Source: a virus
Length of the DNA: 64,000 bases
Virus record (IMG/VR): IMGVR_UViG_3300018080_000107
Direction: 5' to 3' (one strand)
Shown here: piece after piece, positions 1 to 64,000 of the stretch
Layout: every line of letters begins with the position of its first letter
Position numbering within the stretch: position 1 is the stretch's first letter
The notes under the pieces: model-generated
What the model saw: the letters and a program-made list of their open reading frames with translations, nothing else
Database searches by the model: none
What the model was told of the DNA's origin: nothing
Made by a program: the position numbers and the translations under genes

Positions 1-261
1 AATGCCTTCCTTCTCAATTGCAGTCGCATGATGATCAATCCAATGAACGTCTCCAGTGATTGAAAGTAAAGTTTCCCAATCTCCTGGGTTCTGCAAACTG
101 AAATCAACAATAAAAACAGTCTCCCCCGCCTCAATCTGCTCAAAAGGAACCTTCTTATTATAGTTCATCTCGACAAACTTAATATTCTCGTTTGGGTACT
201 GTAGCCTAATAATAGCTCCAGCGGCCCTTCCGTCAATATCATTATGATGTAGGACTATCAT
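1..261 (-). CDS. DHH-family phosphoesterase, N-terminal part (runs off window)
   Basis: Hand-translated MIVLHHNDIDGRAAG...VFIVDFS...HWIDHH, giving HxDxDG, VD and DHH motifs; absent from ORF track. Confidence 0.85.
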   Translation of the reverse strand, partial: MIVLHHNDIDGRAAGAIIRLQYPNENIKFVEMNYNKKVPFEQIEAGETVFIVDFSLQNPGDWETLLSITGDVHWIDHHATAIEKEGI

Positions 262-847
262 TCTCTTCTCCGTCAATATCAAGAACCACACAACGCTTAT
301 CATCATTAAACTGTACTGGTACAATATCCACATGCTTAGCCTCTGTCATTCGACCGGCCAGATATCCAAGAGTGTCGCTTGTCCGCATAGTGACAATATT
401 ATACACCTCAGCAATCTTCTGTGCCACTGGTGAATCCTCCACCTTGCCTGCCGAAACAATGGCCTGAACCATTTCGGTAACTGGTGGGAAATTGTGACCA
501 GCCTTGAATGCCAACTTGCGCATTAATGGCTCATTGTAACTATCCACCATCACGACAAAAGTTCCATTCTCCTGATCATGACGAGCAACACGTCCGGTAC
601 ACTCAACCATAAACTTAATCATGATATCAGCAGCAGCAATTTCTGAAATCTTCTCAACGATATGTGTTGGTGTCTCATTTTCCCAACCTGCGACAAGAAA
701 CCACTCAAAAGTCTTCTCGCCCTTAAGAATATCATGCTTTGCACACTTGACAACCGTAGCCTTGTAAATACTATCTGCACGCCAAAAAGCTACCTGGATG
801 GTGTCTTCAATCATCTCTGGATTAATCTTATCCATAATCAACTCCAA
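242..847 (-). CDS. hypothetical protein
   Basis: 201-aa ORF overlapping both neighbours in operon. Confidence 0.7.
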   Translation of the reverse strand: MELIMDKINPEMIEDTIQVAFWRADSIYKATVVKCAKHDILKGEKTFEWFLVAGWENETPTHIVEKISEIAAADIMIKFMVECTGRVARHDQENGTFVVMVDSYNEPLMRKLAFKAGHNFPPVTEMVQAIVSAGKVEDSPVAQKIAEVYNIVTMRTSDTLGYLAGRMTEAKHVDIVPVQFNDDKRCVVLDIDGEENDSPTS

Positions 848-1188
848 TCTTCTTCAATTTGTTCAGCCTCAGTTTTAGGCTTATCTTCCATAACTTTACC
901 AACTCGCTGCGTGGGTGACAGTGGTGTAATCAATTGCGGGTATCTTTGCTCACGTACCGTAATATATTTAAATGCAGCATCGTAAACATTGTCACTTACA
1001 CTCGATTCACCATTGTAATACTGCCACGACCACAGAACACAGCATGAACGCAACCCTGCCACAGCTTCTATAACATCCTTTGGAACCTCAGACACATTAA
1101 ATATGTCTTCAGCCGCCTCCCTACCAGCATCACGAACATACTGAGGGATACTTTCGTCCTCAAGCCATAATGGTAAACTTACTCTCAT
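838..1188 (-). CDS. stand-alone NAD-dependent DNA ligase domain Ia-like protein
   Basis: YYNGESSVSDNVYD...YPQLITPLSPTQRVG matches LigA domain Ia; no KxDG adenylation domain follows. Confidence 0.75.
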   Translation of the reverse strand: MRVSLPLWLEDESIPQYVRDAGREAAEDIFNVSEVPKDVIEAVAGLRSCCVLWSWQYYNGESSVSDNVYDAAFKYITVREQRYPQLITPLSPTQRVGKVMEDKPKTEAEQIEEDWS

Positions 1189-1727
1189 TTTGGCGGCAAC
1201 TTTCCACCAGGAACTGGCTCACCAAAACTTTCAATCTTATAACGCCAACCACCACGTCCATTCCCATTACCGGGCCGACCCTTACCATTTCCTTGACCTT
1301 GACCACGACCTTTGCCGTTGCCTTGTCCACCTTTACCATTACCCTTGCCTTTGCCTCCACGCTTATAAGTAACAGGTATACCCTTGCCCATCTTAGGACG
1401 ACCTTGTTCAAGTCCCTCCTCTGCAGGCTTTACGTATGGTACTGTCACGATGCGTGTGGTATCCTTATCAAAAAGCCAAAGCGTAATCTTTTCTTTAGAT
1501 TGGATTCTAAAATATATTACTGTAATTTTCTCTGGCAATTTATTCCACTCTGTCTCTACCGGATAGCCGAGAACCGACACATAAGAAAAATATGCGCCAG
1601 ATCCACATAGTGCGATTAGAGGAACAAATAATGCCAAAGGCCATGACTTATTCTTTAGTGCTACCACAAACGCAGCTACGGCAGCAACACATAGCCCAAC
1701 TAAACTCAATACAAAAAGTTCAAACAT
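1185..1727 (-). CDS. membrane protein with G/K/N-rich tail, third gene of ExbB/ExbD-like module
   Basis: Two N-terminal TM segments, low-complexity GKGNG repeats, translationally coupled to 1727..2323. Confidence 0.7.
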   Translation of the reverse strand: MFELFVLSLVGLCVAAVAAFVVALKNKSWPLALFVPLIALCGSGAYFSYVSVLGYPVETEWNKLPEKITVIYFRIQSKEKITLWLFDKDTTRIVTVPYVKPAEEGLEQGRPKMGKGIPVTYKRGGKGKGNGKGGQGNGKGRGQGQGNGKGRPGNGNGRGGWRYKIESFGEPVPGGKLPPK

Positions 1728-2323
1728 TATTCCTTCCCCACAAAATATTCCGGCCTATTAGTTCTAACCTGATTAACAGTATAGCCCTTACCCCTCTTTT
1801 CAACGGTAAACTTAACAAAGTGTGTCTCACTACGAGGAACAGAAATGATTTGCTTACCAGCATAAAGCATATTCTTCTTCTTTACATCCTGAATAAGAAT
1901 CTCAACCTCAGTATCTGTTCCAGGCTCAACCTGCTGCGGATTGAAATAATGAACATTAACAATATATTCACCCTCCAAAATAGACCGAATTGTAATAATC
2001 TCTTCATTGTCCTTGATTACATATTCTGACCCATCAGGATTATGATACTTCCGCCAGTTTACAACGTCAACGTCCAAGTGCGCAGGGGGCTCATCCCGCT
2101 TATTATATCCAACATGACGACCATCCGGCAACTTTAACCACAGGTCCATATCATTGTTGGCCTTCCAGCGCATTGTGATAAGAATGTTGTTTGCATTCTT
2201 TGCCTGCTCATCGTCCTTCTTCTTTGTCACCATCCAAAACGCAAGAACAAATAGTACGACAAAAGATAAAAGCAAGTTGAACAGCAGGTCAATAATTACA
2301 TTTCTTCCTGCTTTTCCAAACAT
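1727..2323 (-). CDS. ExbD/MotB-like TM protein with YfaP/DUF2135-like domain
   Basis: N-terminal TM with Asp (IIDLLFNLLLSFVVLF); WxxxxDMDLW, LDVD, EEIITI and GEYIVNVHYF motifs. Confidence 0.65.
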   Translation of the reverse strand: MFGKAGRNVIIDLLFNLLLSFVVLFVLAFWMVTKKKDDEQAKNANNILITMRWKANNDMDLWLKLPDGRHVGYNKRDEPPAHLDVDVVNWRKYHNPDGSEYVIKDNEEIITIRSILEGEYIVNVHYFNPQQVEPGTDTEVEILIQDVKKKNMLYAGKQIISVPRSETHFVKFTVEKRGKGYTVNQVRTNRPEYFVGKE

Positions 2324-2791
2324 TTACTCACTCCACTTCTCTCGCACTACAGCGAGTTGAACAATAAGCATGATTGCACACACAAGCCCAACAAGCGTTG
2401 TAACAAGCGCAGTGCCAACTCCAGACGAAATAGAAACCAATGCCTCCTTAAGAGACTCATGATTTGAAACATCGACTTCTGTAAACGCACCAGTTATTGC
2501 CATAATCAATCCAATAATAGTGCCCAAAAGCCCAAGTGTTGTGCAAAGCTCTGTAGCTTTGTCTGTTACACCAAAATCTGCGTCCCTGCCGCGCTTAAAC
2601 ACCTTGTAATTAAGATGAATAGAAGTAGCAACAAAAATGCCCAAGATCACCCATGACAAATGAGTCTGATCACTTGCCGCAATAAACTTACCAAGTCCCG
2701 CAATAAGTGCTGACGCCAAAGCCACCATCATTACAGAAAACGCAACCCACCACCTAACAAGTGGTGAGGACATTCCTTTGCTATTATCCAT
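2324..2791 (-). CDS. MotA/TolQ/ExbB proton channel family protein
   Basis: LGLLGTIIGLIMA and ISSGVGTALVTTLVGLVCAI match the ExbB/TolQ TM2 and TM3 signatures. Confidence 0.85.
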   Translation of the reverse strand: MDNSKGMSSPLVRWWVAFSVMMVALASALIAGLGKFIAASDQTHLSWVILGIFVATSIHLNYKVFKRGRDADFGVTDKATELCTTLGLLGTIIGLIMAITGAFTEVDVSNHESLKEALVSISSGVGTALVTTLVGLVCAIMLIVQLAVVREKWSE

Positions 2792-3164
2792 CAGATTCTC
2801 CTATATCTTCTTCTTTCCATTTGCCGTTCTCATCACGACATTCTATTTTTAGATTTTTTGCCTGCATTGATTCGTCTACAATCTCATCTATTGTTTTTCC
2901 AGACAGAATCTCTTTTACAGCCCTTGCATGCCACACCTTAAATTTAGCACTGCCAACCAAGTTGCGTAACGCTTCTTTAATGTTAGATTTGCGCTCACGA
3001 TGTGATTGACCAGTCACTATAGCACCAGAGGCAGGGTGATGAAGGCGTACACAGTTTTGATGTCGATTCCTGTGTTGGCCCCCAGCACCGCTGCCACTGA
3101 AATACTCAATTCGCAGGTCTTTTTTTGTGATGCTAAAAAGCAGTCTGCGATTAGATTTTGCCAT
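2784..3164 (-). CDS. peptide chain release factor-like GGQ peptidyl-tRNA hydrolase domain protein
   Basis: GSGAGGQHRN...VRLHHPASG...QSHRER...N; catalytic domain only (126 aa). Confidence 0.85.
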   Translation of the reverse strand: MAKSNRRLLFSITKKDLRIEYFSGSGAGGQHRNRHQNCVRLHHPASGAIVTGQSHRERKSNIKEALRNLVGSAKFKVWHARAVKEILSGKTIDEIVDESMQAKNLKIECRDENGKWKEEDIGESDG

Positions 3165-3523
3165 TAGTCCTCTACTGACAGCTTCTCGCCTGCAAGAAGA
3201 AAACGACTACGCTTATTACCCTCTCGGTCCTCCCAAGAATTTTCCTTGAGTTCGCCTTCGACTGTAACGACAACGCTATCATTCTCCTGAATGCGCTCGC
3301 CATCCTCAACATCGGGCAGGAAGTTAGCAAGCTGGCGGTTAATAGCCTTTGCTCGATCACCCCAAAACTCTACACCAATGCCGAAGAAACTTCCACGACT
3401 TGTCTTTGTGCGAACATAAACATTCAACACATCCTTACCTGTCGCGGTACTGCGAAGCTGCTTGTTGCTAACTACGCCTGTCAACATAATACGATTACCA
3501 AACTGTTCTGTCTTATCAGCCAT
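3164..3523 (-). CDS. ssb: single-stranded DNA-binding protein (OB fold, no acidic tail)
   Basis: NRIMLTG...VEFWG...VTVEGELKENSWEDREGNKRS. Confidence 0.85.
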   Translation of the reverse strand: MADKTEQFGNRIMLTGVVSNKQLRSTATGKDVLNVYVRTKTSRGSFFGIGVEFWGDRAKAINRQLANFLPDVEDGERIQENDSVVVTVEGELKENSWEDREGNKRSRFLLAGEKLSVED

Positions 3524-3600
3524 TTGTTACCTCCAAAAAATACCTTGGCTGTCAAAATATTGAGCAAAAATACATTTTCCCGCTCTTACACCAAATAACC

Positions 3601-4845
3601 TTACTCACTTTTTACTGATGAGTCAAGCCCCATAAGCAAATTGCTACCCTGTGGCAGTATCGAGTTAGGTAGATTACCACTCCACTTCTTCGCCATTTCA
3701 AGACGCGCCTCGGCTTCCATCCTGTCAATTTCGAGCCGAATCTTTGCAGTCTGGGCCTCAAGAGCCTTATTGAACTCCTCGGCACACAGACGGTTATTCA
3801 CTTCGATAGAAAGCAGTCGTTCGTTTTCCTGCTTTTGAGCCATCTTAAGGTTTTCCTTACGCTCAATTTCCATCTCAGCTTCATAGTTCTTATCAATGGC
3901 ATCCTGAATACGCTTATTCTCATAACTAAGACCACCTGAATGTCCAAGCATTCTAATAGTCACGCCAAACTTCTTCCAATACTTACTTGATTCAGCAAAT
4001 GCGATGTCAAAAATAGCAGCCTTATCTGTCTTACAAGCAGCCAAATCACGAGCACCGAACTCACGAGCAAGAATCTTGGTAATAGATGCCCTAATGTCCT
4101 TGTCAATTACATCAGCAAGTGGTCTACCCTGCGGAAAATTGTAAAGATACGTAGCAGTGTTGGGCTCTTCGATTGCAGCAGTAATAGTACATCCAATACC
4201 AAACCCAATCGAATCCTTAGACTCTACATAAATTAGATCATCATTCTTAGAAGTTCCTGTTTCATGCTCTGCGGTCCACTCACGCGATACCGGCGAACGA
4301 TCTACAGTAATAACACGCACTGTCTCTACAATCTCTACATCATACCACATACGCCCAGTTGACTTATAACGACGTGGAATATTGATACGCTTTGCAGCGA
4401 CCTTACGCTCCTCAAGAAATGCAACCGAATCGAACTTTCCCTGGCTGGTCTTATTTGCACCCTCAAGAGGTACTACGAAACCAGTCTCACTTGGCCCGAT
4501 ATCCTTATACATTTCACCCATATAGGGCTTACATCCAACAACGCCAAAACATAGCGCCGCAAACAAAAACAACGACACAGACTTTCTCACTACATCCTCC
4601 TTAAATAACTTGCACAGTGGACCAATCCACAACAGAAATAAAAATACACAAAGTACAACTCCAACAACCTTTAAGATGGCAGTATCTACAATCGCAGTCC
4701 TGGCAACATTATAAGCGACATCATCATCTTTTAGTTGCTCGACCGCCAACTGCCCCTCAATGGTGCCACGAGACACATCATATGCCCCATAAAGAAAAAC
4801 ACCAACAATAACAACAAGTAAACTAAGTACAACTCTAAGCTTCAT
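3601..4845 (-). CDS. SPFH/band-7 domain membrane protein
   Basis: N-terminal TMs, SKDSIGFGIGCTITA motif, C-terminal coiled coil ending KWSGNLP. Confidence 0.75.
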   Translation of the reverse strand: MKLRVVLSLLVVIVGVFLYGAYDVSRGTIEGQLAVEQLKDDDVAYNVARTAIVDTAILKVVGVVLCVFLFLLWIGPLCKLFKEDVVRKSVSLFLFAALCFGVVGCKPYMGEMYKDIGPSETGFVVPLEGANKTSQGKFDSVAFLEERKVAAKRINIPRRYKSTGRMWYDVEIVETVRVITVDRSPVSREWTAEHETGTSKNDDLIYVESKDSIGFGIGCTITAAIEEPNTATYLYNFPQGRPLADVIDKDIRASITKILAREFGARDLAACKTDKAAIFDIAFAESSKYWKKFGVTIRMLGHSGGLSYENKRIQDAIDKNYEAEMEIERKENLKMAQKQENERLLSIEVNNRLCAEEFNKALEAQTAKIRLEIDRMEAEARLEMAKKWSGNLPNSILPQGSNLLMGLDSSVKSE

Positions 4846-4875
4846 AAAATAAACCTCCTAAATACCAAATAAAAA

Positions 4876-5301
4876 TTACTTGCGCAAACCCTTTGATGGG
4901 TCTATTGAAACAGCATTACTACCGTTGGGCAACTTAGTAACATTGATTCTAATATCCCCGCCTTCATTTAGTTCGTCAGAAATATCAATACCCGTGTCCA
5001 GCGCCCATTTTCGTGCCTTATGCATAAAGGCGTCATACATTCCCTTAAGCGCCGCATTCTGAGCCTTAAGATCACAAACTTCTGATTCCAGTAAATCTGC
5101 TCGCTCTGTCTGGTCAACAAACTTCTGCTGCCACTCCTGGCATTTGGTACGCAATGCATTCGTTTCTTTATTTCTATGCCCCAACCTTGTTGTCAATTCT
5201 GAAATGCGCATACGTAATTTAAACTTCGTCTGGATAAAAATAATACCAAGTATCGCAATAGTAATACATGAAAAAATACCCACAACTGAAACCGCTGTCA
5301 T
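4876..5301 (-). CDS. TM-anchored coiled-coil protein
   Basis: Start reassigned to MTAVS after GGAG RBS; downstream of class II promoter. Confidence 0.65.
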   Translation of the reverse strand: MTAVSVVGIFSCITIAILGIIFIQTKFKLRMRISELTTRLGHRNKETNALRTKCQEWQQKFVDQTERADLLESEVCDLKAQNAALKGMYDAFMHKARKWALDTGIDISDELNEGGDIRINVTKLPNGSNAVSIDPSKGLRK

Positions 5302-5413
5302 TTTAACTCCTCTGGGCCGCGCCCTCACTATTATGTATGTAGTTTGACCGAAGGTCTGTCGAGTCCTTTTTGTTGCGTTGGGGAGGGATACAATTTCACT
5401 CCCCTCAATATAA

Positions 5414-5439
5414 TAGACGATTAAATCACCCGAAATTAC
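5414..5439 (-). promoter_or_regulatory. class II promoter GTAAT-N15-CGTCTA
   Basis: One of 7 intergenic copies. Confidence 0.7.
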
Positions 5440-5450
5440 ATGAAAATTTA

Positions 5451-5708
5451 TCAATTTTCCTTCGGGTGGTTGCAGCGATAATGAACTATCGCAACATTCG
5501 TTAGGCGCACTACCTTATTTTTGCCTACTCCATGCACCCGTACAGACTTTGGCGTATGCTCTTGGAAAGATTCGCCACAAAAATGACACTTCTTAGTTAA
5601 TAGATACAATAGAATAAATGAAGACTGATTTATTTCAACAGAATAGCCTTTTTCTTTAAGCATTCGGCATAATTTCGCATATATTCGTCTCGCTGTACCC
5701 CTTGCCAC
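5451..5708 (-). CDS. degenerate HNH-like zinc-binding protein, paralog of 7004..7333
   Basis: KGYxVxI, CxxC and IVHxxCN shared with 7004..7333. Confidence 0.6.
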   Translation of the reverse strand: MARGTARRIYAKLCRMLKEKGYSVEINQSSFILLYLLTKKCHFCGESFQEHTPKSVRVHGVGKNKVVRLTNVAIVHYRCNHPKEN

Positions 5709-5722
5709 GATGCCCCCATATG

Positions 5723-5962
5723 CTATTGTCTGTTATAAGCCTCACAATCTGAACATTCTTCATCCTCACCAATGTCATGATGCCACTTTCCACACATCCT
5801 ACAAAACTCACCCTCTGGCTCTTCATAATAAACATTAAGCGCATCCAATAAGCTGCCAATATGACAGCCAACAAAACTATGCCCTTCGTGAATGCAGTCA
5901 CCATCTACAAAAACCTGAATCCAATCATCTCCTCGTAGAATCTTGACCTCATGATGCTCCAT
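5723..5962 (-). CDS. hypothetical protein
   Basis: Coupled ORF with two CxxC pairs. Confidence 0.6.
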   Translation of the reverse strand: MEHHEVKILRGDDWIQVFVDGDCIHEGHSFVGCHIGSLLDALNVYYEEPEGEFCRMCGKWHHDIGEDEECSDCEAYNRQ

Positions 5963-6581
5963 ACTGGCACTCCCTCCTAAACAAAGCGTATAGTTGATGG
6001 CTCATATCTTTATACTGCGGATATGACAAAAATACTGTAGGCATAGCATTTCTAATGTTTTTCTTCTTATATGGCGCATGTCCTGGCTTATTCCAAGCTC
6101 TCAACCATCGAACCACAATATAATGATACATATAAGCGTTGGCTTTTTGTATATAACTATCTATATCTATTGGAAGATGAAATTTGTGTATAAGTGCAAC
6201 TGTTCTTTTTTCACAATCCAACTCAACCTCAATTGTCCGTCTAATCGCATCATCTATAAAAGAAGGCTCTAACTCTCTCCCATTCAACCACTCATCTATA
6301 AGAACAGAAGAATCCTCTCCGTCCATGTCACAATTTGTCCACGCATAACATTGAGACTTCCACTGAAGCATATGACAAAACTCATGTGCAAGAACTTCAA
6401 TCCACTCTTCTTCTGGGCAGCCTATCGCAACCGCCAATTCCAATGGACTCTCTTCAAAGTAGCCAGCTATCCCAATTCCATCATATAAAATATGCGGCTC
6501 ATCTACAAATTGAACATCAACCCCTTGGAGCCAACATCTCATTTCTACATATCGCTTAAATAACCTGGCAGACCACTTCAT
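5949..6581 (-). CDS. putative zincin metallopeptidase
   Basis: LAHEFCHMLQ (HExxH) plus distal ELDCE. Confidence 0.6.
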   Translation of the reverse strand: MKWSARLFKRYVEMRCWLQGVDVQFVDEPHILYDGIGIAGYFEESPLELAVAIGCPEEEWIEVLAHEFCHMLQWKSQCYAWTNCDMDGEDSSVLIDEWLNGRELEPSFIDDAIRRTIEVELDCEKRTVALIHKFHLPIDIDSYIQKANAYMYHYIVVRWLRAWNKPGHAPYKKKNIRNAMPTVFLSYPQYKDMSHQLYALFRRECQYGAS

Positions 6582-6958
6582 TAATCCCCCTCATCTGACC
6601 TCATCTCCTCCTGACAGTCGTTGCAAATCCCACGCTCCTCTTCATCTTCACAAAGTTCACAACCACATTCACCACATCGAGGCTCATAATAATCAAATGG
6701 ATTAAATCCACTAATAGTTCCAGTTCCAAGAACTCTTGTTAAAACTTCAATATCATTCGGGTCATCTGTTACAAGCTCGACATCTTTCTCTTCCAAAGTC
6801 CCATAAATTTCTGAATGTTTGCCAAGGACTTCGCCAAAATATATTTGATTGCCATACATTTCGAGCATTTGAGACTCAGTAGCAAAAAACATACCATCAA
6901 GACTACCCATGCGTCCACAATCCCAGAAAAACTTCCATAGACACAATTTATTACTCAT
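6581..6958 (-). CDS. hypothetical phage protein
   Basis: Coupled ORF, GAGG RBS. Confidence 0.7.
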   Translation of the reverse strand: MSNKLCLWKFFWDCGRMGSLDGMFFATESQMLEMYGNQIYFGEVLGKHSEIYGTLEEKDVELVTDDPNDIEVLTRVLGTGTISGFNPFDYYEPRCGECGCELCEDEEERGICNDCQEEMRSDEGD

Positions 6959-7003
6959 AATACCTCACTCTTTTCCTATACATCACTTTGACAGTGAAGT
7001 ATT

Positions 7004-7333
7004 CTAATAAGGCTCTGGCTCTTTATGCGAACCGGCATTAGTGTTGCCAAGCATATTACAAGAAAGATGCACAATAGTAATATCCTTAATCGTAATTACT
7101 TTACAATCTTCTTCAACATCTACCTTAATAGACTTGACATGACTACGCTCATCTGCTCCGGTTCCAAAACCTCCACCACAAACTCCACATCGAAGTGCCT
7201 TGAGATAAACAGGATAAAACTGTTTCGTTGTGATGTCTACCTCATAGCCCTTCTTCTGCCAACGATACTTGAACTTATAGAACACCTTTGAAGCATGTCC
7301 TTTGTCCGTGTGTGCCCATTCTCCATTAGGCAT
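7004..7333 (-). CDS. degenerate HNH-like zinc-binding protein, paralog of 5451..5708
   Basis: CGVC...IVHLSCN. Confidence 0.6.
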   Translation of the reverse strand: MPNGEWAHTDKGHASKVFYKFKYRWQKKGYEVDITTKQFYPVYLKALRCGVCGGGFGTGADERSHVKSIKVDVEEDCKVITIKDITIVHLSCNMLGNTNAGSHKEPEPY

Positions 7334-7335
7334 AA

Positions 7336-7761
7336 CTATTCCCCCTTTTTAAACTTTTCTACCCATTCTGGTAACACATACAGCGCACTGTTGTCAATAG
7401 TTCCCTCTTCCCACTTACTACTGTCATTACCAGGCGCATATAGATATTCCACGTTCCCATTTTGCAAAAACTCAAATTCGAGGACCGAACTTTCGCTATG
7501 TATCTCAAGCTGCACCCCTCCATCCACAAGAGGCACTATTTGCCATTCAACATCGAGCAATTGCGGAAATTCCTTTATTGCCTCGTTTATGTCCATTACG
7601 ATTGATGGATTAATAAATTCGGCACTATAACCATCCCAGCCTTTTTCAAGCTGTATTAATCGCTGCAGGGCTTTATTAATACGTATATAGCTTATAAGAC
7701 GGGCTCGGTTGCCTCGAATTCCGGCTCCCTCTCCCGCCGATACTCTATCGGGCCGTTTCAT
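7336..7761 (-). CDS. hypothetical protein
   Basis: LEKGWDGYSA...PLVDGGVQLE; start reassigned to MKRPD. Confidence 0.6.
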   Translation of the reverse strand: MKRPDRVSAGEGAGIRGNRARLISYIRINKALQRLIQLEKGWDGYSAEFINPSIVMDINEAIKEFPQLLDVEWQIVPLVDGGVQLEIHSESSVLEFEFLQNGNVEYLYAPGNDSSKWEEGTIDNSALYVLPEWVEKFKKGE

Positions 7762-7987
7762 TTTCCAAGAACTCCTTAATTGGTAAAAGAATGGAAGTCC
7801 ACAATTGTTTCTGTCCACCTTCAAACCCAAATTCCTCTATGTCCTTAGTCGCGGCGATAGAAAGATGCGTATCTGCGTGCTCTAATAGTTTGAGCGCCTT
7901 TTTATATTTCTCTTCTAATGCGTCATAACAATCCTGGCAGACATTATTCTCGTATCTCTCTTGTTCACATTCGCTGCAGCAGTTCAT
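7745..7987 (-). CDS. hypothetical protein
   Basis: Coupled ORF. Confidence 0.55.
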   Translation of the reverse strand: MNCCSECEQERYENNVCQDCYDALEEKYKKALKLLEHADTHLSIAATKDIEEFGFEGGQKQLWTSILLPIKEFLENETAR

Positions 7988-8283
7988 TACTCAGCCGCCA
8001 TCTTTTCCGCAACTTCCCACAGATAATTTTCATCGAGCACTTCAAAACCGAGGACCACACCGAGGCTATCAAGTTCCTCCTCGTCAAGAAAGAAATCGCC
8101 AACTTGCGAAAGGTCCGTCACCATACACTCCTCTGGCCGAAATCCCATAAGTGATAAAAGCGTATAAACCTGTTCCCCGTACTGGACCATCTTATCTTGC
8201 GCGGCAAACTCTATCTTACCTTCGCGTGCCAATCGGGCGATTAACTCACGGTCTTCCTGACTTGCTTCTTTACGCTCCATCAA
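7987..8283 (-). CDS. hypothetical protein
   Basis: Coupled ORF, GGAGG RBS. Confidence 0.65.
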   Translation of the reverse strand: MMERKEASQEDRELIARLAREGKIEFAAQDKMVQYGEQVYTLLSLMGFRPEECMVTDLSQVGDFFLDEEELDSLGVVLGFEVLDENYLWEVAEKMAAE

Positions 8284-8513
8284 AATCCTCCACTAATATG
8301 TTGCTGGAATAACATTCCGAACACCCATGCTAAAAAACCAAATATAAGGGCACCCACTCCACTGCCGATCATTTCTATCCACAGTATTACAGTTTCGACC
8401 CTATCTTCACCTTCACCGTCTTTAATCGCACGTGCCTTCTTTCCACACCCACAACCAAACATGAATGCAAAAAACAAGTATACGATAAACATCACTGCGT
8501 ATTCCATTGTCAC
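8280..8513 (-). CDS. small membrane protein
   Basis: Two hydrophobic segments; ATGA overlap. Confidence 0.6.
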   Translation of the reverse strand: MTMEYAVMFIVYLFFAFMFGCGCGKKARAIKDGEGEDRVETVILWIEMIGSGVGALIFGFLAWVFGMLFQQHISGGF

Positions 8514-8773
8514 CTCGGTATTATTTCAAATTCATCTAAACCACACAATTCCCCATCATCTGGATTCCCGTCTATTGGCCCACGAAATAATCCGGCAATT
8601 TTATTTTGATTTGCGATTAAAAATTCGTGCGTCCAAGTTTCATCGGGCTTCTGATGACCAAGCCATATACAATCACCGTCCTCTATCTCACATTCCGAAC
8701 CAGCCAGAAACCAAGTCCCATCTGATATAAACCTATATAGTGCATTAAAATCAAGCTTCATATTGCTCCGCAT
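8510..8773 (-). CDS. hypothetical protein
   Basis: Coupled ORF. Confidence 0.6.
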   Translation of the reverse strand: MRSNMKLDFNALYRFISDGTWFLAGSECEIEDGDCIWLGHQKPDETWTHEFLIANQNKIAGLFRGPIDGNPDDGELCGLDEFEIIPR

Positions 8774-8811
8774 ATCATGAAATATTATTAGCGCAATAAT
8801 CCCAGCCGCAA

Positions 8812-9015
8812 CTAAGCAGCCCCTTCATTATCAAGCTCATGTAAAAGTCTCTCGGCCATTTCTCCTATGCAGCCACATGGGTAAAAGTGTTTAAAGTGCT
8901 TCCATTTCTTTTTACACTCCGTGCAGGACTCATACCGCTTGGTACAGTCGCGCTCATTATGCAGCACCGTCAACAACCCGCCTATTATTTGTCGAATGCG
9001 TTTTGTATTCGCCAT
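8812..9015 (-). CDS. hypothetical protein
   Basis: AAGGAGG RBS. Confidence 0.6.
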   Translation of the reverse strand: MANTKRIRQIIGGLLTVLHNERDCTKRYESCTECKKKWKHFKHFYPCGCIGEMAERLLHELDNEGAA

Positions 9016-9034
9016 GTTCGCCTCCTTAATAAAT

Positions 9035-9140
9035 GGGCGACCCTGGTAGCCGGTGCGTCCACTACTGTCGCCCCGATCTCACGTTACAGTATCCTTACGG
9101 TCAAGCCGCCTCGAACGAACTACCAGGAATCTTACCGCCC
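9035..9140 (-). ncRNA. candidate structured ncRNA (three-way junction)
   Basis: GC-rich intergenic segment; stems GGGCG/CGCCC, CCTGGTAG/CTACCAGG, TACTGT/ACAGTA; TATAAT just upstream. Confidence 0.45.
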
Positions 9141-9177
9141 ACATTATTATTATACGTCTTCTATAGGGAGGGTTTGT

Positions 9178-9774
9178 TTACTTCATGCGACTTTCCCAAC
9201 CTCCATTTTGGTTTTTAACCTTTCCCTGTGAAATATTAGCTATTACTATGTCCATTTCCTTAATTCTCTCTTCGAGCACTTCAATACGCCGATTCGCAAC
9301 CTTTACGCTCTGGACTATTTCAGCAAGGTCGAAATTATTAATTACTGGCTGTCGAGATGCTTTGCTTTCAACTTCGCTTGCTACCTCTGCAACAGTGACC
9401 AGTAACTTATCCTGTTCTGTAACATCAGGAATATTACTCTCGATTCGTGCTTCTGCGAGTATTCGCTGTTTCTTTCTTTCCTCAAGCTTCTCATTGCTAT
9501 CGGCCTTTTGTTGTCGCCGCCTATCCAAATAACACGATCTACGCTTACAATACTTCTGGTTGCCACTATCTGGTGTAAACCAACATCCGCAAGATAAACA
9601 CTTTCGCGCATCTCCATCCTCAATGAATTTTGTCTTTGGCTTGCCCTTATTAAGTTTCTTTACCTCTGCGTTGCGTTTGCGCTGACAATCGATGTCACCA
9701 CATGTGATTTGATCACGACGCTTCTTAACAAATTCCCGATCACAATAAGGACACACTACCTTATCTTCTAACAT
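9178..9774 (-). CDS. double zinc-finger coiled-coil protein
   Basis: Two CxxC...CxxxxC units; start reassigned to MLEDK after AAGGAG. Confidence 0.65.
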   Translation of the reverse strand: MLEDKVVCPYCDREFVKKRRDQITCGDIDCQRKRNAEVKKLNKGKPKTKFIEDGDARKCLSCGCWFTPDSGNQKYCKRRSCYLDRRRQQKADSNEKLEERKKQRILAEARIESNIPDVTEQDKLLVTVAEVASEVESKASRQPVINNFDLAEIVQSVKVANRRIEVLEERIKEMDIVIANISQGKVKNQNGGWESRMK

Positions 9775-9860
9775 GACCACTCCTTCTTTTAAATAAACCT
9801 TACCTATAAGTAAACATGAGGGCCTTTTTTTACCCCCCCACTCTTTTCTCCTCATTCTTA

Positions 9861-9887
9861 TAGACGCTACATTTGTATAGTTATTAC
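9861..9887 (-). promoter_or_regulatory. class II promoter GTAAT-N16-CGTCTA
   Basis: One of 7 copies. Confidence 0.7.
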
Positions 9888-9995
9888 GTAATAATTTCAA
9901 AAAAATACATAAGTCTTTTATTCACCCCCACTTAACAATAGGGAGGGAATTAATATTTCGGTTTATTTTATGCCTGGTGGACCCCCCGCCCGTTC

Positions 9996-10970
9996 ATGAA
10001 AATCCGTTAATATTTTTCCAAAAACCCTACCGGGGTATCTGTCAAGAAACTTGACACCCCAAAATCACCCAGGAAATAATAGGTCGCCCGTTCTTTCCCT
10101 GTCTCTATTCTGTACATAGCCCTTACCTTATCTACTATTTGGACAATATCTAAGCAATCGAAAGTATATTATTTTTCTTTCATATTCACCCTCATTGGCA
10201 TGAAAACGCATTAATAATCATAATCATTAACAATCTTTCATAATAGGCTGATGTCAGGATTAAAATATATTCATAGCGCCGATTCGCCCAATCATTAAAA
10301 ATCGTTAATACTTCTCTCCCTGGCATGAAATTGCATTCATACTCTACATATAGCAAATATCTATTTAATTGACGAAAAAAGGGGATTTTATCTTTTTCTT
10401 GATACTTGCCAAATAGGCAATGTGCCCCATTCTTACCTGGCCCACTACCCTATTTCTACCCTATGCCAAATAGGCAATCGCGGGAAAAGATTAAAAACCT
10501 TTCATATCCTGCCATAGTGACATATGCCCTAAACATTAACGCCCATTCATTTTGCGCCATTCTGGCAGGTAGGTAAAAATGCCCTATAGGAATTTTTTGA
10601 GTATGGAAAAATGCCATAGTGTGGCCCACAGTAGAAACCCGGAATTATTAACGTTCCTTAATATTTCTATACCTTGCTATACTGTATAGGTATATCTTAC
10701 ATGGGGGATTCTTACATATATGGAATAATGGGAAAGGTTTATTCTCTTTTGTCGTAAGGCTTTACGACGATATGAGGGATTTTCTATTAGACGCCCTATA
10801 AGGCACCATCAACGGCTTTCATGGTCGATATATGCTTAGGTATTCGCCCTATAGTGATTTGCTCTTGTGTGCTATCTCACGGCTTGCTATTTTGCTTAGT
10901 ACCGAAAATGTACCATGATTAGACAGTTTTTAGATTCTCCCCGGAAGTAATAAGATGAATACCCTTTAAT
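9996..10970. repeat. non-coding region with 10 copies of palindrome ATKAA-N6-TTMAT
   Basis: Copies start at 9996, 10200, 10226, 10259, 10294, 10325, 10490, 10535, 10647 and 10955. Confidence 0.85.
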
Positions 10971-11023
10971 GTGATGTCAAGAAAGTAGACAGTTTATATT
11001 TATAAAGTATTGCGCCCAAAAGA

Positions 11024-11554
11024 TTAAGGAAAGTTAATATTGCCCTTTCTTGCCCTTCTACTATTACAAGATTTACATATAATCCTTACGTTACTTAGTT
11101 CATAATGTCCTTTACTATCTATTCGGTCTATAGTTGGTTTATCAGTTTTTGAATCCCGCATCATAGGCTTTCCGCATATAGGGCAATCATGAATATTCTT
11201 TAACAATCCTTCTATATCCGATAATGAAAGAAGGTTAATAATACCCTTTGCGCCATAATACCTATATGATTTATGGGTTTTATCATAACACCTTCTATTA
11301 ATATCCTTTAATATAAACTTTGCCCTATTAGCCTTCATGTATTGTTTGTAATATTTAGGATTTTTATTCTTATTCTGTCTACTGTAATTAATGCGTGATT
11401 CTCTATTCCGCTCATAATAGGCTTTTTGCCATTCTTTCCTTTTGTCTTGATTCTTTACATAGTGTGCCCTTTGTGTGCATTTATCACTACAATATTTCCT
11501 TTGCTTTCCCGTCAATTCTTGCCCACAAACTATACACTTTTTCCCATTGCCCAT
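11024..11554 (-). CDS. HNH-like endonuclease with N-terminal zinc finger
   Basis: CPICG...TIDRIDSKGHYELSNVRIICKSCN; start reassigned to MGNGKK. Confidence 0.75.
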   Translation of the reverse strand: MGNGKKCIVCGQELTGKQRKYCSDKCTQRAHYVKNQDKRKEWQKAYYERNRESRINYSRQNKNKNPKYYKQYMKANRAKFILKDINRRCYDKTHKSYRYYGAKGIINLLSLSDIEGLLKNIHDCPICGKPMMRDSKTDKPTIDRIDSKGHYELSNVRIICKSCNSRRARKGNINFP

Positions 11555-11664
11555 TATTAAAATTCCTTCATAATTAATACCAGAAATAGACACATCCTCT
11601 ATATTACTAGACTATCATTTTAGCCCATCTTTACATTAAAAGACTTTCATAATTCTAAGCCTAC

Positions 11665-11691
11665 AAAAAAAGCCTACCAAAAAGGTAGGCT
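11665..11691 (-). terminator. intrinsic terminator
   Basis: AGCCTACC/GGTAGGCT hairpin with U-tract on minus strand. Confidence 0.7.
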
Positions 11692-11713
11692 ATATAGGAA
11701 ATGAAACGAAGAT

Positions 11714-12043
11714 TTAACAATCGGTAAACTCAGGAATAGCACCTAGAACTTGATAGATTAATGCGTGTTTATACATCGATGTATTTTCGGCAAGGCTATA
11801 TCCTTTGTATCCGTTCTTTCTAGCATTGCGCAACATCACATAGTACAGAAAATCGAAAACTTGCAGCGGGACATTGTTTAGATGTTCGTCAACCTTGAAA
11901 CGTTCCCGCAAATCGTCAACGCCCGATAATCCAAACATCGATAAATCGTCAGGATTCAGACAAACGCCCATCTTTTTGACAAGATTTCTGTATTTTTCGT
12001 AATGCTCTTTTGTCGTCTTTTTTGTCAATTGTGTAGTCATCAT
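11714..12043 (-). CDS. hypothetical protein
   Basis: ORF with GAAAGG RBS inside the 16-bp box. Confidence 0.7.
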   Translation of the reverse strand: MMTTQLTKKTTKEHYEKYRNLVKKMGVCLNPDDLSMFGLSGVDDLRERFKVDEHLNNVPLQVFDFLYYVMLRNARKNGYKGYSLAENTSMYKHALIYQVLGAIPEFTDC

Positions 12044-12055
12044 ATTAACGCCCTT

Positions 12056-12289
12056 TCATTCTGAAAAATCGTATTCATAAAGACTTTTCATAACTTCATA
12101 AACTGTATCGAAAGTAACACTATAGCCATCAAACTTGCTATCGCCATAATAGCGCAAGAAAGTATCAACGGCTTCCGATAGGCTATCGGCTTGCCTGATA
12201 CAATCTAAGGCAAAATGGTATAGTTCATAATCGTTATTTATCCAAAGGCTTATAGCCCAATGATGACGGGTTTGATGTCCGTTATACAT
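12056..12289 (-). CDS. hypothetical phage protein
   Basis: YNG...HWAISLWINNDYELY phage-type motif. Confidence 0.7.
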   Translation of the reverse strand: MYNGHQTRHHWAISLWINNDYELYHFALDCIRQADSLSEAVDTFLRYYGDSKFDGYSVTFDTVYEVMKSLYEYDFSE

Positions 12290-12304
12290 AGTTCAACCTT
12301 TCAT

Positions 12305-12460
12305 TTACTGATTATTTGCGATTCTTTCGGCTTCCGTAACCAGATGTGCATTTTCGCCCATTTTGGCCAATTCGGCCATTCTTTCGGCTTTCGTCGCGCC
12401 AAAATTCACAAGGCGATAGGCTTCCGCGAAAAATTCGATTCTTTCATTTTCGTTCATCAT
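12305..12460 (-). CDS. hypothetical protein
   Basis: Start reassigned to MMNENE after GAAAGG. Confidence 0.55.
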   Translation of the reverse strand: MMNENERIEFFAEAYRLVNFGATKAERMAELAKMGENAHLVTEAERIANNQ

Positions 12461-12473
12461 TTTCCCCTTTCGA

Positions 12474-12569
12474 TTAAAAAGAAAAGGCTTCAAGCATACT
12501 GAAACCGACATAAGCAAAGTAAACGGCTTTGATTGTCAAGATGATGCAAACGGCTTTAAACTTACTCAT
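12474..12569 (-). CDS. 31-aa hydrophobic peptide, copy A
   Basis: MSKFKAVCIILTIKAVYFAYVGFSMLEAFSF; GAAAGG RBS; class I promoter upstream. Confidence 0.7.
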   Translation of the reverse strand: MSKFKAVCIILTIKAVYFAYVGFSMLEAFSF

Positions 12570-12604
12570 TGTTTTTTACCTTTCGTTTTTATTGCCCTCT
12601 ATAG

Positions 12605-12622
12605 GTAGCCTTGAAAACAAGG
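12605..12622 (-). promoter_or_regulatory. class I promoter motif CCTTGTWTNNAGGCTAC (representative copy)
   Basis: Minus-strand copies also at 13477, 14559, 15609, 15905, 16700, 17636, 18232, 18755, 19292, 19846, 20728, 21226, 25049, 26389, 26945, 28242, 30003, 30830, 32090, 32414 and 33314; plus-strand copies at 16043, 21277, 33372, 35709, 37559 and 42394. Confidence 0.85.
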
Positions 12623-12659
12623 CATATACAGATTAAAATCAATTAATCTTTTTTGCTTC

Positions 12660-12755
12660 CTAAAAATCGAAGGCTTCAATCATACTGATGGCCACATAAC
12701 CGAAATAGATAGCCTTGATAGTCAAGATGGCGATGACGGCTTTAAACTTACTCAT
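12660..12755 (-). CDS. 31-aa hydrophobic peptide, copy B
   Basis: MSKFKAVIAILTIKAIYFGYVAISMIEAFDF; 23/31 identical to copy A. Confidence 0.7.
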   Translation of the reverse strand: MSKFKAVIAILTIKAIYFGYVAISMIEAFDF

Positions 12756-12800
12756 TTTGTTACCTTTCGTTTTTCGGCTTGTTTGTTACTCGACTATCTA

Positions 12801-12828
12801 AGTATACGATGGTATGCAGGATGCGCAA
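12801..12828 (-). promoter_or_regulatory. host sigma70-type promoter
   Basis: TTGCGC-N16-TATACT followed by leader TAGATAGTCGAGTAACAA shared with the 13939 promoter. Confidence 0.6.
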
Positions 12829-12870
12829 GGTTTATTTTCCCCGATTCTCGGTTTTTCCTAAACCCTTTAT

Positions 12871-13446
12871 TTATACAATCTTATCGGATTTTCGCCGATT
12901 ACATTTTGCACAAAGTAATTGAACGTTTTCGGGATTGTCGTTTCCACCTTTGCTATACGGTAAGATGTGGTCATATTGTAGGCTTTCATTTGTGCCACAT
13001 TTTACACATCGACCATTAGAACGGACAAAAGCTATTTTTTTAGACAATTCCGGGATTTCTCGCCTATCCTCTTGTGTTTTATGATTAAATGAACGATGAT
13101 TAATATTTAGCCATTCTATAGCTTCTTGCAATTCTGTTTTATCGGTTTCAGGTTTTATCGATTGTCTGATTTCCCTTAATACCCTTTCGGATTCCTCTTG
13201 TGTCTCATAAATTAAACCATCTTCATTTTTCGGCCTTTCGGCTTTTTCCTTGTCTTTATCGTATGCAAGGGAAACAAGGATAGATGTCAGTATTCCCCAC
13301 AATAACCAAAACATCAGATGTGATATATCAAAGCATACTGATGCAAACCCAACCCAAAAGATAGATATTAAACCGAACCATAGAAAACGCCATGCAAGCT
13401 TTACGGCTTGCCCTATAGCCTTGATAGTATTAATAGTGTTTTCCAT
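12871..13446 (-). CDS. membrane-anchored HNH endonuclease
   Basis: Two N-terminal TMs; CVKCG...QYDHILPYSKGG...NVQLLCAKCNRRKS. Confidence 0.85.
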   Translation of the reverse strand: MENTINTIKAIGQAVKLAWRFLWFGLISIFWVGFASVCFDISHLMFWLLWGILTSILVSLAYDKDKEKAERPKNEDGLIYETQEESERVLREIRQSIKPETDKTELQEAIEWLNINHRSFNHKTQEDRREIPELSKKIAFVRSNGRCVKCGTNESLQYDHILPYSKGGNDNPENVQLLCAKCNRRKSDKIV

Positions 13447-13537
13447 TTTTTGCCTTTCGTTTTTACCCTTCTATTAATACCCTTCAAAACAAGGCTATAC
13501 AGATGAAAACTTATTAATCTTTCTCGGCTTGCCCATA

Positions 13538-13566
13538 GGGGAAAGGCTTAGCGCCCTTCCCCCTTT
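13538..13566. terminator. putative terminator hairpin
   Basis: GGGGAAAGG/CCCTTCCCC inverted repeat downstream of 13576..13893. Confidence 0.5.
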
Positions 13567-13575
13567 GCCCTTGTT

Positions 13576-13893
13576 TTAGCTTGCAACCTTGCCAATGCTT
13601 GCCCTTGCCCTTTTAAGGCTATCCGAAACGGCTTGTTGTGTTGTATTCAAGGCTTCCGCGATAGCCTTCTGATTCAATCCTTCCCGATAGTACAATTGAA
13701 CGATGGTTTTTTGCTTTTCGGTAAGGGTATCGGAATAGTCCAGAATGATGGCCGTTTCAATCCTTCCCGTCATCAATTTCCTGATGTCTTCATCGTCTAC
13801 CCTTCCCGATTCCATCGACGGGATAAGGCTTTCGACGGCTTCACAAAGGCTTTTGCAATTGTTTCTCTTTTCGCATGTTTCACAGTTAGTCAT
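13576..13893 (-). CDS. sigma70 region-4 HTH protein with N-terminal Cys cluster
   Basis: LTEKQKTIVQLYYREGLNQKAIAEALNTTQQAVSDSLKRA; CETC...C...C. Confidence 0.8.
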   Translation of the reverse strand: MTNCETCEKRNNCKSLCEAVESLIPSMESGRVDDEDIRKLMTGRIETAIILDYSDTLTEKQKTIVQLYYREGLNQKAIAEALNTTQQAVSDSLKRARASIGKVAS

Positions 13894-13938
13894 GATTCGC
13901 CCTTTCGTTTTTGTTTCGGCTTGTTACTCGACTATCTA

Positions 13939-13967
13939 ATACTACGATGCTATGCTCATATCGTCAA
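13939..13967 (-). promoter_or_regulatory. host sigma70-type promoter
   Basis: TTGACG-N17-TAGTAT upstream of the HTH gene. Confidence 0.65.
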
Positions 13968-14001
13968 GGAAGATTAAAGACTTTTAATAATTGCCCTTTC
14001 C

Positions 14002-14517
14002 CTATGCTGGCGCATAGGTATAATCGGGAGAAAAATCGATACAGTAAACGGCTTTGATTTCCCCATCATTGTCAACGTCAAGGGTAATGTTTCCCCCGTG
14101 TCTATCGCCGATGTCGATTCCTACGGCGTCCATCTTTTCCTGGCAGTATCGGGAAAGATTAAAACCCTTAAATCTAACGTCCATACTAGAAATGCCCTTA
14201 TCATAGCAATAATCGGTAAGTGTAGTATTGCCACAATGTGACATCACGATGCCGAACCTTTCCACGTTTTCGCCGGAAACCTTTACGATAACCTTAAAAA
14301 CGCCAATAGGTTTAGGGGAAACGCCCGATGGTTCTGCTTGTTTCAAAAGCTTATATTCGGCCATTGCTTCACAGTATGCAGCGGAAAGGGTTTTCTGTTT
14401 CAATACCTTGACGCCAATAGAATCAGTAAGCTTGAAATACATAGAATAAAGACCACTACCCATCATCGGCTTATGAGTAACAATAAATTCGGCTTTCATG
14501 TTTTCGTAATTAGTCAT
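14002..14517 (-). CDS. minimal protein kinase-like protein, paralog 1
   Basis: GSGLYS loop, GVKV, helix-C Glu, DRHGGN catalytic loop, IDF. Confidence 0.75.
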   Translation of the reverse strand: MTNYENMKAEFIVTHKPMMGSGLYSMYFKLTDSIGVKVLKQKTLSAAYCEAMAEYKLLKQAEPSGVSPKPIGVFKVIVKVSGENVERFGIVMSHCGNTTLTDYCYDKGISSMDVRFKGFNLSRYCQEKMDAVGIDIGDRHGGNITLDVDNDGEIKAVYCIDFSPDYTYAPA

Positions 14518-14858
14518 GATTCAACCTTTCGTTATTGTTTTTGTTTCGCCCTTCATAGGTAGCCTTGAATACAAGGCTATACAGAAAATTAAATCGTTTT
14601 AATATTTCTCTCATATCACGCATCTATATATAATAGTATAGGCTTTTCCCCTATGCAAATATCGTTCCCGACACCATCCGATTGTCCAAATAATAGACAA
14701 AAAAACCTGAAATAATAGCTTTCTCTGTGAAGCCTTCTAAGCCGTTTTAACGGCTTTAAGCCTTTATATGTATATCTACCCTCATTTGTCGCGCATCGAC
14801 GTTATCCGTCTAAACCCTTACTATATATAGACTTATGACGACGTATTTTGAAAACCCG

Positions 14859-14874
14859 TGCAAGAATCGTGCCA
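14859..14874 (-). promoter_or_regulatory. sigma54 (-24/-12) promoter consensus
   Basis: TGGCACGATTCTTGCA, a perfect match. Confidence 0.6.
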
Positions 14875-14885
14875 GACGCCCTTTT

Positions 14886-15013
14886 ATTAAACCTTTTTAA
14901 TATTTCAAGCCGATTTATTAAATTGCTTTCATTTTCAATCTATACTATTGCTATAGACTTTTTTATTAAATTGCCTTCATAATTGTAGACTTGGATTATT
15001 AAGATTCTTTCAT
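14886..15013. repeat. four ATKAA-N6-TTMAT boxes
   Basis: Copies at 14886, 14917, 14965 and 14998. Confidence 0.85.
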
Positions 15014-15028
15014 AATTCGGACACCATC

Positions 15029-15056
15029 AAAAAAAGCCTACCGAATAGATAGGCTT
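15029..15056 (-). terminator. intrinsic terminator
   Basis: AAAGCCTA/TAGGCTTT hairpin, similar to the 11665 terminator. Confidence 0.65.
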
Positions 15057-15100
15057 TGTAGTTAATTAGTTTTCTACTATTACTGATTTTTAATCATTGC

Positions 15101-15116
15101 TGGAACGGTTTTTGCT
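15101..15116 (+). promoter_or_regulatory. sigma54-like promoter
   Basis: TGGAACGGTTTTTGCT (GG-N10-GC). Confidence 0.45.
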
Positions 15117-15148
15117 ACCCCATAGGCTTTCCCCTTTATGAAAATTGT

Positions 15149-15427
15149 TTAACTTACTAATTCAAGCCTTTCAGATTCTTCATTGTAATCGATTCCCAAT
15201 ATGCGCATAATATCGCATGATACATCTAGGTCACTACCCAAAACATCGATGCCGTATTTATCGCCATCTAACGGCCAAGCCGTAACATCGATGGTTACAC
15301 AAGGAAAAGGATAGATAGCCTTCATTTTGTAGGCTTCAAGGCGATACTTTCGCCCTTCATACTCGAAAACCTTGCCATTAACAGATAGAAAAACTTCATT
15401 GTAATCGGAAAGAAGATTAAAAGACAT
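15149..15427 (-). CDS. hypothetical protein
   Basis: Start and stop both overlap 16-bp boxes. Confidence 0.7.
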   Translation of the reverse strand: MSFNLLSDYNEVFLSVNGKVFEYEGRKYRLEAYKMKAIYPFPCVTIDVTAWPLDGDKYGIDVLGSDLDVSCDIMRILGIDYNEESERLELVS

Positions 15428-15442
15428 TAATTTTACCTTTCG

Positions 15443-15577
15443 TTACTGCCAAGTTTTGATGGCGTTTCTGTTGTTTTCTTTTCGTCCGATATCGGATACT
15501 TTAGCAAAGCCGATTCGGATACCTTCCGCCACTATAGCAAAGGTAAACAGGATACCGATAGTTGCAAATATTGTCAT
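15443..15577 (-). CDS. 44-aa membrane peptide
   Basis: MTIFATIGILFTFAIVAEG...KTWQ; GAAAGG RBS; class I promoter. Confidence 0.6.
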   Translation of the reverse strand: MTIFATIGILFTFAIVAEGIRIGFAKVSDIGRKENNRNAIKTWQ

Positions 15578-15645
15578 GATTCAGCCTTTCAGTTATCGCC
15601 CTCTATAGATAGCCTTCAATACAAGGCGATACAGATGAAAAAGCT

Positions 15646-15873
15646 TTAATATTTCATGATTCCAGTAAAAAGCCTTTGTCCAATAAGATGACAATCTTCG
15701 GGCAATGGCGTAAACGTCCAATTAGCGCCAGGAAGCCGAAAAGCTTGCCCATCGATGTATGCTGTACAATGCTTTGTAGTAAGCTTTATTTGTCCTTCCC
15801 TGCCCATTGCGCCATCATTCTTGGCCGTTACTACCCTTCCGATTATCGCATCGATTCTTACGGTTTTAAGCAT
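15646..15873 (-). CDS. hypothetical protein
   Basis: Own class I promoter and RBS. Confidence 0.65.
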   Translation of the reverse strand: MLKTVRIDAIIGRVVTAKNDGAMGREGQIKLTTKHCTAYIDGQAFRLPGANWTFTPLPEDCHLIGQRLFTGIMKY

Positions 15874-16196
15874 TATTTAGCCTTTCAGTTATCGCCCTTC
15901 ATTGTAAGCCTTCAATACAAGGCGATACAGATGAAAATGGTTTAATCTTTCTATGTTTTGCCCTTCTAATATAGATAGTATAGAAGCCTATTCAAATGGT
16001 ATGCCAGATTTTCAATTATGAAAGAAATTTAATCTGCATAGGCTTTGTTTTCAAGGTTACTGATGACGGGAAAAAATAAAGGGTAAAAAAAGGTAGTTTG
16101 AAAAAGAAACATGTAAAATTTCCCTATGGGTAAAAAATCCCTATATGGAAAAATAGGTCGGTAAGAAATACCTGTTTGAAATCCATACATGGGAAA

Positions 16197-16385
16197 ATGA
16201 AGATTCTTTAATGATTAAGATTCTTTCATTATGAATAGATTTTAATGTGAAAGGATTTTCATGAAAAAAAGTTAATGAAGAAATTTTCATGAAAGAAATT
16301 TCATGAAGGGATTTTAATCCTTAGAGCAGAAAAAAACCGGCGTCGGAGTCATTTTCCTTAGAGCCGGTTAATATTGGCGTCGGAG
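16197..16385. repeat. tandem array of 8 ATKAA-N6-TTMAT boxes plus two AGAGC-N11-GGCGTCGGAG motifs
   Basis: Boxes at 16197, 16214, 16231, 16247 (GTGAA variant), 16261, 16275, 16289 and 16303; bipartite motifs at 16323 and 16360. Confidence 0.85.
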
Positions 16386-16466
16386 TCATTTTTTGATTCC
16401 GGCGTTTTTTTGTTTAGCAAGTAGGGGAACGGCTTTTCAGCCGCCCCCCTCAAACCTGGAGAGTTT

Positions 16467-16655
16467 TCAAATTTTCACAATATAAAGGTCGTTTCCGTTC
16501 TTTTGAATCCTAAAGCCATTCTGGCTTGCGAATGCCCGATGTGCTGGCGACACGTCAAAGAACCTTGAAAGCTTCTCGAAACGCTTGCTGCCTATCTTGT
16601 CCATTGCTTCCGTCAATGCGTCCATTACATTACTCGTCAGTTCTGAAGTCAACAT
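16467..16655 (-). CDS. hypothetical protein
   Basis: Start reassigned to MLTSE after GAAAGG. Confidence 0.6.
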   Translation of the reverse strand: MLTSELTSNVMDALTEAMDKIGSKRFEKLSRFFDVSPAHRAFASQNGFRIQKNGNDLYIVKI

Positions 16656-16744
16656 TGCTTTGCCTTTCTGTTTTAGGTTTTTACTTTCGTCTCTCATAAG
16701 TAGCCTTCTATACAAGGTCTGAATTATTAATCTTCTTTAATCTA

Positions 16745-17173
16745 TCAACACTTTTCCAAAAGTGAATCTTCTTTCATCTTTCGGATTTTCGCCTTATACT
16801 TTCGTGTTGCCTTGCGAACCTTTTGCCGCCCCTTATCGGTCTTATGATAGTCCCTAACGGCTTTTCGTTGCCTATCCGCACCACAAGCCTTACAATACTT
16901 CTTTCGTCCGTCACGCGCCCACATAGGCTCCCCACATTGCAAACAATCCTTGATGACGCCCCCTCTTTTCCTTTGCACCATCAAAACCTCTACAATGCCC
17001 CGTAAAGCCTTTAGACGCTCAATAGGTCTTAGGGTACACGCACGCCACGCATCAAGCTCATGCGTTCTTGTATAGGCGCTACAGGCAAGCTTAGGTCGTG
17101 CTTCGATATCGATACCAAAAAGTAGCCCATTTTTTTGTGCCGTTACTCCACCGTTCAATTTAACAGTCTTCAT
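16745..17173 (-). CDS. zinc-finger basic protein
   Basis: CLQCG...YCKAC and basic tail. Confidence 0.65.
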   Translation of the reverse strand: MKTVKLNGGVTAQKNGLLFGIDIEARPKLACSAYTRTHELDAWRACTLRPIERLKALRGIVEVLMVQRKRGGVIKDCLQCGEPMWARDGRKKYCKACGADRQRKAVRDYHKTDKGRQKVRKATRKYKAKIRKMKEDSLLEKC

Positions 17174-17234
17174 CTTTATAAACCTCTTTTTTGTTGTCAG
17201 GAAAATTATTAACCGCCATTAATGTGAACGCTTG

Positions 17235-17408
17235 TTAATCGTCGGCAAGCTTAACCAGTATAGCCGTCCAAATAATCGCCCAAGGAATTGACACCGCAAA
17301 CATTGCAAGCCGTTGCCAAAAGGTGTCTGGCTCAAGCAAAAGCCAAGGTGCCATGATTCCACCGATAAGCAAACACAAAAAGATAATCACTCTAAGCAAA
17401 TCAGACAT
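17235..17408 (-). CDS. 57-aa two-TM membrane protein, paralog of 25445..25735
   Basis: MSDLLRVIIF...PWLLLEPDTFWQRLA...; bracketed by boxes. Confidence 0.65.
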   Translation of the reverse strand: MSDLLRVIIFLCLLIGGIMAPWLLLEPDTFWQRLAMFAVSIPWAIIWTAILVKLADD

Positions 17409-17422
17409 TTTATTAATCCTTA

Positions 17423-17599
17423 TTAATTTTTCTTTTCAACCTTGTACCAAGCCAACTGAATGCCGCCCGTCTTAGTACAATAGCGGACTTCATCAGCACT
17501 CTTAAGCTTATTGGTTATAGTTCTACTGTCAACAATCTTGATGGCTTCCGCAAGCACTTCCTCAGCGAATGCTTTCACTTTCAGTTCTTTTTTAGTCAT
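17423..17599 (-). CDS. 58-aa hypothetical protein
   Basis: MTKKELKVKAFAEE...; class I promoter upstream. Confidence 0.6.
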   Translation of the reverse strand: MTKKELKVKAFAEEVLAEAIKIVDSRTITNKLKSADEVRYCTKTGGIQLAWYKVEKKN

Positions 17600-17662
17600 G
17601 ATGTTTCCTTTGTTAAAGTTTTTTGCTCTCTATAAGTAACCTCAAATACAAGGCCATATAGA

Positions 17663-18202
17663 TTAATCTTCTCTCACACAACAGTATGATGGTGAAAAGT
17701 CGATACACCAAACCTTTGATATTGCCCCAAAAGCGTCAGTTTCTACGATGATGTTTCCGGCGTGTCTATCCCTAAGATTCAATCCGCAAGCCTTCATTTT
17801 GTCGTAAATATAATCGCAAAGCTCAGTTTCAGCAAACTCGATATCATCAATGCTGTAATCATCTTCATCCCAATAACCTGAATCAAATTCTTCATTTTCC
17901 CTTTTCCACTGATAAAGCGACATCCCCGGACAATGCGTCATCAAGATGCCGATACGCACTATCGGCGTGCCATCAAGATGTGCCCCGTCTTTAACCTTGA
18001 CAATGCCAATGCCCTTTGGAGTGATTCCGCTAGATTCAGCCTGCTTAATATAACTGTACTCTTCAACGGCTTCATCAAAAGCCTCATCAAGTTCTTCATT
18101 CTTCAGAACCTTGATTCCGATAGTTTCAGACACCATATAATAGGTGCTATAAAGACCACTACCAACCGATGTTTTGTGAGTTACATTAAGAGTTACTTCC
18201 AT
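17663..18202 (-). CDS. minimal protein kinase-like protein, paralog 2
   Basis: GSGLYS, GIKV, EEY, DRHAGN, WCIDFSP; aligns end to end with 14002..14517. Confidence 0.75.
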   Translation of the reverse strand: MEVTLNVTHKTSVGSGLYSTYYMVSETIGIKVLKNEELDEAFDEAVEEYSYIKQAESSGITPKGIGIVKVKDGAHLDGTPIVRIGILMTHCPGMSLYQWKRENEEFDSGYWDEDDYSIDDIEFAETELCDYIYDKMKACGLNLRDRHAGNIIVETDAFGAISKVWCIDFSPSYCCVRED

Positions 18203-18343
18203 TCTTTCCTCCATTAATATCACCCTCATCAGTAGCCTTTAATACAAGGTCATCTATATGAAAATTCTTTAATCTTGGGTCCAAAAAAAAGGCGCACCAA
18301 CAAGGCACGCCACAAAACGAAAGGTCATAACGATGAATTCTGT

Positions 18344-18724
18344 TTAATCTTCCTCTACTTCAATCTCCATAAGGTTAGTAGTATCTACACCGAAAGCTTC
18401 AAGATGTTCTTTAAGGTCTGCAAGCTCATCGGCAAGTATCGTGCCGTTTATATAGTCTTCATCACTATCGCACTCGATGCCCCACAATCCGCCAGAACGT
18501 AAGGTTTCTATCCGCCTATCGCCCCGTTCATTAGTGGGATAAGATACGGTAGCCTCTACCCACATACCAAGCATCCACACGTCGCCATTATGAAATTGCT
18601 TTAATCTTTCTTCGTTGCTCGCATTGTGCTCATCCGTGAAAGTCTCGTCATACTCCAGATAAGACAAGTCGGGAAATTCGTCAACAACCTTCACAAACTT
18701 CAGTTTATCAATCGTCGGTTTCAT
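18344..18724 (-). CDS. hypothetical acidic protein
   Basis: Own class I promoter; stop codon in box. Confidence 0.7.
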   Translation of the reverse strand: MKPTIDKLKFVKVVDEFPDLSYLEYDETFTDEHNASNEERLKQFHNGDVWMLGMWVEATVSYPTNERGDRRIETLRSGGLWGIECDSDEDYINGTILADELADLKEHLEAFGVDTTNLMEIEVEED

Positions 18725-18791
18725 TGCTTCGCCTTTCTTTATTAGCCTCTATAGTTAGCCTCTAATACAAGGTCAGAAGTATTAAAATCCC

Positions 18792-19262
18792 TTAATCTAC
18801 GCACTGTCCGATGAAAACGTCACAAGCATCCCCTTCCCCGCAAGTAATCCAACATCCAATACTTTCAGCTTCTTTATCTAATGCTTCCCGAAATATCTCA
18901 TCAAGCTCAGCTTCCCATTCTTCCACATTACTACACGCCCACGGCATGTAAAATTTACCCGATGGATACAAGGAAAATACCGTGCCCAAGAAAACCATTT
19001 TAGACTTATTTCCGTCATAGTCTTCTATTACTTCTGATTCATCCAAAGCCTCTACGATTTTTTCCTTATACAGTATCCCATTATTAATAAGCTCTAATAC
19101 CTCTACTCTTTTTTGGTACTCATCTGTTTCTTGCACATCATAAAGCTTATCACCGATTGCCTTTAGATTCTGTACAATATCCACCGTCCGCCCATAGCGC
19201 ACGGCATAAAGTCCCGTGCTTACCACAATACTGTTTCTGTTAAGTTCTTCACTTGTAATCAT
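18792..19262 (-). CDS. hypothetical acidic protein
   Basis: Own class I promoter; stop codon in box. Confidence 0.7.
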   Translation of the reverse strand: MITSEELNRNSIVVSTGLYAVRYGRTVDIVQNLKAIGDKLYDVQETDEYQKRVEVLELINNGILYKEKIVEALDESEVIEDYDGNKSKMVFLGTVFSLYPSGKFYMPWACSNVEEWEAELDEIFREALDKEAESIGCWITCGEGDACDVFIGQCVD

Positions 19263-19328
19263 GTTTCACCTTTCAGTTATCGCCCTCATCAGTAACCTTC
19301 AAAACAAGGTGATATACATTAAAATTCT

Positions 19329-19814
19329 TTAAGGAATCGGGACAACATCCCCGCCGCAATTGTGCCTATACTTGCCGCCACGACGATAAGCCTTAACCAT
19401 ATTGGTATGTTTACGCTTTGTAATCGGCATTACAGTTTCGCACTTCATACAAACAGCCCTATAATCCCTTGCATTGTGCTTACAAGCCATACTATGGCAC
19501 CTTTCGGCATTGCCGCCTATCCGCCTATGCATAGCCTTCCATCGCCTGTTGTGACCGTTTCCAGGACCAACAAGAAGATGTGCTATTTCGTGCAGAACCG
19601 TGTTTCTGAAATTGCTTTCATTTTCCGCCCTTCTGAAAATCTCATTGCTCAGTTGAACCATAAACAGTTTATGCTTTGCTTTACCGGCAGTAGTCCGAAG
19701 TCTCGTATTGACACTAAAAACGATACGCCCAAGCTCCCCTTGATAGATGGGAAACCGCATCATAAGTTCCGTTCTAATTTCCTTTGCCCTTGTAATCATT
19801 TCTCTTGCGTTCAT
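19329..19814 (-). CDS. SprT-like zinc metalloprotease
   Basis: RLRTTAG, VLHEIAHL, GHNRRWK, C-terminal CxxC. Confidence 0.85.
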   Translation of the reverse strand: MNAREMITRAKEIRTELMMRFPIYQGELGRIVFSVNTRLRTTAGKAKHKLFMVQLSNEIFRRAENESNFRNTVLHEIAHLLVGPGNGHNRRWKAMHRRIGGNAERCHSMACKHNARDYRAVCMKCETVMPITKRKHTNMVKAYRRGGKYRHNCGGDVVPIP

Positions 19815-19879
19815 AGTTTGCCCTTTCAGTTATTGCTCTCTATAGGACACCTTGAATACAAGGTCATACATATTAAAAC

Positions 19880-20104
19880 TTATTCATAATCAATCTCAGC
19901 ACCAAAGACGGAAGCCGGTATATTATCGGGATTCTGACGTTTCATCCATGATGGCGGATTGTCAAGCTTCACCTTAACACCGAGATAACCATCTTCCTCA
20001 AAATAACTTACAACCTTTCCCGTGCCAAGTCCGTTTAGTAGAACCTTAACAATTGAACCGATAGCCGGTACGCCACTTTTGCCAGACCATTTAATATCTT
20101 TCAT
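19880..20104 (-). CDS. hypothetical protein
   Basis: Bracketed by boxes. Confidence 0.65.
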   Translation of the reverse strand: MKDIKWSGKSGVPAIGSIVKVLLNGLGTGKVVSYFEEDGYLGVKVKLDNPPSWMKRQNPDNIPASVFGAEIDYE

Positions 20105-20117
20105 GATAAACCTTTCA

Positions 20118-20279
20118 TTAAATAGGATTGAACGTAGGATTAACTTGCGTCAATGGCGCTATCGTCCATTCTGAATCAATATTCATTTCAGCCCACATTG
20201 ATGCAACCTCCATACAATCCCAAGGTCCATAAAAAGTTGCACCGTCAACCATATTCCCAACAATCAAAACGTAAACCAT
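20118..20279 (-). CDS. 53-aa hypothetical protein
   Basis: MVYVLIVGNMVDGATFYGPW...; GGAG RBS inside box. Confidence 0.6.
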   Translation of the reverse strand: MVYVLIVGNMVDGATFYGPWDCMEVASMWAEMNIDSEWTIAPLTQVNPTFNPI

Positions 20280-20290
20280 ATTAATCTCCA

Positions 20291-20695
20291 TTAACCTATG
20301 ACGTTATCAATGCTTCCATTCTCACAATGCCACGTTTCACAATCATCAATCTCCATTCCGATTTTTGTGAAAGTTCTTTCAGTAATCAGCCCATCCCTTT
20401 CGCAAGCCTTCAAGGCTTCCCGCCAAAGCTCGATAATTTCCCAATGGGTACGCCCTTCCCCGCCACACTCGGCAGCCTCATGAATGCGATTACACATTTC
20501 ACGCTTTTCAGGACAAGCCGAGTAGCCCAAGCCACTTATGAAAGATTCTTCATAAGCCTGAAAGTATTCTGAATTATAGAAGTCCTCAAGATTATGAATC
20601 CCTTCATCATTCTGCTTGCGTACAAGCTTCAGCCTTTCGGCTTTCTCGTCAATCGTCACGTCAACAGGACAAAATTCAATCGTTACAGTTTTCAT
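20291..20695 (-). CDS. hypothetical protein
   Basis: Start reassigned to MKTVT; own class I promoter. Confidence 0.65.
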   Translation of the reverse strand: MKTVTIEFCPVDVTIDEKAERLKLVRKQNDEGIHNLEDFYNSEYFQAYEESFISGLGYSACPEKREMCNRIHEAAECGGEGRTHWEIIELWREALKACERDGLITERTFTKIGMEIDDCETWHCENGSIDNVIG

Positions 20696-20756
20696 TGTTT
20701 CACCTTTCGTTATTGCCGCCCTCATCTATAGCCTGCAATACAAGGCGACATACAGA

Positions 20757-21191
20757 TTAATCTTTCTTAATTTTGTATATGATGTAAGCGCCCTTCTTTT
20801 CCGCCACAACCTCAAAAGGCAGTACACGATTTACTTGATAAGTTCCGGTTTTCGTCCATCCTTCTTTCTTGATGTCTCGCCTAACTGTAATGTATGCAGT
20901 TCCACCAACAACAAGGTAATCATGAATGCCCTTTAATACACCGTGAACCTCATCGTCAGTTATGACATTCAATACATAATTACAAACAACTGTATCAAAT
21001 TGCCCTTCCGGCTTCTCAGGACGATGGAACGGGTCAAAGCCTGCAATACCAAGCTCATCGGCGTCAAAGCCTTTCCCACAACCATAGTCCAATACACGCC
21101 CCGTCAGAAGTCCTCTATCCCTTAGAAGTCGCATAGGGACACTAAGGGTTTTTCTCGTGATTGCTGTTTTGTGTGCTTTGTCATTCTTCAT
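20757..21191 (-). CDS. class I SAM-dependent methyltransferase
   Basis: VLDYGCGKGFD...FDP...FDTVVCNYVLNVI. Confidence 0.8.
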   Translation of the reverse strand: MKNDKAHKTAITRKTLSVPMRLLRDRGLLTGRVLDYGCGKGFDADELGIAGFDPFHRPEKPEGQFDTVVCNYVLNVITDDEVHGVLKGIHDYLVVGGTAYITVRRDIKKEGWTKTGTYQVNRVLPFEVVAEKKGAYIIYKIKKD

Positions 21192-21362
21192 TAGTTTGCC
21201 TTTCATTTGTTTTCCGCCCTCATTGGTAGCCTGAAATACAAGGTATTGTGAAAAAAGATTAACTGTATATCCTAAGTCTTGTATTTGAGGCTACTTATGA
21301 ACGGGGAGTTATCCCCACCTATTCTATCTTATATAACAAGCGAAAATAGGAGGATTTGCCAG

Positions 21363-21530
21363 ACGAAAATGAGTTAATGATTACGAAAGTTTAATGATTA
21401 ATGTTTTTTAATGAATGAATTTTAATGAAGATTCTTTAATGTGAAAATCGCTTAATGTATGATGTGATTTTCATAGAGCCAGAAGGTTTCGGCGTCGAAG
21501 GCTAAGAGCGGCCAATATCCGGCGTCGAAG
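21363..21530. repeat. tandem array of about 7 ATKAA-N6-TTMAT-like boxes plus two AGAGC-N11-GGCGTCGAAG motifs
   Basis: Exact boxes at 21397, 21411 and 21425; near matches at 21363, 21380, 21441 and 21459; bipartite motifs at 21475 and 21505. Confidence 0.8.
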
Positions 21531-21577
21531 CCTTTTTTTGTTGACCCGACATTAAGAAATTTTAATCTAATGTGCAT

Positions 21578-21650
21578 AAAAAAACCCACCGCAACAAGCG
21601 ATGGGTTCTGGTTTGTCCCTGGTCGGGTCGCTACGCTGCGACCCGCCATG
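21578..21650 (-). terminator. terminator and hairpins after the MazG operon
   Basis: AACCCA/TGGGTT hairpin with A-run and CGGGTCGC/GCGACCCG hairpin. Confidence 0.55.
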
Positions 21651-21658
21651 CTTGAGTG

Positions 21659-21988
21659 TTACCTATCATCCCCACTTCCATGAAGCTTCCCCCTGCGCTT
21701 CCTATCATAAAGCTTATCAATATTTGTTTGTGCAATATCGGCAAGGTCAAGATTAAGTTCTTCCGCCAAAGCTGCGAGATACCATAGCACGTCTCCCAGT
21801 TCCTTCTTTAGCGCCCGTCTAAGCTCGTCTGACAGCACTCCACCACTGTCGCGTATCATCTTCTTAATCTTCTCTGCTATCTCTCCAGCCTCGCCACAAA
21901 GCCCCAGTGTTGGATAAATAATATTGTTTCCCTTATTCGGATAAACAGCAGTCTCCATCGCCCTTTGCTGATACATATTAAAGTCCAT
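21659..21988 (-). CDS. MazG-like nucleoside triphosphate pyrophosphohydrolase
   Basis: LGLCGEAGEIAEKIKK...KELGDVLWY...GSGDDR. Confidence 0.9.
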   Translation of the reverse strand: MDFNMYQQRAMETAVYPNKGNNIIYPTLGLCGEAGEIAEKIKKMIRDSGGVLSDELRRALKKELGDVLWYLAALAEELNLDLADIAQTNIDKLYDRKRRGKLHGSGDDR

Positions 21989-22428
21989 TAATTTCCCCCT
22001 TTGTTCCCATACTTTTCCTGCATTTCAATCTTGCGCTGCAAAACTCTAATGTCTCTTTGTGCCTTTTCCCTTACTGGCTTGACAACGCAACGCTCATATA
22101 TAGCATTGATTTCTTTTACATCGCCACGCATTGCTCCCTTTGCTCGTGCAAAAGCAATTTGACGCCCCATCCTTTTGCTGAAAGTATCGTCACACTGACA
22201 AAACGCATGGCCGATAGATACAGTTGCCCACGCCTTCAAGTCGCCATCACGCAAACGCTTCTTGATGATTGCCGTAGTCATAAACTCTACATCTTCAACA
22301 GCACGCTCAGTCATTTCATCGATAAAACCGCCCTCAACAGTCCTATCTACCGCACGCCTAAGCTCGTCGTTAGTGAAAAACACATCCTTGTGCTCGAAAA
22401 ATACCTGATAGTCGCCTTCTTTCCACAT
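21988..22428 (-). CDS. hypothetical phage protein
   Basis: GHAFC...DTFSKRMGRQIAFARA motif. Confidence 0.7.
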   Translation of the reverse strand: MWKEGDYQVFFEHKDVFFTNDELRRAVDRTVEGGFIDEMTERAVEDVEFMTTAIIKKRLRDGDLKAWATVSIGHAFCQCDDTFSKRMGRQIAFARAKGAMRGDVKEINAIYERCVVKPVREKAQRDIRVLQRKIEMQEKYGNKGGN

Positions 22429-22431
22429 AAT

Positions 22432-22683
22432 TTACTCCTGTACAAAACCAAGCCAAATAATTTTCTCTGATTTTAACAGAAAAGTATTCAACAATTCTGA
22501 CACTGCATCAATATGTCCTTTGACAAACCGAGTATGATGAATACCCGCAATGCTCGTGAATGTTATTAAGGTTTTTTCACCGTCCACAAACTTGATGGAA
22601 CAAGCATACTGACACAACGGGAAATACTCTGTCCGACATTCATTATCAATCGCTATTACTTTGTTCATTACCAATGCTTCCAA
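22432..22683 (-). CDS. hypothetical protein
   Basis: ORF in operon. Confidence 0.55.
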   Translation of the reverse strand: MEALVMNKVIAIDNECRTEYFPLCQYACSIKFVDGEKTLITFTSIAGIHHTRFVKGHIDAVSELLNTFLLKSEKIIWLGFVQE

Positions 22684-22840
22684 AAACTCTTATGGTATCC
22701 ACACTTTGTACACAGAAGCGACACCCTATCGCCAGTCCGCTTGTCACCAAAACAACCCTTCACTTGTGCCCACTCCTCATGCTTTTCAAATTCATGTTTA
22801 CAAAAACACTGTCTTAGATAATTTATAAACCAACGCACTA

Positions 22841-23518
22841 TTAAACCTCTACCTTTTCTGCATATTTCTTATGATAATTCTTTAAGAAAGTCGGTGCCTT
22901 ATTGAATTGGTCAGGAGAAAAATAAACTCTCCGGTCAAGAAATCCCATAAAATAAAACGTCACATAGCTCGACAAAAACATGTCGTTATTATGTTCAAGA
23001 TCCACAATATGGTCGAATAGCACTACCGCCGCCTTAATATCCGCCACTGTGAAAAGAGGCATCATAGCCTCCAACTTACCGGCTTCCCTTGCGATGATGG
23101 CCCAGTTATCGCCACCATACATTCTATCCCAATGCAGTTGATTGAATGCCCTTTCACACTCCTCAAATGAAATTATCCTATTGTCACGTATGCTTATGAA
23201 AACATATTCATTTTTGTAGTTTCTTTTCAGCCAAGCCTCATTATGTTCCTTCCTCCTATTCTGCTTGGCAAGTGCTTCCTCTGGACTATTTGAATACCAG
23301 TCTACCGTATGTTGATTTTCAGAACTACCATGCCGCCAATGGCGCAATTCCTTACAGCACGCATTCTTACAAACTGTTAAAAGCTTCCCAATCTTCCCTT
23401 CAAGCTCACTGATTACCCTGCGCAACTCAGCCTCACGCATTTTATGCAGATGTGGAAGCATATGTGAAATCAAATAAACAGAATGAAAATCGCCAATCTT
23501 CATCTTCATACGCATCAT
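22841..23518 (-). CDS. hypothetical phage protein
   Basis: 225 aa; YGGDNW...FDHIVDLEHNN motif. Confidence 0.7.
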   Translation of the reverse strand: MMRMKMKIGDFHSVYLISHMLPHLHKMREAELRRVISELEGKIGKLLTVCKNACCKELRHWRHGSSENQHTVDWYSNSPEEALAKQNRRKEHNEAWLKRNYKNEYVFISIRDNRIISFEECERAFNQLHWDRMYGGDNWAIIAREAGKLEAMMPLFTVADIKAAVVLFDHIVDLEHNNDMFLSSYVTFYFMGFLDRRVYFSPDQFNKAPTFLKNYHKKYAEKVEV

Positions 23519-23781
23519 CAGTTCTCCAACACGTCAACCTCATTAGCCTTAACAATATGAATACGCCTTGTCTTATCAAGCAAAACAGTATAAGCCTCTG
23601 TATGTGGATGTACATACGTCACCGTACCAACCTTACCACGAATAAGCGGACTAATATAGTTCAGTCGCTTGATGCAAACCCTGTCACCCTTTTCAAGATA
23701 AACATGTCCTTTAATCTTCTTCATATCAAACCTCCTATAATAAGCCCCAGAAACAAGGCTCATTAAGATTTTTTCACGCAC
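23518..23781 (-). CDS. hypothetical SH3/KOW-like protein
   Basis: KGDRV...GKVGTV; true start may be downstream. Confidence 0.5.
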   Translation of the reverse strand: MREKILMSLVSGAYYRRFDMKKIKGHVYLEKGDRVCIKRLNYISPLIRGKVGTVTYVHPHTEAYTVLLDKTRRIHIVKANEVDVLEN

Positions 23782-24035
23782 TTAACAAATGTCTCACAAT
23801 CTTCAGGAATTATAAAAGCCGTGAAAGGCTTCCCCCTGCCAAACGGTGGCTGGTTCTTAATCGCATATACCAATGAAGGATTGCTAAACCCCATAGGCAC
23901 CGCTTCATCGCCCCAATATACTGCATTAACTTCGTCAGTATAGAAACCGCCACAACGCCCACATCGGCACTCTCGCCTATGTTCGGAAACCAACCGAACC
24001 ACATCTTGACAATGCGTACATAAAACTAATTTCAT
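23763..24035 (-). CDS. hypothetical Cys-rich protein
   Basis: CTHCQD...CRCGRC. Confidence 0.65.
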   Translation of the reverse strand: MKLVLCTHCQDVVRLVSEHRRECRCGRCGGFYTDEVNAVYWGDEAVPMGFSNPSLVYAIKNQPPFGRGKPFTAFIIPEDCETFVKCVKKS

Positions 24036-24229
24036 ACTTTCTTCCTCTGAAACATTACCTTATAGTAATATTTCGTGTAAGAACCTTCTTCATAATCATA
24101 AGATACTTCTTCTGAATCTTCTTTCATCCATACGACAAACCAACCAAGCTTGCCTTCTTCGTCAAGAACCTTGATTAAGTCTTTTTCACTAATCAACGTT
24201 ATTAACTGTGATTCATATTCATCGTACAT
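24032..24229 (-). CDS. hypothetical protein
   Basis: Coupled ORF. Confidence 0.55.
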   Translation of the reverse strand: MYDEYESQLITLISEKDLIKVLDEEGKLGWFVVWMKEDSEEVSYDYEEGSYTKYYYKVMFQRKKV

Positions 24230-24585
24230 TAATCGTCATCCTCATCCTTAAGCTTAAGTAGTCGCTTAATAGATTCAATATCAGCCTCAATCTCATCGCG
24301 TTCTTCTTTTACTTCCGCAAGGCGATTGCGACAATGGCTCAAATCAATATTCAAATTCTTGATTTTTCGTTCCAAGTCACATTTCTGATTATATGCACTA
24401 CTACACTTAGCACAATACAAACTAAAAAAAACAATTGTTCCAACAAACAACAATCCTGCGCCAATGGATAGTGCCAACAATCCACCAAGATGCATTTCAA
24501 CAATCATTATTACTCCATCATAATCTTCCAAATTTACCGGGTGGCTCCATAGCACCCAAAGGCAAACCATAACGTTCTTTAACAA
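24229..24585 (-). CDS. TM coiled-coil protein
   Basis: Hydrophobic segment then heptads; start likely near 24508. Confidence 0.55.
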   Translation of the reverse strand: MLKNVMVCLWVLWSHPVNLEDYDGVIMIVEMHLGGLLALSIGAGLLFVGTIVFFSLYCAKCSSAYNQKCDLERKIKNLNIDLSHCRNRLAEVKEERDEIEADIESIKRLLKLKDEDDD

Positions 24586-24814
24586 GGTTCAACAGACGCC
24601 AAATTGCAATAAGCTCATCGATGTCTCGATAGTCTGTCTTCCAAGCCCAATCAAGTTCTTCCCAACAAATCCGAACAGATTCCTTATCAAACTCTTCTAA
24701 CTCTTCAAGGAAAAGTTCAGGATTGTAATACCTAATATCAACAACGCCCCAACCCTTTTCCCACCTTAGCCATTTTCCAGAATTACTCATACCATCTTCC
24801 TTCCGGTTCAACAT
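24518..24814 (-). CDS. hypothetical protein
   Basis: ORF in operon. Confidence 0.55.
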   Translation of the reverse strand: MLNRKEDGMSNSGKWLRWEKGWGVVDIRYYNPELFLEELEEFDKESVRICWEELDWAWKTDYRDIDELIAIWRLLNLVKERYGLPLGAMEPPGKFGRL

Positions 24815-25028
24815 CTGCCCAGTCTAACTTATACGCACGCCTAATAAGTATTAGCTCGTACCAAATCACTCTCAGTCTCATGCTAAGTGCTTCAGACCAA
24901 CCCTCAGTTCTGTGAACTCGATTAAGTCTCCGCAACTCCAAGTGATGGTCATATACAAGCTCATAATCACGTGCAGTCATAACAGGCACCAAGTGCCGTA
25001 TGTAACGCCAATATTCCGTCATATCCAT
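24783..25028 (-). CDS. hypothetical protein
   Basis: Follows class I promoter at 25049. Confidence 0.55.
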   Translation of the reverse strand: MDMTEYWRYIRHLVPVMTARDYELVYDHHLELRRLNRVHRTEGWSEALSMRLRVIWYELILIRRAYKLDWADVEPEGRWYE

Positions 25029-25088
25029 TTTAAAGCTCCCTTCTATAGTAAGCCTTAAAAACAAGGTGTCAGGAAAATTAATATGCGC

Positions 25089-25448
25089 TCATACAAAATG
25101 AAGATGACACTCGTTTCTTCCCTGCCTCCACTTTGCTATTGTGTCCTCAGTGCCTCCCGTCCTATCAGAAGCCACACAAGCTATCAAGACGTGCGAACGT
25201 TTAGCAATATGTGTGTTGCGTGCTAATCCTGCCCGACGCCCTTCAGCAGACCAATTAGGATAGAATATCAAGATGGGCATTCCATATTCTTTTGCTATTT
25301 CCTCTGCAAAATGGTCAGCCCCCTTTGGACAACCGCCAGACACAAGGATGTCGCCGGGTTCATATAGTTCAAGTATTTTACTTTCGACCTTGATTTTATC
25401 AACCTGCGAATCCCTGCGCCTGCTTCCTACTACTCCAATATATTTCAT
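25089..25448 (-). CDS. SLOG superfamily (DprA/Smf/YspA-like) protein
   Basis: IGVVGSR, VSGGCPKGAD, RN, GGTEDTI. Confidence 0.8.
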   Translation of the reverse strand: MKYIGVVGSRRRDSQVDKIKVESKILELYEPGDILVSGGCPKGADHFAEEIAKEYGMPILIFYPNWSAEGRRAGLARNTHIAKRSHVLIACVASDRTGGTEDTIAKWRQGRNECHLHFV

Positions 25449-25735
25449 CGATTTCTGCGCCTAAAATCAAGCATAGCCTTACGCGCATTGGCTATACGCC
25501 GCTTATTACTCGGCACCATCAACACCTGAAGAATGCCAAGTCCAGCCATACAGACAAGAACCTCAAGCCAGAACACAATCGCACCAGCCCAAATTGTACC
25601 AGCCACAATGGCAAACTTCTCCCAGAAAGTTTCTGGTCCCATCAGCGTCCAAGGCAAAGTACAAAGATAACAAAACAGCGCGATAAACGCAACCACCCAC
25701 ACGATAGCCAAACCTACATGAATCAAAGTTCTCAT
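25445..25735 (-). CDS. membrane protein, paralog of 17235..17408
   Basis: PWTLMGPETFWEKFA. Confidence 0.6.
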   Translation of the reverse strand: MRTLIHVGLAIVWVVAFIALFCYLCTLPWTLMGPETFWEKFAIVAGTIWAGAIVFWLEVLVCMAGLGILQVLMVPSNKRRIANARKAMLDFRRRNR

Positions 25736-25760
25736 TACTCTTTCCTTAAAAACAACTCTA

Positions 25761-25789
25761 AAAAAATGGGCGGGTAACATCCCCGCCCG
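25761..25789 (-). terminator. intrinsic terminator
   Basis: GGGCGGG/CCCGCCC hairpin with U-tract. Confidence 0.7.
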
Positions 25790-25820
25790 TCCATACGAAA
25801 GGAGTCGGGCAAACGCCCGT

Positions 25821-26004
25821 TGTGAACACCTCCAAAAATCCCCCAGTTGGCGTTCTTTATTTATGAACGCTTTCCTCTGGCAAGGCGGACGATTTGCTCT
25901 GGCAATACAGTTCTACGGTGGCCAGACCTCCCCATATTAGCCTCAACTTAAAGCTACCAGACCTTAAGCGATTTGTCGCCCCTAATAAACAACCGGGTTC
26001 TACA
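25821..26004 (-). ncRNA. candidate structured ncRNA
   Basis: Closing stem CCCGGTTG/CAACTGGG; internal GGCGA/TCGCT, TCTGGTA/TGCCAGA, GCGTTC/GAACGC. Confidence 0.4.
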
Positions 26005-26030
26005 ATAAACTATATTTTTAAAATTAATAA

Positions 26031-26186
26031 TGTTGCGAAGGTATCAGCCCCGCATTGCCGCTGGTACGACCGAACGATTTGTTGCAGCACGGTTTCTACG
26101 TCCATTCAACATGTTTACTGAACTCCAGCGTGCCGCGTCCTACAGGATGCCAGTCCCACAGGTTTTTGTCGTTCCTGCTTTACAAT
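26031..26186 (-). ncRNA. candidate structured ncRNA
   Basis: Stems GAACGA/TCGTTC, GCGGCACG/CGTGCTGC, GTACCAGC/GCTGATAC. Confidence 0.4.
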
Positions 26187-26221
26187 TTACAATACGCAAC
26201 CCATCCTTGGGTCACTTGCGC

Positions 26222-26365
26222 TTAACTCCTGCGCCGCAACCAAGCTACAAACTTCTTGGAATGCGGCCCCTCACGACCCTCAAGCCAGCACAGCACTTCC
26301 GATGCTGTCAACTCGCCCTTTTTAACCTTTTGCTTTAGTGCTCCAGGCTTAATTGCTTCAGCCAT
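26222..26365 (-). CDS. 47-aa basic protein
   Basis: MAEAIKPGALKQKV...; AAGGAGGT RBS. Confidence 0.6.
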   Translation of the reverse strand: MAEAIKPGALKQKVKKGELTASEVLCWLEGREGPHSKKFVAWLRRRS

Positions 26366-26406
26366 TCAATACACCTCCTTCTCTATAGTAGACGCTAAAA
26401 ACAAGG

Positions 26407-26691
26407 TCACTCTACATTAATTTTTTGTAATTTTCCCCTATATCCAATATCCTCCTTCCGATGTAATTCTTTATGACACTCAACACAAAGAATGTCACAC
26501 TTTCGCAACTCTCTTATTACCTTTAGCATAGATGTTTCACGTCCAGCACCAAGGGAAAAAACCTTTGTTGACGCATCCCTATGATGAAACGTTAAATCTT
26601 TGTCACCTCCACAAATTTCGCAAGTGCTCTTATCCTTTATTTCATCCAGTACGTCTTTAATAAATCGTCTGTTTTTGGTGTGCTTGCCCAT
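26407..26691 (-). CDS. HNH endonuclease
   Basis: CEICG...LTFHHRD...KCDILCVECHKELH. Confidence 0.8.
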   Translation of the reverse strand: MGKHTKNRRFIKDVLDEIKDKSTCEICGGDKDLTFHHRDASTKVFSLGAGRETSMLKVIRELRKCDILCVECHKELHRKEDIGYRGKLQKINVE

Positions 26692-26909
26692 TAATCCATC
26701 ACCTCGGCTTCAAGCTGCACATCCATTTCCTCACCAAAATTAAGGTCCATAACCTGCTTAGCAAACTGTTTACCAAATATATTGATGGTATCAACATGAA
26801 TACTAAACAGATGGTACGTGACACTACTTGTGCCAGTTCCAACCTTGCGCTTGCTGTAAACATGAAACATGTCACAGTCATACTCGTCTCGCTTCAAAAT
26901 AGCCTGCAT
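26691..26909 (-). CDS. hypothetical protein
   Basis: AAGGAG RBS; class I promoter. Confidence 0.65.
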   Translation of the reverse strand: MQAILKRDEYDCDMFHVYSKRKVGTGTSSVTYHLFSIHVDTINIFGKQFAKQVMDLNFGEEMDVQLEAEVMD

Positions 26910-26978
26910 TATTTTTCTCCTTTGTTAAGGGCCTCTCTCTATAGGAAGCCTCGAATACAAGGTGGTCAAGATTAAAAA

Positions 26979-27311
26979 TCAATAACGCCTGCCATACCGC
27001 CGAAAAGATTCACGCTTATCCTTAAGAATCTCCCTTGCAAGCGCATCTACTGCCCTTTGGTTGTAAGGCAGCCCAAGTGCCCTTTCTTCTGCCAGTTGCG
27101 GCGCAAGAAGTCTTTCCGCCTGCTCTCGAAGCTCGTATTTATCCTCACTCCATGATGGTATCGTGGTAGCCTTTTTCTCTTTTTGGATTATCGTGCCCTG
27201 CTCATATGCATAACCAATACCCCATACGGCACCAACAAGCAACAGTATCGCAAGAGGAATAACCAAAACCAATCCAGCACCCTTAAAAACTTCCTTTTGG
27301 TAATCAGTCAT
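26979..27311 (-). CDS. membrane-anchored hypothetical protein
   Basis: One TM; start reassigned to MTDYQ. Confidence 0.6.
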   Translation of the reverse strand: MTDYQKEVFKGAGLVLVIPLAILLLVGAVWGIGYAYEQGTIIQKEKKATTIPSWSEDKYELREQAERLLAPQLAEERALGLPYNQRAVDALAREILKDKRESFRRYGRRY

Positions 27312-27669
27312 TGATACTCTTAACCTCCAAACGTGCGTCAGACCGACACTCCACAAATGCATCCATAGCCTGCTTCATATCCACGGCGTTTCCAGTGGTT
27401 ACAACCTTTTCACCTGGAAGCTCAACAAAAGCCTTTGACTCTTTCAAGCCCCATCCGGTTACAGTCCGAACAGCCTTAATAGCCCGAATCTTGTCACAAC
27501 CATACTCATGCATAACAAGCTGCTTAAGCTGATACTTAAACGCCTGCACAACTGGACTCAGCGCATCAAGTGCCTCCACAACACCCATGATATCACCACT
27601 CTCAACGCGAACAGTAGAATCTGCATTCTCAACAATAATTGTAATCTTCATATTACCAATCTCTTTCAA
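27304..27669 (-). CDS. ribosomal protein bL12 (L7/L12) C-terminal domain protein
   Basis: DKIRAIKAVRTVTGWGLKESKAFVELP. Confidence 0.8.
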   Translation of the reverse strand: MKEIGNMKITIIVENADSTVRVESGDIMGVVEALDALSPVVQAFKYQLKQLVMHEYGCDKIRAIKAVRTVTGWGLKESKAFVELPGEKVVTTGNAVDMKQAMDAFVECRSDARLEVKSIND

Positions 27670-27991
27670 CCTTTATACGAATCATGTTTGCCGCTTCCGG
27701 TCGCACCGAAATACCACGCATTCCCCTAACTTCAAGCATTCCACGCCTATCAACCCTTATGTCGATATTCTCCCAATCCTGTTGTTTTCCAGTCTTAAAT
27801 CTGATTGTAGAATTTTTCGGCAAAGGCTTATCACCATTGGTATGGTCAACAAGAATTACGTTTGTTTCACCTTCTCCGCGATAAAGCGCCTCAAGTTCTT
27901 CTTTTCTTTCCCTCTGCTCTCTAAGTCGCATTTCCAACACTTTGATATGTGATTGCGCCCACTTCGGCAGTTTTTCTATATTTCCACTCAT
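27653..27991 (-). CDS. hypothetical phage protein
   Basis: KLPKWAQ...VRPEAAN. Confidence 0.7.
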   Translation of the reverse strand: MSGNIEKLPKWAQSHIKVLEMRLREQRERKEELEALYRGEGETNVILVDHTNGDKPLPKNSTIRFKTGKQQDWENIDIRVDRRGMLEVRGMRGISVRPEAANMIRIKVERDW

Positions 27992-28209
27992 TCTTCAAGA
28001 TTCCTTACTCTATCTTCCGCATTAATTTGCATGTCCTTAATCCGTTGAATAAGGTCAAGCACTTCCCAGGTACTTACATAATTTTCACACTCACCTTGAA
28101 ACTTAGGACCGCAAAGATAAGTGGCGAAACGACTAAGCTCACTTGTGATTTCCTCAGACAGTTCCGCATTAATCTTAGCAATCTCTTGCAGCTTGTTGAT
28201 AAACTTCAT
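27988..28209 (-). CDS. hypothetical protein
   Basis: Start reassigned to MKFIN after AAGGAG. Confidence 0.6.
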   Translation of the reverse strand: MKFINKLQEIAKINAELSEEITSELSRFATYLCGPKFQGECENYVSTWEVLDLIQRIKDMQINAEDRVRNLEE

Positions 28210-28358
28210 TTCGTTTCTCCTTGTTATTAACGCCCTCATCAGTAGCCTCAAAAACAAGGCGCTCAACATTAATCTTCTTTAATAAAGGGGGCGATGCCTG
28301 GCACCGCCCTCGCCTCCACCACCGGGAAGCCTCCCGGAAAAACAATGCGAACGATTAA

Positions 28359-28625
28359 TCAACGATAATCAAAATGAATACCAGCCGGAAAATGTCCACC
28401 CTTTTTCCACTCGTCAACCATAGCAACGGCCTTATCGAATGAATCAGTAGTAAGTGTAGCGTGCTTCCTGCCGCCTTCCATTAGGATAACATGAATACAC
28501 TTGCCATTTACCCGCCCTTTGACGCTTCCAGACCTATCCCTACGGTTCAAAAGCTTCTCAGCAGACCCATCCTTTGCCAACATACATTTAATAAAGTCCT
28601 GATTACGATATACCTTCTTAGCCAT
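28359..28625 (-). CDS. hypothetical protein
   Basis: Coupled ORF. Confidence 0.6.
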   Translation of the reverse strand: MAKKVYRNQDFIKCMLAKDGSAEKLLNRRDRSGSVKGRVNGKCIHVILMEGGRKHATLTTDSFDKAVAMVDEWKKGGHFPAGIHFDYR

Positions 28626-29020
28626 TATTCCTCACCTCGAATGAAATTATCTTCACTTTCTTCAGCCTCAACCTTTGGCTCGCCGTTACTATTTCGGAAA
28701 TATTCATCTACCCTTTCAGCAGACCGACAAGCCCTATCACCGACATCAGCCAGTGCATCATTGGCTCTCTCAAGCTTCCTGCGTTCCTCGCTTAAAAGCT
28801 GTCCAACCTTATAATGCTCACTCTGCCACTCCCGCAAAGTTGCCCCAAGCTTCTCATACTTGGCGCTAAGTCGCCTGTTTGCATCAAGCACCTCGGCAAG
28901 ATTTTCTTCACCCTCTCGGATGGTCCTATTCTTTGCCCATGATGTAACCAATAGACCAAGAATTAAACCGACCACATCACCAAGTACAAAAAAGATAAAC
29001 GCGATAACATTAAGTTCCAT
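28625..29020 (-). CDS. TM coiled-coil protein
   Basis: N-terminal TM plus heptads. Confidence 0.6.
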   Translation of the reverse strand: MELNVIAFIFFVLGDVVGLILGLLVTSWAKNRTIREGEENLAEVLDANRRLSAKYEKLGATLREWQSEHYKVGQLLSEERRKLERANDALADVGDRACRSAERVDEYFRNSNGEPKVEAEESEDNFIRGEE

Positions 29021-29145
29021 TTAGTTCTCCGTCATTCTTTCTATGAAAGCCCGTATGCCCTTTGCCGCTGGTGACGGCTTCCGGGTTGCACAATAACCAA
29101 GCAGCAGTATAAGCCCTGCCACAGACAATCCTATAAGCCATTTCT

Positions 29146-29439
29146 TCATATTATCAAACTCACAAACTCATGGTAGTAATGTTCGATTTCACTAAATCCA
29201 TTCGCATGTCCATGTTCCCAAGCAAGCTCCCAAACTTTATTTGCTTTCGGATGGTCCTGAACACCATAAGACGCTTCAAGATTATTGCGAAACGCTCTTA
29301 CTTTTTCTCGTTCTTCTTCTTGGCGTTTGCGGCGTTCCTCTTTCTCCATCTCTTTAATCTTTGCTTCCGTATTCTTTGCAGCCGCCTTATAAGCCTCAAG
29401 CTCAACTTTCAATTGTCCTTTGCTTTTCGCCATCCTCAC
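29146..29439 (-). CDS. hypothetical phage protein
   Basis: HPKA...LAWEHGHANG. Confidence 0.65.
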   Translation of the reverse strand: MRMAKSKGQLKVELEAYKAAAKNTEAKIKEMEKEERRKRQEEEREKVRAFRNNLEASYGVQDHPKANKVWELAWEHGHANGFSEIEHYYHEFVSLII

Positions 29440-29577
29440 CCTCCGTAGGCATTAGTTTAATCAAACTACTGATAACATTTGACACCGCAAAACCAGCAGA
29501 CCCCGTATCTCCAGCCTTAATTGCCTCTTGTGCTATATAGGCAGACGCCAAAGCATTTCTAACTTCCATTTCAGAAA

Positions 29578-29985
29578 TCACAACTGTTCTCCATCTTCAC
29601 AACCATAATCCGAATCATCAATAACATAGTTTTCAACGTTCTGATTAAACAAGAAATCAAGCTTTTTGAAATCCTCGCCCTCAAATTTATGATCGCCCAA
29701 ACGAATAGCAGTTACAACCCGTTCTTCGTCTCCACACGGCGGATTCCAATAGTCTCCAGGGTCTTCACCCCACCAAACTTCCACTTCAACCATAAACTCA
29801 ACAGATTTCGGCTTGCCCTTTCCAGTTGTCATTTGACAAATCATACTAAACAAATCACAATCAAGTTTGACATAAGGCAGCGAACGAACATCATTAAGTC
29901 CGTCTACATAGACGGGAATATGCCCTTTGCCTTTATCAATCCAAGTCTCAATCGGTATTTCTATTGTAAATTTTCCACTCGGCAT
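29578..29985 (-). CDS. hypothetical protein
   Basis: Follows class I promoter at 30003. Confidence 0.65.
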   Translation of the reverse strand: MPSGKFTIEIPIETWIDKGKGHIPVYVDGLNDVRSLPYVKLDCDLFSMICQMTTGKGKPKSVEFMVEVEVWWGEDPGDYWNPPCGDEERVVTAIRLGDHKFEGEDFKKLDFLFNQNVENYVIDDSDYGCEDGEQL

Positions 29986-30023
29986 TATTACCTCCCTCAG
30001 TAATAGCCCTCAATACAAGGTCT

Positions 30024-30290
30024 TCAGAAAACTTTTTCCTCAAGTCGTTCTATAATGCTCCTCATGCGCTTTTTAAGGTCGTCAACACTGACAGAATCCA
30101 TGCGCCGATTCAGAAACATCATCATTCCCTTTGCTCGTTTCAGCAGTTCAGGAACACTGCAATAGACAGTTATCGGACAAGGCAGTTCAAAATAATTTTC
30201 AACCTGCACTATCCACATATGAACCGCATATACTAAAGCTTCATTCATTTCCATTGGCTTATCCATTAATCTGCCTTTCAAAAAACACAA
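30024..30290 (-). CDS. hypothetical protein, related to 30259..30561
   Basis: EALVYAVHMW...LKRAKGMM vs EAVTWAIHTW...LPRARGML. Confidence 0.55.
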   Translation of the reverse strand: MCFLKGRLMDKPMEMNEALVYAVHMWIVQVENYFELPCPITVYCSVPELLKRAKGMMMFLNRRMDSVSVDDLKKRMRSIIERLEEKVF

Positions 30291-30561
30291 TAAGCTTTAC
30301 CAATCGTTCCTCAAGTTCATTTTCAAGTTTGTATCTGCCTAAATTATACGAAAGATCAGCCGCAGTCTCTTTGACAAACTCAAGCATACCCCTCGCCCGT
30401 GGAAGCATACATTCCGCATCCACCTTAGACAAACAACCGTCTTTAATATTGAACTCTCTAACACATACCCAAGTATGTATAGCCCAAGTTACTGCTTCTT
30501 CTTTAGTCATTCTGTTTTTTCCATTCCTCAAAACTCGGCTTATCGCCGTTATTCCAGCCAC
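30259..30561 (-). CDS. hypothetical protein
   Basis: Tandem paralog; start likely MTKEE. Confidence 0.55.
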   Translation of the reverse strand: MAGITAISRVLRNGKNRMTKEEAVTWAIHTWVCVREFNIKDGCLSKVDAECMLPRARGMLEFVKETAADLSYNLGRYKLENELEERLVKLIVFFERQING

Positions 30562-30811
30562 AACGACATTCTACAGAGTTGTCTTCAAGAACTTCCATGA
30601 AATATTGGTCACGTCCACAGTTGGGACACTCATCCGGCATGTCTTCATCATAGTCAGGCACAAAAAGATATTCGCCACAACAATGACAAGAAAGATTCCG
30701 CTCTACGGCTTCCTCTTCATAAATTGCCTCGAAGTATCCTTCACGACCGATAACACAATCAAGACAATAAATCTCATTATCGTCAACAGTGTAACCAACA
30801 ATGTCACTCAT
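30503..30811 (-). CDS. Cys-rich hypothetical protein
   Basis: AAGGAGG RBS; class I promoter. Confidence 0.65.
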   Translation of the reverse strand: MSDIVGYTVDDNEIYCLDCVIGREGYFEAIYEEEAVERNLSCHCCGEYLFVPDYDEDMPDECPNCGRDQYFMEVLEDNSVECRCGWNNGDKPSFEEWKKQND

Positions 30812-30872
30812 GACAACCTCCTTCTATTTGATACCCTCAATACAAGGGTCAAGAAGATTAAAATCCGCTCAT

Positions 30873-31079
30873 TTAAGTAAAGAACGCCCAACACTCATAT
30901 TCTGTATCCCAATACCATCCACCAAGGTCTTCAAGTGCCTTATAGTCTTCTTTTGACATTACATTAGGATTAATCTTAAAACAGGTATAGATTATATCAT
31001 GTTCAGCACTGATACCCCATCTCTCCTCTGGTTCCTGATGTTTGCTTAATATTTCTACACCACTTAAAAAATTCTTCAT
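30873..31079 (-). CDS. hypothetical phage protein
   Basis: SAEHDIIY...W...W. Confidence 0.65.
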   Translation of the reverse strand: MKNFLSGVEILSKHQEPEERWGISAEHDIIYTCFKINPNVMSKEDYKALEDLGGWYWDTEYECWAFFT

Positions 31080-31285
31080 CAGTCTTCTATTACCTCTGCA
31101 ATGTCAAGCATATGGTCACAAAGATTAATAAGCCCGTCAAAATGCTCTATCCTCTTAACCAGCTTATCATCATCAACAACACAATTATCGATGATGTCTT
31201 GATACTCTGCCCGTGCTTCAAACAAAGAATTTCGTTGCTTCCTAAGCAGTGGTATATTAATGTCTTGAACAAAAAGATCCATCAT
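31079..31285 (-). CDS. hypothetical protein
   Basis: Coupled ORF. Confidence 0.6.
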   Translation of the reverse strand: MMDLFVQDINIPLLRKQRNSLFEARAEYQDIIDNCVVDDDKLVKRIEHFDGLINLCDHMLDIAEVIED

Positions 31286-31497
31286 TTACTCCTTTTCCAA
31301 AGCCTGGTAGCATCTTGCCACCTTTTACGTTCTCTTTCATCAATTGACAAATCCCAGCCGATTACTTTTCGTCCACATTTTGGACAATTCGGCTCGTCGC
31401 TACATATAGCAACCTCACAACACTCTGTAAACATTGTTGAATTAGTTCCTTGTGGCATTATTGGAATCATGCCAACAACTTCTGAATTAATAAGCAT
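31282..31497 (-). CDS. hypothetical Cys-rich protein
   Basis: TECC...CPKC. Confidence 0.6.
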   Translation of the reverse strand: MLINSEVVGMIPIMPQGTNSTMFTECCEVAICSDEPNCPKCGRKVIGWDLSIDERERKRWQDATRLWKRSK

Positions 31498-31499
31498 AT

Positions 31500-31709
31500 C
31501 TACACCTTATATACTTCTAACGTTGTCATAATTTCAGACAAGGAAGAAGGTTCAGCATTTTTTTCCAAATTAAACAAATCGTCCAACTCTCGCAAAACCC
31601 AATGTTTGCACCAAGTCGTAAAGCACAAAACACGCTCTCCCTCGACAATATAAAAATTTGTCCTATCTGAATATCGTCTCTTATAGACTTTCACTTTGCA
31701 CCTTCCCAA
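31500..31709 (-). CDS. hypothetical protein
   Basis: ORF in operon. Confidence 0.5.
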   Translation of the reverse strand: MGRCKVKVYKRRYSDRTNFYIVEGERVLCFTTWCKHWVLRELDDLFNLEKNAEPSSLSEIMTTLEVYKV

Positions 31710-31906
31710 AACTCTGGGTCGTACATCGGGTCTTCTTCATCCGGCAATTCATCCCAATCAATTTCCGGTTGATTCCTCGCTTCTTCCGCAGCTTTCTCGT
31801 ATTCTGGCCAAAGTAGATACGCCAACATCTTCATTCTCCTTACCAAAAGCTTTACCCCATTTTCTGTCCATCTCAGACTCACTAATACACTTAGGTCGTC
31901 TTCCAC
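31691..31906 (-). CDS. hypothetical protein
   Basis: ORF in operon; may start upstream at ATG after AAGGAG. Confidence 0.5.
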   Translation of the reverse strand: MEDDLSVLVSLRWTENGVKLLVRRMKMLAYLLWPEYEKAAEEARNQPEIDWDELPDEEDPMYDPEFWEGAK

Positions 31907-31951
31907 TTCCTTTGCCGTTCTGCATATGTTTCTCCTTTTATTTTCAAAGCC

Positions 31952-32084
31952 GGGACGGTGTTAATTCACTTCGTTCGCGTCGGGATATGTTTCCGCCATG
32001 TGTTTCAAACCGACGCCTGCGACTTACTGCGCATCCGGTTAGTTCCAGTCGATTCGCACCGCTTTGTACGGCAGTGCCCGTCCC
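31952..32084 (-). ncRNA. candidate four-way-junction ncRNA or structured leader
   Basis: Begins GGG 5 nt after class I promoter; stems GGGACGG/CCGTCCC, GCACTGC/GCGGTGC, CGACT/AGTCG, GCGTCGG/CCGACGC. Confidence 0.55.
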
Positions 32085-32120
32085 TATAGTAAGCCTTAGA
32101 TACAAGGTGCCGAAGATGAA

Positions 32121-32429
32121 TTATTCTTCATCTGGCTCTCCATAACTGCTCTCAAATTCTTCATTGCATCCATCACATATTTTAGGTGCCCCCTCGTCAT
32201 ATTGAAATTGATGCAACTTATGAGGATAACCATCAATCCTGCGCTCTGCCTCTATCTTCAAAGCACAATCGCCACAGTAGATATTCCCATCCACTTCATC
32301 ATAATAAAGAATTGTATAGCCTCCCGGCCAAGCATAAGTCGGGAAAAGCCTATCCTCTATCTTAATCACCGCTTGTCGCATAAATTCAACTCTTGTCATA
32401 TCGCCTCCTATCATATACCTTAAAAACAA
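32121..32429 (-). CDS. hypothetical phage protein
   Basis: YAWPGGY...CGDC...CDGC; true start likely MTRVE. Confidence 0.65.
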   Translation of the reverse strand: MFLRYMIGGDMTRVEFMRQAVIKIEDRLFPTYAWPGGYTILYYDEVDGNIYCGDCALKIEAERRIDGYPHKLHQFQYDEGAPKICDGCNEEFESSYGEPDEE

Positions 32430-32438
32430 GGTGGGAGA

Positions 32439-33272
32439 TTACTCCCCCACCTTTTCGAGAACTTCCGCCTTACGAGGACGCTTAAAGAAACCAAAAGTCT
32501 CGTCGTCCTTAGAGGCTTCCACATTGGCCGTGAAAGCAACCTTGTCGCCCCGCTCAATACTGACAGCACTGGGAACCGTTCCCCAAACCTTGAAGCCCCT
32601 ATCGTCCTTTACAAGCATCTTGAGAGTTTCACCATAATGACTATCCTGCCACTTCTTGGCAAGCACGGTGCCCCTAATCACAATGCCATTACCAGCAACA
32701 ACAGGCTTTGCATTCGCCTTATCCTCAGCTTCCCTCTTGGCACGATCAACCATTTCGGTAGCAATCTTCTTGACAAGTGCAACCTGCTTTTCAGAAAGGC
32801 TACCAAAGCGATAAAGCTTGTTTCTGATATCCGTAACAATGTGATGTTCCGCATTGATATAGTCAGAAAGATTATTCTCTGCAATAAAAGCCTCAGCTTC
32901 ATCCTTCTGCTTCATACTAATACGGATAGCGGCAACCTGCTTTTTGAGATTACGATAAGCAAACTCCTGCCTATCGCTGCAACCGAAAGCCTTGGCGGCA
33001 CAGATATGGCCGACACAAACATACTGACCCGTAGGAATATGCTTGTATACTTCGCCATAAGCGAAAGAAGCGCCACAGTGGTCACAGGTGCCCTTTTCCT
33101 GATGATTCCCATTAAAAGGATTAGAATTAAGCTTTTTCCGAATTTCCTGCATCCAAGGACTACGACTTGCAAGAATCTCCCAAATGTTTCCACCCTGGTA
33201 GTAAGGACCGACCCACTCATAATCAGCAGGATTGAAGTTAGTAGGTGCGTGAACGTCATTTCGCTTCGTCAT
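32439..33272 (-). CDS. hypothetical protein with zinc finger and C-terminal OB-like domain
   Basis: CDHCG...VGHICA; C-terminal KVWGTVPS...FGFFKRP. Confidence 0.7.
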   Translation of the reverse strand: MTKRNDVHAPTNFNPADYEWVGPYYQGGNIWEILASRSPWMQEIRKKLNSNPFNGNHQEKGTCDHCGASFAYGEVYKHIPTGQYVCVGHICAAKAFGCSDRQEFAYRNLKKQVAAIRISMKQKDEAEAFIAENNLSDYINAEHHIVTDIRNKLYRFGSLSEKQVALVKKIATEMVDRAKREAEDKANAKPVVAGNGIVIRGTVLAKKWQDSHYGETLKMLVKDDRGFKVWGTVPSAVSIERGDKVAFTANVEASKDDETFGFFKRPRKAEVLEKVGE

Positions 33273-33313
33273 TTTGAACTCCTTGGTAAAAGTTTTGTTT
33301 TCGCCTTCTATAG

Positions 33314-33389
33314 TACGCCTCGAATACAAGGCCATACACAAGATTAATCTTTTTTAATCTATATGTCCACAACTTGTACAGAGGGCTAC
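33314..33389. promoter_or_regulatory. divergent class I promoters sharing one 16-bp box at the strand switch
   Basis: Minus copy 33314-33331, box 33343-33358, plus copy 33372-33389. Confidence 0.75.
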
Positions 33390-33438
33390 TTATGACGGAC
33401 GAAAATTTTTACTGACGTATTTTATCACAAAGGAGTAT

Positions 33439-33828
33439 TTGATGGGTTTCTTTAGTTGGAAGTGTAAGGTTTGCGGCCATTCAATGCGTGCAGAGTATGT
33501 GACCGACCATCCTGAATTGTCGCAAGTTGTTGTCATTGAATCAGATGGCAGCATTCTCCGTGGAGAATATGATGGCTATGGTCGTGTAATCACTCGATGT
33601 GGAGCAGAGCAGGAGTTTGATAGCTGCGGTGAGCCTGAATGCTATCATCTCGAATGTTGGAAAAAGGCTGGAGAGCCTACTAAGTACACCAAAGGCAGTG
33701 ATTATGCAGAAGACCAAGGATATTTCTTTGGTCCTGGCGACCCAGACTATGTTGAAAAAGACGAAATCAGTTTTGACGACGATGATGATGAAGACTATCC
33801 TTATTATGATGACGAGGAGGACAATTGA
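33439..33828 (+). CDS. hypothetical protein with acidic tail
   Basis: MGFFSWKC...YDGYG...DQGYF. Confidence 0.7.
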   Translation: MMGFFSWKCKVCGHSMRAEYVTDHPELSQVVVIESDGSILRGEYDGYGRVITRCGAEQEFDSCGEPECYHLECWKKAGEPTKYTKGSDYAEDQGYFFGPGDPDYVEKDEISFDDDDDEDYPYYDDEEDN

Positions 33829-34052
33829 AACATTTCATTAGAGTAAGCCAAGATTCTTTTAATGCTGTAGCGGACATACAGAGAAAGTTTTTTGGCAAGT
33901 TTACAGAATGGTCATTTTGTGGATTTGTTGACGGGTGTATCGTTTTCAAACATCCTGACGGGCGACAAAAAGCCTTTACGAGATGCGCGAAAACGGCCCC
34001 TGCAAAGTCCGTCAAATCAAAACATGGATGGTATGTAGGTAAAATATGTTGA
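33825..34052 (+). CDS. hypothetical protein
   Basis: Coupled ORF. Confidence 0.5.
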   Translation: MKHFIRVSQDSFNAVADIQRKFFGKFTEWSFCGFVDGCIVFKHPDGRQKAFTRCAKTAPAKSVKSKHGWYVGKIC

Positions 34053-34197
34053 GAACAGCACTTAAATGGCTATGGGAACTTTTCCTGCTAATTGCTTTAG
34101 GCTATGGAGTGTTCAGGCTTTGTACAGATACTTACCTTTGGATGTCAGAATATGTTGAGAGCCAAGGGTCAGCCATACAAAAAATTAAAGAAAGTCT

Positions 34198-34224
34198 GTA
34201 ATTCTTCATCAAAAATACCGTCTA
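34198..34224 (+). promoter_or_regulatory. class II promoter GTAAT-N16-CGTCTA
   Basis: One of 7 copies. Confidence 0.7.
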
Positions 34225-34287
34225 CAATAGTAGGAAAACCGTATTGTAGGTTAATAGGAAAAATCTATCTTAACAAAGGAGCGTTTT

Positions 34288-34830
34288 ATGGCATTTAACA
34301 GAGAGTGTAAGCATTGCGGTAAGTCCTTCAAGACAGAGAAGGAAAATTACCACTACTGCTGCATGGATTGCCGTAACGAAGCGCAACAAGCCTGGAACCA
34401 GAAAAAGAAGTCTGGCAACGTCCGTGGTGAAGGTAACGACTATAAGCCACGCGGCGGGGGAAACAGGTACAGCGGCAGCAAAAAGGGAACTCCTAAAAAA
34501 AGCTCCTATGGCCGAAGCTTCGATACAGACAAGCCTTATAGCAGCAAGAAGCAGGAAAGCGATGAAAAGCCTGTCAAGACTACAGAGGCCACCATCGAAC
34601 CTGAGAAGATTCGTATTTCAATCGAAGTTGACAAAGATTGGTTGCTTAATGCGCTTGCTGAAAAGCTTGCAAGCAAAATCGATCCAATGCCAACAAAGAC
34701 AGAAGAACCTGCCAAAAAGGCAGAAGAGAAACAAGAAGAACCACCGGCCGATGAACCATCACCAGAAGAGATTGCCGAAGCAATGGGTTCTGATAATTCT
34801 CCAACACAAGACGACGATATACCGTTTTAA
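34288..34830 (+). CDS. zinc-finger protein with SSB-like C-terminal DDDIPF tail
   Basis: CKHCG...CCMDC; ends QDDDIPF. Confidence 0.75.
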   Translation: MAFNRECKHCGKSFKTEKENYHYCCMDCRNEAQQAWNQKKKSGNVRGEGNDYKPRGGGNRYSGSKKGTPKKSSYGRSFDTDKPYSSKKQESDEKPVKTTEATIEPEKIRISIEVDKDWLLNALAEKLASKIDPMPTKTEEPAKKAEEKQEEPPADEPSPEEIAEAMGSDNSPTQDDDIPF

Positions 34831-34849
34831 TAATAAGTTAAGTATATCT

Positions 34850-34882
34850 CCGTTGAGAGCCCGTAATTGGGGCCTCTAACGG
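34850..34882 (+). terminator. hairpin or terminator
   Basis: CCGTTGAGAGCCC/GGGGCCTCTAACGG inverted repeat. Confidence 0.5.
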
Positions 34883-34895
34883 CCAACAGAGTTGA

Positions 34896-35014
34896 CAGGT
34901 GATATCGGTCAGGCAGTGCGGTGAGAGGCTGGTAAGGCCACTCTGGAGCCCCCTGAAGACATAGCTGGCTCGGCTATAGTCTGGACTAAACAATAGCGCC
35001 GAAATCATCACTGG
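34896..35014 (+). ncRNA. candidate structured ncRNA
   Basis: GC-rich intergenic; TCAGG/CCTGA and ATAGCTG/CGGCTAT stems; followed by strong hairpin near 35018-35058. Confidence 0.35.
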
Positions 35015-35144
35015 TAGCCCCTCTGACCTCCCTTTTTGATAAGGGGGGGTCGGGGGGGATTATCAATTAGGCAACATATTTATGTTTCATCATGATGCTG
35101 CTTTCCTCTTGGCAATGTCGCTACATTGTGCTACGCAGTGTCAT

Positions 35145-35234
35145 GAGGAAAATATATATATGAGGCCACATTTAATAATGAGGCTATCATTTAATCAAGA
35201 GGCTACATCAATACCAAGAGGCTAGATATAGAGG
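35145..35234 (+). repeat. phased GAGG(C) repeats
   Basis: GAGG at 35145, 35162, 35180, 35199, 35218 and 35231. Confidence 0.6.
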
Positions 35235-35242
35235 TAACAATA

Positions 35243-35704
35243 TTGAGGACAATAAGGCTAACAAAAAACAAGAAGGCAAAAGTTGATGACGAAGATTATG
35301 AATGGTTGTCGCAATATAAATGGTATGCCTGTGAAATGCGCAATAAGTGGTATGCGGTAAGAAAAGTAAATCGAAAAAACGTGTACATGCACAGATTTAT
35401 TATTTCTCCTGATATCAGGTTGCAGATAGATCATATTGATGGAGATGGACTTAATAATACACGAGAGAATTTGCGAGTTTGTACTTCCACTGAAAACGCT
35501 AGGAATCGTAGAAAAATTAATGGGGGTTCATCTCAGTATAAAGGCGTCCATTGGCATAAAAGGCAATGCCAGTGGATAGCTAGAATTACAATTGACAGAA
35601 AACAAATTCAAATAGGCAGTTTTAATTCAGAAATTGAAGCTGCTAAGGCATATGATGACAAGGCCAGATATTATTTTGGTGAGTTTGCCAAATTAAATTT
35701 TTGA
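35243..35704 (+). CDS. HNH-AP2 homing endonuclease
   Basis: MHRFI...IDHIDGDGLNNTRENLR...YKGV...W.A.I...EAAKAYD. Confidence 0.9.
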   Translation: MRTIRLTKNKKAKVDDEDYEWLSQYKWYACEMRNKWYAVRKVNRKNVYMHRFIISPDIRLQIDHIDGDGLNNTRENLRVCTSTENARNRRKINGGSSQYKGVHWHKRQCQWIARITIDRKQIQIGSFNSEIEAAKAYDDKARYYFGEFAKLNF

Positions 35705-35746
35705 ATCACCTTGTTTTTAAGGCTACTTGTGAGGAGGTAATAATAC

Positions 35747-36331
35747 TTGAAGCTACATACTATTGAGGATTTAAAACCAGTTGATTTTTATATTCAACAC
35801 TTTGCCAATGCGAACAGGAAAACTTATAGAGACAAACAACGATGTGCTGATTCCTGCGACTTAAGGCAAGAGGCAGTATTAAATATTATTAAGGCATATC
35901 CATCTTTGAAAAAGAAACTGGAAGATGGTGCCAAGATTAATATTTTTGCTTATCTTTGGCACGTGGTTAATAACAGGCTAACGACTTATAAACTTGAAAA
36001 TGGATTTGTTGTAGTTCCTAAGAATTATAAAGTTTACAAAGAACATAGGGAGGACTTTAATACTGTGCTAAGTACAACTGTTGATGTTTACCAGGCGGAA
36101 CAATTTTTGCAGAGTGCAAGTGGTGTCACTGATTTTACAGAAGACGTGGACTTGCGACTTGATGTAGAGACTTTTGCAGAAAAGAATGATCCACTTGGAG
36201 TTATTAATCTTAAGTTGCAAGGTTATAATTTAAGAGAAATCTCCGCCATGCTTGACGTTGATTATCGACAGTTAATAACTTATAATGATAGATTGCGAGA
36301 AAGGCTATCTGCTTTTTTGGTACAACAATAG
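35747..36331 (+). CDS. phage ECF-like RNA polymerase sigma factor
   Basis: Region 2-like DLRQEAVLNIIKAY...FAYLWHVVNN; region 4-like GYNLREISAMLDV; class I promoter at 35709. Confidence 0.7.
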   Translation: MKLHTIEDLKPVDFYIQHFANANRKTYRDKQRCADSCDLRQEAVLNIIKAYPSLKKKLEDGAKINIFAYLWHVVNNRLTTYKLENGFVVVPKNYKVYKEHREDFNTVLSTTVDVYQAEQFLQSASGVTDFTEDVDLRLDVETFAEKNDPLGVINLKLQGYNLREISAMLDVDYRQLITYNDRLRERLSAFLVQQ

Positions 36332-36605
36332 ACAAAGTTACGAGACAAGTTATTTGACAAAGTGCATTTTTTAGAACAAAGTCCTTAAAGTAAGGACAAA
36401 CTTAGAACAAACGGAGGAAATTATTATGGCTAAGAAAGTTGGCGGCAGGAAAAGTAATAAAGGATATCGCCCACAGAAGCCCTGTCCGACATGTGGAGAG
36501 ATGATGGAAATCGTGGTTGTGTATCCTAAAAAGCAAACAAAGTGGAAGTGCGACAAGTGCAACGTTTACTTTGCCAAGAAAAGAAATGACCATAAGGGAG
36601 CATAA

Positions 36606-36899
36606 ATGTTTACTGAAGAAGAACTTACCGTATTAGACGTTGTTGCTGACGTATATCCAAAAGACGGAACGCTTCTTGTAATGGACAAGATTTTTGATAG
36701 TTCATATAGGGCTACTAAGGCAACAATAGGTCGTGTGCTTCGTAATATTTTAAGCGAAGTGCCGCAAGATGTTGCACAGTTTATACTTAACGCAACTCCT
36801 GAAGAACGGGCAATGACAGTAATAGCTGACGACTTGCTGACATATGCTTATAAGATTCCGAAGGGTGTTGACCCACTTCGACCTTCACAAGTTATTTAA
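36606..36899 (+). CDS. hypothetical protein
   Basis: GGAG RBS. Confidence 0.65.
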   Translation: MFTEEELTVLDVVADVYPKDGTLLVMDKIFDSSYRATKATIGRVLRNILSEVPQDVAQFILNATPEERAMTVIADDLLTYAYKIPKGVDPLRPSQVI

Positions 36900-36914
36900 T
36901 AAAAGGTATTTACA

Positions 36915-37334
36915 ATGACGACCAAAACTATTATTCACACAAAAGAAGAAGTTGATAATATGCTTCCGCTCATTCGGCAAATTGCTGAAGACATTCAGGA
37001 AATGTGGAAAACTATTATTAAACAGCGTTCAGAACTTGCTGAAAAAGAACAAGACCCTGTTCGCTATGCTGACGACATCGACCCACTGAAGACTGAACTT
37101 AATGGCAGTATTGATAAAATCAATCAGTATATTAAGGAAGTTGAATCCCTTGGCGCTTTTGTCGAGGAGTTTAAAAGAGGTATTATTAACTTTCCGTCAC
37201 TGGTTTACGGACGCAAGGTTTTTATTTGCATCCAGCCTACCAAGGAAACATCAGCAGAGTTCTTTCATGAACTTGATGAAACATTTGCAGACCGTGTAGG
37301 ACTTCCGCCGAAAGAACGAAGGCTTGTCAGGTAG
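36915..37334 (+). CDS. DUF2203-like protein
   Basis: EVDNMLPLI...GIINFPS...GRKVFIC...FFHELD...FADR. Confidence 0.7.
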   Translation: MTTKTIIHTKEEVDNMLPLIRQIAEDIQEMWKTIIKQRSELAEKEQDPVRYADDIDPLKTELNGSIDKINQYIKEVESLGAFVEEFKRGIINFPSLVYGRKVFICIQPTKETSAEFFHELDETFADRVGLPPKERRLVR

Positions 37335-37339
37335 TATTA

Positions 37340-37543
37340 ATGGATATTGAACATAGTAACTTATCAGGTATATCTGAATGTGATGAGTGTGGGAAGAAGG
37401 CTTATGACCTTTGGGAAATAGCACCAAGGTTTACAGCAGAAAATTGTACATTCCCAAATATGTGTCCACCTAATTCTATTTGGCTTTGTGACGACTGTAT
37501 TAAAGAGTTGACACTGGAGCTTATAGATTTGGACATTAACTAA
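37340..37543 (+). CDS. hypothetical zinc-binding protein
   Basis: CDEC...LCDDC. Confidence 0.55.
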   Translation: MDIEHSNLSGISECDECGKKAYDLWEIAPRFTAENCTFPNMCPPNSIWLCDDCIKELTLELIDLDIN

Positions 37544-37626
37544 TTTTAATATTCCTGACCTTGTTTTCGAGGCTACTATTGAAGGCGTTACTTTTCATTC
37601 TTATTTCTTTTTAAAAGGAGGCTAAC

Positions 37627-38601
37627 ATGCCTGCAAATCTTGAAACCATGTTTTATAATGTGGAAAACGGCGTACCCTGGCATCGTTCAGGTCGGGCAGT
37701 TGAGGGAGTTTTGACAGCGGAAGAGGCTATTGTTGCTGCGGAACTCGATTGGGAAGTCGAGAAGCATCCGATTTTCCTGGAAGACGGCACTCGCATTGAC
37801 GGAAAGTTTGCAACGGTGCGAAGTAAGGACAACCAGCCACTTGGTGTTGTTGGTTCACGCTACACACCTATCCAGAATCAAGAAGCATTTGATTTTCTCG
37901 ATGCTCTTGTTGGTACTGGTGAGGCCAAGTATGAAACGGCTGGTTCACTGGATGACGGTCGGAAGATTTGGCTTCTGGCCCGTGTTCCTGGCAATATTGA
38001 ACCTGTTGCTGGTGACGTAATTGAGCGTTATATCTGTCTTTATAACTCTCACAATGGGGTTTCTGGTCTTGGCGGCCTATTTACTCCTACTCGTGTTGTC
38101 TGTCAGAATACGCTTAATATGGCTATTGGACGGGCCAAGGCGGTCTATAAGATTCGCCACACGCAGAATTATGCCTCCAAGATGGATGAGGCACGTGAGG
38201 TTCTTGGCTTTGCCGTGAACTATTACGAACGCTTTGGTGAGGCTATGAAGACTCTCGCCGGTAAGCAGGTAAGTGTTGACGAGACAAGGGTTTTCGTCGA
38301 TACTCTTATCCCTAAGCCTGATACAAAGCAGGATGGGCGCGTCGAAAACTGGAGAGAGCGTCAGAATACGCTTCTTCGGCTTGTCGAGGCTGGTAAGGGC
38401 ACCGATATCCGTGGTGTCCGTGGAACGGCTTACGGGCTGTTTAACGCCGCTACAGAGTATGCTGACCATTACATTAAGCTTAATGGTAAGAAGCTTACTC
38501 CAGAGCAGCAGCTTGCAAAGAGGGCAGATAGCATTCTCTTTGACGGCAAGATTAAGAAGTTTAAGGAGCAGGCAACTAAGCTGGTTCTTGAGCTTGTGTA
38601 A
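37627..38601 (+). CDS. DUF932 / TIGR03299 phage-plasmid protein
   Basis: PWH.G...YTPIQN...ETAGSL..GR...NSHNG...RVVCQNTL...IRHT. Confidence 0.85.
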   Translation: MPANLETMFYNVENGVPWHRSGRAVEGVLTAEEAIVAAELDWEVEKHPIFLEDGTRIDGKFATVRSKDNQPLGVVGSRYTPIQNQEAFDFLDALVGTGEAKYETAGSLDDGRKIWLLARVPGNIEPVAGDVIERYICLYNSHNGVSGLGGLFTPTRVVCQNTLNMAIGRAKAVYKIRHTQNYASKMDEAREVLGFAVNYYERFGEAMKTLAGKQVSVDETRVFVDTLIPKPDTKQDGRVENWRERQNTLLRLVEAGKGTDIRGVRGTAYGLFNAATEYADHYIKLNGKKLTPEQQLAKRADSILFDGKIKKFKEQATKLVLELV

Positions 38602-38615
38602 GTAGAATTGTCTTA

Positions 38616-38636
38616 AGGGGGGCACAGTGCCCCCCT
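38616..38636 (+). terminator. terminator hairpin
   Basis: GGGGGCAC/GTGCCCCC. Confidence 0.6.
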
Positions 38637-38696
38637 ATCGCTTATATTGCGAAAAGACGTATTAAATATTAACAGAGCAGCATCAAAGGAGAGCTT

Positions 38697-39371
38697 ATGG
38701 ATTACAAAGTGTGCTTATTTTATGGTGATGATATAATAAGAGATGTTGCAAAATCTTTTTCTCACCATGAAGAGGCACTAAGATGGGTTGTCCTTAAGCG
38801 TATCAAACTCCCAACTCTTTTTGGTGCAATCATTTACAAACGTAAGAAGTACCTTGAACACTTTTTAACTAATAAAGGCTGGAAAATTTTTGCCTTCATG
38901 AAGGAGATAGAGCAGTGCATTATCACCATCGAAGGTGTTCCGCCTCTTATAGCCTATCTGGACGACTCTAAGCGCACCGAGAGAGAGCTTATGTTCACAG
39001 ATATGCTTGGATGTCAATTGACCTCACAGAAGCTTGTACTGGCTTATACGGGCGCTCTGCGTAGACGTGGTATATTTGCTGTGCTGCTTCATGAAATAGG
39101 CCATGCTGTGTTTGAATATAAAACAAACATGAGCTATGAATCATTTCCTATGAGGCATGAGCTTGAAGCCTGGCAATTTGCTATCAGGAATTGTGATAAG
39201 GTCGATGTTAGGCCAGATTATATGCGCCGATTGGCAAAAGAGTGTTTAAATACATATATCGAAGAACACACCAGAAAAGGCCATTTATTCGGATGCGGAA
39301 TGCCCCGTAAGAGATGGTGGAAGCTATATCGTAAACTCACTAAGGGCAGACACGAATTGTCCTTAGATTAA
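38697..39371 (+). CDS. putative metallopeptidase
   Basis: LLHEIGHA...ELEAW. Confidence 0.6.
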   Translation: MDYKVCLFYGDDIIRDVAKSFSHHEEALRWVVLKRIKLPTLFGAIIYKRKKYLEHFLTNKGWKIFAFMKEIEQCIITIEGVPPLIAYLDDSKRTERELMFTDMLGCQLTSQKLVLAYTGALRRRGIFAVLLHEIGHAVFEYKTNMSYESFPMRHELEAWQFAIRNCDKVDVRPDYMRRLAKECLNTYIEEHTRKGHLFGCGMPRKRWWKLYRKLTKGRHELSLD

Positions 39372-39388
39372 AAAGTGCGAAAAAGTTC

Positions 39389-39415
39389 GTAATAATCCCA
39401 CAAATTTAACGTCTA
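39389..39415 (+). promoter_or_regulatory. class II promoter GTAAT-N16-CGTCTA
   Basis: One of 7 copies. Confidence 0.7.
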
Positions 39416-39469
39416 ATATAGTGGACGTTCGTACTTTTATTATCACAGTTATTTTAGGAGGAAGTAGTA

Positions 39470-39832
39470 ATGGCAAAGCGTAAGTGTAAGAAGCACCCTA
39501 AGTACCAGGGTCTACGTCGGCCACGTGCTAAGGATGAGAATGGTGAGCTATGCGCTGATTGTGTAGCCATCTTTGAAGAGGCTCGTGCGGCAGGTCTGAA
39601 GGAGACACGTGCGCCTCGTCAACGTAAGGAGAAGCCTGAAGAGGTTGAGACTCCTGTTGTGGCAGAGGCGGCTGTAGAGGAGGTTGTAGAGCCCGAAGTA
39701 GAGGCTCCAGAACCAGAGGTTGAGGAAGAGGAAGAGTCTTGTGATGAGTGTCCTGATGACGATGACCTGGATGGTCTTCTTGAGGATACTGATTGGGACT
39801 TCGACGACGACGATGAGGATGAGGAGATTTAA
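39470..39832 (+). CDS. protein with basic N-terminus and highly acidic C-terminus
   Basis: CKKHPKY...CADC then long E/D tract. Confidence 0.7.
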   Translation: MAKRKCKKHPKYQGLRRPRAKDENGELCADCVAIFEEARAAGLKETRAPRQRKEKPEEVETPVVAEAAVEEVVEPEVEAPEPEVEEEEESCDECPDDDDLDGLLEDTDWDFDDDDEDEEI

Positions 39833-40051
39833 TTGATACAGCATATTACTCTTGATTATTGGGCAGATTTTATCTTTGTATTTGGTTCGCTATTTGCCAT
39901 TGTGGCATCGATAGCATTCTTTGTCGTTCTATGTAAGATTGCTAGCAATACCAAGGTGCTCAACCGAACACTGCACGATATTCGTATTGCTCAGTCTGCA
40001 TTTGGCAAAAGATTAAAGAAAGTAGAGGATAATCCGTGGCTAAAAAAGTAA
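39833..40051 (+). CDS. small membrane protein
   Basis: One TM. Confidence 0.5.
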   Translation: MIQHITLDYWADFIFVFGSLFAIVASIAFFVVLCKIASNTKVLNRTLHDIRIAQSAFGKRLKKVEDNPWLKK

Positions 40052-40236
40052 GTGGCAAACTGCATAACGCTGTTCAATGTCCAAATTGCGAAGAGGTATT
40101 GGTATCTCTACATCGCCATGATTTCAGACAATGTTCTTGTGGCGACTTGGCAATAGATGGCGGCAGTGATTATTGTAGGATTGTAGCCAAACCCAATTTG
40201 CAATTCAAGAGTTTAAAGGTTCGACTTTCACAGTAG
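40036..40236 (+). CDS. small Cys-rich phage protein
   Basis: NAVQCPNC...S.HRHDF..CSCG...IDGG. Confidence 0.7.
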   Translation: MAKKVSGKLHNAVQCPNCEEVLVSLHRHDFRQCSCGDLAIDGGSDYCRIVAKPNLQFKSLKVRLSQ

Positions 40237-40302
40237 TTCTGGTCGTCATATATGCCACCTTCATCTCGTGGTGGGGGTGGCATTTGTTTTATCAGGAGAA
40301 TT

Positions 40303-40522
40303 TATGGCCAAAGATAGGCTCGTCATAGTAATTTCAATTTATATGTTGAATAACCCAGAGGCTTACAAGAAGACAGACCCTTGGCGTGCCTACATACTAA
40401 GAATACGTGAAAGACTTGATAAGAAAATTTACTACCTGAAGAAGCATAAGACTGCTTTAGGAGTTTCAAACAGTTCAGTGGAGGTATGGCAACGTGGAAA
40501 ATCCACAGATGTTTCAAAGTGA
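40303..40522 (+). CDS. hypothetical protein
   Basis: Start reassigned to MAKDR after AGGAG. Confidence 0.5.
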
Positions 40523-40874
40523 AGTTATAATTCGTTTACCAAGACACACAATAATGTCGTTGCAAAACATTCTTCATATGTTGATTCGACAAGGGAAAGA
40601 TAAGTTTGACTATGATTCTGGTCTTGTATTTGGCCCTTTGGTGGATGATCCGAATATCCTAAAGAAATTACAGGACGAAACATATGTAGACGCGATGTCA
40701 TTATTCGCTTCAATTACTGCACATGCCGATGTGTTTATGACAAGCGATTTCACACTTGAATTTGGAGATGATCAACAAGGATGTGGCGGCAATTGTCAGT
40801 GTGGCTTTAGTGATAATTTTGCACCAGATGACCCATTTGGAGGAATTGACTTTGAGGGGTTTGATCTAAACTAA
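40494..40874 (+). CDS. hypothetical protein
   Basis: ORF in operon. Confidence 0.6.
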   Translation: MENPQMFQSEVIIRLPRHTIMSLQNILHMLIRQGKDKFDYDSGLVFGPLVDDPNILKKLQDETYVDAMSLFASITAHADVFMTSDFTLEFGDDQQGCGGNCQCGFSDNFAPDDPFGGIDFEGFDLN

Positions 40875-41009
40875 TGGCAAAAGAATACATCGAGACTAAG
40901 TATTTTCTTGATACCGGCAATGAGGTAATCGAAATAAGTAGAAGAATGTTTACCTTGTACAAGGCGTCAGGAAAAGTAATAAAAACTAATGGAACCAGAA
41001 TTATTGTAA

Positions 41010-41579
41010 GTGAGGAACAGAATGAGCAGGAAGGTAAAGCTTGAAGCTTGCGGCTATGTAGACTGTTTGATTTGTAGTGATAGACTGCGGTACACAAGTG
41101 AGGTTTCGTTAGTTGAAAAGTGTTCGTGTGGCAACTTGGAAATTCACAACGTGTTTAATGTATGTGACAATGCTGGTGTCTCTACTCTTTATGATAAAGG
41201 TGAAGAACATCAGTATTCAGTCAAACCAGACTACTATCATTATGTTGGCAAAAGAACAATTGTAGTTGATCTGGATAAAACCCTTGCCGAAAACGACTTT
41301 CCTTTTATTGGCAAAGAAAATGTAGACCTAATAAAACATCTTCATGCTCAGTTGTTGAAAAGCTACAAGGTGATTCTTTTTACTTGTCGTTTGAATCCAG
41401 ACATCGTAGGTGGGCAAGAAGAAGCAGATTGGCATAAGGGCAAAATTCGTGAATGGCTTGATTTGCACGGGTTACAGGAAGTAACCATTTGGGAACACAA
41501 AAAACCATACGGTGTTGTGTATTGGGATGATAAGTCTGTGAATCCAAGGGGCAATCAAGTTGTGGGGTTTCTCGAATAA
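41010..41579 (+). CDS. HAD-superfamily phosphatase-like protein with N-terminal Cys domain
   Basis: IVVDLDKTL, LFTCR, KP, YWDDK. Confidence 0.75.
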   Translation: MRNRMSRKVKLEACGYVDCLICSDRLRYTSEVSLVEKCSCGNLEIHNVFNVCDNAGVSTLYDKGEEHQYSVKPDYYHYVGKRTIVVDLDKTLAENDFPFIGKENVDLIKHLHAQLLKSYKVILFTCRLNPDIVGGQEEADWHKGKIREWLDLHGLQEVTIWEHKKPYGVVYWDDKSVNPRGNQVVGFLE

Positions 41580-42379
41580 TGCAATTTTCTAATCCTGTTC
41601 TGTATGTAGAACCAAAAATTTCAAATGAAGCAAGACATAGCGCCATTCAAAGAATTATCAATGTTTTACGGGATGATTTAGATCCAAGCAATGGTGTTAT
41701 TGAAAGCTTGCAACGTATCAATGCATTGGTTAAAGAGCGTGCAAAATATGCTAATACTGCCAATACTCATATAGGACTTCCAAGACTTGGTTTCGGCAAA
41801 TATAACTTTGAGTGGTTTTTGAACAATACAGAAATGTTTAGCAATGCAACAGCGGCGTTTCAACAAAAAGGACTTGAAGTAGATACTGTTATGCTTTATG
41901 AGGTTGCATATGGTTCACATTGTATTTTTCTTCATAGATTAATCAAAGATGAATATAAGGATGGTGTTGGTCCGCTATTTAAGCTTTATGGTGAAAAGCT
42001 ATTTTGTTCCCCCAATGTTGTGACTCCATCATGTGTCTATGGAGGATTCAATTCTAGAATGCGCGTTCTGGAGCTTATGGTAGCCCTACAGACGCTTGCT
42101 AAGAACAATACGATATTGGACCCATACAAACTTGAAGCTATGAAGGATTGCTTTATAGCGGTTTACATGAGTGGTGAGCCTGAACTAAGGCGCAGGATAG
42201 CAGATGGTTATATTCCAATCAACCGTAGTGATGATGAAATTTTCACACCCGACCAATCCATGAATGCTCGTATTGAATACGAAATGTGTATTTATCATGC
42301 ATACAAGATTATGTTGTGGCTGGATTTTTGGGCAAATGAAGGCTTTGACATTTCTGTAAGAACTGAAATCGAAAATTAA
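41579..42379 (+). CDS. hypothetical protein
   Basis: 266-aa coupled ORF. Confidence 0.7.
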   Translation: MQFSNPVLYVEPKISNEARHSAIQRIINVLRDDLDPSNGVIESLQRINALVKERAKYANTANTHIGLPRLGFGKYNFEWFLNNTEMFSNATAAFQQKGLEVDTVMLYEVAYGSHCIFLHRLIKDEYKDGVGPLFKLYGEKLFCSPNVVTPSCVYGGFNSRMRVLELMVALQTLAKNNTILDPYKLEAMKDCFIAVYMSGEPELRRRIADGYIPINRSDDEIFTPDQSMNARIEYEMCIYHAYKIMLWLDFWANEGFDISVRTEIEN

Positions 42380-42452
42380 AATTCTTTCATCGACCTTGTT
42401 TATAAGGCAAGCTATAGAGGACAATGTATTTAGATTTGTATTTGGAGGTTAT

Positions 42453-43583
42453 GTGTCTGCTATACTTGAATTAACACAAGAAATCGGTAATTTTGAATTT
42501 ACCCTGTCTATATTTAAGGCTCTACGTGCAAAGATAGAGCATACTTATGGCATTAAGAACCGCATTGGACGTTCGTTTGATGGTGGTTTCAAAGGCGTGC
42601 TTGCAGTTGGGCAGGCTGGATGTGGTAAAACCAAAACACTTAAGAGTATTTTCAATGGTTTAGAACTTAATAAAACAGATTATCATGGAAATCCTCTTGG
42701 CGTATGGGTTCCTTCTGGCATTTCAACTGGAGTAGGTCTTTTTGAGCTTTTGACTCAGAATAATAGTGCTGTCATTGTAATCGATGAACTTGATGCAAAT
42801 ACGGCACTTCACGTCAATGTTCTCAAACAAATTGCTTCTGGCGCTATTTGTCGCATGAAGCACAGAGAGATTGACCCTACCCCATTTTCTGGTGTTCTAA
42901 TCGGTGCCACCAATGGCATTCCGTTTAAGAAAAAGAACATCGATCATCTTGTTGCAATGCTTGAACGCTTCACAATTGTACATATGCGTGGAAAGTCTAA
43001 TCTTGATTATTATGTCACTGATGACAATTACAAGAAAGAGCTTCCTGATAGCGTATGGAAAACAATTGCGGATTGTCTTTTGAACAACTGCGCAGTTGAT
43101 TTGACAGAAGAGGAACATGATTTTGGACGCTCTCTTTTTGAGGAGAAGGCGCGAGAAAACCTTGATGCGTCTAAGACTCTTTATCGCCAAGCAAATGATG
43201 TCATGGATATCTTGCTGTTTCTGAAAAGATTCTGTCAGGTTGACACCGTGTTGGACGGTGGTTTAATCGAAAGTGTTGCGAAAACTCTCGTTAATAATAC
43301 TATCCATGTGAATCCATCTAAGCTTATATGCATGGACCCAGTTGAACGAAGTGTTTATGATTTCGTTGATTGTTCAGAAGATCATGCAACAAGCTTTACC
43401 AAAATTGTAGAGTTTTGTGAAAATAATGGCTTCATGGTTGATATCAGGACTATAAGAAAAATTCTTAATCGAATGGTTATTGTCCGTATTCTTAATAAGT
43501 ACAACGGAGATATTTTTACCACTCGAAGTAAGGCCAATGTAATATCGAATGTTGGCGTAATGGCCAGTGCCCTTAATGGATAA
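42453..43583 (+). CDS. P-loop (AAA+-like) ATPase with probable C-terminal winged helix
   Basis: GQAGCGKT Walker A, VIVIDE Walker B, ATN, ERF; GTG start after GGAGG; class I promoter at 42394. Confidence 0.7.
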   Translation: MSAILELTQEIGNFEFTLSIFKALRAKIEHTYGIKNRIGRSFDGGFKGVLAVGQAGCGKTKTLKSIFNGLELNKTDYHGNPLGVWVPSGISTGVGLFELLTQNNSAVIVIDELDANTALHVNVLKQIASGAICRMKHREIDPTPFSGVLIGATNGIPFKKKNIDHLVAMLERFTIVHMRGKSNLDYYVTDDNYKKELPDSVWKTIADCLLNNCAVDLTEEEHDFGRSLFEEKARENLDASKTLYRQANDVMDILLFLKRFCQVDTVLDGGLIESVAKTLVNNTIHVNPSKLICMDPVERSVYDFVDCSEDHATSFTKIVEFCENNGFMVDIRTIRKILNRMVIVRILNKYNGDIFTTRSKANVISNVGVMASALNG

Positions 43584-43596
43584 TGAAAGGAATCTA

Positions 43597-44655
43597 ATGA
43601 TTTTTGTCAAGCAAGAAGGTATAACTTTTGATGACGTGCTTTTAATGCCACAGCACTCAACTATTAAATCGAGGCAAGATGTTGACCTTGTTAGCTTGGT
43701 CACAAATGAAGATCAGTTTGAGATTCCGATTATTGCTGCAAATATGGATACTGTAACTGGTTATGAGATGGCACTTGCTATGCATGAACTTGGTGGACTT
43801 GGAATTGTCCATCGGTTTATGAGTCCAGAAGAACAAGCAGGTATTATTAGAAGTTTATATTCTGCCGGTGTTGGTTCTCCTGCTGCTGCAATTGGCGTCA
43901 ATAGCATGAAGAATGGACGGCTCAAAAAGCTTGTTGGGTCTGGAGCAGAAATCATTTGTATTGATGTTGCACATTCTGACCATACGTTGGTTTATGATAT
44001 CCTTGACGAAATCAGAAATGAATATGATCGTTTGCCTTTTAGTATTATAGTCGGCAATATTGCCACATATGGTGCTGCCACAAGGCTTTTGACAGTATAC
44101 GGAGACATGATTGGTGCCCTTAAGGTAGGCATTGGGCCTGGAAGCCTTTGTTCTACTCGAATCGTTACAGGACATGGCGTACCGCAAATCACTGCGATAG
44201 ATAGCGTCAGAAAGGCCATAGACTCTCTCAATTCTGATGTTAAGCTGATTGCTGATGGTGGCATTAGAAATTCAGGAGATATTGTAAAGGCTCTTGCTGC
44301 TGGTGCTGATTCTGTAATGATCGGTGGTCTGTTGGCGGGATGTGACGAAACACCTGGAAACATCATAACGGTCAATGAGAGGCGCTGTAAGGTCTACAGA
44401 GGCATGGCAAGCTACGATGCAATGGCAGACATCGGCAAGAATACAAAGGCTGCTGAAGGCTTCTCTGCGGTCGTCTCGTGTAAAGGTCCGGTAAAGCCTA
44501 TTGTTGAAGATTTAATAAGTGGCATTCGGTCTGGCTGTTCCTATAGTGGAGCACGTGACTTGAACCAGCTTCGTAAAAATGCCCAGTTTATTAAGGTGTC
44601 GCCTGCCACAGTTGCAGAGAATCATCCTCATTTGTTTAATAGGCTCAAAGATTAA
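43597..44655 (+). CDS. guaB: IMP dehydrogenase / GMP reductase (no CBS domain)
   Basis: TFDDVLL, ANMDTV, KVGIGPGSLCSTR (catalytic Cys), IADGGI, YRGMAS. Confidence 0.9.
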   Translation: MIFVKQEGITFDDVLLMPQHSTIKSRQDVDLVSLVTNEDQFEIPIIAANMDTVTGYEMALAMHELGGLGIVHRFMSPEEQAGIIRSLYSAGVGSPAAAIGVNSMKNGRLKKLVGSGAEIICIDVAHSDHTLVYDILDEIRNEYDRLPFSIIVGNIATYGAATRLLTVYGDMIGALKVGIGPGSLCSTRIVTGHGVPQITAIDSVRKAIDSLNSDVKLIADGGIRNSGDIVKALAAGADSVMIGGLLAGCDETPGNIITVNERRCKVYRGMASYDAMADIGKNTKAAEGFSAVVSCKGPVKPIVEDLISGIRSGCSYSGARDLNQLRKNAQFIKVSPATVAENHPHLFNRLKD

Positions 44656-44680
44656 AATTCTGTCATTTTAGAGATTTTCA

Positions 44681-44706
44681 GTAATCTTTTGGCAAATCAT
44701 CGTCTA
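44681..44706 (+). promoter_or_regulatory. class II promoter GTAAT-N15-CGTCTA
   Basis: One of 7 copies. Confidence 0.7.
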
Positions 44707-44746
44707 TTACAATAGAGCAGGCTACTTTTACAGTTGGAGATAATCT

Positions 44747-45700
44747 ATGTTAAGAGAATATAAAGACAAAGAACGTGTTACCCTGTATGGAGTTGTGGAA
44801 AGTGTAGTCGAGAAGCAGGGCAAGAACAAAAAGCCATTTGTTTCTATTACTATTTCTGCTGATGGGAAAACCGCAAGATGTTTTAAGTGGCAATGTACTA
44901 AGACACAGGCGGCAGTGAAGCAACGTGATATTGTTCAGATTGATGGCACTATTGATGTTTATAAAGAGAATGGCTCTAAGAGTCTTCATGTCGATAAAAT
45001 TATTGCCATTAAGAGTCCTTCCCAAGATTTAATAAAGAAGATCCTTCCAAGTCTATCCAAGACAGATGAAAAGCATTACATTGACGAACTACAAAAGCTT
45101 GTTGAAAGTATTGAAGACGAAGAATATAAGTCTCTCGTTAAGTCAGTTTTGCGTAATGCCTATCATGGATTTGTTAAGAGTCCAGCGGCTAAAAAGAATC
45201 ACGATGCCTTTATAGGTGGACTACTTAAACACACTGTTAATGTAACCACGATTGCCGCACAGGTTGCACAACATTATGGTGGAGCTATTGATAGAAGCCT
45301 GCTGATCGCTGGAGCAATAATTCATGATATTGGCAAAATCAAATTCTATAACATTGATATTGGCGGAATTGATATATCAACAGAAGGTGTTATGCTTGAC
45401 CACGTTTTCTTGAGTTTAGAGATGCTCCGTGATATCGTCGGAGAACATGGACCCGCCATCTCAGAAGAGAAGATGTTAATGTTGAAGCATATTATTGTTT
45501 CCCATCATGGACAAAAGGATTGGGGAGCACTCAATGAGCCTTGTTTCCCAGAAGCAATGATTGTACACCTTGCAGACATGATAGATAGCAATATGGTAAT
45601 GATGCAGCGTGCTCTTGACGACGTGGAGCCAGGCAATGTAACAGAAGATAGGATCTTTCCATTTGGTAGGAAGTTATATCGAAGAACGGAAGAAATATGA
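44747..45700 (+). CDS. YhaM/Cbf1-like OB-fold plus HD-domain 3'-5' exonuclease
   Basis: PAAKKNHDAFIGGLLKHT, IHDIGKI, HIIVSHHG, HLADMIDS. Confidence 0.85.
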   Translation: MLREYKDKERVTLYGVVESVVEKQGKNKKPFVSITISADGKTARCFKWQCTKTQAAVKQRDIVQIDGTIDVYKENGSKSLHVDKIIAIKSPSQDLIKKILPSLSKTDEKHYIDELQKLVESIEDEEYKSLVKSVLRNAYHGFVKSPAAKKNHDAFIGGLLKHTVNVTTIAAQVAQHYGGAIDRSLLIAGAIIHDIGKIKFYNIDIGGIDISTEGVMLDHVFLSLEMLRDIVGEHGPAISEEKMLMLKHIIVSHHGQKDWGALNEPCFPEAMIVHLADMIDSNMVMMQRALDDVEPGNVTEDRIFPFGRKLYRRTEEI

Positions 45701-46581
45701 TTAGTGATCTGCACGCATACCTGTTACCATTTGTGCTAACGGGCAATCTGGACGGCAGCAAGAAGACACACGATCATAGCAAGTACGCTCATGCATATGT
45801 TCATAGATTCAATGAGTGGGAATGGAATTTACTCAATATGGATTATTGGCACGGCCAGAGTATTGATTTTTATGTTGACAACATCGATACGGCTGCTAAA
45901 GAGCGTGCTTTTTTCCGTGGTGTTATAGAGTGTTGCAATTTTAGATTTAATCCAACTACAGTCGGCACTACGTTGCCATATAAGCTTGCTCAGTTTGCAG
46001 GCGATTATTGCAAGAGGGTGTTCGGTGAAAAAATTACATGCCATCGTGGTCGTGGAATAACAAACATTGGATTTTCCTGGGAGTTGTTCGCACACTTGGT
46101 GTTCTGGACAATATATCAGGATAGTGATTTATATCGACCATATAATGAGCGCATATACAAGCGTTTCAATTTGACACGATTTTTACCAGAGCTTAAAAAA
46201 GTCGCTGCAAAAAGCGGATGTCAGAAAATGCAAGTTGGTGCAATGTTGGTTGTTGATGGCGATATAAAGAAAGTTGGATGGAATGGACATCCTAAGAATA
46301 CACGTCGAGATAATGTGTGTCTTAGAATGAATGTTCCGCACGGCACAGATATTTCTGTTGGGTATTGTATTCATGCAGAAGAGAATCTACTTCTTAGAGC
46401 AAGCCCAAACCAGCTACGGAAGGGTATTGTGTTTATTACACATCCGCCATGTTTAATTTGCACCAAGCATCTTATTCAGGCCGGTGTGCCGTTTGTAGTT
46501 TTTGTACGTGGTGATTATCCTCTTTATGGCCCAGAGTTGGCTTGGGATCTTGGAGGGAAAACAAGGTTTTACGGAGTATAG
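45697..46581 (+). CDS. dCMP deaminase with N-terminal extension
   Basis: SGC...VGA...GWNG, IHAEEN, PCLIC. Confidence 0.8.
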   Translation: MISDLHAYLLPFVLTGNLDGSKKTHDHSKYAHAYVHRFNEWEWNLLNMDYWHGQSIDFYVDNIDTAAKERAFFRGVIECCNFRFNPTTVGTTLPYKLAQFAGDYCKRVFGEKITCHRGRGITNIGFSWELFAHLVFWTIYQDSDLYRPYNERIYKRFNLTRFLPELKKVAAKSGCQKMQVGAMLVVDGDIKKVGWNGHPKNTRRDNVCLRMNVPHGTDISVGYCIHAEENLLLRASPNQLRKGIVFITHPPCLICTKHLIQAGVPFVVFVRGDYPLYGPELAWDLGGKTRFYGV

Positions 46582-46582
46582 T

Positions 46583-46963
46583 ATGATATATACGCTAAAG
46601 TGTGATAAGTGTGGAGTTGAGGAACTTGTTAAGGCTCCTATCCAAGAAGGACCGCCTCATGATTTGCCATGCGGTATGTGTGAAGACGGCACAATGTATA
46701 GTCAATTTGGAACTAACTTCATTTTAAAGGGTGGAGGTTGGCCTGGCAAGGCTATTAAACAAGAGCGTGAAGGACAAGAGGCTCGTGCTGCTGAAATGAT
46801 GCAAGAGGGCAAGATACAACGTAACAATCGTAAAGCGATTAGTAAAGAGGTTCTTGCAGAACGCAGAAAAGGCAGAGCAAGTTGGGCAGAGTATCAACAA
46901 AAGAATCCTGAAAAAGTAAAACAATATAGAGAAAATATGACTCATGGCATTAAGCCAAATTAA
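46583..46963 (+). CDS. FmdB-like zinc-ribbon protein
   Basis: MIYTLKCDKC...CGMC...FILKGGGW. Confidence 0.7.
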   Translation: MIYTLKCDKCGVEELVKAPIQEGPPHDLPCGMCEDGTMYSQFGTNFILKGGGWPGKAIKQEREGQEARAAEMMQEGKIQRNNRKAISKEVLAERRKGRASWAEYQQKNPEKVKQYRENMTHGIKPN

Positions 46964-46974
46964 GGAAAGTTAAT

Positions 46975-47838
46975 ATGAATCCATTTGCACATCAAATTAC
47001 AAAACCATATCAATATGGCAACAAAAAAGAAATGCCCGAATCTATCTCGGTTGTTACGGGTAGCTACAACTATTCACACTTTCTTAGGCATCTTATATAT
47101 AGGATGACAAAAGTTCAGGTTGCTCTACCAAAGAAATATGAAATTGTAATTGCTGACACTGGTTCTACTACAGAAGATCAGGAAAAAATGCTTGCTCTTA
47201 TGGAAGAGTACCGAGGTGTAGTCAATATTAAGTATGTCATGCATAATAAGAATGATATTAGAGGATCTATTCCGCATTTTCATGCATGGTCTTTTGGTGT
47301 TAATGCTGCGTTCAATGCCGCAGAGAATGATGTTGTGATCTATTGTGATTCTTCTATCCTTGTTCCAGAGGATTTTGTGCTTTCTCTTGGTAGTCCACAT
47401 GTTAGACATGATAAACTTTTCACAAGGTGCGCAACGTATAACTACAACATGAAGGAAACTGAAGTATCAATCCAAGAAGAGATGTATAAAAGACCTTGGA
47501 ATGAAATTTGGGCCTTGCTTAGCAAGAAGAAAAGTTCTCTCGGTCGATCTGGATGGAGTGTTAAGCGCAAAGAGTTGCTTGATGTTCGTGGAGCAGACGT
47601 GCGATTTACTCATTATGGCTGTCATGATGACGATCTTATTATGCGAATGATGATGAACGGCTGTAGAAACATGAGTTCTGACACAAAGGCAGTACATCAA
47701 AGTCATTCTGATACAGATAGAAACGCACGAGATAAGTATAATGAAAAGATATTAATTCAAAATGTAAGAGGTAAAGTTATTCGACCAAACACTCAAGCAG
47801 ATTTTGAAAGGTATGATTGGATTAAAACCAATTTCTAA
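46975..47838 (+). CDS. GT2-family glycosyltransferase
   Basis: ISVV...YN, IADTGS, N.A, YCDS, YGCHDDDL, HQSH. Confidence 0.8.
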   Translation: MNPFAHQITKPYQYGNKKEMPESISVVTGSYNYSHFLRHLIYRMTKVQVALPKKYEIVIADTGSTTEDQEKMLALMEEYRGVVNIKYVMHNKNDIRGSIPHFHAWSFGVNAAFNAAENDVVIYCDSSILVPEDFVLSLGSPHVRHDKLFTRCATYNYNMKETEVSIQEEMYKRPWNEIWALLSKKKSSLGRSGWSVKRKELLDVRGADVRFTHYGCHDDDLIMRMMMNGCRNMSSDTKAVHQSHSDTDRNARDKYNEKILIQNVRGKVIRPNTQADFERYDWIKTNF

Positions 47839-47839
47839 A

Positions 47840-49150
47840 ATGAGAGCACTATTTATAACCAAACCATTTTTTATTGAGCCATTGGGCATAATGTATCTTG
47901 TTGCTGCTGCAAAAGCTGCTGGTCATCAAGCCGATATTGCAATTGCAGATGACCTGATTGAAACAAAGATTCCAATGTATGATCCAGATGTGTTGTGCTA
48001 CAGTATTATGACCGGGGATCAAAATTATTATGATAAACTCAATAAGCGGTTAAAGAAATTATATGGTTTACCTTCATTGGTTGGTGGACCACATCCAACA
48101 TTTTTCCCAGAAATGATGGACGAAACAAGCTTCGATCATATTTGTATTGGGGAAGGAGAAGCGTTTTTTGCCGATTTTCTCAATGAGGTTACAAAAACAA
48201 ATGAACATAATTTAATAGAAGATTTGGATACTATTCCTTTTGCAGATAGAGATTGTGTTTTTAAGTATGATAAGATTAATCGTGGACCAATCAAACATTT
48301 TATTGCTTCCAGAGGTTGTCCATATGATTGCTCTTATTGTTTCAATAGGGCATATTCAGATTTATACAAAGGACGTGGACGTAGAGTTAGATTCCGAACG
48401 GTAGACAATGTATTAAAAGAAGTTAAGGAAGTAATTGAAAGTTCTCCTACAGAATTTGTGTATTTTCAGGACGATACTTTTATATTGCGTCCATCATGGA
48501 TCAAAGAGTTCGCTGACAAATATCCGCGAATCACAAACTTACCATTCCATTGTCATACAAGGGCTAATCTGGTCACTGAGGACATTGTTAAGGACTTGGC
48601 AAGGGCTGGATGCTATAGTGTTCACATTGCTGCTGAGACTGGCAATGAGGCTATTAGGGAAAGGCTCCTTAATAGAACCATGTCAGACGATACGATTGTA
48701 AATGCAGTGGAGTTATTTAGAAAGTATGGGATCAAAACCATGCTTCAGAATATTCTTGGCTTACCTGGAACAACTATAAAAAATGACTTTGAAACATTGG
48801 AACTTAATATTCGTTGTCAACCAGATTATGCATGGGCGAGTATTTTTCAACCATATCCGAAAACGTATCTTGGTAGATATAGTCAAGAAATTGGAGAGTA
48901 TACCGGCGATTTTTCTGATCTTGGAAGTAGCTTCTTTGATGTCTCTCCATTAAATTTTTCTCATAAAAATGAAGTGGCCAATTTGCAGAAGCTTTTTGCA
49001 TTTGCTGTACAGAATCCTGTAATATATGAAAGTGGGCTTTTGCATGTGTTGATTTATTTGCCATACGAACAAATGAAGGATAGATATTGTAATTTATATC
49101 GGGCTTTGAGGAAACAATCAGATAAGACGTTGTATGGAATTGAGTTATAG
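47840..49150 (+). CDS. cobalamin-binding (class B) radical SAM enzyme
   Basis: PLGIMYL, GGPHPT, GEGE, SRGCPYDCSYC, QDDTF. Confidence 0.9.
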   Translation: MRALFITKPFFIEPLGIMYLVAAAKAAGHQADIAIADDLIETKIPMYDPDVLCYSIMTGDQNYYDKLNKRLKKLYGLPSLVGGPHPTFFPEMMDETSFDHICIGEGEAFFADFLNEVTKTNEHNLIEDLDTIPFADRDCVFKYDKINRGPIKHFIASRGCPYDCSYCFNRAYSDLYKGRGRRVRFRTVDNVLKEVKEVIESSPTEFVYFQDDTFILRPSWIKEFADKYPRITNLPFHCHTRANLVTEDIVKDLARAGCYSVHIAAETGNEAIRERLLNRTMSDDTIVNAVELFRKYGIKTMLQNILGLPGTTIKNDFETLELNIRCQPDYAWASIFQPYPKTYLGRYSQEIGEYTGDFSDLGSSFFDVSPLNFSHKNEVANLQKLFAFAVQNPVIYESGLLHVLIYLPYEQMKDRYCNLYRALRKQSDKTLYGIEL

Positions 49151-49155
49151 GAGTT

Positions 49156-50232
49156 ATGATGTTACACCCGTATAATCCTGCCAAAGTTTTCTGCCATCAT
49201 AAAACATGGGAGTCTGTTGCTCGCTGGGTTTCAGACAGATGTTCAAAAGATGACAGTGCTTGGCTTCCGGCACCCATTACAGTTTCGGTAGATCCTGCAA
49301 ACATATGTAATTGCAAATGCCTAAATTGCAATGCCGATTTTATTCTTGAGCAAGATAAACGCTGCATGATGTCTAAGGAATACTTAGAAAAGCTTGCAGA
49401 CTTTTTGTTTGATTGGCAAGTCCGTGGAGTATGTCTTGGTGGAGGTGGTGAATCATTGTGCAACCCCTACACTGGAAAGTTTATCCATGACTTGAAATAT
49501 AATGACATTGGTATCGGTATGGTATCAAATGGAATTTTGCTTGATCGTGTCCCGGAATTGAAAGAACTAAATTGGCTTGGAATTTCAATGGATTCAGGCA
49601 CGCCGGAAGTGTGGGGATTGGTTCATGGAGCATCGCCAAAGTTGTTCGATAGAGTTGTCAAAGGAATGACTGATTTGGTGTCCCAAGATGTAGATGTAAC
49701 ATATAAATACCTTGCTAGACCTGAGAATGTTCAGGACGTATATAAAGGTGTAGAGATGGCCAAACTCATTGGGTGTAGAAACTTCCACATTAGACCAGCA
49801 GCGCCACCTTGGTTCGACAACGAGAAAAAGAATCTATTTAAGCCAGAGCAGGTTGATTCTGTAATCGAACAGCTTGAAGCAGCAAGGAAAGATTTTCCTG
49901 AAGTTAATGTTATTGGAATATTCAATAAACTTGGTGCAAACAATTGGCGCATAGTACATCCTTTTAGAAATTGTTGGGCAATATTTGTAACATGCGTCTT
50001 TCAAGCCAATGGCAAAATTGGGTTCTGTTGTGATAATCGTGGGAACGATCATTTTGAAATTGGTCCGTTTGATGACCCACGAAAGTTACTTGATTTTTGG
50101 GGTAGCTCTAAACATTTTAAAATGCAATGCGGCAAGTGTTTTGAAAGCTGTCCTCGTTGTACCTTTAAGGTGTTCAATGAATATTTTGAAAAGTGTGTAC
50201 TTGATGATGATTTCATGTTAAGTTTTATTTAA
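49156..50232 (+). CDS. radical SAM protein with SPASM/Twitch domain
   Basis: CNCKCLNC, GGGES, C-terminal CW...CC...CPRC. Confidence 0.85.
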   Translation: MMLHPYNPAKVFCHHKTWESVARWVSDRCSKDDSAWLPAPITVSVDPANICNCKCLNCNADFILEQDKRCMMSKEYLEKLADFLFDWQVRGVCLGGGGESLCNPYTGKFIHDLKYNDIGIGMVSNGILLDRVPELKELNWLGISMDSGTPEVWGLVHGASPKLFDRVVKGMTDLVSQDVDVTYKYLARPENVQDVYKGVEMAKLIGCRNFHIRPAAPPWFDNEKKNLFKPEQVDSVIEQLEAARKDFPEVNVIGIFNKLGANNWRIVHPFRNCWAIFVTCVFQANGKIGFCCDNRGNDHFEIGPFDDPRKLLDFWGSSKHFKMQCGKCFESCPRCTFKVFNEYFEKCVLDDDFMLSFI

Positions 50233-50240
50233 GGAGTGTA

Positions 50241-50816
50241 ATGAGTAAGCAATACAATATTATTTACATTGATCCACCTTGGCAATATCGAGACGCACGC
50301 AAGACAGGCGGTAAGGCATATTTGGGTGCCGAAGCACAATATACAACTATTCCAACCAGTGTTTTGTGCGAATTGAATATTAAGAACATATGCGCTAAAG
50401 ATTGTGTGATGTTTATGTGGGTTACTAGCCCTTTGCTACCAGACGGCTTGAGGCTGTTTGACGCATGGGGATTTAAATATAAAACAGTTGGTTTTTGCTG
50501 GAATAAAAAAACTAAGACTGGTAAAGATCAATTTCTTTTCGGCCATTGGACAGGAAGCAATGTAGAATTGTGTCTTATTGGTGTCCGTGGTAAACCTAAA
50601 CGTGTTGATAAAACAGTTCGACAACTTGTACCGGCACTACGTAGCGAACATAGTAAAAAGCCTGATGAAGTCAGAAATAGAATAGTTCAGCTTATGGGCG
50701 ATTTGCCAAGAGTAGAGTTGTTTGCTACAAAGTTGGTTGAAGGATGGGACTGTGTTGGATTTAAGGCTAATGGCGTTAATGTATTTGATTTTATAGAGGA
50801 GGCTCAAAATGACTAA
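50241..50816 (+). CDS. MT-A70-family adenine methyltransferase
   Basis: IYIDPPW, FMWVT, WGFKY, EHSKKP, ELFA. Confidence 0.9.
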   Translation: MSKQYNIIYIDPPWQYRDARKTGGKAYLGAEAQYTTIPTSVLCELNIKNICAKDCVMFMWVTSPLLPDGLRLFDAWGFKYKTVGFCWNKKTKTGKDQFLFGHWTGSNVELCLIGVRGKPKRVDKTVRQLVPALRSEHSKKPDEVRNRIVQLMGDLPRVELFATKLVEGWDCVGFKANGVNVFDFIEEAQND

Positions 50817-51213
50817 GAGAATGTACTTGTTTTTATTTTTGGTGGCACTTGCCTTTTTTCCTGGATGTAAGCGTCGGTGTCGTCACTACCATTTTGATTG
50901 CAATTGTGATGATACGGTAGTTGAACAGCCTGTAGACAATGAGCTTTCTTGTCTTATGGACGAGGTTCTTATCGAGGAAAATATTGAGCTTGACCTTACT
51001 CTCGTATTTTCTCTTGGAGGGGGCGCAGGAATCCTCCAGTGCAATCGAAGCAACTTGTTTAATGAGGATATTCATGTGACCGAGGACATGTCTCCATTGG
51101 TTTTTGAGAACGTACAGCCAGGCAACTACACATTTACTATTATTCCTGATAATGGTTTGCCAGTAGAATGTGAAATCAAAGTTGAAAGAAATAAAGAGGT
51201 GGAAGATGAGTAG
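50809..51213 (+). CDS. putative lipoprotein
   Basis: Signal ending FFPGC. Confidence 0.6.
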   Translation: MTKRMYLFLFLVALAFFPGCKRRCRHYHFDCNCDDTVVEQPVDNELSCLMDEVLIEENIELDLTLVFSLGGGAGILQCNRSNLFNEDIHVTEDMSPLVFENVQPGNYTFTIIPDNGLPVECEIKVERNKEVEDE

Positions 51214-52111
51214 TGATATTGTAGTCGGAATTGTCGGCGGCGGATTTGTTGGCAGTGCTCATGCTCGCGCTTTAATCGACGCTGGATTTAAAGTGCTTGT
51301 ACATGATATCAATGAGAACTATCAAGACAATTTTCCGCAGTTCGGAAGTCTACCAGATGTAGCTCCGCTTGAAGCATTGGCATTAACTTGTCATATTATT
51401 CTTGTTTGTGTTCCCACACCACCACTTAATTATGGAGATAACGACACTTGTGGAGAAGCAAACATTAGCATTGTTGACGAAGTTCTATTCCAACTAAATG
51501 AATTTGTTGGCAATCATCGCAAACCAAGTGTTTGTATTAAGTCAACCCTACCGCCAGAAACAACACGCAATTTGCAGGCTCTATCGCCCAATCTACGACT
51601 GTCATTTAGTCCAGAATTTTTAACTGAAGCAGATCCACTTGGAACACTAACTAAGTCAGATAGAATTGTACTCGGTAGTGATTTATGTTTGGATGGAGAC
51701 TTGATATATGTTCTTGAGAGCATCAATGTTAATCCAGACATGAAGCTTGTTCTTTGTTCTTCTACAGAGGCAGAGCTAATTAAACTAATGTCTAATTCTT
51801 TTCTTGCTATGAAGGTTACATTCGCCAATTGGTTCTACGATATTTGTGGAATGACTGGTGCTAACTATGAAATGGTTAGACTTGGAGTGGAGCTTGATCC
51901 ACGTATTGGTCCATCACATCTGAGAGTTCCGGGCAACGATGGTAAGCGCGGATATAGTGGTAGTTGTTTTCCAAAGGACGTTGGTAATATTGTAGCGTTT
52001 TGTCATCTGAATGGCCTTGAGGCAGATGTCATGGATGTTATTCAAAAGGCCAATAGTCAATATCGCACAGATCATGATTGGGTGGCCAATCGATACCGGG
52101 AGGAAGAGTAA
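51206..52111 (+). CDS. UDP-glucose/GDP-mannose dehydrogenase family (short form)
   Basis: GGGFVG, VCVPTP, IKST, SPEFL, AELIK..SN, GYSGSCFPKD. Confidence 0.9.
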   Translation: MSSDIVVGIVGGGFVGSAHARALIDAGFKVLVHDINENYQDNFPQFGSLPDVAPLEALALTCHIILVCVPTPPLNYGDNDTCGEANISIVDEVLFQLNEFVGNHRKPSVCIKSTLPPETTRNLQALSPNLRLSFSPEFLTEADPLGTLTKSDRIVLGSDLCLDGDLIYVLESINVNPDMKLVLCSSTEAELIKLMSNSFLAMKVTFANWFYDICGMTGANYEMVRLGVELDPRIGPSHLRVPGNDGKRGYSGSCFPKDVGNIVAFCHLNGLEADVMDVIQKANSQYRTDHDWVANRYREEE

Positions 52112-52725
52112 TGGGGATTCAACCAGAGACACAGTATATTCTTGATCATTTTCCATATGTCAAAGATGGTCCAGGATTTTTTATTGAGTGTGGTGCCAAC
52201 GATGGCGAATATTATTCTGTATGTAAACCATTAGAAGATGCTTATGGTTGGACTGGAGTTAATATTGAATGCAATCCTTGGTGTTGGGAGGATCTACAGC
52301 GCAATCGTCCTGATTGTATCAATTTGCGCTTAGCTCTTGCAGCAGAGAGTCATCAAACACTTCAATTTCAAATTCCTCGCAATGACGCCAGCGGCAGGGA
52401 TAGAAAAACTGGCATGGCTTCATTTTTGAAGATGCGTGAGTGGGGAAATAGAGAAATTGAAAAGGTTTCGGTAATCACCTTGACATACGCAGACCTACTC
52501 AGATATCACAGGATTGAAAAGGTTGATCTATTTGTACTGGACATTGAGGGAGCAGAAATGACTGTTCTTAATTCTTTGACTCCAGATATGGTGCTGCCAA
52601 AGATATTCTGTGTAGAGTTTGTTCATATTCCAGGCAAGAAAGCAACTGTTGATCAGTGTCTTTTAAAACTTGGGTATAAATTTATTGGCAGAAGAGGACA
52701 TAACATTATGTATGAATTGCAATAG
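52111..52725 (+). CDS. FkbM-family methyltransferase
   Basis: FIECGANDG, GWTGVNIE, LDIEGAE. Confidence 0.85.
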   Translation: MGIQPETQYILDHFPYVKDGPGFFIECGANDGEYYSVCKPLEDAYGWTGVNIECNPWCWEDLQRNRPDCINLRLALAAESHQTLQFQIPRNDASGRDRKTGMASFLKMREWGNREIEKVSVITLTYADLLRYHRIEKVDLFVLDIEGAEMTVLNSLTPDMVLPKIFCVEFVHIPGKKATVDQCLLKLGYKFIGRRGHNIMYELQ

Positions 52726-52734
52726 GGGGAAATA

Positions 52735-53121
52735 ATGGAAATGCCACTTTCTGAGTTAGCAGATCGGCTAACAATTTTAAGATTGAAGATTGAGAGGTTG
52801 CCAGAAGACAACACTATGGCTAACCAATTTGCTATCTTTAATGCAGAAGTACAGAAACAACTCGCAAGATTTCCAGATGATATTCGTGAACAGATCCAAC
52901 ATGAGATCGCTATTCTATATGAAGAAAATGCTAAGACGTGGGATTTGGAGTTTGATATTCGCAGAGGCGAACTTAATGAAGATCATTTAGAGGAAATTGG
53001 GCGAAGGGCTTTATTAATCAGAAAAAGTAATGCACGCAGACTTCGGCGAAAGAATAAAATCGCCAGGCTTAGCTGCGACATGACAATGTGGGATAGGAAA
53101 GTTGACCACGGATCAGAATGA
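52735..53121 (+). CDS. hypothetical protein of glycan clusters (DUF6165-like)
   Basis: SELADRLTILRLK...WDLEFDIR...N..R...KNKI. Confidence 0.65.
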   Translation: MEMPLSELADRLTILRLKIERLPEDNTMANQFAIFNAEVQKQLARFPDDIREQIQHEIAILYEENAKTWDLEFDIRRGELNEDHLEEIGRRALLIRKSNARRLRRKNKIARLSCDMTMWDRKVDHGSE

Positions 53122-53262
53122 GGTTAATATGACAAATGAAGAACGAGTTGAAATGGAAATCACCGCAAGACGCATGTATCAAGCTTTTAAAAATGGAGAT
53201 CAGGAACTTGGTGATAGAATCTGGCAAGAGTGGAAAGAGAAAATAGCACAAGGATTGGGACA

Positions 53263-54399
53263 ATGATTCTACAAGAAACTTCGAGAACAAAAGTAGAACT
53301 ACACGATATTGATGGGCAAAAGACAGTTCAAAAAACATTCAAAAATATAAAGCCTGAACGTTTCCAACAAATAATCAAAGCAATGCTTTCATGTAAGAAG
53401 TCTGGAGGGGTGATCCCCATACTTTCTATTGGAGTTGATTCGCAACCATCTTATTTAATGCCATATTGTGAACAGACACTAACTAAGTATATTAAAGAAC
53501 ATCCAGATCAAAAAGATCGAGTTTTAGAACAACTATCACGAACGTTGTTTGAACTTTGGAATAGTGGCTTTATTCATAATGATGTTCACGGCAACAATGT
53601 GCTGATGGATTATAGTGGCAATCCAATGCTGATAGATTTTGAACATTGCAGCATAAGGCCAAATGATGTTCCGTTTATTCATAGTCCAGATTTAGTTGGT
53701 GGTGGAAAAACACATGCTCATTGGAACAAACCAGGAGAAGTTGATCTTGGTGTATTAATAGGTGGAAACAATATTTCTGTTGCCAAGATTGCCGACTTGG
53801 TAATCAGAAAAGCATACAACGAATGTTCTGGCCCATTCTGGGAGCGTGTTACAAAGAACCAAGTGTATGGTACAATTGATATACCTCATTTCAAAATAGA
53901 TGGAAGACGGAATGCCTCAGATCGATTAGATAAGTTTGGCATTGATCTTGCTGGCAAAACTGTTTTGGATCTTGGTTGTAATACCGGCCATATGTGTTTT
54001 GAAGCAATGAACCGTGGCGCTACACGAGTAACGGGATTAGAGTATATTGCTCCACGTGCGGCAGCCGCCAACCTTGTTTCAACGTTTGTTGGTTGGGGTC
54101 ACAAGGCACAATTTCATCACTGTGATTTTGACGTTGACGATTTGAGCAGTCACCGCTCTGATATTACATTTGCGTTTGCGATAGATCATCAAGCAAAGGA
54201 CGCGCAAAAACTATATCGCAATTTATATGAGTTGACCAATGAAACATTGTTATTTGAGACTTCTCGACAACCAGAGTTTCGTGAATGGTGTAAAGACCAA
54301 CTATTAAAAGTTGGCTTTAGCTCAGTAGATTATATTGGCGAATCAAGTAGTTCTGATAGAAAGAGTCGATCAAGAATGGATTACATCGTGAGGAAATAA
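53263..54399 (+). CDS. kinase-like / SAM methyltransferase fusion
   Basis: IHNDVHGNNV...LIDFE then VLDLGCNTG. Confidence 0.8.
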   Translation: MILQETSRTKVELHDIDGQKTVQKTFKNIKPERFQQIIKAMLSCKKSGGVIPILSIGVDSQPSYLMPYCEQTLTKYIKEHPDQKDRVLEQLSRTLFELWNSGFIHNDVHGNNVLMDYSGNPMLIDFEHCSIRPNDVPFIHSPDLVGGGKTHAHWNKPGEVDLGVLIGGNNISVAKIADLVIRKAYNECSGPFWERVTKNQVYGTIDIPHFKIDGRRNASDRLDKFGIDLAGKTVLDLGCNTGHMCFEAMNRGATRVTGLEYIAPRAAAANLVSTFVGWGHKAQFHHCDFDVDDLSSHRSDITFAFAIDHQAKDAQKLYRNLYELTNETLLFETSRQPEFREWCKDQLLKVGFSSVDYIGESSSSDRKSRSRMDYIVRK

Positions 54400-55223
54400 T
54401 GAGAACAATTGCTTTACTCCAGGTTTACAACGAAGCTACGTTTGTTGAACGTGCCATACTCAACAGGCTTCCATATGTAGATAGAATCATTGTCACAGAA
54501 GGACGACTTACAGTTTTTGGCAATATGTCTATGCGCTCAACTGATGGGACTCGTGAGATTGTAGAGCGTCTTGCAAGAGATCATGAAAAAGTTGTATTGT
54601 TAGACCCACTGCCAGAAAACGCTTTTTCCACATGCAACAATAGGGAAAGGTGCGAAGGTATTAATAAAAACTACATGCTTGATAATTCTGGAATTGAACA
54701 TGGAGATATTGTTCATGTTTTAGATGCTGACGAATTTTATACACCAGACGGCATTATGTGGATCATTGAGCAATTTAGAAAAGATGATTCAAAGCGTCAG
54801 TGTTGGCCAGAAGAATGGCAATTTGCATACAACCTTAAACTATCATTCAAAGCAAGGCACGGCTCAAGATTTTTACGGTTTATCAATGGGGCTCATTTTG
54901 GCCACACAAACCACTTCTTTCATGGCAATTATGATCTGGTCAAAGATAAATCATTCATAGTCCCACGATCTATTAGTGGCGTTTGTCATTTGTCTTGGAA
55001 TAAACATCCGTCCTTGATTCGGGAAAAGGTTGTAAGTTTCAATCGGCCAGATTTTACTGCTTGGTTTAACAATGTATATCTAAGATGGCCTTCGTCTGGA
55101 GGTCATTTCCTCAACAACCAATCTTTACAGGCGCACAAGTTGCCACTGCCAAAAGAGTTAGAAGATTTTACTGATGATTTCTATTCTGAGATCAAAGCAA
55201 ATTGGAGGTCGTATCTTATTTAG
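54399..55223 (+). CDS. GT2-like glycosyltransferase
   Basis: VYNE, STDGT, VLDADE. Confidence 0.75.
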   Translation: MRTIALLQVYNEATFVERAILNRLPYVDRIIVTEGRLTVFGNMSMRSTDGTREIVERLARDHEKVVLLDPLPENAFSTCNNRERCEGINKNYMLDNSGIEHGDIVHVLDADEFYTPDGIMWIIEQFRKDDSKRQCWPEEWQFAYNLKLSFKARHGSRFLRFINGAHFGHTNHFFHGNYDLVKDKSFIVPRSISGVCHLSWNKHPSLIREKVVSFNRPDFTAWFNNVYLRWPSSGGHFLNNQSLQAHKLPLPKELEDFTDDFYSEIKANWRSYLI

Positions 55224-55236
55224 TCATAATTTTAAT

Positions 55237-55263
55237 GTAATAAATCGTCATTTTGATCGTCTA
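55237..55263 (+). promoter_or_regulatory. class II promoter GTAAT-N16-CGTCTA
   Basis: One of 7 copies. Confidence 0.7.
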
Positions 55264-55283
55264 TTATATTGAAGAGGTGGCTT

Positions 55284-56054
55284 ATGAGTAATATGAAGAC
55301 AATTTATATTGGAAGTGGTGGCCTGGGTGATTCAGTTATTCTTGGTGCCAAGTTGATGAACATTGTTGATGGTGCTCATCAGCCTGGTGATATGGTTCAC
55401 TACACTCATCTTGAAAGTAACAAACGTTCTAATTATGAACATGCTTTAATTGAATATTGGAGATTGGTAGCAAATTACTTTAGAAGTAGGGCTATCATTT
55501 TTACATTCAATGTTGAATTTTATCCTCATGGTAAATTTTGGCAACATGTTCCACAGAAGGTATTTAACACTTCTACTGGACTAACTACAAAAGTAGATAG
55601 GTTATGTTCAAAGGTTCCGGGTCAATTGGTTATTCCAGATTCTGGCTTTGAACAATGTGTTGCTGTGATTATTGATGGCGGCGGCGGTTCAAGAGGCATA
55701 AGTCCAAAAGCTTGCATCGATTTTGCAGAAGACAATAATCTATTGGTTGTTGCTATTGGACAAAAAGAACGTGAAATCAACTCTTCAAAAGTTTATAATT
55801 TAACAGGAAGAACTTGTTTAACAGAGGCATTGTCAATTGTTTCTGGTTGTAAGGCTGTTATTGGTCCAGATGGGATCATAACATATTTTGCTGCCATGTA
55901 TCAAGTGCCAACATGTATTTTCTATCATGCGCCGAATTTGCCGGTGCAATATTCATTACATCAATTACCGGACAGACAAGTGGTTGCGTGTGTAACACAG
56001 TCTATAATTAACGAAGAAAGGTTGTTAAATGAAGTATTGGAAAGACTGGCTTAA
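55284..56054 (+). CDS. GT9 (heptosyltransferase)-like glycosyltransferase
   Basis: GGLGDSV, NLTGRTCL, IGPDG...AA...VPT. Confidence 0.7.
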   Translation: MSNMKTIYIGSGGLGDSVILGAKLMNIVDGAHQPGDMVHYTHLESNKRSNYEHALIEYWRLVANYFRSRAIIFTFNVEFYPHGKFWQHVPQKVFNTSTGLTTKVDRLCSKVPGQLVIPDSGFEQCVAVIIDGGGGSRGISPKACIDFAEDNNLLVVAIGQKEREINSSKVYNLTGRTCLTEALSIVSGCKAVIGPDGIITYFAAMYQVPTCIFYHAPNLPVQYSLHQLPDRQVVACVTQSIINEERLLNEVLERLA

Positions 56055-56517
56055 GATTGGCATTTTAATTACCGTTACTATTGTTTCGGTATTTTGTGCT
56101 GTTAAATTTAGGACAGTTATAGTGGTCGGATCATCTATGAGTCCAGCACTAAGAAATGGTGATCGATGTTTAATGTACAAAACACAGAATATAGAGCGAT
56201 ATGATGTAATTTGCTTCAAATATTCTAATGGTGATTCATATGCCAAAAGAGTTATTGGACTACCAGGAGAACGTATATTTGTTTGTGAAACAGGTATAGC
56301 AATATGTAGCAAAACAGATAAGTCAGTACAAGTTTTAGAAGAGAAGTATTTGGTTTTTCGCAATAACGGATTCACTGGTTTGATCGATGTTGGAAAAGAC
56401 GAAGTGTATGTACTTGGAGACAATCGACCCAATTCACATGATTCACGTATTTTTGGACCAGTGAAAATTAATAAGATTGAAGGCGTACTTGAATTTATAC
56501 TTTGGAATCGTCCATAG
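56029..56517 (+). CDS. lepB: signal peptidase I
   Basis: GSSMSPAL, KRVIGLPG, GDNRPNSHDSR.FG. Confidence 0.9.
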   Translation: MKYWKDWLKIGILITVTIVSVFCAVKFRTVIVVGSSMSPALRNGDRCLMYKTQNIERYDVICFKYSNGDSYAKRVIGLPGERIFVCETGIAICSKTDKSVQVLEEKYLVFRNNGFTGLIDVGKDEVYVLGDNRPNSHDSRIFGPVKINKIEGVLEFILWNRP

Positions 56518-56526
56518 GAGGAAAAA

Positions 56527-56723
56527 TGAGTCAGACTAAAGATGGAATTATCACAGTTGTTTCGGCAGTGCGTGGCAAGCCTCGTTTCAAGGGAGATAAG
56601 GGGCCGGTACTTCATTGGACAGTAGCCAAGATTGGCGGAAAGAAGATCAATAAAAAGTTCAAGACACAAGCAGATGCCCGTGAATTTGCTCGTGCTATGG
56701 AGACAGCAGATGCAAGAAAGTAA
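56527..56723 (+). CDS. small basic protein
   Basis: MSQTK start after AGGAGG. Confidence 0.55.
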
Positions 56724-57363
56724 AGTAAACTTTATGCAATTGGGTGATCCACAAGTAACCATAATGGGACTGACACCTAATGCTGAGCGCCATATGGAAT
56801 ATTGTGCAAGATTTTGTTATAACTCTCTTGATAAAATGAAAGACGGCTCTCATGTAGGTTTTTTGCGTGGAGCTATGAAACGTGGTCATTGGTCAATTCT
56901 AGGTCATGCTCATTGTACATTTATTATAGAGGGCATTAGTCGTGCATGTAGCCATCAGTTGGTTCGGCATGCACACTTACGATATCTACAACGCAGTCAA
57001 CGATATTGCATGGAAGATGTGCCAGAGTATATCATCCCGGAGAATGTTCATAATGGTAGATTGACTGACACATTTCACAATCTTATGGCACACATCTGGG
57101 ACGCATACGCATTGTTTGCCTCGAAGATCAAACGTGAAGATGCTAGGTTTGTTTTGCCGAATGCGTGCAAGACTTCGATGGCAGTTAGTGGCAGCCTCCA
57201 GGCTTGGTGGGATTTCTTGCGGCTACGTCTTGACAAACATGCTCAGTGGGAAATTCGTACCGTTGCAAAGATGGTTTATGGACTTCTTAATGTTTGGGTG
57301 CCAAGTGTGTTTAATGAAGAACTATTAATAATTCAGCCAAAATTGAATTTGGAGTTTGAATAA
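56710..57363 (+). CDS. thyX: flavin-dependent thymidylate synthase
   Basis: GHWSI, SRACSHQLVRH...SQRY, EDARFVLP, AQWEIR. Confidence 0.9.
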   Translation: MQESKVNFMQLGDPQVTIMGLTPNAERHMEYCARFCYNSLDKMKDGSHVGFLRGAMKRGHWSILGHAHCTFIIEGISRACSHQLVRHAHLRYLQRSQRYCMEDVPEYIIPENVHNGRLTDTFHNLMAHIWDAYALFASKIKREDARFVLPNACKTSMAVSGSLQAWWDFLRLRLDKHAQWEIRTVAKMVYGLLNVWVPSVFNEELLIIQPKLNLEFE

Positions 57364-58210
57364 TATGCAACTAAGTATAATCCACACGACATATAATAGG
57401 GCAGGACACTTAGAGAGGATTCTTCCAAGATTTGAACTAAATGCTAAAAGACATCCAGATATTGATTTTGAAGTTGTCATTCTTGATGGTGGCAGTTCTG
57501 ACAATACTGCCGAAGTAGCAAAACAGTTTATGAAGCGTGAAACTGTTAAAGTGAAATACGTTCATGTTGGCTTTGGAAAGTGGACAAACCCATCGTTGCC
57601 TCGCAACATCGCTCTAAGGCATGCTGAAGGCCGTATAGGCTGCACCACTGACGCAGACCATTGGATAGGACAAGATTTCATTAGGGGCGCTTACAGAGCC
57701 TTTGAAGATGGCAGTGATGATAAGGTCAGTATTGGAATGGTGTGGGATACAAATGAGTCAAGGGGTGTTCCTTGGCCAAAAATTAATAATGCAATACTAT
57801 CCTCAAAACTTGACGACAATTTAGACATTCTTGAATTTTATAGACAGGTTGGTATACCAATCCGTGAACCAAAGTCTGGCTGGATTGTTGCTTATCCTAT
57901 GTGGGCAGTTGAGGAAAATCATGGATATTGTGAAGATTTTGCAGGTTCAGATTGGGGAAGAGATGAAGATATTTTTCTTTTGATGTTGCAAGAGCGGCTG
58001 CAAACAACTACCGAACATCATAAAGAGTTTGCTGCTATACACTTGTGTCATTCTGTAAGTGAATTTGGGATTCGACGGAATGCATCAAAGAATCATGAAA
58101 TTTTTAAGCGCAAGATTGACGATTTGCATGCAGCAATTTCAGACAATGTAATGCGCGATTGGGGCAAGGTGCCCGAAGGAGTAAATTATGAAGTCAGACA
58201 GAATTTCTAA
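57356..58210 (+). CDS. GT2-family glycosyltransferase
   Basis: TYNR, DGGSSD, RN, TDAD, WGRDED, HLCH. Confidence 0.8.
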   Translation: MNNMQLSIIHTTYNRAGHLERILPRFELNAKRHPDIDFEVVILDGGSSDNTAEVAKQFMKRETVKVKYVHVGFGKWTNPSLPRNIALRHAEGRIGCTTDADHWIGQDFIRGAYRAFEDGSDDKVSIGMVWDTNESRGVPWPKINNAILSSKLDDNLDILEFYRQVGIPIREPKSGWIVAYPMWAVEENHGYCEDFAGSDWGRDEDIFLLMLQERLQTTTEHHKEFAAIHLCHSVSEFGIRRNASKNHEIFKRKIDDLHAAISDNVMRDWGKVPEGVNYEVRQNF

Positions 58211-58655
58211 ACACGTTTATTTGGCTGGACCGATTACAGGTTGTTCTTATGATGGATGTACTGATTGGCGCAAAAATGTAGCTACTCTATTAAACATGGT
58301 TGGTTATACTTGTTCTTCTCCCATGAGAGGCAAGCAGTTTTTGAAGGATGTTAAGTCTATTGCTTCAACTGGCTATAGTGGCATAGCGGACGATCATGCT
58401 GTTGTGAAACGAGATAAGAACGACGTATTAAATTGTGATGTTCTTTTGATCAACCTTGAAGGAGCATCAATTGTAAGCATCGGATCAATGTTTGAGTTGG
58501 CATGGGGAGCAGATCATAATAAGTTCTGCCTGGTCGTTTTAGATGAAAATAATCCACACGACCATTGTTTTGTAAAACAGAATGCGTCATTGGTCGTACC
58601 CAGTTTGCAAGCGGCTGTTGATTATCTTGTAGATGTGTACAATAAGCAATTTTAG
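58188..58655 (+). CDS. nucleoside 2-deoxyribosyltransferase-like protein
   Basis: VYLAGPI, RD, SIGSMFELAW. Confidence 0.8.
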   Translation: MKSDRISKHVYLAGPITGCSYDGCTDWRKNVATLLNMVGYTCSSPMRGKQFLKDVKSIASTGYSGIADDHAVVKRDKNDVLNCDVLLINLEGASIVSIGSMFELAWGADHNKFCLVVLDENNPHDHCFVKQNASLVVPSLQAAVDYLVDVYNKQF

Positions 58656-58664
58656 AGAAAATCT

Positions 58665-58690
58665 GTAATAATTCTACAAATCAACGTCTA
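58665..58690 (+). promoter_or_regulatory. class II promoter GTAAT-N15-CGTCTA
   Basis: One of 7 copies. Confidence 0.7.
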
Positions 58691-58710
58691 TAATAGTAGA
58701 GGAGGTAATT

Positions 58711-59193
58711 ATGCCTTATATTAAACCAGAGTTTCGTGAAGTTGTTGATGTTCATATTGAAAAGGTCGTAGAAAGAGCACTTCGAGAAGGTGACATTACA
58801 CCGGATCGCATGGGAAACATTATTAGTGCAATTGCGATTTGTTCATATCAACGTCGTATTCCTGTTGCTAGTATATCAAATTATGTCCCTATGGATACTT
58901 TAATTTGTAGGGATTTAATCAAGGCGATTATTAAAGATTTGCCAGAAGAAATGATATATGGTGCTTTGAATTATTGTATCACTCGCTTTCTGGTGATATC
59001 TGCCCTTAAGGATGGAATCAGGTACAACAAGGGTCAAGCGATTATGGAAGCAATTGAAGAGGCTCGTGAATATGTTCATGAAAAGCCGCTTCATGCTATG
59101 CTTACCTGTGTCGAAATGGAGTTTTATCGCAAGGTAATGGGTCCATATGAAGACATCAAATGTGAAGAATCAGGTGATGTTTATGAAGTCTGA
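58711..59193 (+). CDS. conserved phage protein (MPYI...GxLNY...EFYR...PYED...GDV family)
   Basis: Characteristic motifs. Confidence 0.7.
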   Translation: MPYIKPEFREVVDVHIEKVVERALREGDITPDRMGNIISAIAICSYQRRIPVASISNYVPMDTLICRDLIKAIIKDLPEEMIYGALNYCITRFLVISALKDGIRYNKGQAIMEAIEEAREYVHEKPLHAMLTCVEMEFYRKVMGPYEDIKCEESGDVYEV

Positions 59194-59620
59194 TATGTTA
59201 TTTCCACGGATTCGAGATGTTTCTAAGCTTTGGGGCTGGGAAGAGCATTTAAAAAATGACGATGCGTTTTGTGTCAAAATTCTTGGTGTCAATCAAGGTT
59301 GTTCTTGTAGTATTCATTGGCACGTAGAAAAAAGTGAAATGTTTGTCATGAAGCGTGGCAAAATGCTCGTTGAGGTTTGGGATCGTCTTCCAGAAGATTA
59401 TTCTAATTCTGATGTGATGCGCCTTCTTAAGCACCATCCACAAAGATTTATTCTTGAAGAAGATGGAAACCTTAATACAGGACATATTATGATTGCCACA
59501 AGAGTTCCACATCGCTTTACTGGACTATCAGACGAAGCGGCGATGTTTGTGGAGTGTTCTACTTTTGATTCACCGGATGACAGCTATAGAGCGATTGAGA
59601 GTATTTGCGTGGAGGAATAA
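59183..59620 (+). CDS. cupin sugar isomerase-like protein
   Basis: WGWE, SIHWHVEKSE, PHRF, ECST..DS. Confidence 0.75.
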   Translation: MKSDMLFPRIRDVSKLWGWEEHLKNDDAFCVKILGVNQGCSCSIHWHVEKSEMFVMKRGKMLVEVWDRLPEDYSNSDVMRLLKHHPQRFILEEDGNLNTGHIMIATRVPHRFTGLSDEAAMFVECSTFDSPDDSYRAIESICVEE

Positions 59621-59889
59621 TGCCACTCACAGAGATTCTTGGTTGGATTGGTAATATTGGTTTTGTAATAGGATGCATTCTTCTTGCTCGAAAGAAACAT
59701 GAAGGCTTCTATTGCAATACAGTTGCCAATGGACTTTATGGAGCGCAAGCTATTTTAATGCATAACAATTCATTGCTTGCATTATCTCTGCTATTGGCAG
59801 GCATTAATATATACGGTGTTGTTCAATGGAAAATAACAGGGGGTAAGAATGCCAGTATACAAGAAGGCTCAGAAAGTAAAGAAAACTAA
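59620..59889 (+). CDS. PnuC-like small membrane protein
   Basis: Three TMs; ILGW...G..N...NIYG..QW. Confidence 0.55.
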   Translation: MPLTEILGWIGNIGFVIGCILLARKKHEGFYCNTVANGLYGAQAILMHNNSLLALSLLLAGINIYGVVQWKITGGKNASIQEGSESKEN

Positions 59890-60427
59890 AAAGACAACTA
59901 AGAAAAAGTCAGTTCAAAAGCCGGAAGAGCCACCTGTTGGCATTCTTGTTTGTGGAGAGCTTAGTTCTGAAACAATCAATTCGGTTTGGGAAGCCTATGA
60001 CGATGATCGTGAGTTTATTCTAACACTCTGTTCGCCGGGTGGTGACATTATTGTTTATCATGCTCTACTGGATTTCCTTGGGCATGCACGAGAACAAGGT
60101 AGATTGACTACTGTTGGTATGGGAGAGTGTTTTTCTGGTGCCCCACTGCTTCTTGCTGGAGGATCAGAAGGTAGACGTGTTGCATATAAGAGTACGCTAT
60201 TCGGACTGCATGAACCTTTTTTGACACAGGTTCCACCAGATCCAGGCGCACAATTTACAGTGCTGAAACAACTTGAATCTATTAAGGACCAATATTATGG
60301 ATTCCTTGCTCAATTCACCAAACATCGTCAAGCATGGTGGCGGGAGAGACTTGAAGGAAAAAGCATGTGGCATATGGATGCAAAAGAAGCTATGAAGCTT
60401 GGCATCATTGATGGAGTTATTGAATGA
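59849..60427 (+). CDS. ClpP-like protease
   Basis: SPGGD, GECFSG, GLHEP, A.EA.KLGIID. Confidence 0.75.
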   Translation: MPVYKKAQKVKKTKKTTKKKSVQKPEEPPVGILVCGELSSETINSVWEAYDDDREFILTLCSPGGDIIVYHALLDFLGHAREQGRLTTVGMGECFSGAPLLLAGGSEGRRVAYKSTLFGLHEPFLTQVPPDPGAQFTVLKQLESIKDQYYGFLAQFTKHRQAWWRERLEGKSMWHMDAKEAMKLGIIDGVIE

Positions 60428-60870
60428 TAGTAGGTATTAAGTCTGGTTGTTATACCTTGTTTCATGGTGGTCATTTTTGGATGCTTGAGCAGTGCGCTAA
60501 GCAGTGTCATTATCTCATAGCACTAACCAACGATGATGATTATGTCATGAAGAAAAAAAGGTTTATCGCCATTCCGGCAGAAGAACGCTTGTTAATATTA
60601 CAACATCATGATTGTGTTAATGAAGCACATATGTTTCATGGCGACACAGAACACGAGTGGATTAAGAACTTTGTTGAAAATCGACTTGAACAACAATTTG
60701 GTCGTGATGCAATTTTGCGCGTTTTCCACAGTGAAGAACTTAAAGATCAGGAGTGGGTGCCAGGACAAGGCTATGCACACGATATAACATTTGTGCCGAA
60801 GCAATCATCTCCATATCAAACGTCAGTGACAGAAATGTGTAAGAGAATTAGAGGTGATAGTAGTGAGTAA
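60424..60870 (+). CDS. cytidylyl/adenylyltransferase (RfaE domain II-like)
   Basis: SGCYTLFHGGH (HxGH), ND, ER, TS.T. Confidence 0.75.
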   Translation: MIVGIKSGCYTLFHGGHFWMLEQCAKQCHYLIALTNDDDYVMKKKRFIAIPAEERLLILQHHDCVNEAHMFHGDTEHEWIKNFVENRLEQQFGRDAILRVFHSEELKDQEWVPGQGYAHDITFVPKQSSPYQTSVTEMCKRIRGDSSE

Positions 60871-61798
60871 AATATTGGTAATTGGCGATGTCATGTTTGA
60901 CATTCATATGCAATGTAATAGCTCCCGCCTTTCGCCAGAGGCACCAGTTCCCGTTTGTCTTTTGGACAAATCAAGAAAAATTCTTGGTGGCGCAGCTAAT
61001 GTGGCTGCACAGATTGCACAGGCATCAGCTTGTACGCTTGCTTACATTTATTCTAAATCAGACATTACAAAGGTGGATCTTGAACATGTTTGTGCGTTGA
61101 ATTATATTGATACGCTAAAGCTTGAAACAAAAACACACTATGATATTCCTCAGAAAACAAGGATCTGGTCTAATGGTCAGCAAGTATGTCGGCTTGATAA
61201 AGAAGAGGAATTTCCAGCGTTCAGTTCTGAAACACGCTTGAGGTGGCTTAAGACAATTAAGGATTTTATTGTAGACCAAGGGACAAAACTTATTATTTTG
61301 TCTGACTACAACAAGGGAATATTCGACGACGATTTTTTACAGAATATTATTGATATAGCTAACAAGATGGGTGTTATTACTATTCTCGATCCAAAGCGTC
61401 CGACATACAGCACTCTTGAAGGACTATCGATTACTACACCTAATAATGCTGAAATGGAAAAAACTATTATGACTCCAGAGGAAGTGTCAGAAAGAATGGT
61501 TGGCACTTATTTGATCCATACTCGTGGAGCAGAAGGCATGGATTGCTATCGAAATAGTAGAAAGTTGACACATGTGTTCGCCCATAATGTTGAGGTTTCT
61601 GATACGTGCGGATGTGGAGATACGGTTGTTTCATTTCTTGCATTGGCACTACAAAAGGTTGGATATCAATTAGATCAGGTTACTATTAAACAAGCTATGG
61701 AGGCTGCAAGCTATGCTGCTTCCAGAACTGTAACCCATCATGGAAGTTATGTACTTACTAAAGAAGAAACGCAGGCAGTATTTGGTTTTGTGAGGTAA
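60854..61798 (+). CDS. PfkB kinase, RfaE domain I / heptose-7-phosphate kinase-like
   Basis: IGDVMFD, RLSPEAPVPV, LGGAANVA, SDYNKG, DPK, TPN, DTCGCGDT. Confidence 0.85.
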   Translation: MIVVSKILVIGDVMFDIHMQCNSSRLSPEAPVPVCLLDKSRKILGGAANVAAQIAQASACTLAYIYSKSDITKVDLEHVCALNYIDTLKLETKTHYDIPQKTRIWSNGQQVCRLDKEEEFPAFSSETRLRWLKTIKDFIVDQGTKLIILSDYNKGIFDDDFLQNIIDIANKMGVITILDPKRPTYSTLEGLSITTPNNAEMEKTIMTPEEVSERMVGTYLIHTRGAEGMDCYRNSRKLTHVFAHNVEVSDTCGCGDTVVSFLALALQKVGYQLDQVTIKQAMEAASYAASRTVTHHGSYVLTKEETQAVFGFVR

Positions 61799-61800
61799 GA

Positions 61801-62412
61801 ATGAGCGACAAAAACGTTAAAAATTCAGAAGAAAAACAAGAAGAAGTTGTAAGGTATCGAGATTATTTACATGAAGGCGACATTTACACAAATGATCGCA
61901 ATGAAGAATTTGTGTACGTAAGTGCACTGGTAAGGATTGCTAAACAGCATGCTGGAATGATTGGATTTATGCCACAGGTTGTTCAGGCACCCATTAAAGA
62001 AGACCATTGGTCCGCTACCGTGGTTGTCAGATGTGAGTTTGCTGACGGGAGTTATGCCGGTGGTGCTGCTGATTGTCGATATACAACGGCTGGTGATGGA
62101 TTTCAAAATTATACAACGGCACTGGCGGAAACCAGGGCTCTTGGTCGTGCCTTAAGACGATATCTTGATATCAATTTGTGTACATTTGAGGAACAATATA
62201 CGCCAGATAATAACGCAATTACAGACACACAAAGGAATTGCATTGAAAAGAAGTTTTTTAATAGACGTCTCTTCAGTATAAAAGACGTATGTAAAATAGT
62301 GGGGAGAGAGGTTTCCATTCTAACTGACTTGACTGAAGCAGAAGCCTCTCAAGTTATTGTAAAATTCAATAAAGCTTTACGAAAAAAGCAGTTACAGCAA
62401 AAGAAAGAGTAA
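61801..62412 (+). CDS. putative Rad52/Sak-like single-strand annealing protein
   Basis: ATVVV...G.AD...ALAETRALGRALR; C-terminal LTEAEASQVI. Confidence 0.45.
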   Translation: MSDKNVKNSEEKQEEVVRYRDYLHEGDIYTNDRNEEFVYVSALVRIAKQHAGMIGFMPQVVQAPIKEDHWSATVVVRCEFADGSYAGGAADCRYTTAGDGFQNYTTALAETRALGRALRRYLDINLCTFEEQYTPDNNAITDTQRNCIEKKFFNRRLFSIKDVCKIVGREVSILTDLTEAEASQVIVKFNKALRKKQLQQKKE

Positions 62413-62421
62413 GGAGGACAC

Positions 62422-62775
62422 ATGGACGCACTTTATAATGCACTACCACTTGTTTTGGAGATTCTACTTCCCGTACTAACTCTGCTCATCGCATATGGCG
62501 TTCGGGCATTTGTAAAAAAGATGGGTGCGGAAGAGAAGATTGATACAGACGCACTTGTTGATAAGATTGTCGGAAGGGCAGTTGATTGTGTCGAGCAACT
62601 TGGTGCCGCCGCTCATAAGTATGGCCAGCAGGCTATTAAGCCAGAGGATAAGCTTGCTACTGCTATTAATCTTATTGTAGCAGAAATGAATAAACTTGGC
62701 CTTCCTGTACTCACAGGTGAGATTCTCCGTATGAAGGTTGAGGCTTATATTCGTCGTCGTGAAGAGGCGAAGTAG
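62422..62775 (+). CDS. phage holin (LLH-like)
   Basis: N-terminal TM, AVDCVEQL, KL..A, VEA. Confidence 0.6.
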   Translation: MDALYNALPLVLEILLPVLTLLIAYGVRAFVKKMGAEEKIDTDALVDKIVGRAVDCVEQLGAAAHKYGQQAIKPEDKLATAINLIVAEMNKLGLPVLTGEILRMKVEAYIRRREEAK

Positions 62776-62783
62776 GAGGAGTC

Positions 62784-63296
62784 ATGAAGATTAATACATA
62801 TTTATTGCTATGTCTAATACTACTTCTGGGAAGTGGTTGTTCGTTCTTGCAGAAGATGGACGTTGGCCAGAAGGTAGTATTTATGAAAAGTGCCGCTCGA
62901 ATGGGAACATTCGTAGGGCTTGAACGAGGCATCCGCGATGAAGAGAAGCGTATTGAAGTAGCAACACTCTTAAAGGAAGATATTGCTAAGAATGTTCTTG
63001 CTCTTTTGGACGGAGAAAATGTTCGTATTAGTTCAGAAAATCGTGAACTGCTATTGGCCAAAATTCCAATTGAACTTAGACTATATCTTGAAGATGCCCT
63101 TGAGATTTTGAGTGCATATTCAAAAGAAGCAGATATTAAGGGTATGCTTGATGATAATGCTGTTCGGTTGTTGAGGGCTTTTTTCACCGGGGTAATAGAA
63201 GGCTGTGACCTTATTTTAATGGAAGTGAGTCTCAATTATGATGGGATGGGAAATAGTAGCTGCGCACGTATTACAGAATGTACTCAAGGAAGGTAG
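62784..63296 (+). CDS. putative lipoprotein
   Basis: Lipobox LLGSGC. Confidence 0.6.
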   Translation: MKINTYLLLCLILLLGSGCSFLQKMDVGQKVVFMKSAARMGTFVGLERGIRDEEKRIEVATLLKEDIAKNVLALLDGENVRISSENRELLLAKIPIELRLYLEDALEILSAYSKEADIKGMLDDNAVRLLRAFFTGVIEGCDLILMEVSLNYDGMGNSSCARITECTQGR

Positions 63297-63501
63297 GATT
63301 TTATCCGCCAAAGATATTGAGGTTTTTGAATCCATAAGGGATTTGCTGTTGTCTATTTTGTCCAGCAATCCGCGTTATTGTTTCAACGACACCCATAAAT
63401 GCGAATACCGTGAAGGTGCATGTCACGTTCTATTCACAAAAGGTAATGAGTGGACCGCTGAAGATATCGCAAATTGCAAATATCGCCGCATCATTGAATA
63501 G
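63238..63501 (+). CDS. hypothetical protein
   Basis: ORF in operon. Confidence 0.5.
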   Translation: MMGWEIVAAHVLQNVLKEGRILSAKDIEVFESIRDLLLSILSSNPRYCFNDTHKCEYREGACHVLFTKGNEWTAEDIANCKYRRIIE

Positions 63502-63510
63502 GAGGTTGTC

Positions 63511-64000
63511 ATGAGTCGCATAGGCGCGATTATTCTAACACTCTCATTATTGTTTGGGTGTACCATCGTACATCAAACTGTTTTACACGAACCATGTCTT
63601 GAACATCACCTTGATAAAGCCGAGTATGCGAATACTATCTTGCCTATGGTATGTATGATAGAAGGTCACATTGACGGCAAAAAGCGAGGTGGAGGAAGTG
63701 GAACATGTATTGCTATCAAAGAAGAAGATGGCAAACGGGTTGCTTATATACTCACAGCGAAGCATGTTGTAGATAAAAAGCCGCCGAAAGTTATGGTTTT
63801 TAAAGATGGTAAGTGGATCGAACAGCCGCCACCAAAGCTTGAATTCTTTGTCAGGTTTTGGGAATATGGCGAAAACAATATTCCTATCCAAGAGTGTATA
63901 GAACCTCTATCTATAGTTTGGATGGCAGAAAATGCAGATGCTGCAATTGTAAAAGTAATTAACGCTCCAAGTTTTATCCATCCAGCAAAAATAATGCGTG
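63511..64000 (+). CDS. trypsin-like serine protease lipoprotein, partial (runs off window)
   Basis: Hand-translated MSRIGAII...LLFGC...GSGTCI...ILTAKHVV...DAAIVKV; AGGAGG RBS. Confidence 0.7.
   Translation, partial: MSRIGAIILTLSLLFGCTIVHQTVLHEPCLEHHLDKAEYANTILPMVCMIEGHIDGKKRGGGSGTCIAIKEEDGKRVAYILTAKHVVDKKPPKVMVFKDGKWIEQPPPKLEFFVRFWEYGENNIPIQECIEPLSIVWMAENADAAIVKVINAPSFIHPAKIMR

Follow-up and report, generated by a model that had tools for sequence, protein, structure and literature searches.

The window, that is, the whole 64,000-nucleotide (64-kb) stretch analysed here, was taken from the IMG/VR virus record IMGVR_UViG_3300018080_000107 and belongs to an uncultured phage with a genome of ~166 kb. 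Public contigs, the longest of 165,953 bp, also encode its methyltransferase-like protein. A DNA search of the cultured-phage collection gave no relative of the window, and two public assemblies equalled it over 15–20 kb with no strain-level variation. The source assemblies are ENA ERZ27256796 and JGI 3300017991. Genes lie on the minus strand from position 1 to ~33 kb and on the plus strand beyond, a pattern that the GC skew tracks. Two non-coding modules, near 16 kb (locus 1) and 21 kb (locus 2), lie within the minus arm. Around both modules, ORFs and called genes lie without exception on the minus strand, and neither of the two public assemblies has a gene called inside the modules. Their neighbours are small ORFs without assigned function, a MazG-like gene and the methyltransferase-like gene. 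Pfam and PHROG scans of the neighbouring ORFs were uninformative and no candidate operator-binding protein emerged from them; a homologue search with the 75-aa gene adjoining locus 1 found none. Among the neighbouring genes inspected, no initiator, replication or terminase gene adjoined either module.

The surrounding region has several features of its own. The methyltransferase-like gene (20757–21206, minus strand) encodes a small SAM-methyltransferase-like protein of 149 aa that has 447 homologues and is very widespread in large-phage contigs, including some of 205–444 kb. Two HNH endonuclease genes lie within the early block of small genes (11024–11593 and 12871–13446, minus strand). The promoter-leaders of two adjacent small genes (15575–15655 and 15871–15951) share 88% identity over 81 nt. 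A JGI contig of the same phage stops at about position 15457, ~120 bp short of these repeats, which are a possible cause of the contig break.

The promoter motif of this region, here called class I, has a 17-nt core, CTTGTWTTNNAGGNTAC, followed by ..TATAGAGGG or ..TGATGAGGG. The window contains 17 matches to CTTGTWTTNNAGGNTAC against 0.03 expected. Apart from the copies at 16044 and 21278, which belong to the modules, all matches head ORFs, lie 20–45 nt ahead of the start codons and share the orientation of the gene. The motif precedes most of the small genes of the minus arm and flips with gene orientation. On these grounds of position and orientation, we accept it as the putative early promoter of the phage. 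Its start region (..CTATAGAGGG) resembles, by our own reading, the promoters of T7 and SP6.

A 16-bp palindrome, ATKAA-N6-TTMAT (hereafter the box), occurs in 66 exact copies in the window compared with ~1 in shuffled sequences, and is found at a fixed distance of ~8–10 bp upstream of most class I promoter cores. Because of this excess and the fixed distance, we read the box as the putative operator of the class I promoters. The box-dense early block spans 9996–21566, with locus 2 at its edge, and more than 50 further box sites exist outside the arrays described below.

Locus 1 begins with an exact box (16018–16033), placed 9–10 bp ahead of a plus-strand class I promoter (16044–16071; core 16044–16060, one mismatch) that is directed away from all neighbouring genes. 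Over core and start region, this promoter agrees by hand count with the gene-driving copy at 19308 at ~24 of 27 positions. An A-rich leader without an ORF follows (16063–16196), with a purine fraction of 0.67 and a GC skew of +0.33 on the plus strand. The leader runs into an array of eight boxes (16197–16318) with a GC content of 21%, in which successive boxes are spaced by 17, 17, 16, 14, 14, 14 and 14 bp. Two motif units come next on the plus strand, at 16320–16348 and 16357–16385, each of the form CTTAGAGC-N11-GGCGTCGGAG. The second half of unit 2 forms the 5′ arm of a plus-sense intrinsic terminator (16376–16411), which continues into a T-run. A generic terminator scan returned the same element as a 13-pair hairpin (16376–16406) with a T-run on the plus strand, and its fold has a predicted energy of −22.3 kcal/mol (z −4.7). 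The functional unit at locus 1 thus extends past 16385, to ~16411. On the other side of the terminator, a strong gene-sense hairpin without a U-run lies 3′ of the upstream 82-aa gene (16418–16458, minus strand; −27.1 kcal/mol, z −3.7).

Locus 2 has the same parts in the same order. Its first box (21248–21263) is common to two back-to-back promoters, one at 21242 on the minus strand and one at 21278 on the plus strand. The latter (21278–21305; core 21278–21294, no mismatches) is directed away from the neighbouring genes. Its leader (21297–21366, plus strand) comprises a 5′ hairpin and a GGAGG stretch. The array (21367–21474; GC 21%) consists of four exact or relaxed boxes at 21397, 21411, 21425 and 21441 and three degenerate ones, assigned by eye, at ~21367, 21381 and 21459. 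Tandem Repeats Finder reported a period of 14 here and at locus 1. The two motif units, both on the plus strand, are CATAGAGC-N11-GGCGTCGAAG (21472–21500) and CTAAGAGC-N11-GGCGTCGAAG (21502–21530). At this locus, the second halves of both units, together with their flanks, pair with each other in a 17-bp hairpin that leads into T7, forming a plus-sense terminator (21481–21539). Its fold has a predicted energy of −31.3 kcal/mol (z −4.2), which none of 200 shuffled sequences equalled. Facing the module is the gene-sense intrinsic terminator of the MazG-like gene (21574–21609, minus strand; hairpin and U7; z −5.9 for the folded segment). A further box (21551–21566) sits between the two facing terminators, an arrangement that recurs in one of the relatives described below (L022).

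These observations bear out what a sequence-only reading of the window had described: class I promoters opposing all their neighbours, tandem box arrays with a 14-bp period, and exactly two copies of AGAGC-N11-GGCGTCGRAG per locus (16323 and 16360; 21475 and 21505, all on the plus strand), with constant spacing and differing spacer sequences. The DNA 3′ of both promoters is likewise free of ORFs as claimed, with no plus-sense ORF of at least 40 aa and only ORFs of 20–32 aa that are not credible. The same reading held that the motif occurs nowhere else, which is true of the 64-kb window, the stretch scanned. Here, AGAGC-N11-GGCGTCG has exactly four matches against 0.05 expected, all at the two loci and not scattered, and none of 100 shuffles reached four. 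Within these units the flanks are conserved and the spacers have diverged.

Three other parts of the window resemble the modules in some respects. An ORF-free stretch of ~570 nt in the early block (14580–15148) carries boxes at 14886, 14917, 14965 and 14998, spaced by 31–48 bp, and a bidirectional-looking terminator (15028–15066); it contains no plus-strand class I promoter and no AGAGC pair. At the far edge of the box-dense block, a long ORF-poor region (9900–10700) has sigma-70-like hexamers and a loose cluster of boxes at 10200–10325, 10490, 10535 and 10647, and may be an immediate-early control region. Finally, divergent class I promoters with common boxes lie at 33330 (minus) and 33373 (plus), within 33300–33400, exactly at the strand switch and the minimum of the cumulative GC skew. 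This pair has the back-to-back design seen at locus 2, yet both of its arms drive ORFs. The region is an alternative candidate origin region.

Both modules are closed by terminators and stand out in base composition. A plus-sense intrinsic terminator, composed of a GC-rich hairpin and a U-run and either formed from the motif pair or adjoining it, ends all four modules known from the window and two relatives, and in three of the four (locus 2, L022 and L023) a gene-sense terminator of the upstream gene faces the module. By orientation, each unit is convergent with its upstream gene and divergent from the early genes downstream; in gene sense, each module heads a sub-block of early genes and is divergent from the first promoter of that sub-block. 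GC skew inside the two units of the window is +0.31 and +0.23, compared with −0.15 to −0.34 in the flanks, and reaches +0.54 and +0.57 in the arrays. In this genome G-richness marks the sense strand, so that within the modules the plus strand behaves as sense. GC skew had been proposed as a check on the twin loci: the local flip is present inside the modules, and the cumulative skew does not turn at 16 or 21 kb. It turns once, at 33 kb, the point at which a divergent promoter pair marks the switch in gene orientation.

The transcripts predicted from the plus-sense promoters appear to be non-coding. Unlike the other class I copies, those at 16044 and 21278 are followed by no credible ORF. A chain of mini-ORFs overlapping at ATGA in the array was considered and rejected: boxes of the form ATGAA-N6-TTAAT automatically read as four-codon ORFs, L022 has a period of 16–17, and start codons are not retained. 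A minus-strand peptide across the motif at locus 1 (MTPTP...SK) was also discarded, as the other copies are without start codons or ribosome-binding sites, the frames differ between copies, and a terminator precedes the region. Of the four leaders, three contain a GGAGG stretch and then a start-stop ORF of 2–4 codons just ahead of the array (at 21340–21377 of the window, ~640–655 of L022 and ~1455–1475 of L023); locus 1 has GGTCGG instead.

Searches for known RNAs gave no assignment. Rfam 15 had no match in the window at the gathering score, and permissive Rfam scans of both loci yielded only matches far below it (best E-values 0.007–0.14), the look-alikes being generic AU-rich sRNAs or terminators. 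Searches for tRNA and tmRNA found none. Fold z-scores of whole units cannot separate a role as RNA from one as DNA, because arrays of palindromes fold well in any case.

Relatives of the modules were reached through the methyltransferase-like gene adjoining locus 2, using a protein search that returned the 447 homologues. The closest contigs, all from metagenomic phages, are L022, with 80% identity in the methyltransferase-like protein, and L023 together with L024–L027, with 66%; L023 has further early genes in common with the window. Upstream of the orthologous methyltransferase-like gene, L022 and L023 each have an ORF-free gap of 420–450 nt with the same architecture: minus promoter, shared box, plus promoter, leader, array and two AGAGC units. 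The array comprises 5–6 boxes with a period of 16–17 in L022 and 3–4 boxes in L023. The L022 module ends in an 8-bp GC hairpin with U8, and that of L023 has an 8-bp GC hairpin with a U-rich tail. The skew flip recurs as well, at +0.17 versus −0.26 and −0.40 in L022, and at +0.11 versus −0.21 and −0.31 in L023 up to its terminator, beyond which the skew reverts. Each phage has a different gene on the far side, and the non-coding sequence of the module has diverged so far as to be barely alignable. The module is, within the clade, a conserved element whose sequence drifts.

The distribution of the system is narrow. Promoter, box and module occur only in contigs at 66% identity or above (L022 and L023–L027) and were absent from 19 IMG/VR loci, 80 metagenome loci, L028 and L029; homologues at 62–64% identity have no gap upstream. 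No paired WAGAGC signature turned up in ~550 kb of other loci. Scans of IMG/VR for the double motif, for the relatives' version of it and for a box-plus-promoter pattern had no matches, and a scan of GTDB genomes returned one chance match without any other feature of the system. As the distant homologues have no promoter, box or pair, the system is confined to a narrow clade. A variant contig from another sample, L024, is identical to L023 through the last array box (L024 1–50; L023 1328–1377) and then diverges completely, which reflects either a recombination breakpoint at the box or an assembly branch.

Conservation in relatives, on which the sequence-only reading had made its proposal depend, is seen in two of them, both upstream of the orthologous methyltransferase-like gene. 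The promoters look real and the modules are non-coding and kept in relatives, which agrees with the premise shared by the three roles proposed in that reading: transcription-primed origins, DNA-entry stop signals, and terminase or nicking sites.

Comparison of the eight motif units, from four modules in three lineages, separates an invariant part from a variable one. Common to all are (C)TWAGAGC(C) and the 11-nt distance; the GG that follows is found in 6/8, and the units of the relatives also retain ATTT as the last nucleotides of the spacer. By contrast with these shared parts, the motif's second half is lineage-specific, being GGCGTCGRAG in all four units of the window, GGTGCCAA in both units of L022, and GCGGTCGGAG and CCCTCCACTAG in L023. 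Both CGGCGUCG in the window and UGGUGCCA in L022 are self-complementary as RNA if G-U pairs are allowed. Between CGGCGUCG and UGGUGCCA all four pair positions are kept, with changes from C-G to U-A, from G-U to G-C and from C-G to U-G and one pair unchanged; we read these as one double compensatory change and two wobble swaps, on the thin covariation basis of four module copies in three lineages. The non-Watson-Crick positions in this pairing are G-U on the plus sense only. The minimum-energy fold of L022 uses the second-half pairing and then a separate canonical terminator. This pattern of substitutions supports a plus-sense RNA hairpin formed by the second halves.

L023 is an exception, in which the terminator hairpin lies between the array and the AGAGC pair and the second halves do not pair. 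Since the terminator precedes the pair here and the second halves are unpaired, the AGAGC pair cannot be terminator material alone, and so the invariant CTWAGAGC has a role beyond what the hairpin explains. Several readings of the units were set aside. Pairing of AGAGC with GCGUC inside one unit was unsupported once L022 and L023 were compared, and by our reading the spacings misfit sigma-70, sigma-54 and ECF-type promoters. The reverse complement of CTAAGAGC is GCTCTTAG, and 5/8 units contain the core of boxA, the antitermination site of lambda and rrn operons (GCUCUUA). In the modules, this core (GCTCTTA) is present on the minus strand only, downstream of a gene-sense terminator and without a promoter, which is inconsistent with a boxA/nut site. 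As neither its strand nor its position suits such a site, and the G-U pairs and the skew favour the other strand, the match was judged a coincidence.

The intrinsic terminator, the facing terminator, the flip in composition and the array of the promoter's own operator lead us to favour a transcription unit as the first explanation. The modules would thus be discrete, conserved, non-coding plus-sense transcription units, the body of each being an array of the phage's putative promoter operator. Such a unit probably controls early gene expression or starts replication, and its layout suggests a regulatory RNA or an operator hub. Our leading interpretation, held tentatively and at somewhat less than an even chance, is that each module is an autonomous transcription unit acting as a regulatory hub for a dimeric factor that reads the operator.

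In this model, the class I promoter would start an RNA of ~345 nt at locus 1 and ~240 nt at locus 2. The RNA would traverse the leader, 7–8 operator copies and the two CTWAGAGC-N11 units, and would stop at the intrinsic terminator, whose hairpin arms are the lineage-specific second halves of the units. Placed where each sub-block of early genes begins, the array would gather or titrate the putative dimeric factor and serve as a sink or threshold device. Bound factor may block RNA polymerase crossing the array or be displaced by it, and passage or blockage of the polymerase would couple the level of the factor to RNA output. From the sequence we infer that the units are transcribed and that a protein binds the boxes, and the same grading applies to any regulatory effect. 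Literature searches found no direct equivalent of the whole architecture. The closest parallels for a hub are the iteron control locus incA of P1 and the operator arrays of global regulators, namely the omega heptads of pSM19035 and the KorB sites of RK2. In these, as proposed here, an extra cluster of sites for a promoter-acting protein is used as a sink or control locus; they are, however, plasmid systems with a known binding protein, and their arrays are not the body of a promoter-to-terminator unit.

The alternative with most weight, although we consider it unlikely, is that the modules serve as a pair of replication origins that transcription activates or primes. A class I RNA would enter the AT-rich array, and an R-loop or opened DNA would start synthesis, with the AGAGC units marking the RNA-to-DNA transition or the loading point of helicase or primase. 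Phage origins offer analogues: the four dyad-symmetric iterons of the lambda origin depend on transcription close by, the primary origin of T7 combines promoters 1.1A and 1.1B with an AT-rich stretch, and oriF and oriG of T4 pair a middle promoter with an unwinding element. The modules share with these a phage promoter reading into an AT-rich stretch and, with lambda, tandem dyad-symmetric protein sites. The 21% GC of the arrays, the strongly G-rich RNA-like strand (skew of +0.54 and +0.57), the presence of two dispersed copies and the conservation of the architecture in relatives all fit an origin, and in L023 the RNA would stop at a hairpin immediately 5′ of the AGAGC pair, a position suited to the end of a primer. 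However, the "iterons" are here a general promoter operator with more than 50 other sites, and neither an initiator nor a replication gene adjoins the modules. Cumulative skew turns at 33 kb alone; the lack of a turn at 16 and 21 kb is weak evidence against an origin, because skew tracks transcription in this genome. Moreover, tight intrinsic terminators and facing terminators typify a closed RNA gene and are, to our knowledge, not a feature of known transcription-primed origins.

It is improbable that the modules are genome-end, packaging or staged DNA-entry signals, a reading in which the motif pairs, 5.15 kb apart, could bound a terminal repeat. At the T7 concatemer junction, promoters OR and OL are found with the short-repeat arrays SRR and SRL and a polymerase pause site, so that a phage-specific promoter is followed by short-repeat arrays and a specific element, as here; the T5 injection-stop signal, a repeat-rich non-coding locus, is a second analogue. 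An end signal would be in keeping with the restriction of an identical, equally oriented bipartite motif to two loci of the window, with the position of locus 2 at the edge of the early block (9996–21566), with the different far-side gene in each relative, and with the divergence of L024 exactly at the last array box. In T7, these elements map to the genome ends and point in the same direction as the genes. Against an end signal here, the public assemblies of this phage cross both loci without break or variation. By our arithmetic, the ENA contig and the scanned record apparently begin at different points, so that the assemblies give no sign of fixed ends, and no terminase gene lies close by. 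Relatives do not retain the second half of the motif, a divergence that would fit co-evolving recognition and gives no positive support.

A decoy or anti-defence RNA, in which a repeat RNA made abundantly early in infection would sequester a host nuclease, RNA-binding protein or toxin, much as antitoxin RNAs with repeat arrays (ToxI type) or RNA anti-CRISPRs do, is quite improbable. A repeat-rich, non-coding unit that is driven by an early promoter, closed by a terminator and located in a block of small early genes would be apt for such a purpose. But the repeat period of 14–17 nt is not kept between relatives (14 in the window, 16–17 in L022), the repeats are a DNA operator palindrome, which points to a role at the DNA level, and Rfam has no match. 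Type III antitoxins (ToxI) have repeats of ~34–45 nt followed by the toxin gene; in the modules, the period is 14–17 nt and neither is followed by a same-sense gene. Very improbable, finally, is an origin of the modules as non-functional by-products, that is, inverted relic promoters and slippage-expanded operator repeats left by cassette recombination in a mosaic early region: promoters and box repeats are everywhere in the block, array period and copy number vary, and the L024 breakpoint falls at a box, but the part order, promoter orientation, paired CTWAGAGC-N11 and plus-sense terminator are kept in three lineages, and the unit flanks are conserved while the spacers have diverged.

The reading as a regulatory transcription unit has a more specific form, for which the analogy lies outside phages. 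In baculoviruses, the early transactivator IE-1 binds the homologous regions (hr), which consist of arrayed imperfect palindromes and act as enhancers and putative origins. Like them, the modules are dispersed, non-coding, dyad-symmetric arrays tied to the early promoters of a large DNA virus, and a dual role in transcription and replication is plausible. The hr regions differ in belonging to a eukaryotic virus and in lacking the order of promoter, array, paired motif and terminator, and factor binding is putative here. By this analogy, the modules could be a phage counterpart of hr, in which an early promoter transcribes dispersed operator arrays into a terminator-closed RNA while the factor gates transcription or is stripped by it; we regard this as rather unlikely.

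New in this analysis are the closure of the modules by terminators, the skew flip inside them, their conservation in two relatives and the change in the hairpin arms that preserves pairing. In large uncultured phages, hardly any regulatory elements or origins have been mapped. The present system is unusually legible, with a single promoter type, a single operator and two dedicated non-coding units that are made of this operator and conserved in relatives, and it offers concrete targets for assays in the 16-bp box, the CTWAGAGC-N11 unit and the predicted RNAs of ~240–345 nt. As regulatory elements, the modules would provide a clear example from nature of decoy site arrays wired into a transcription unit that times the viral programme; as origins, they would be the first ones defined in this phage clade. 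Should the hr-like reading be true, the phage would carry a built-in timer or threshold for the early-to-middle switch, possibly with a replication trigger at the same sites.
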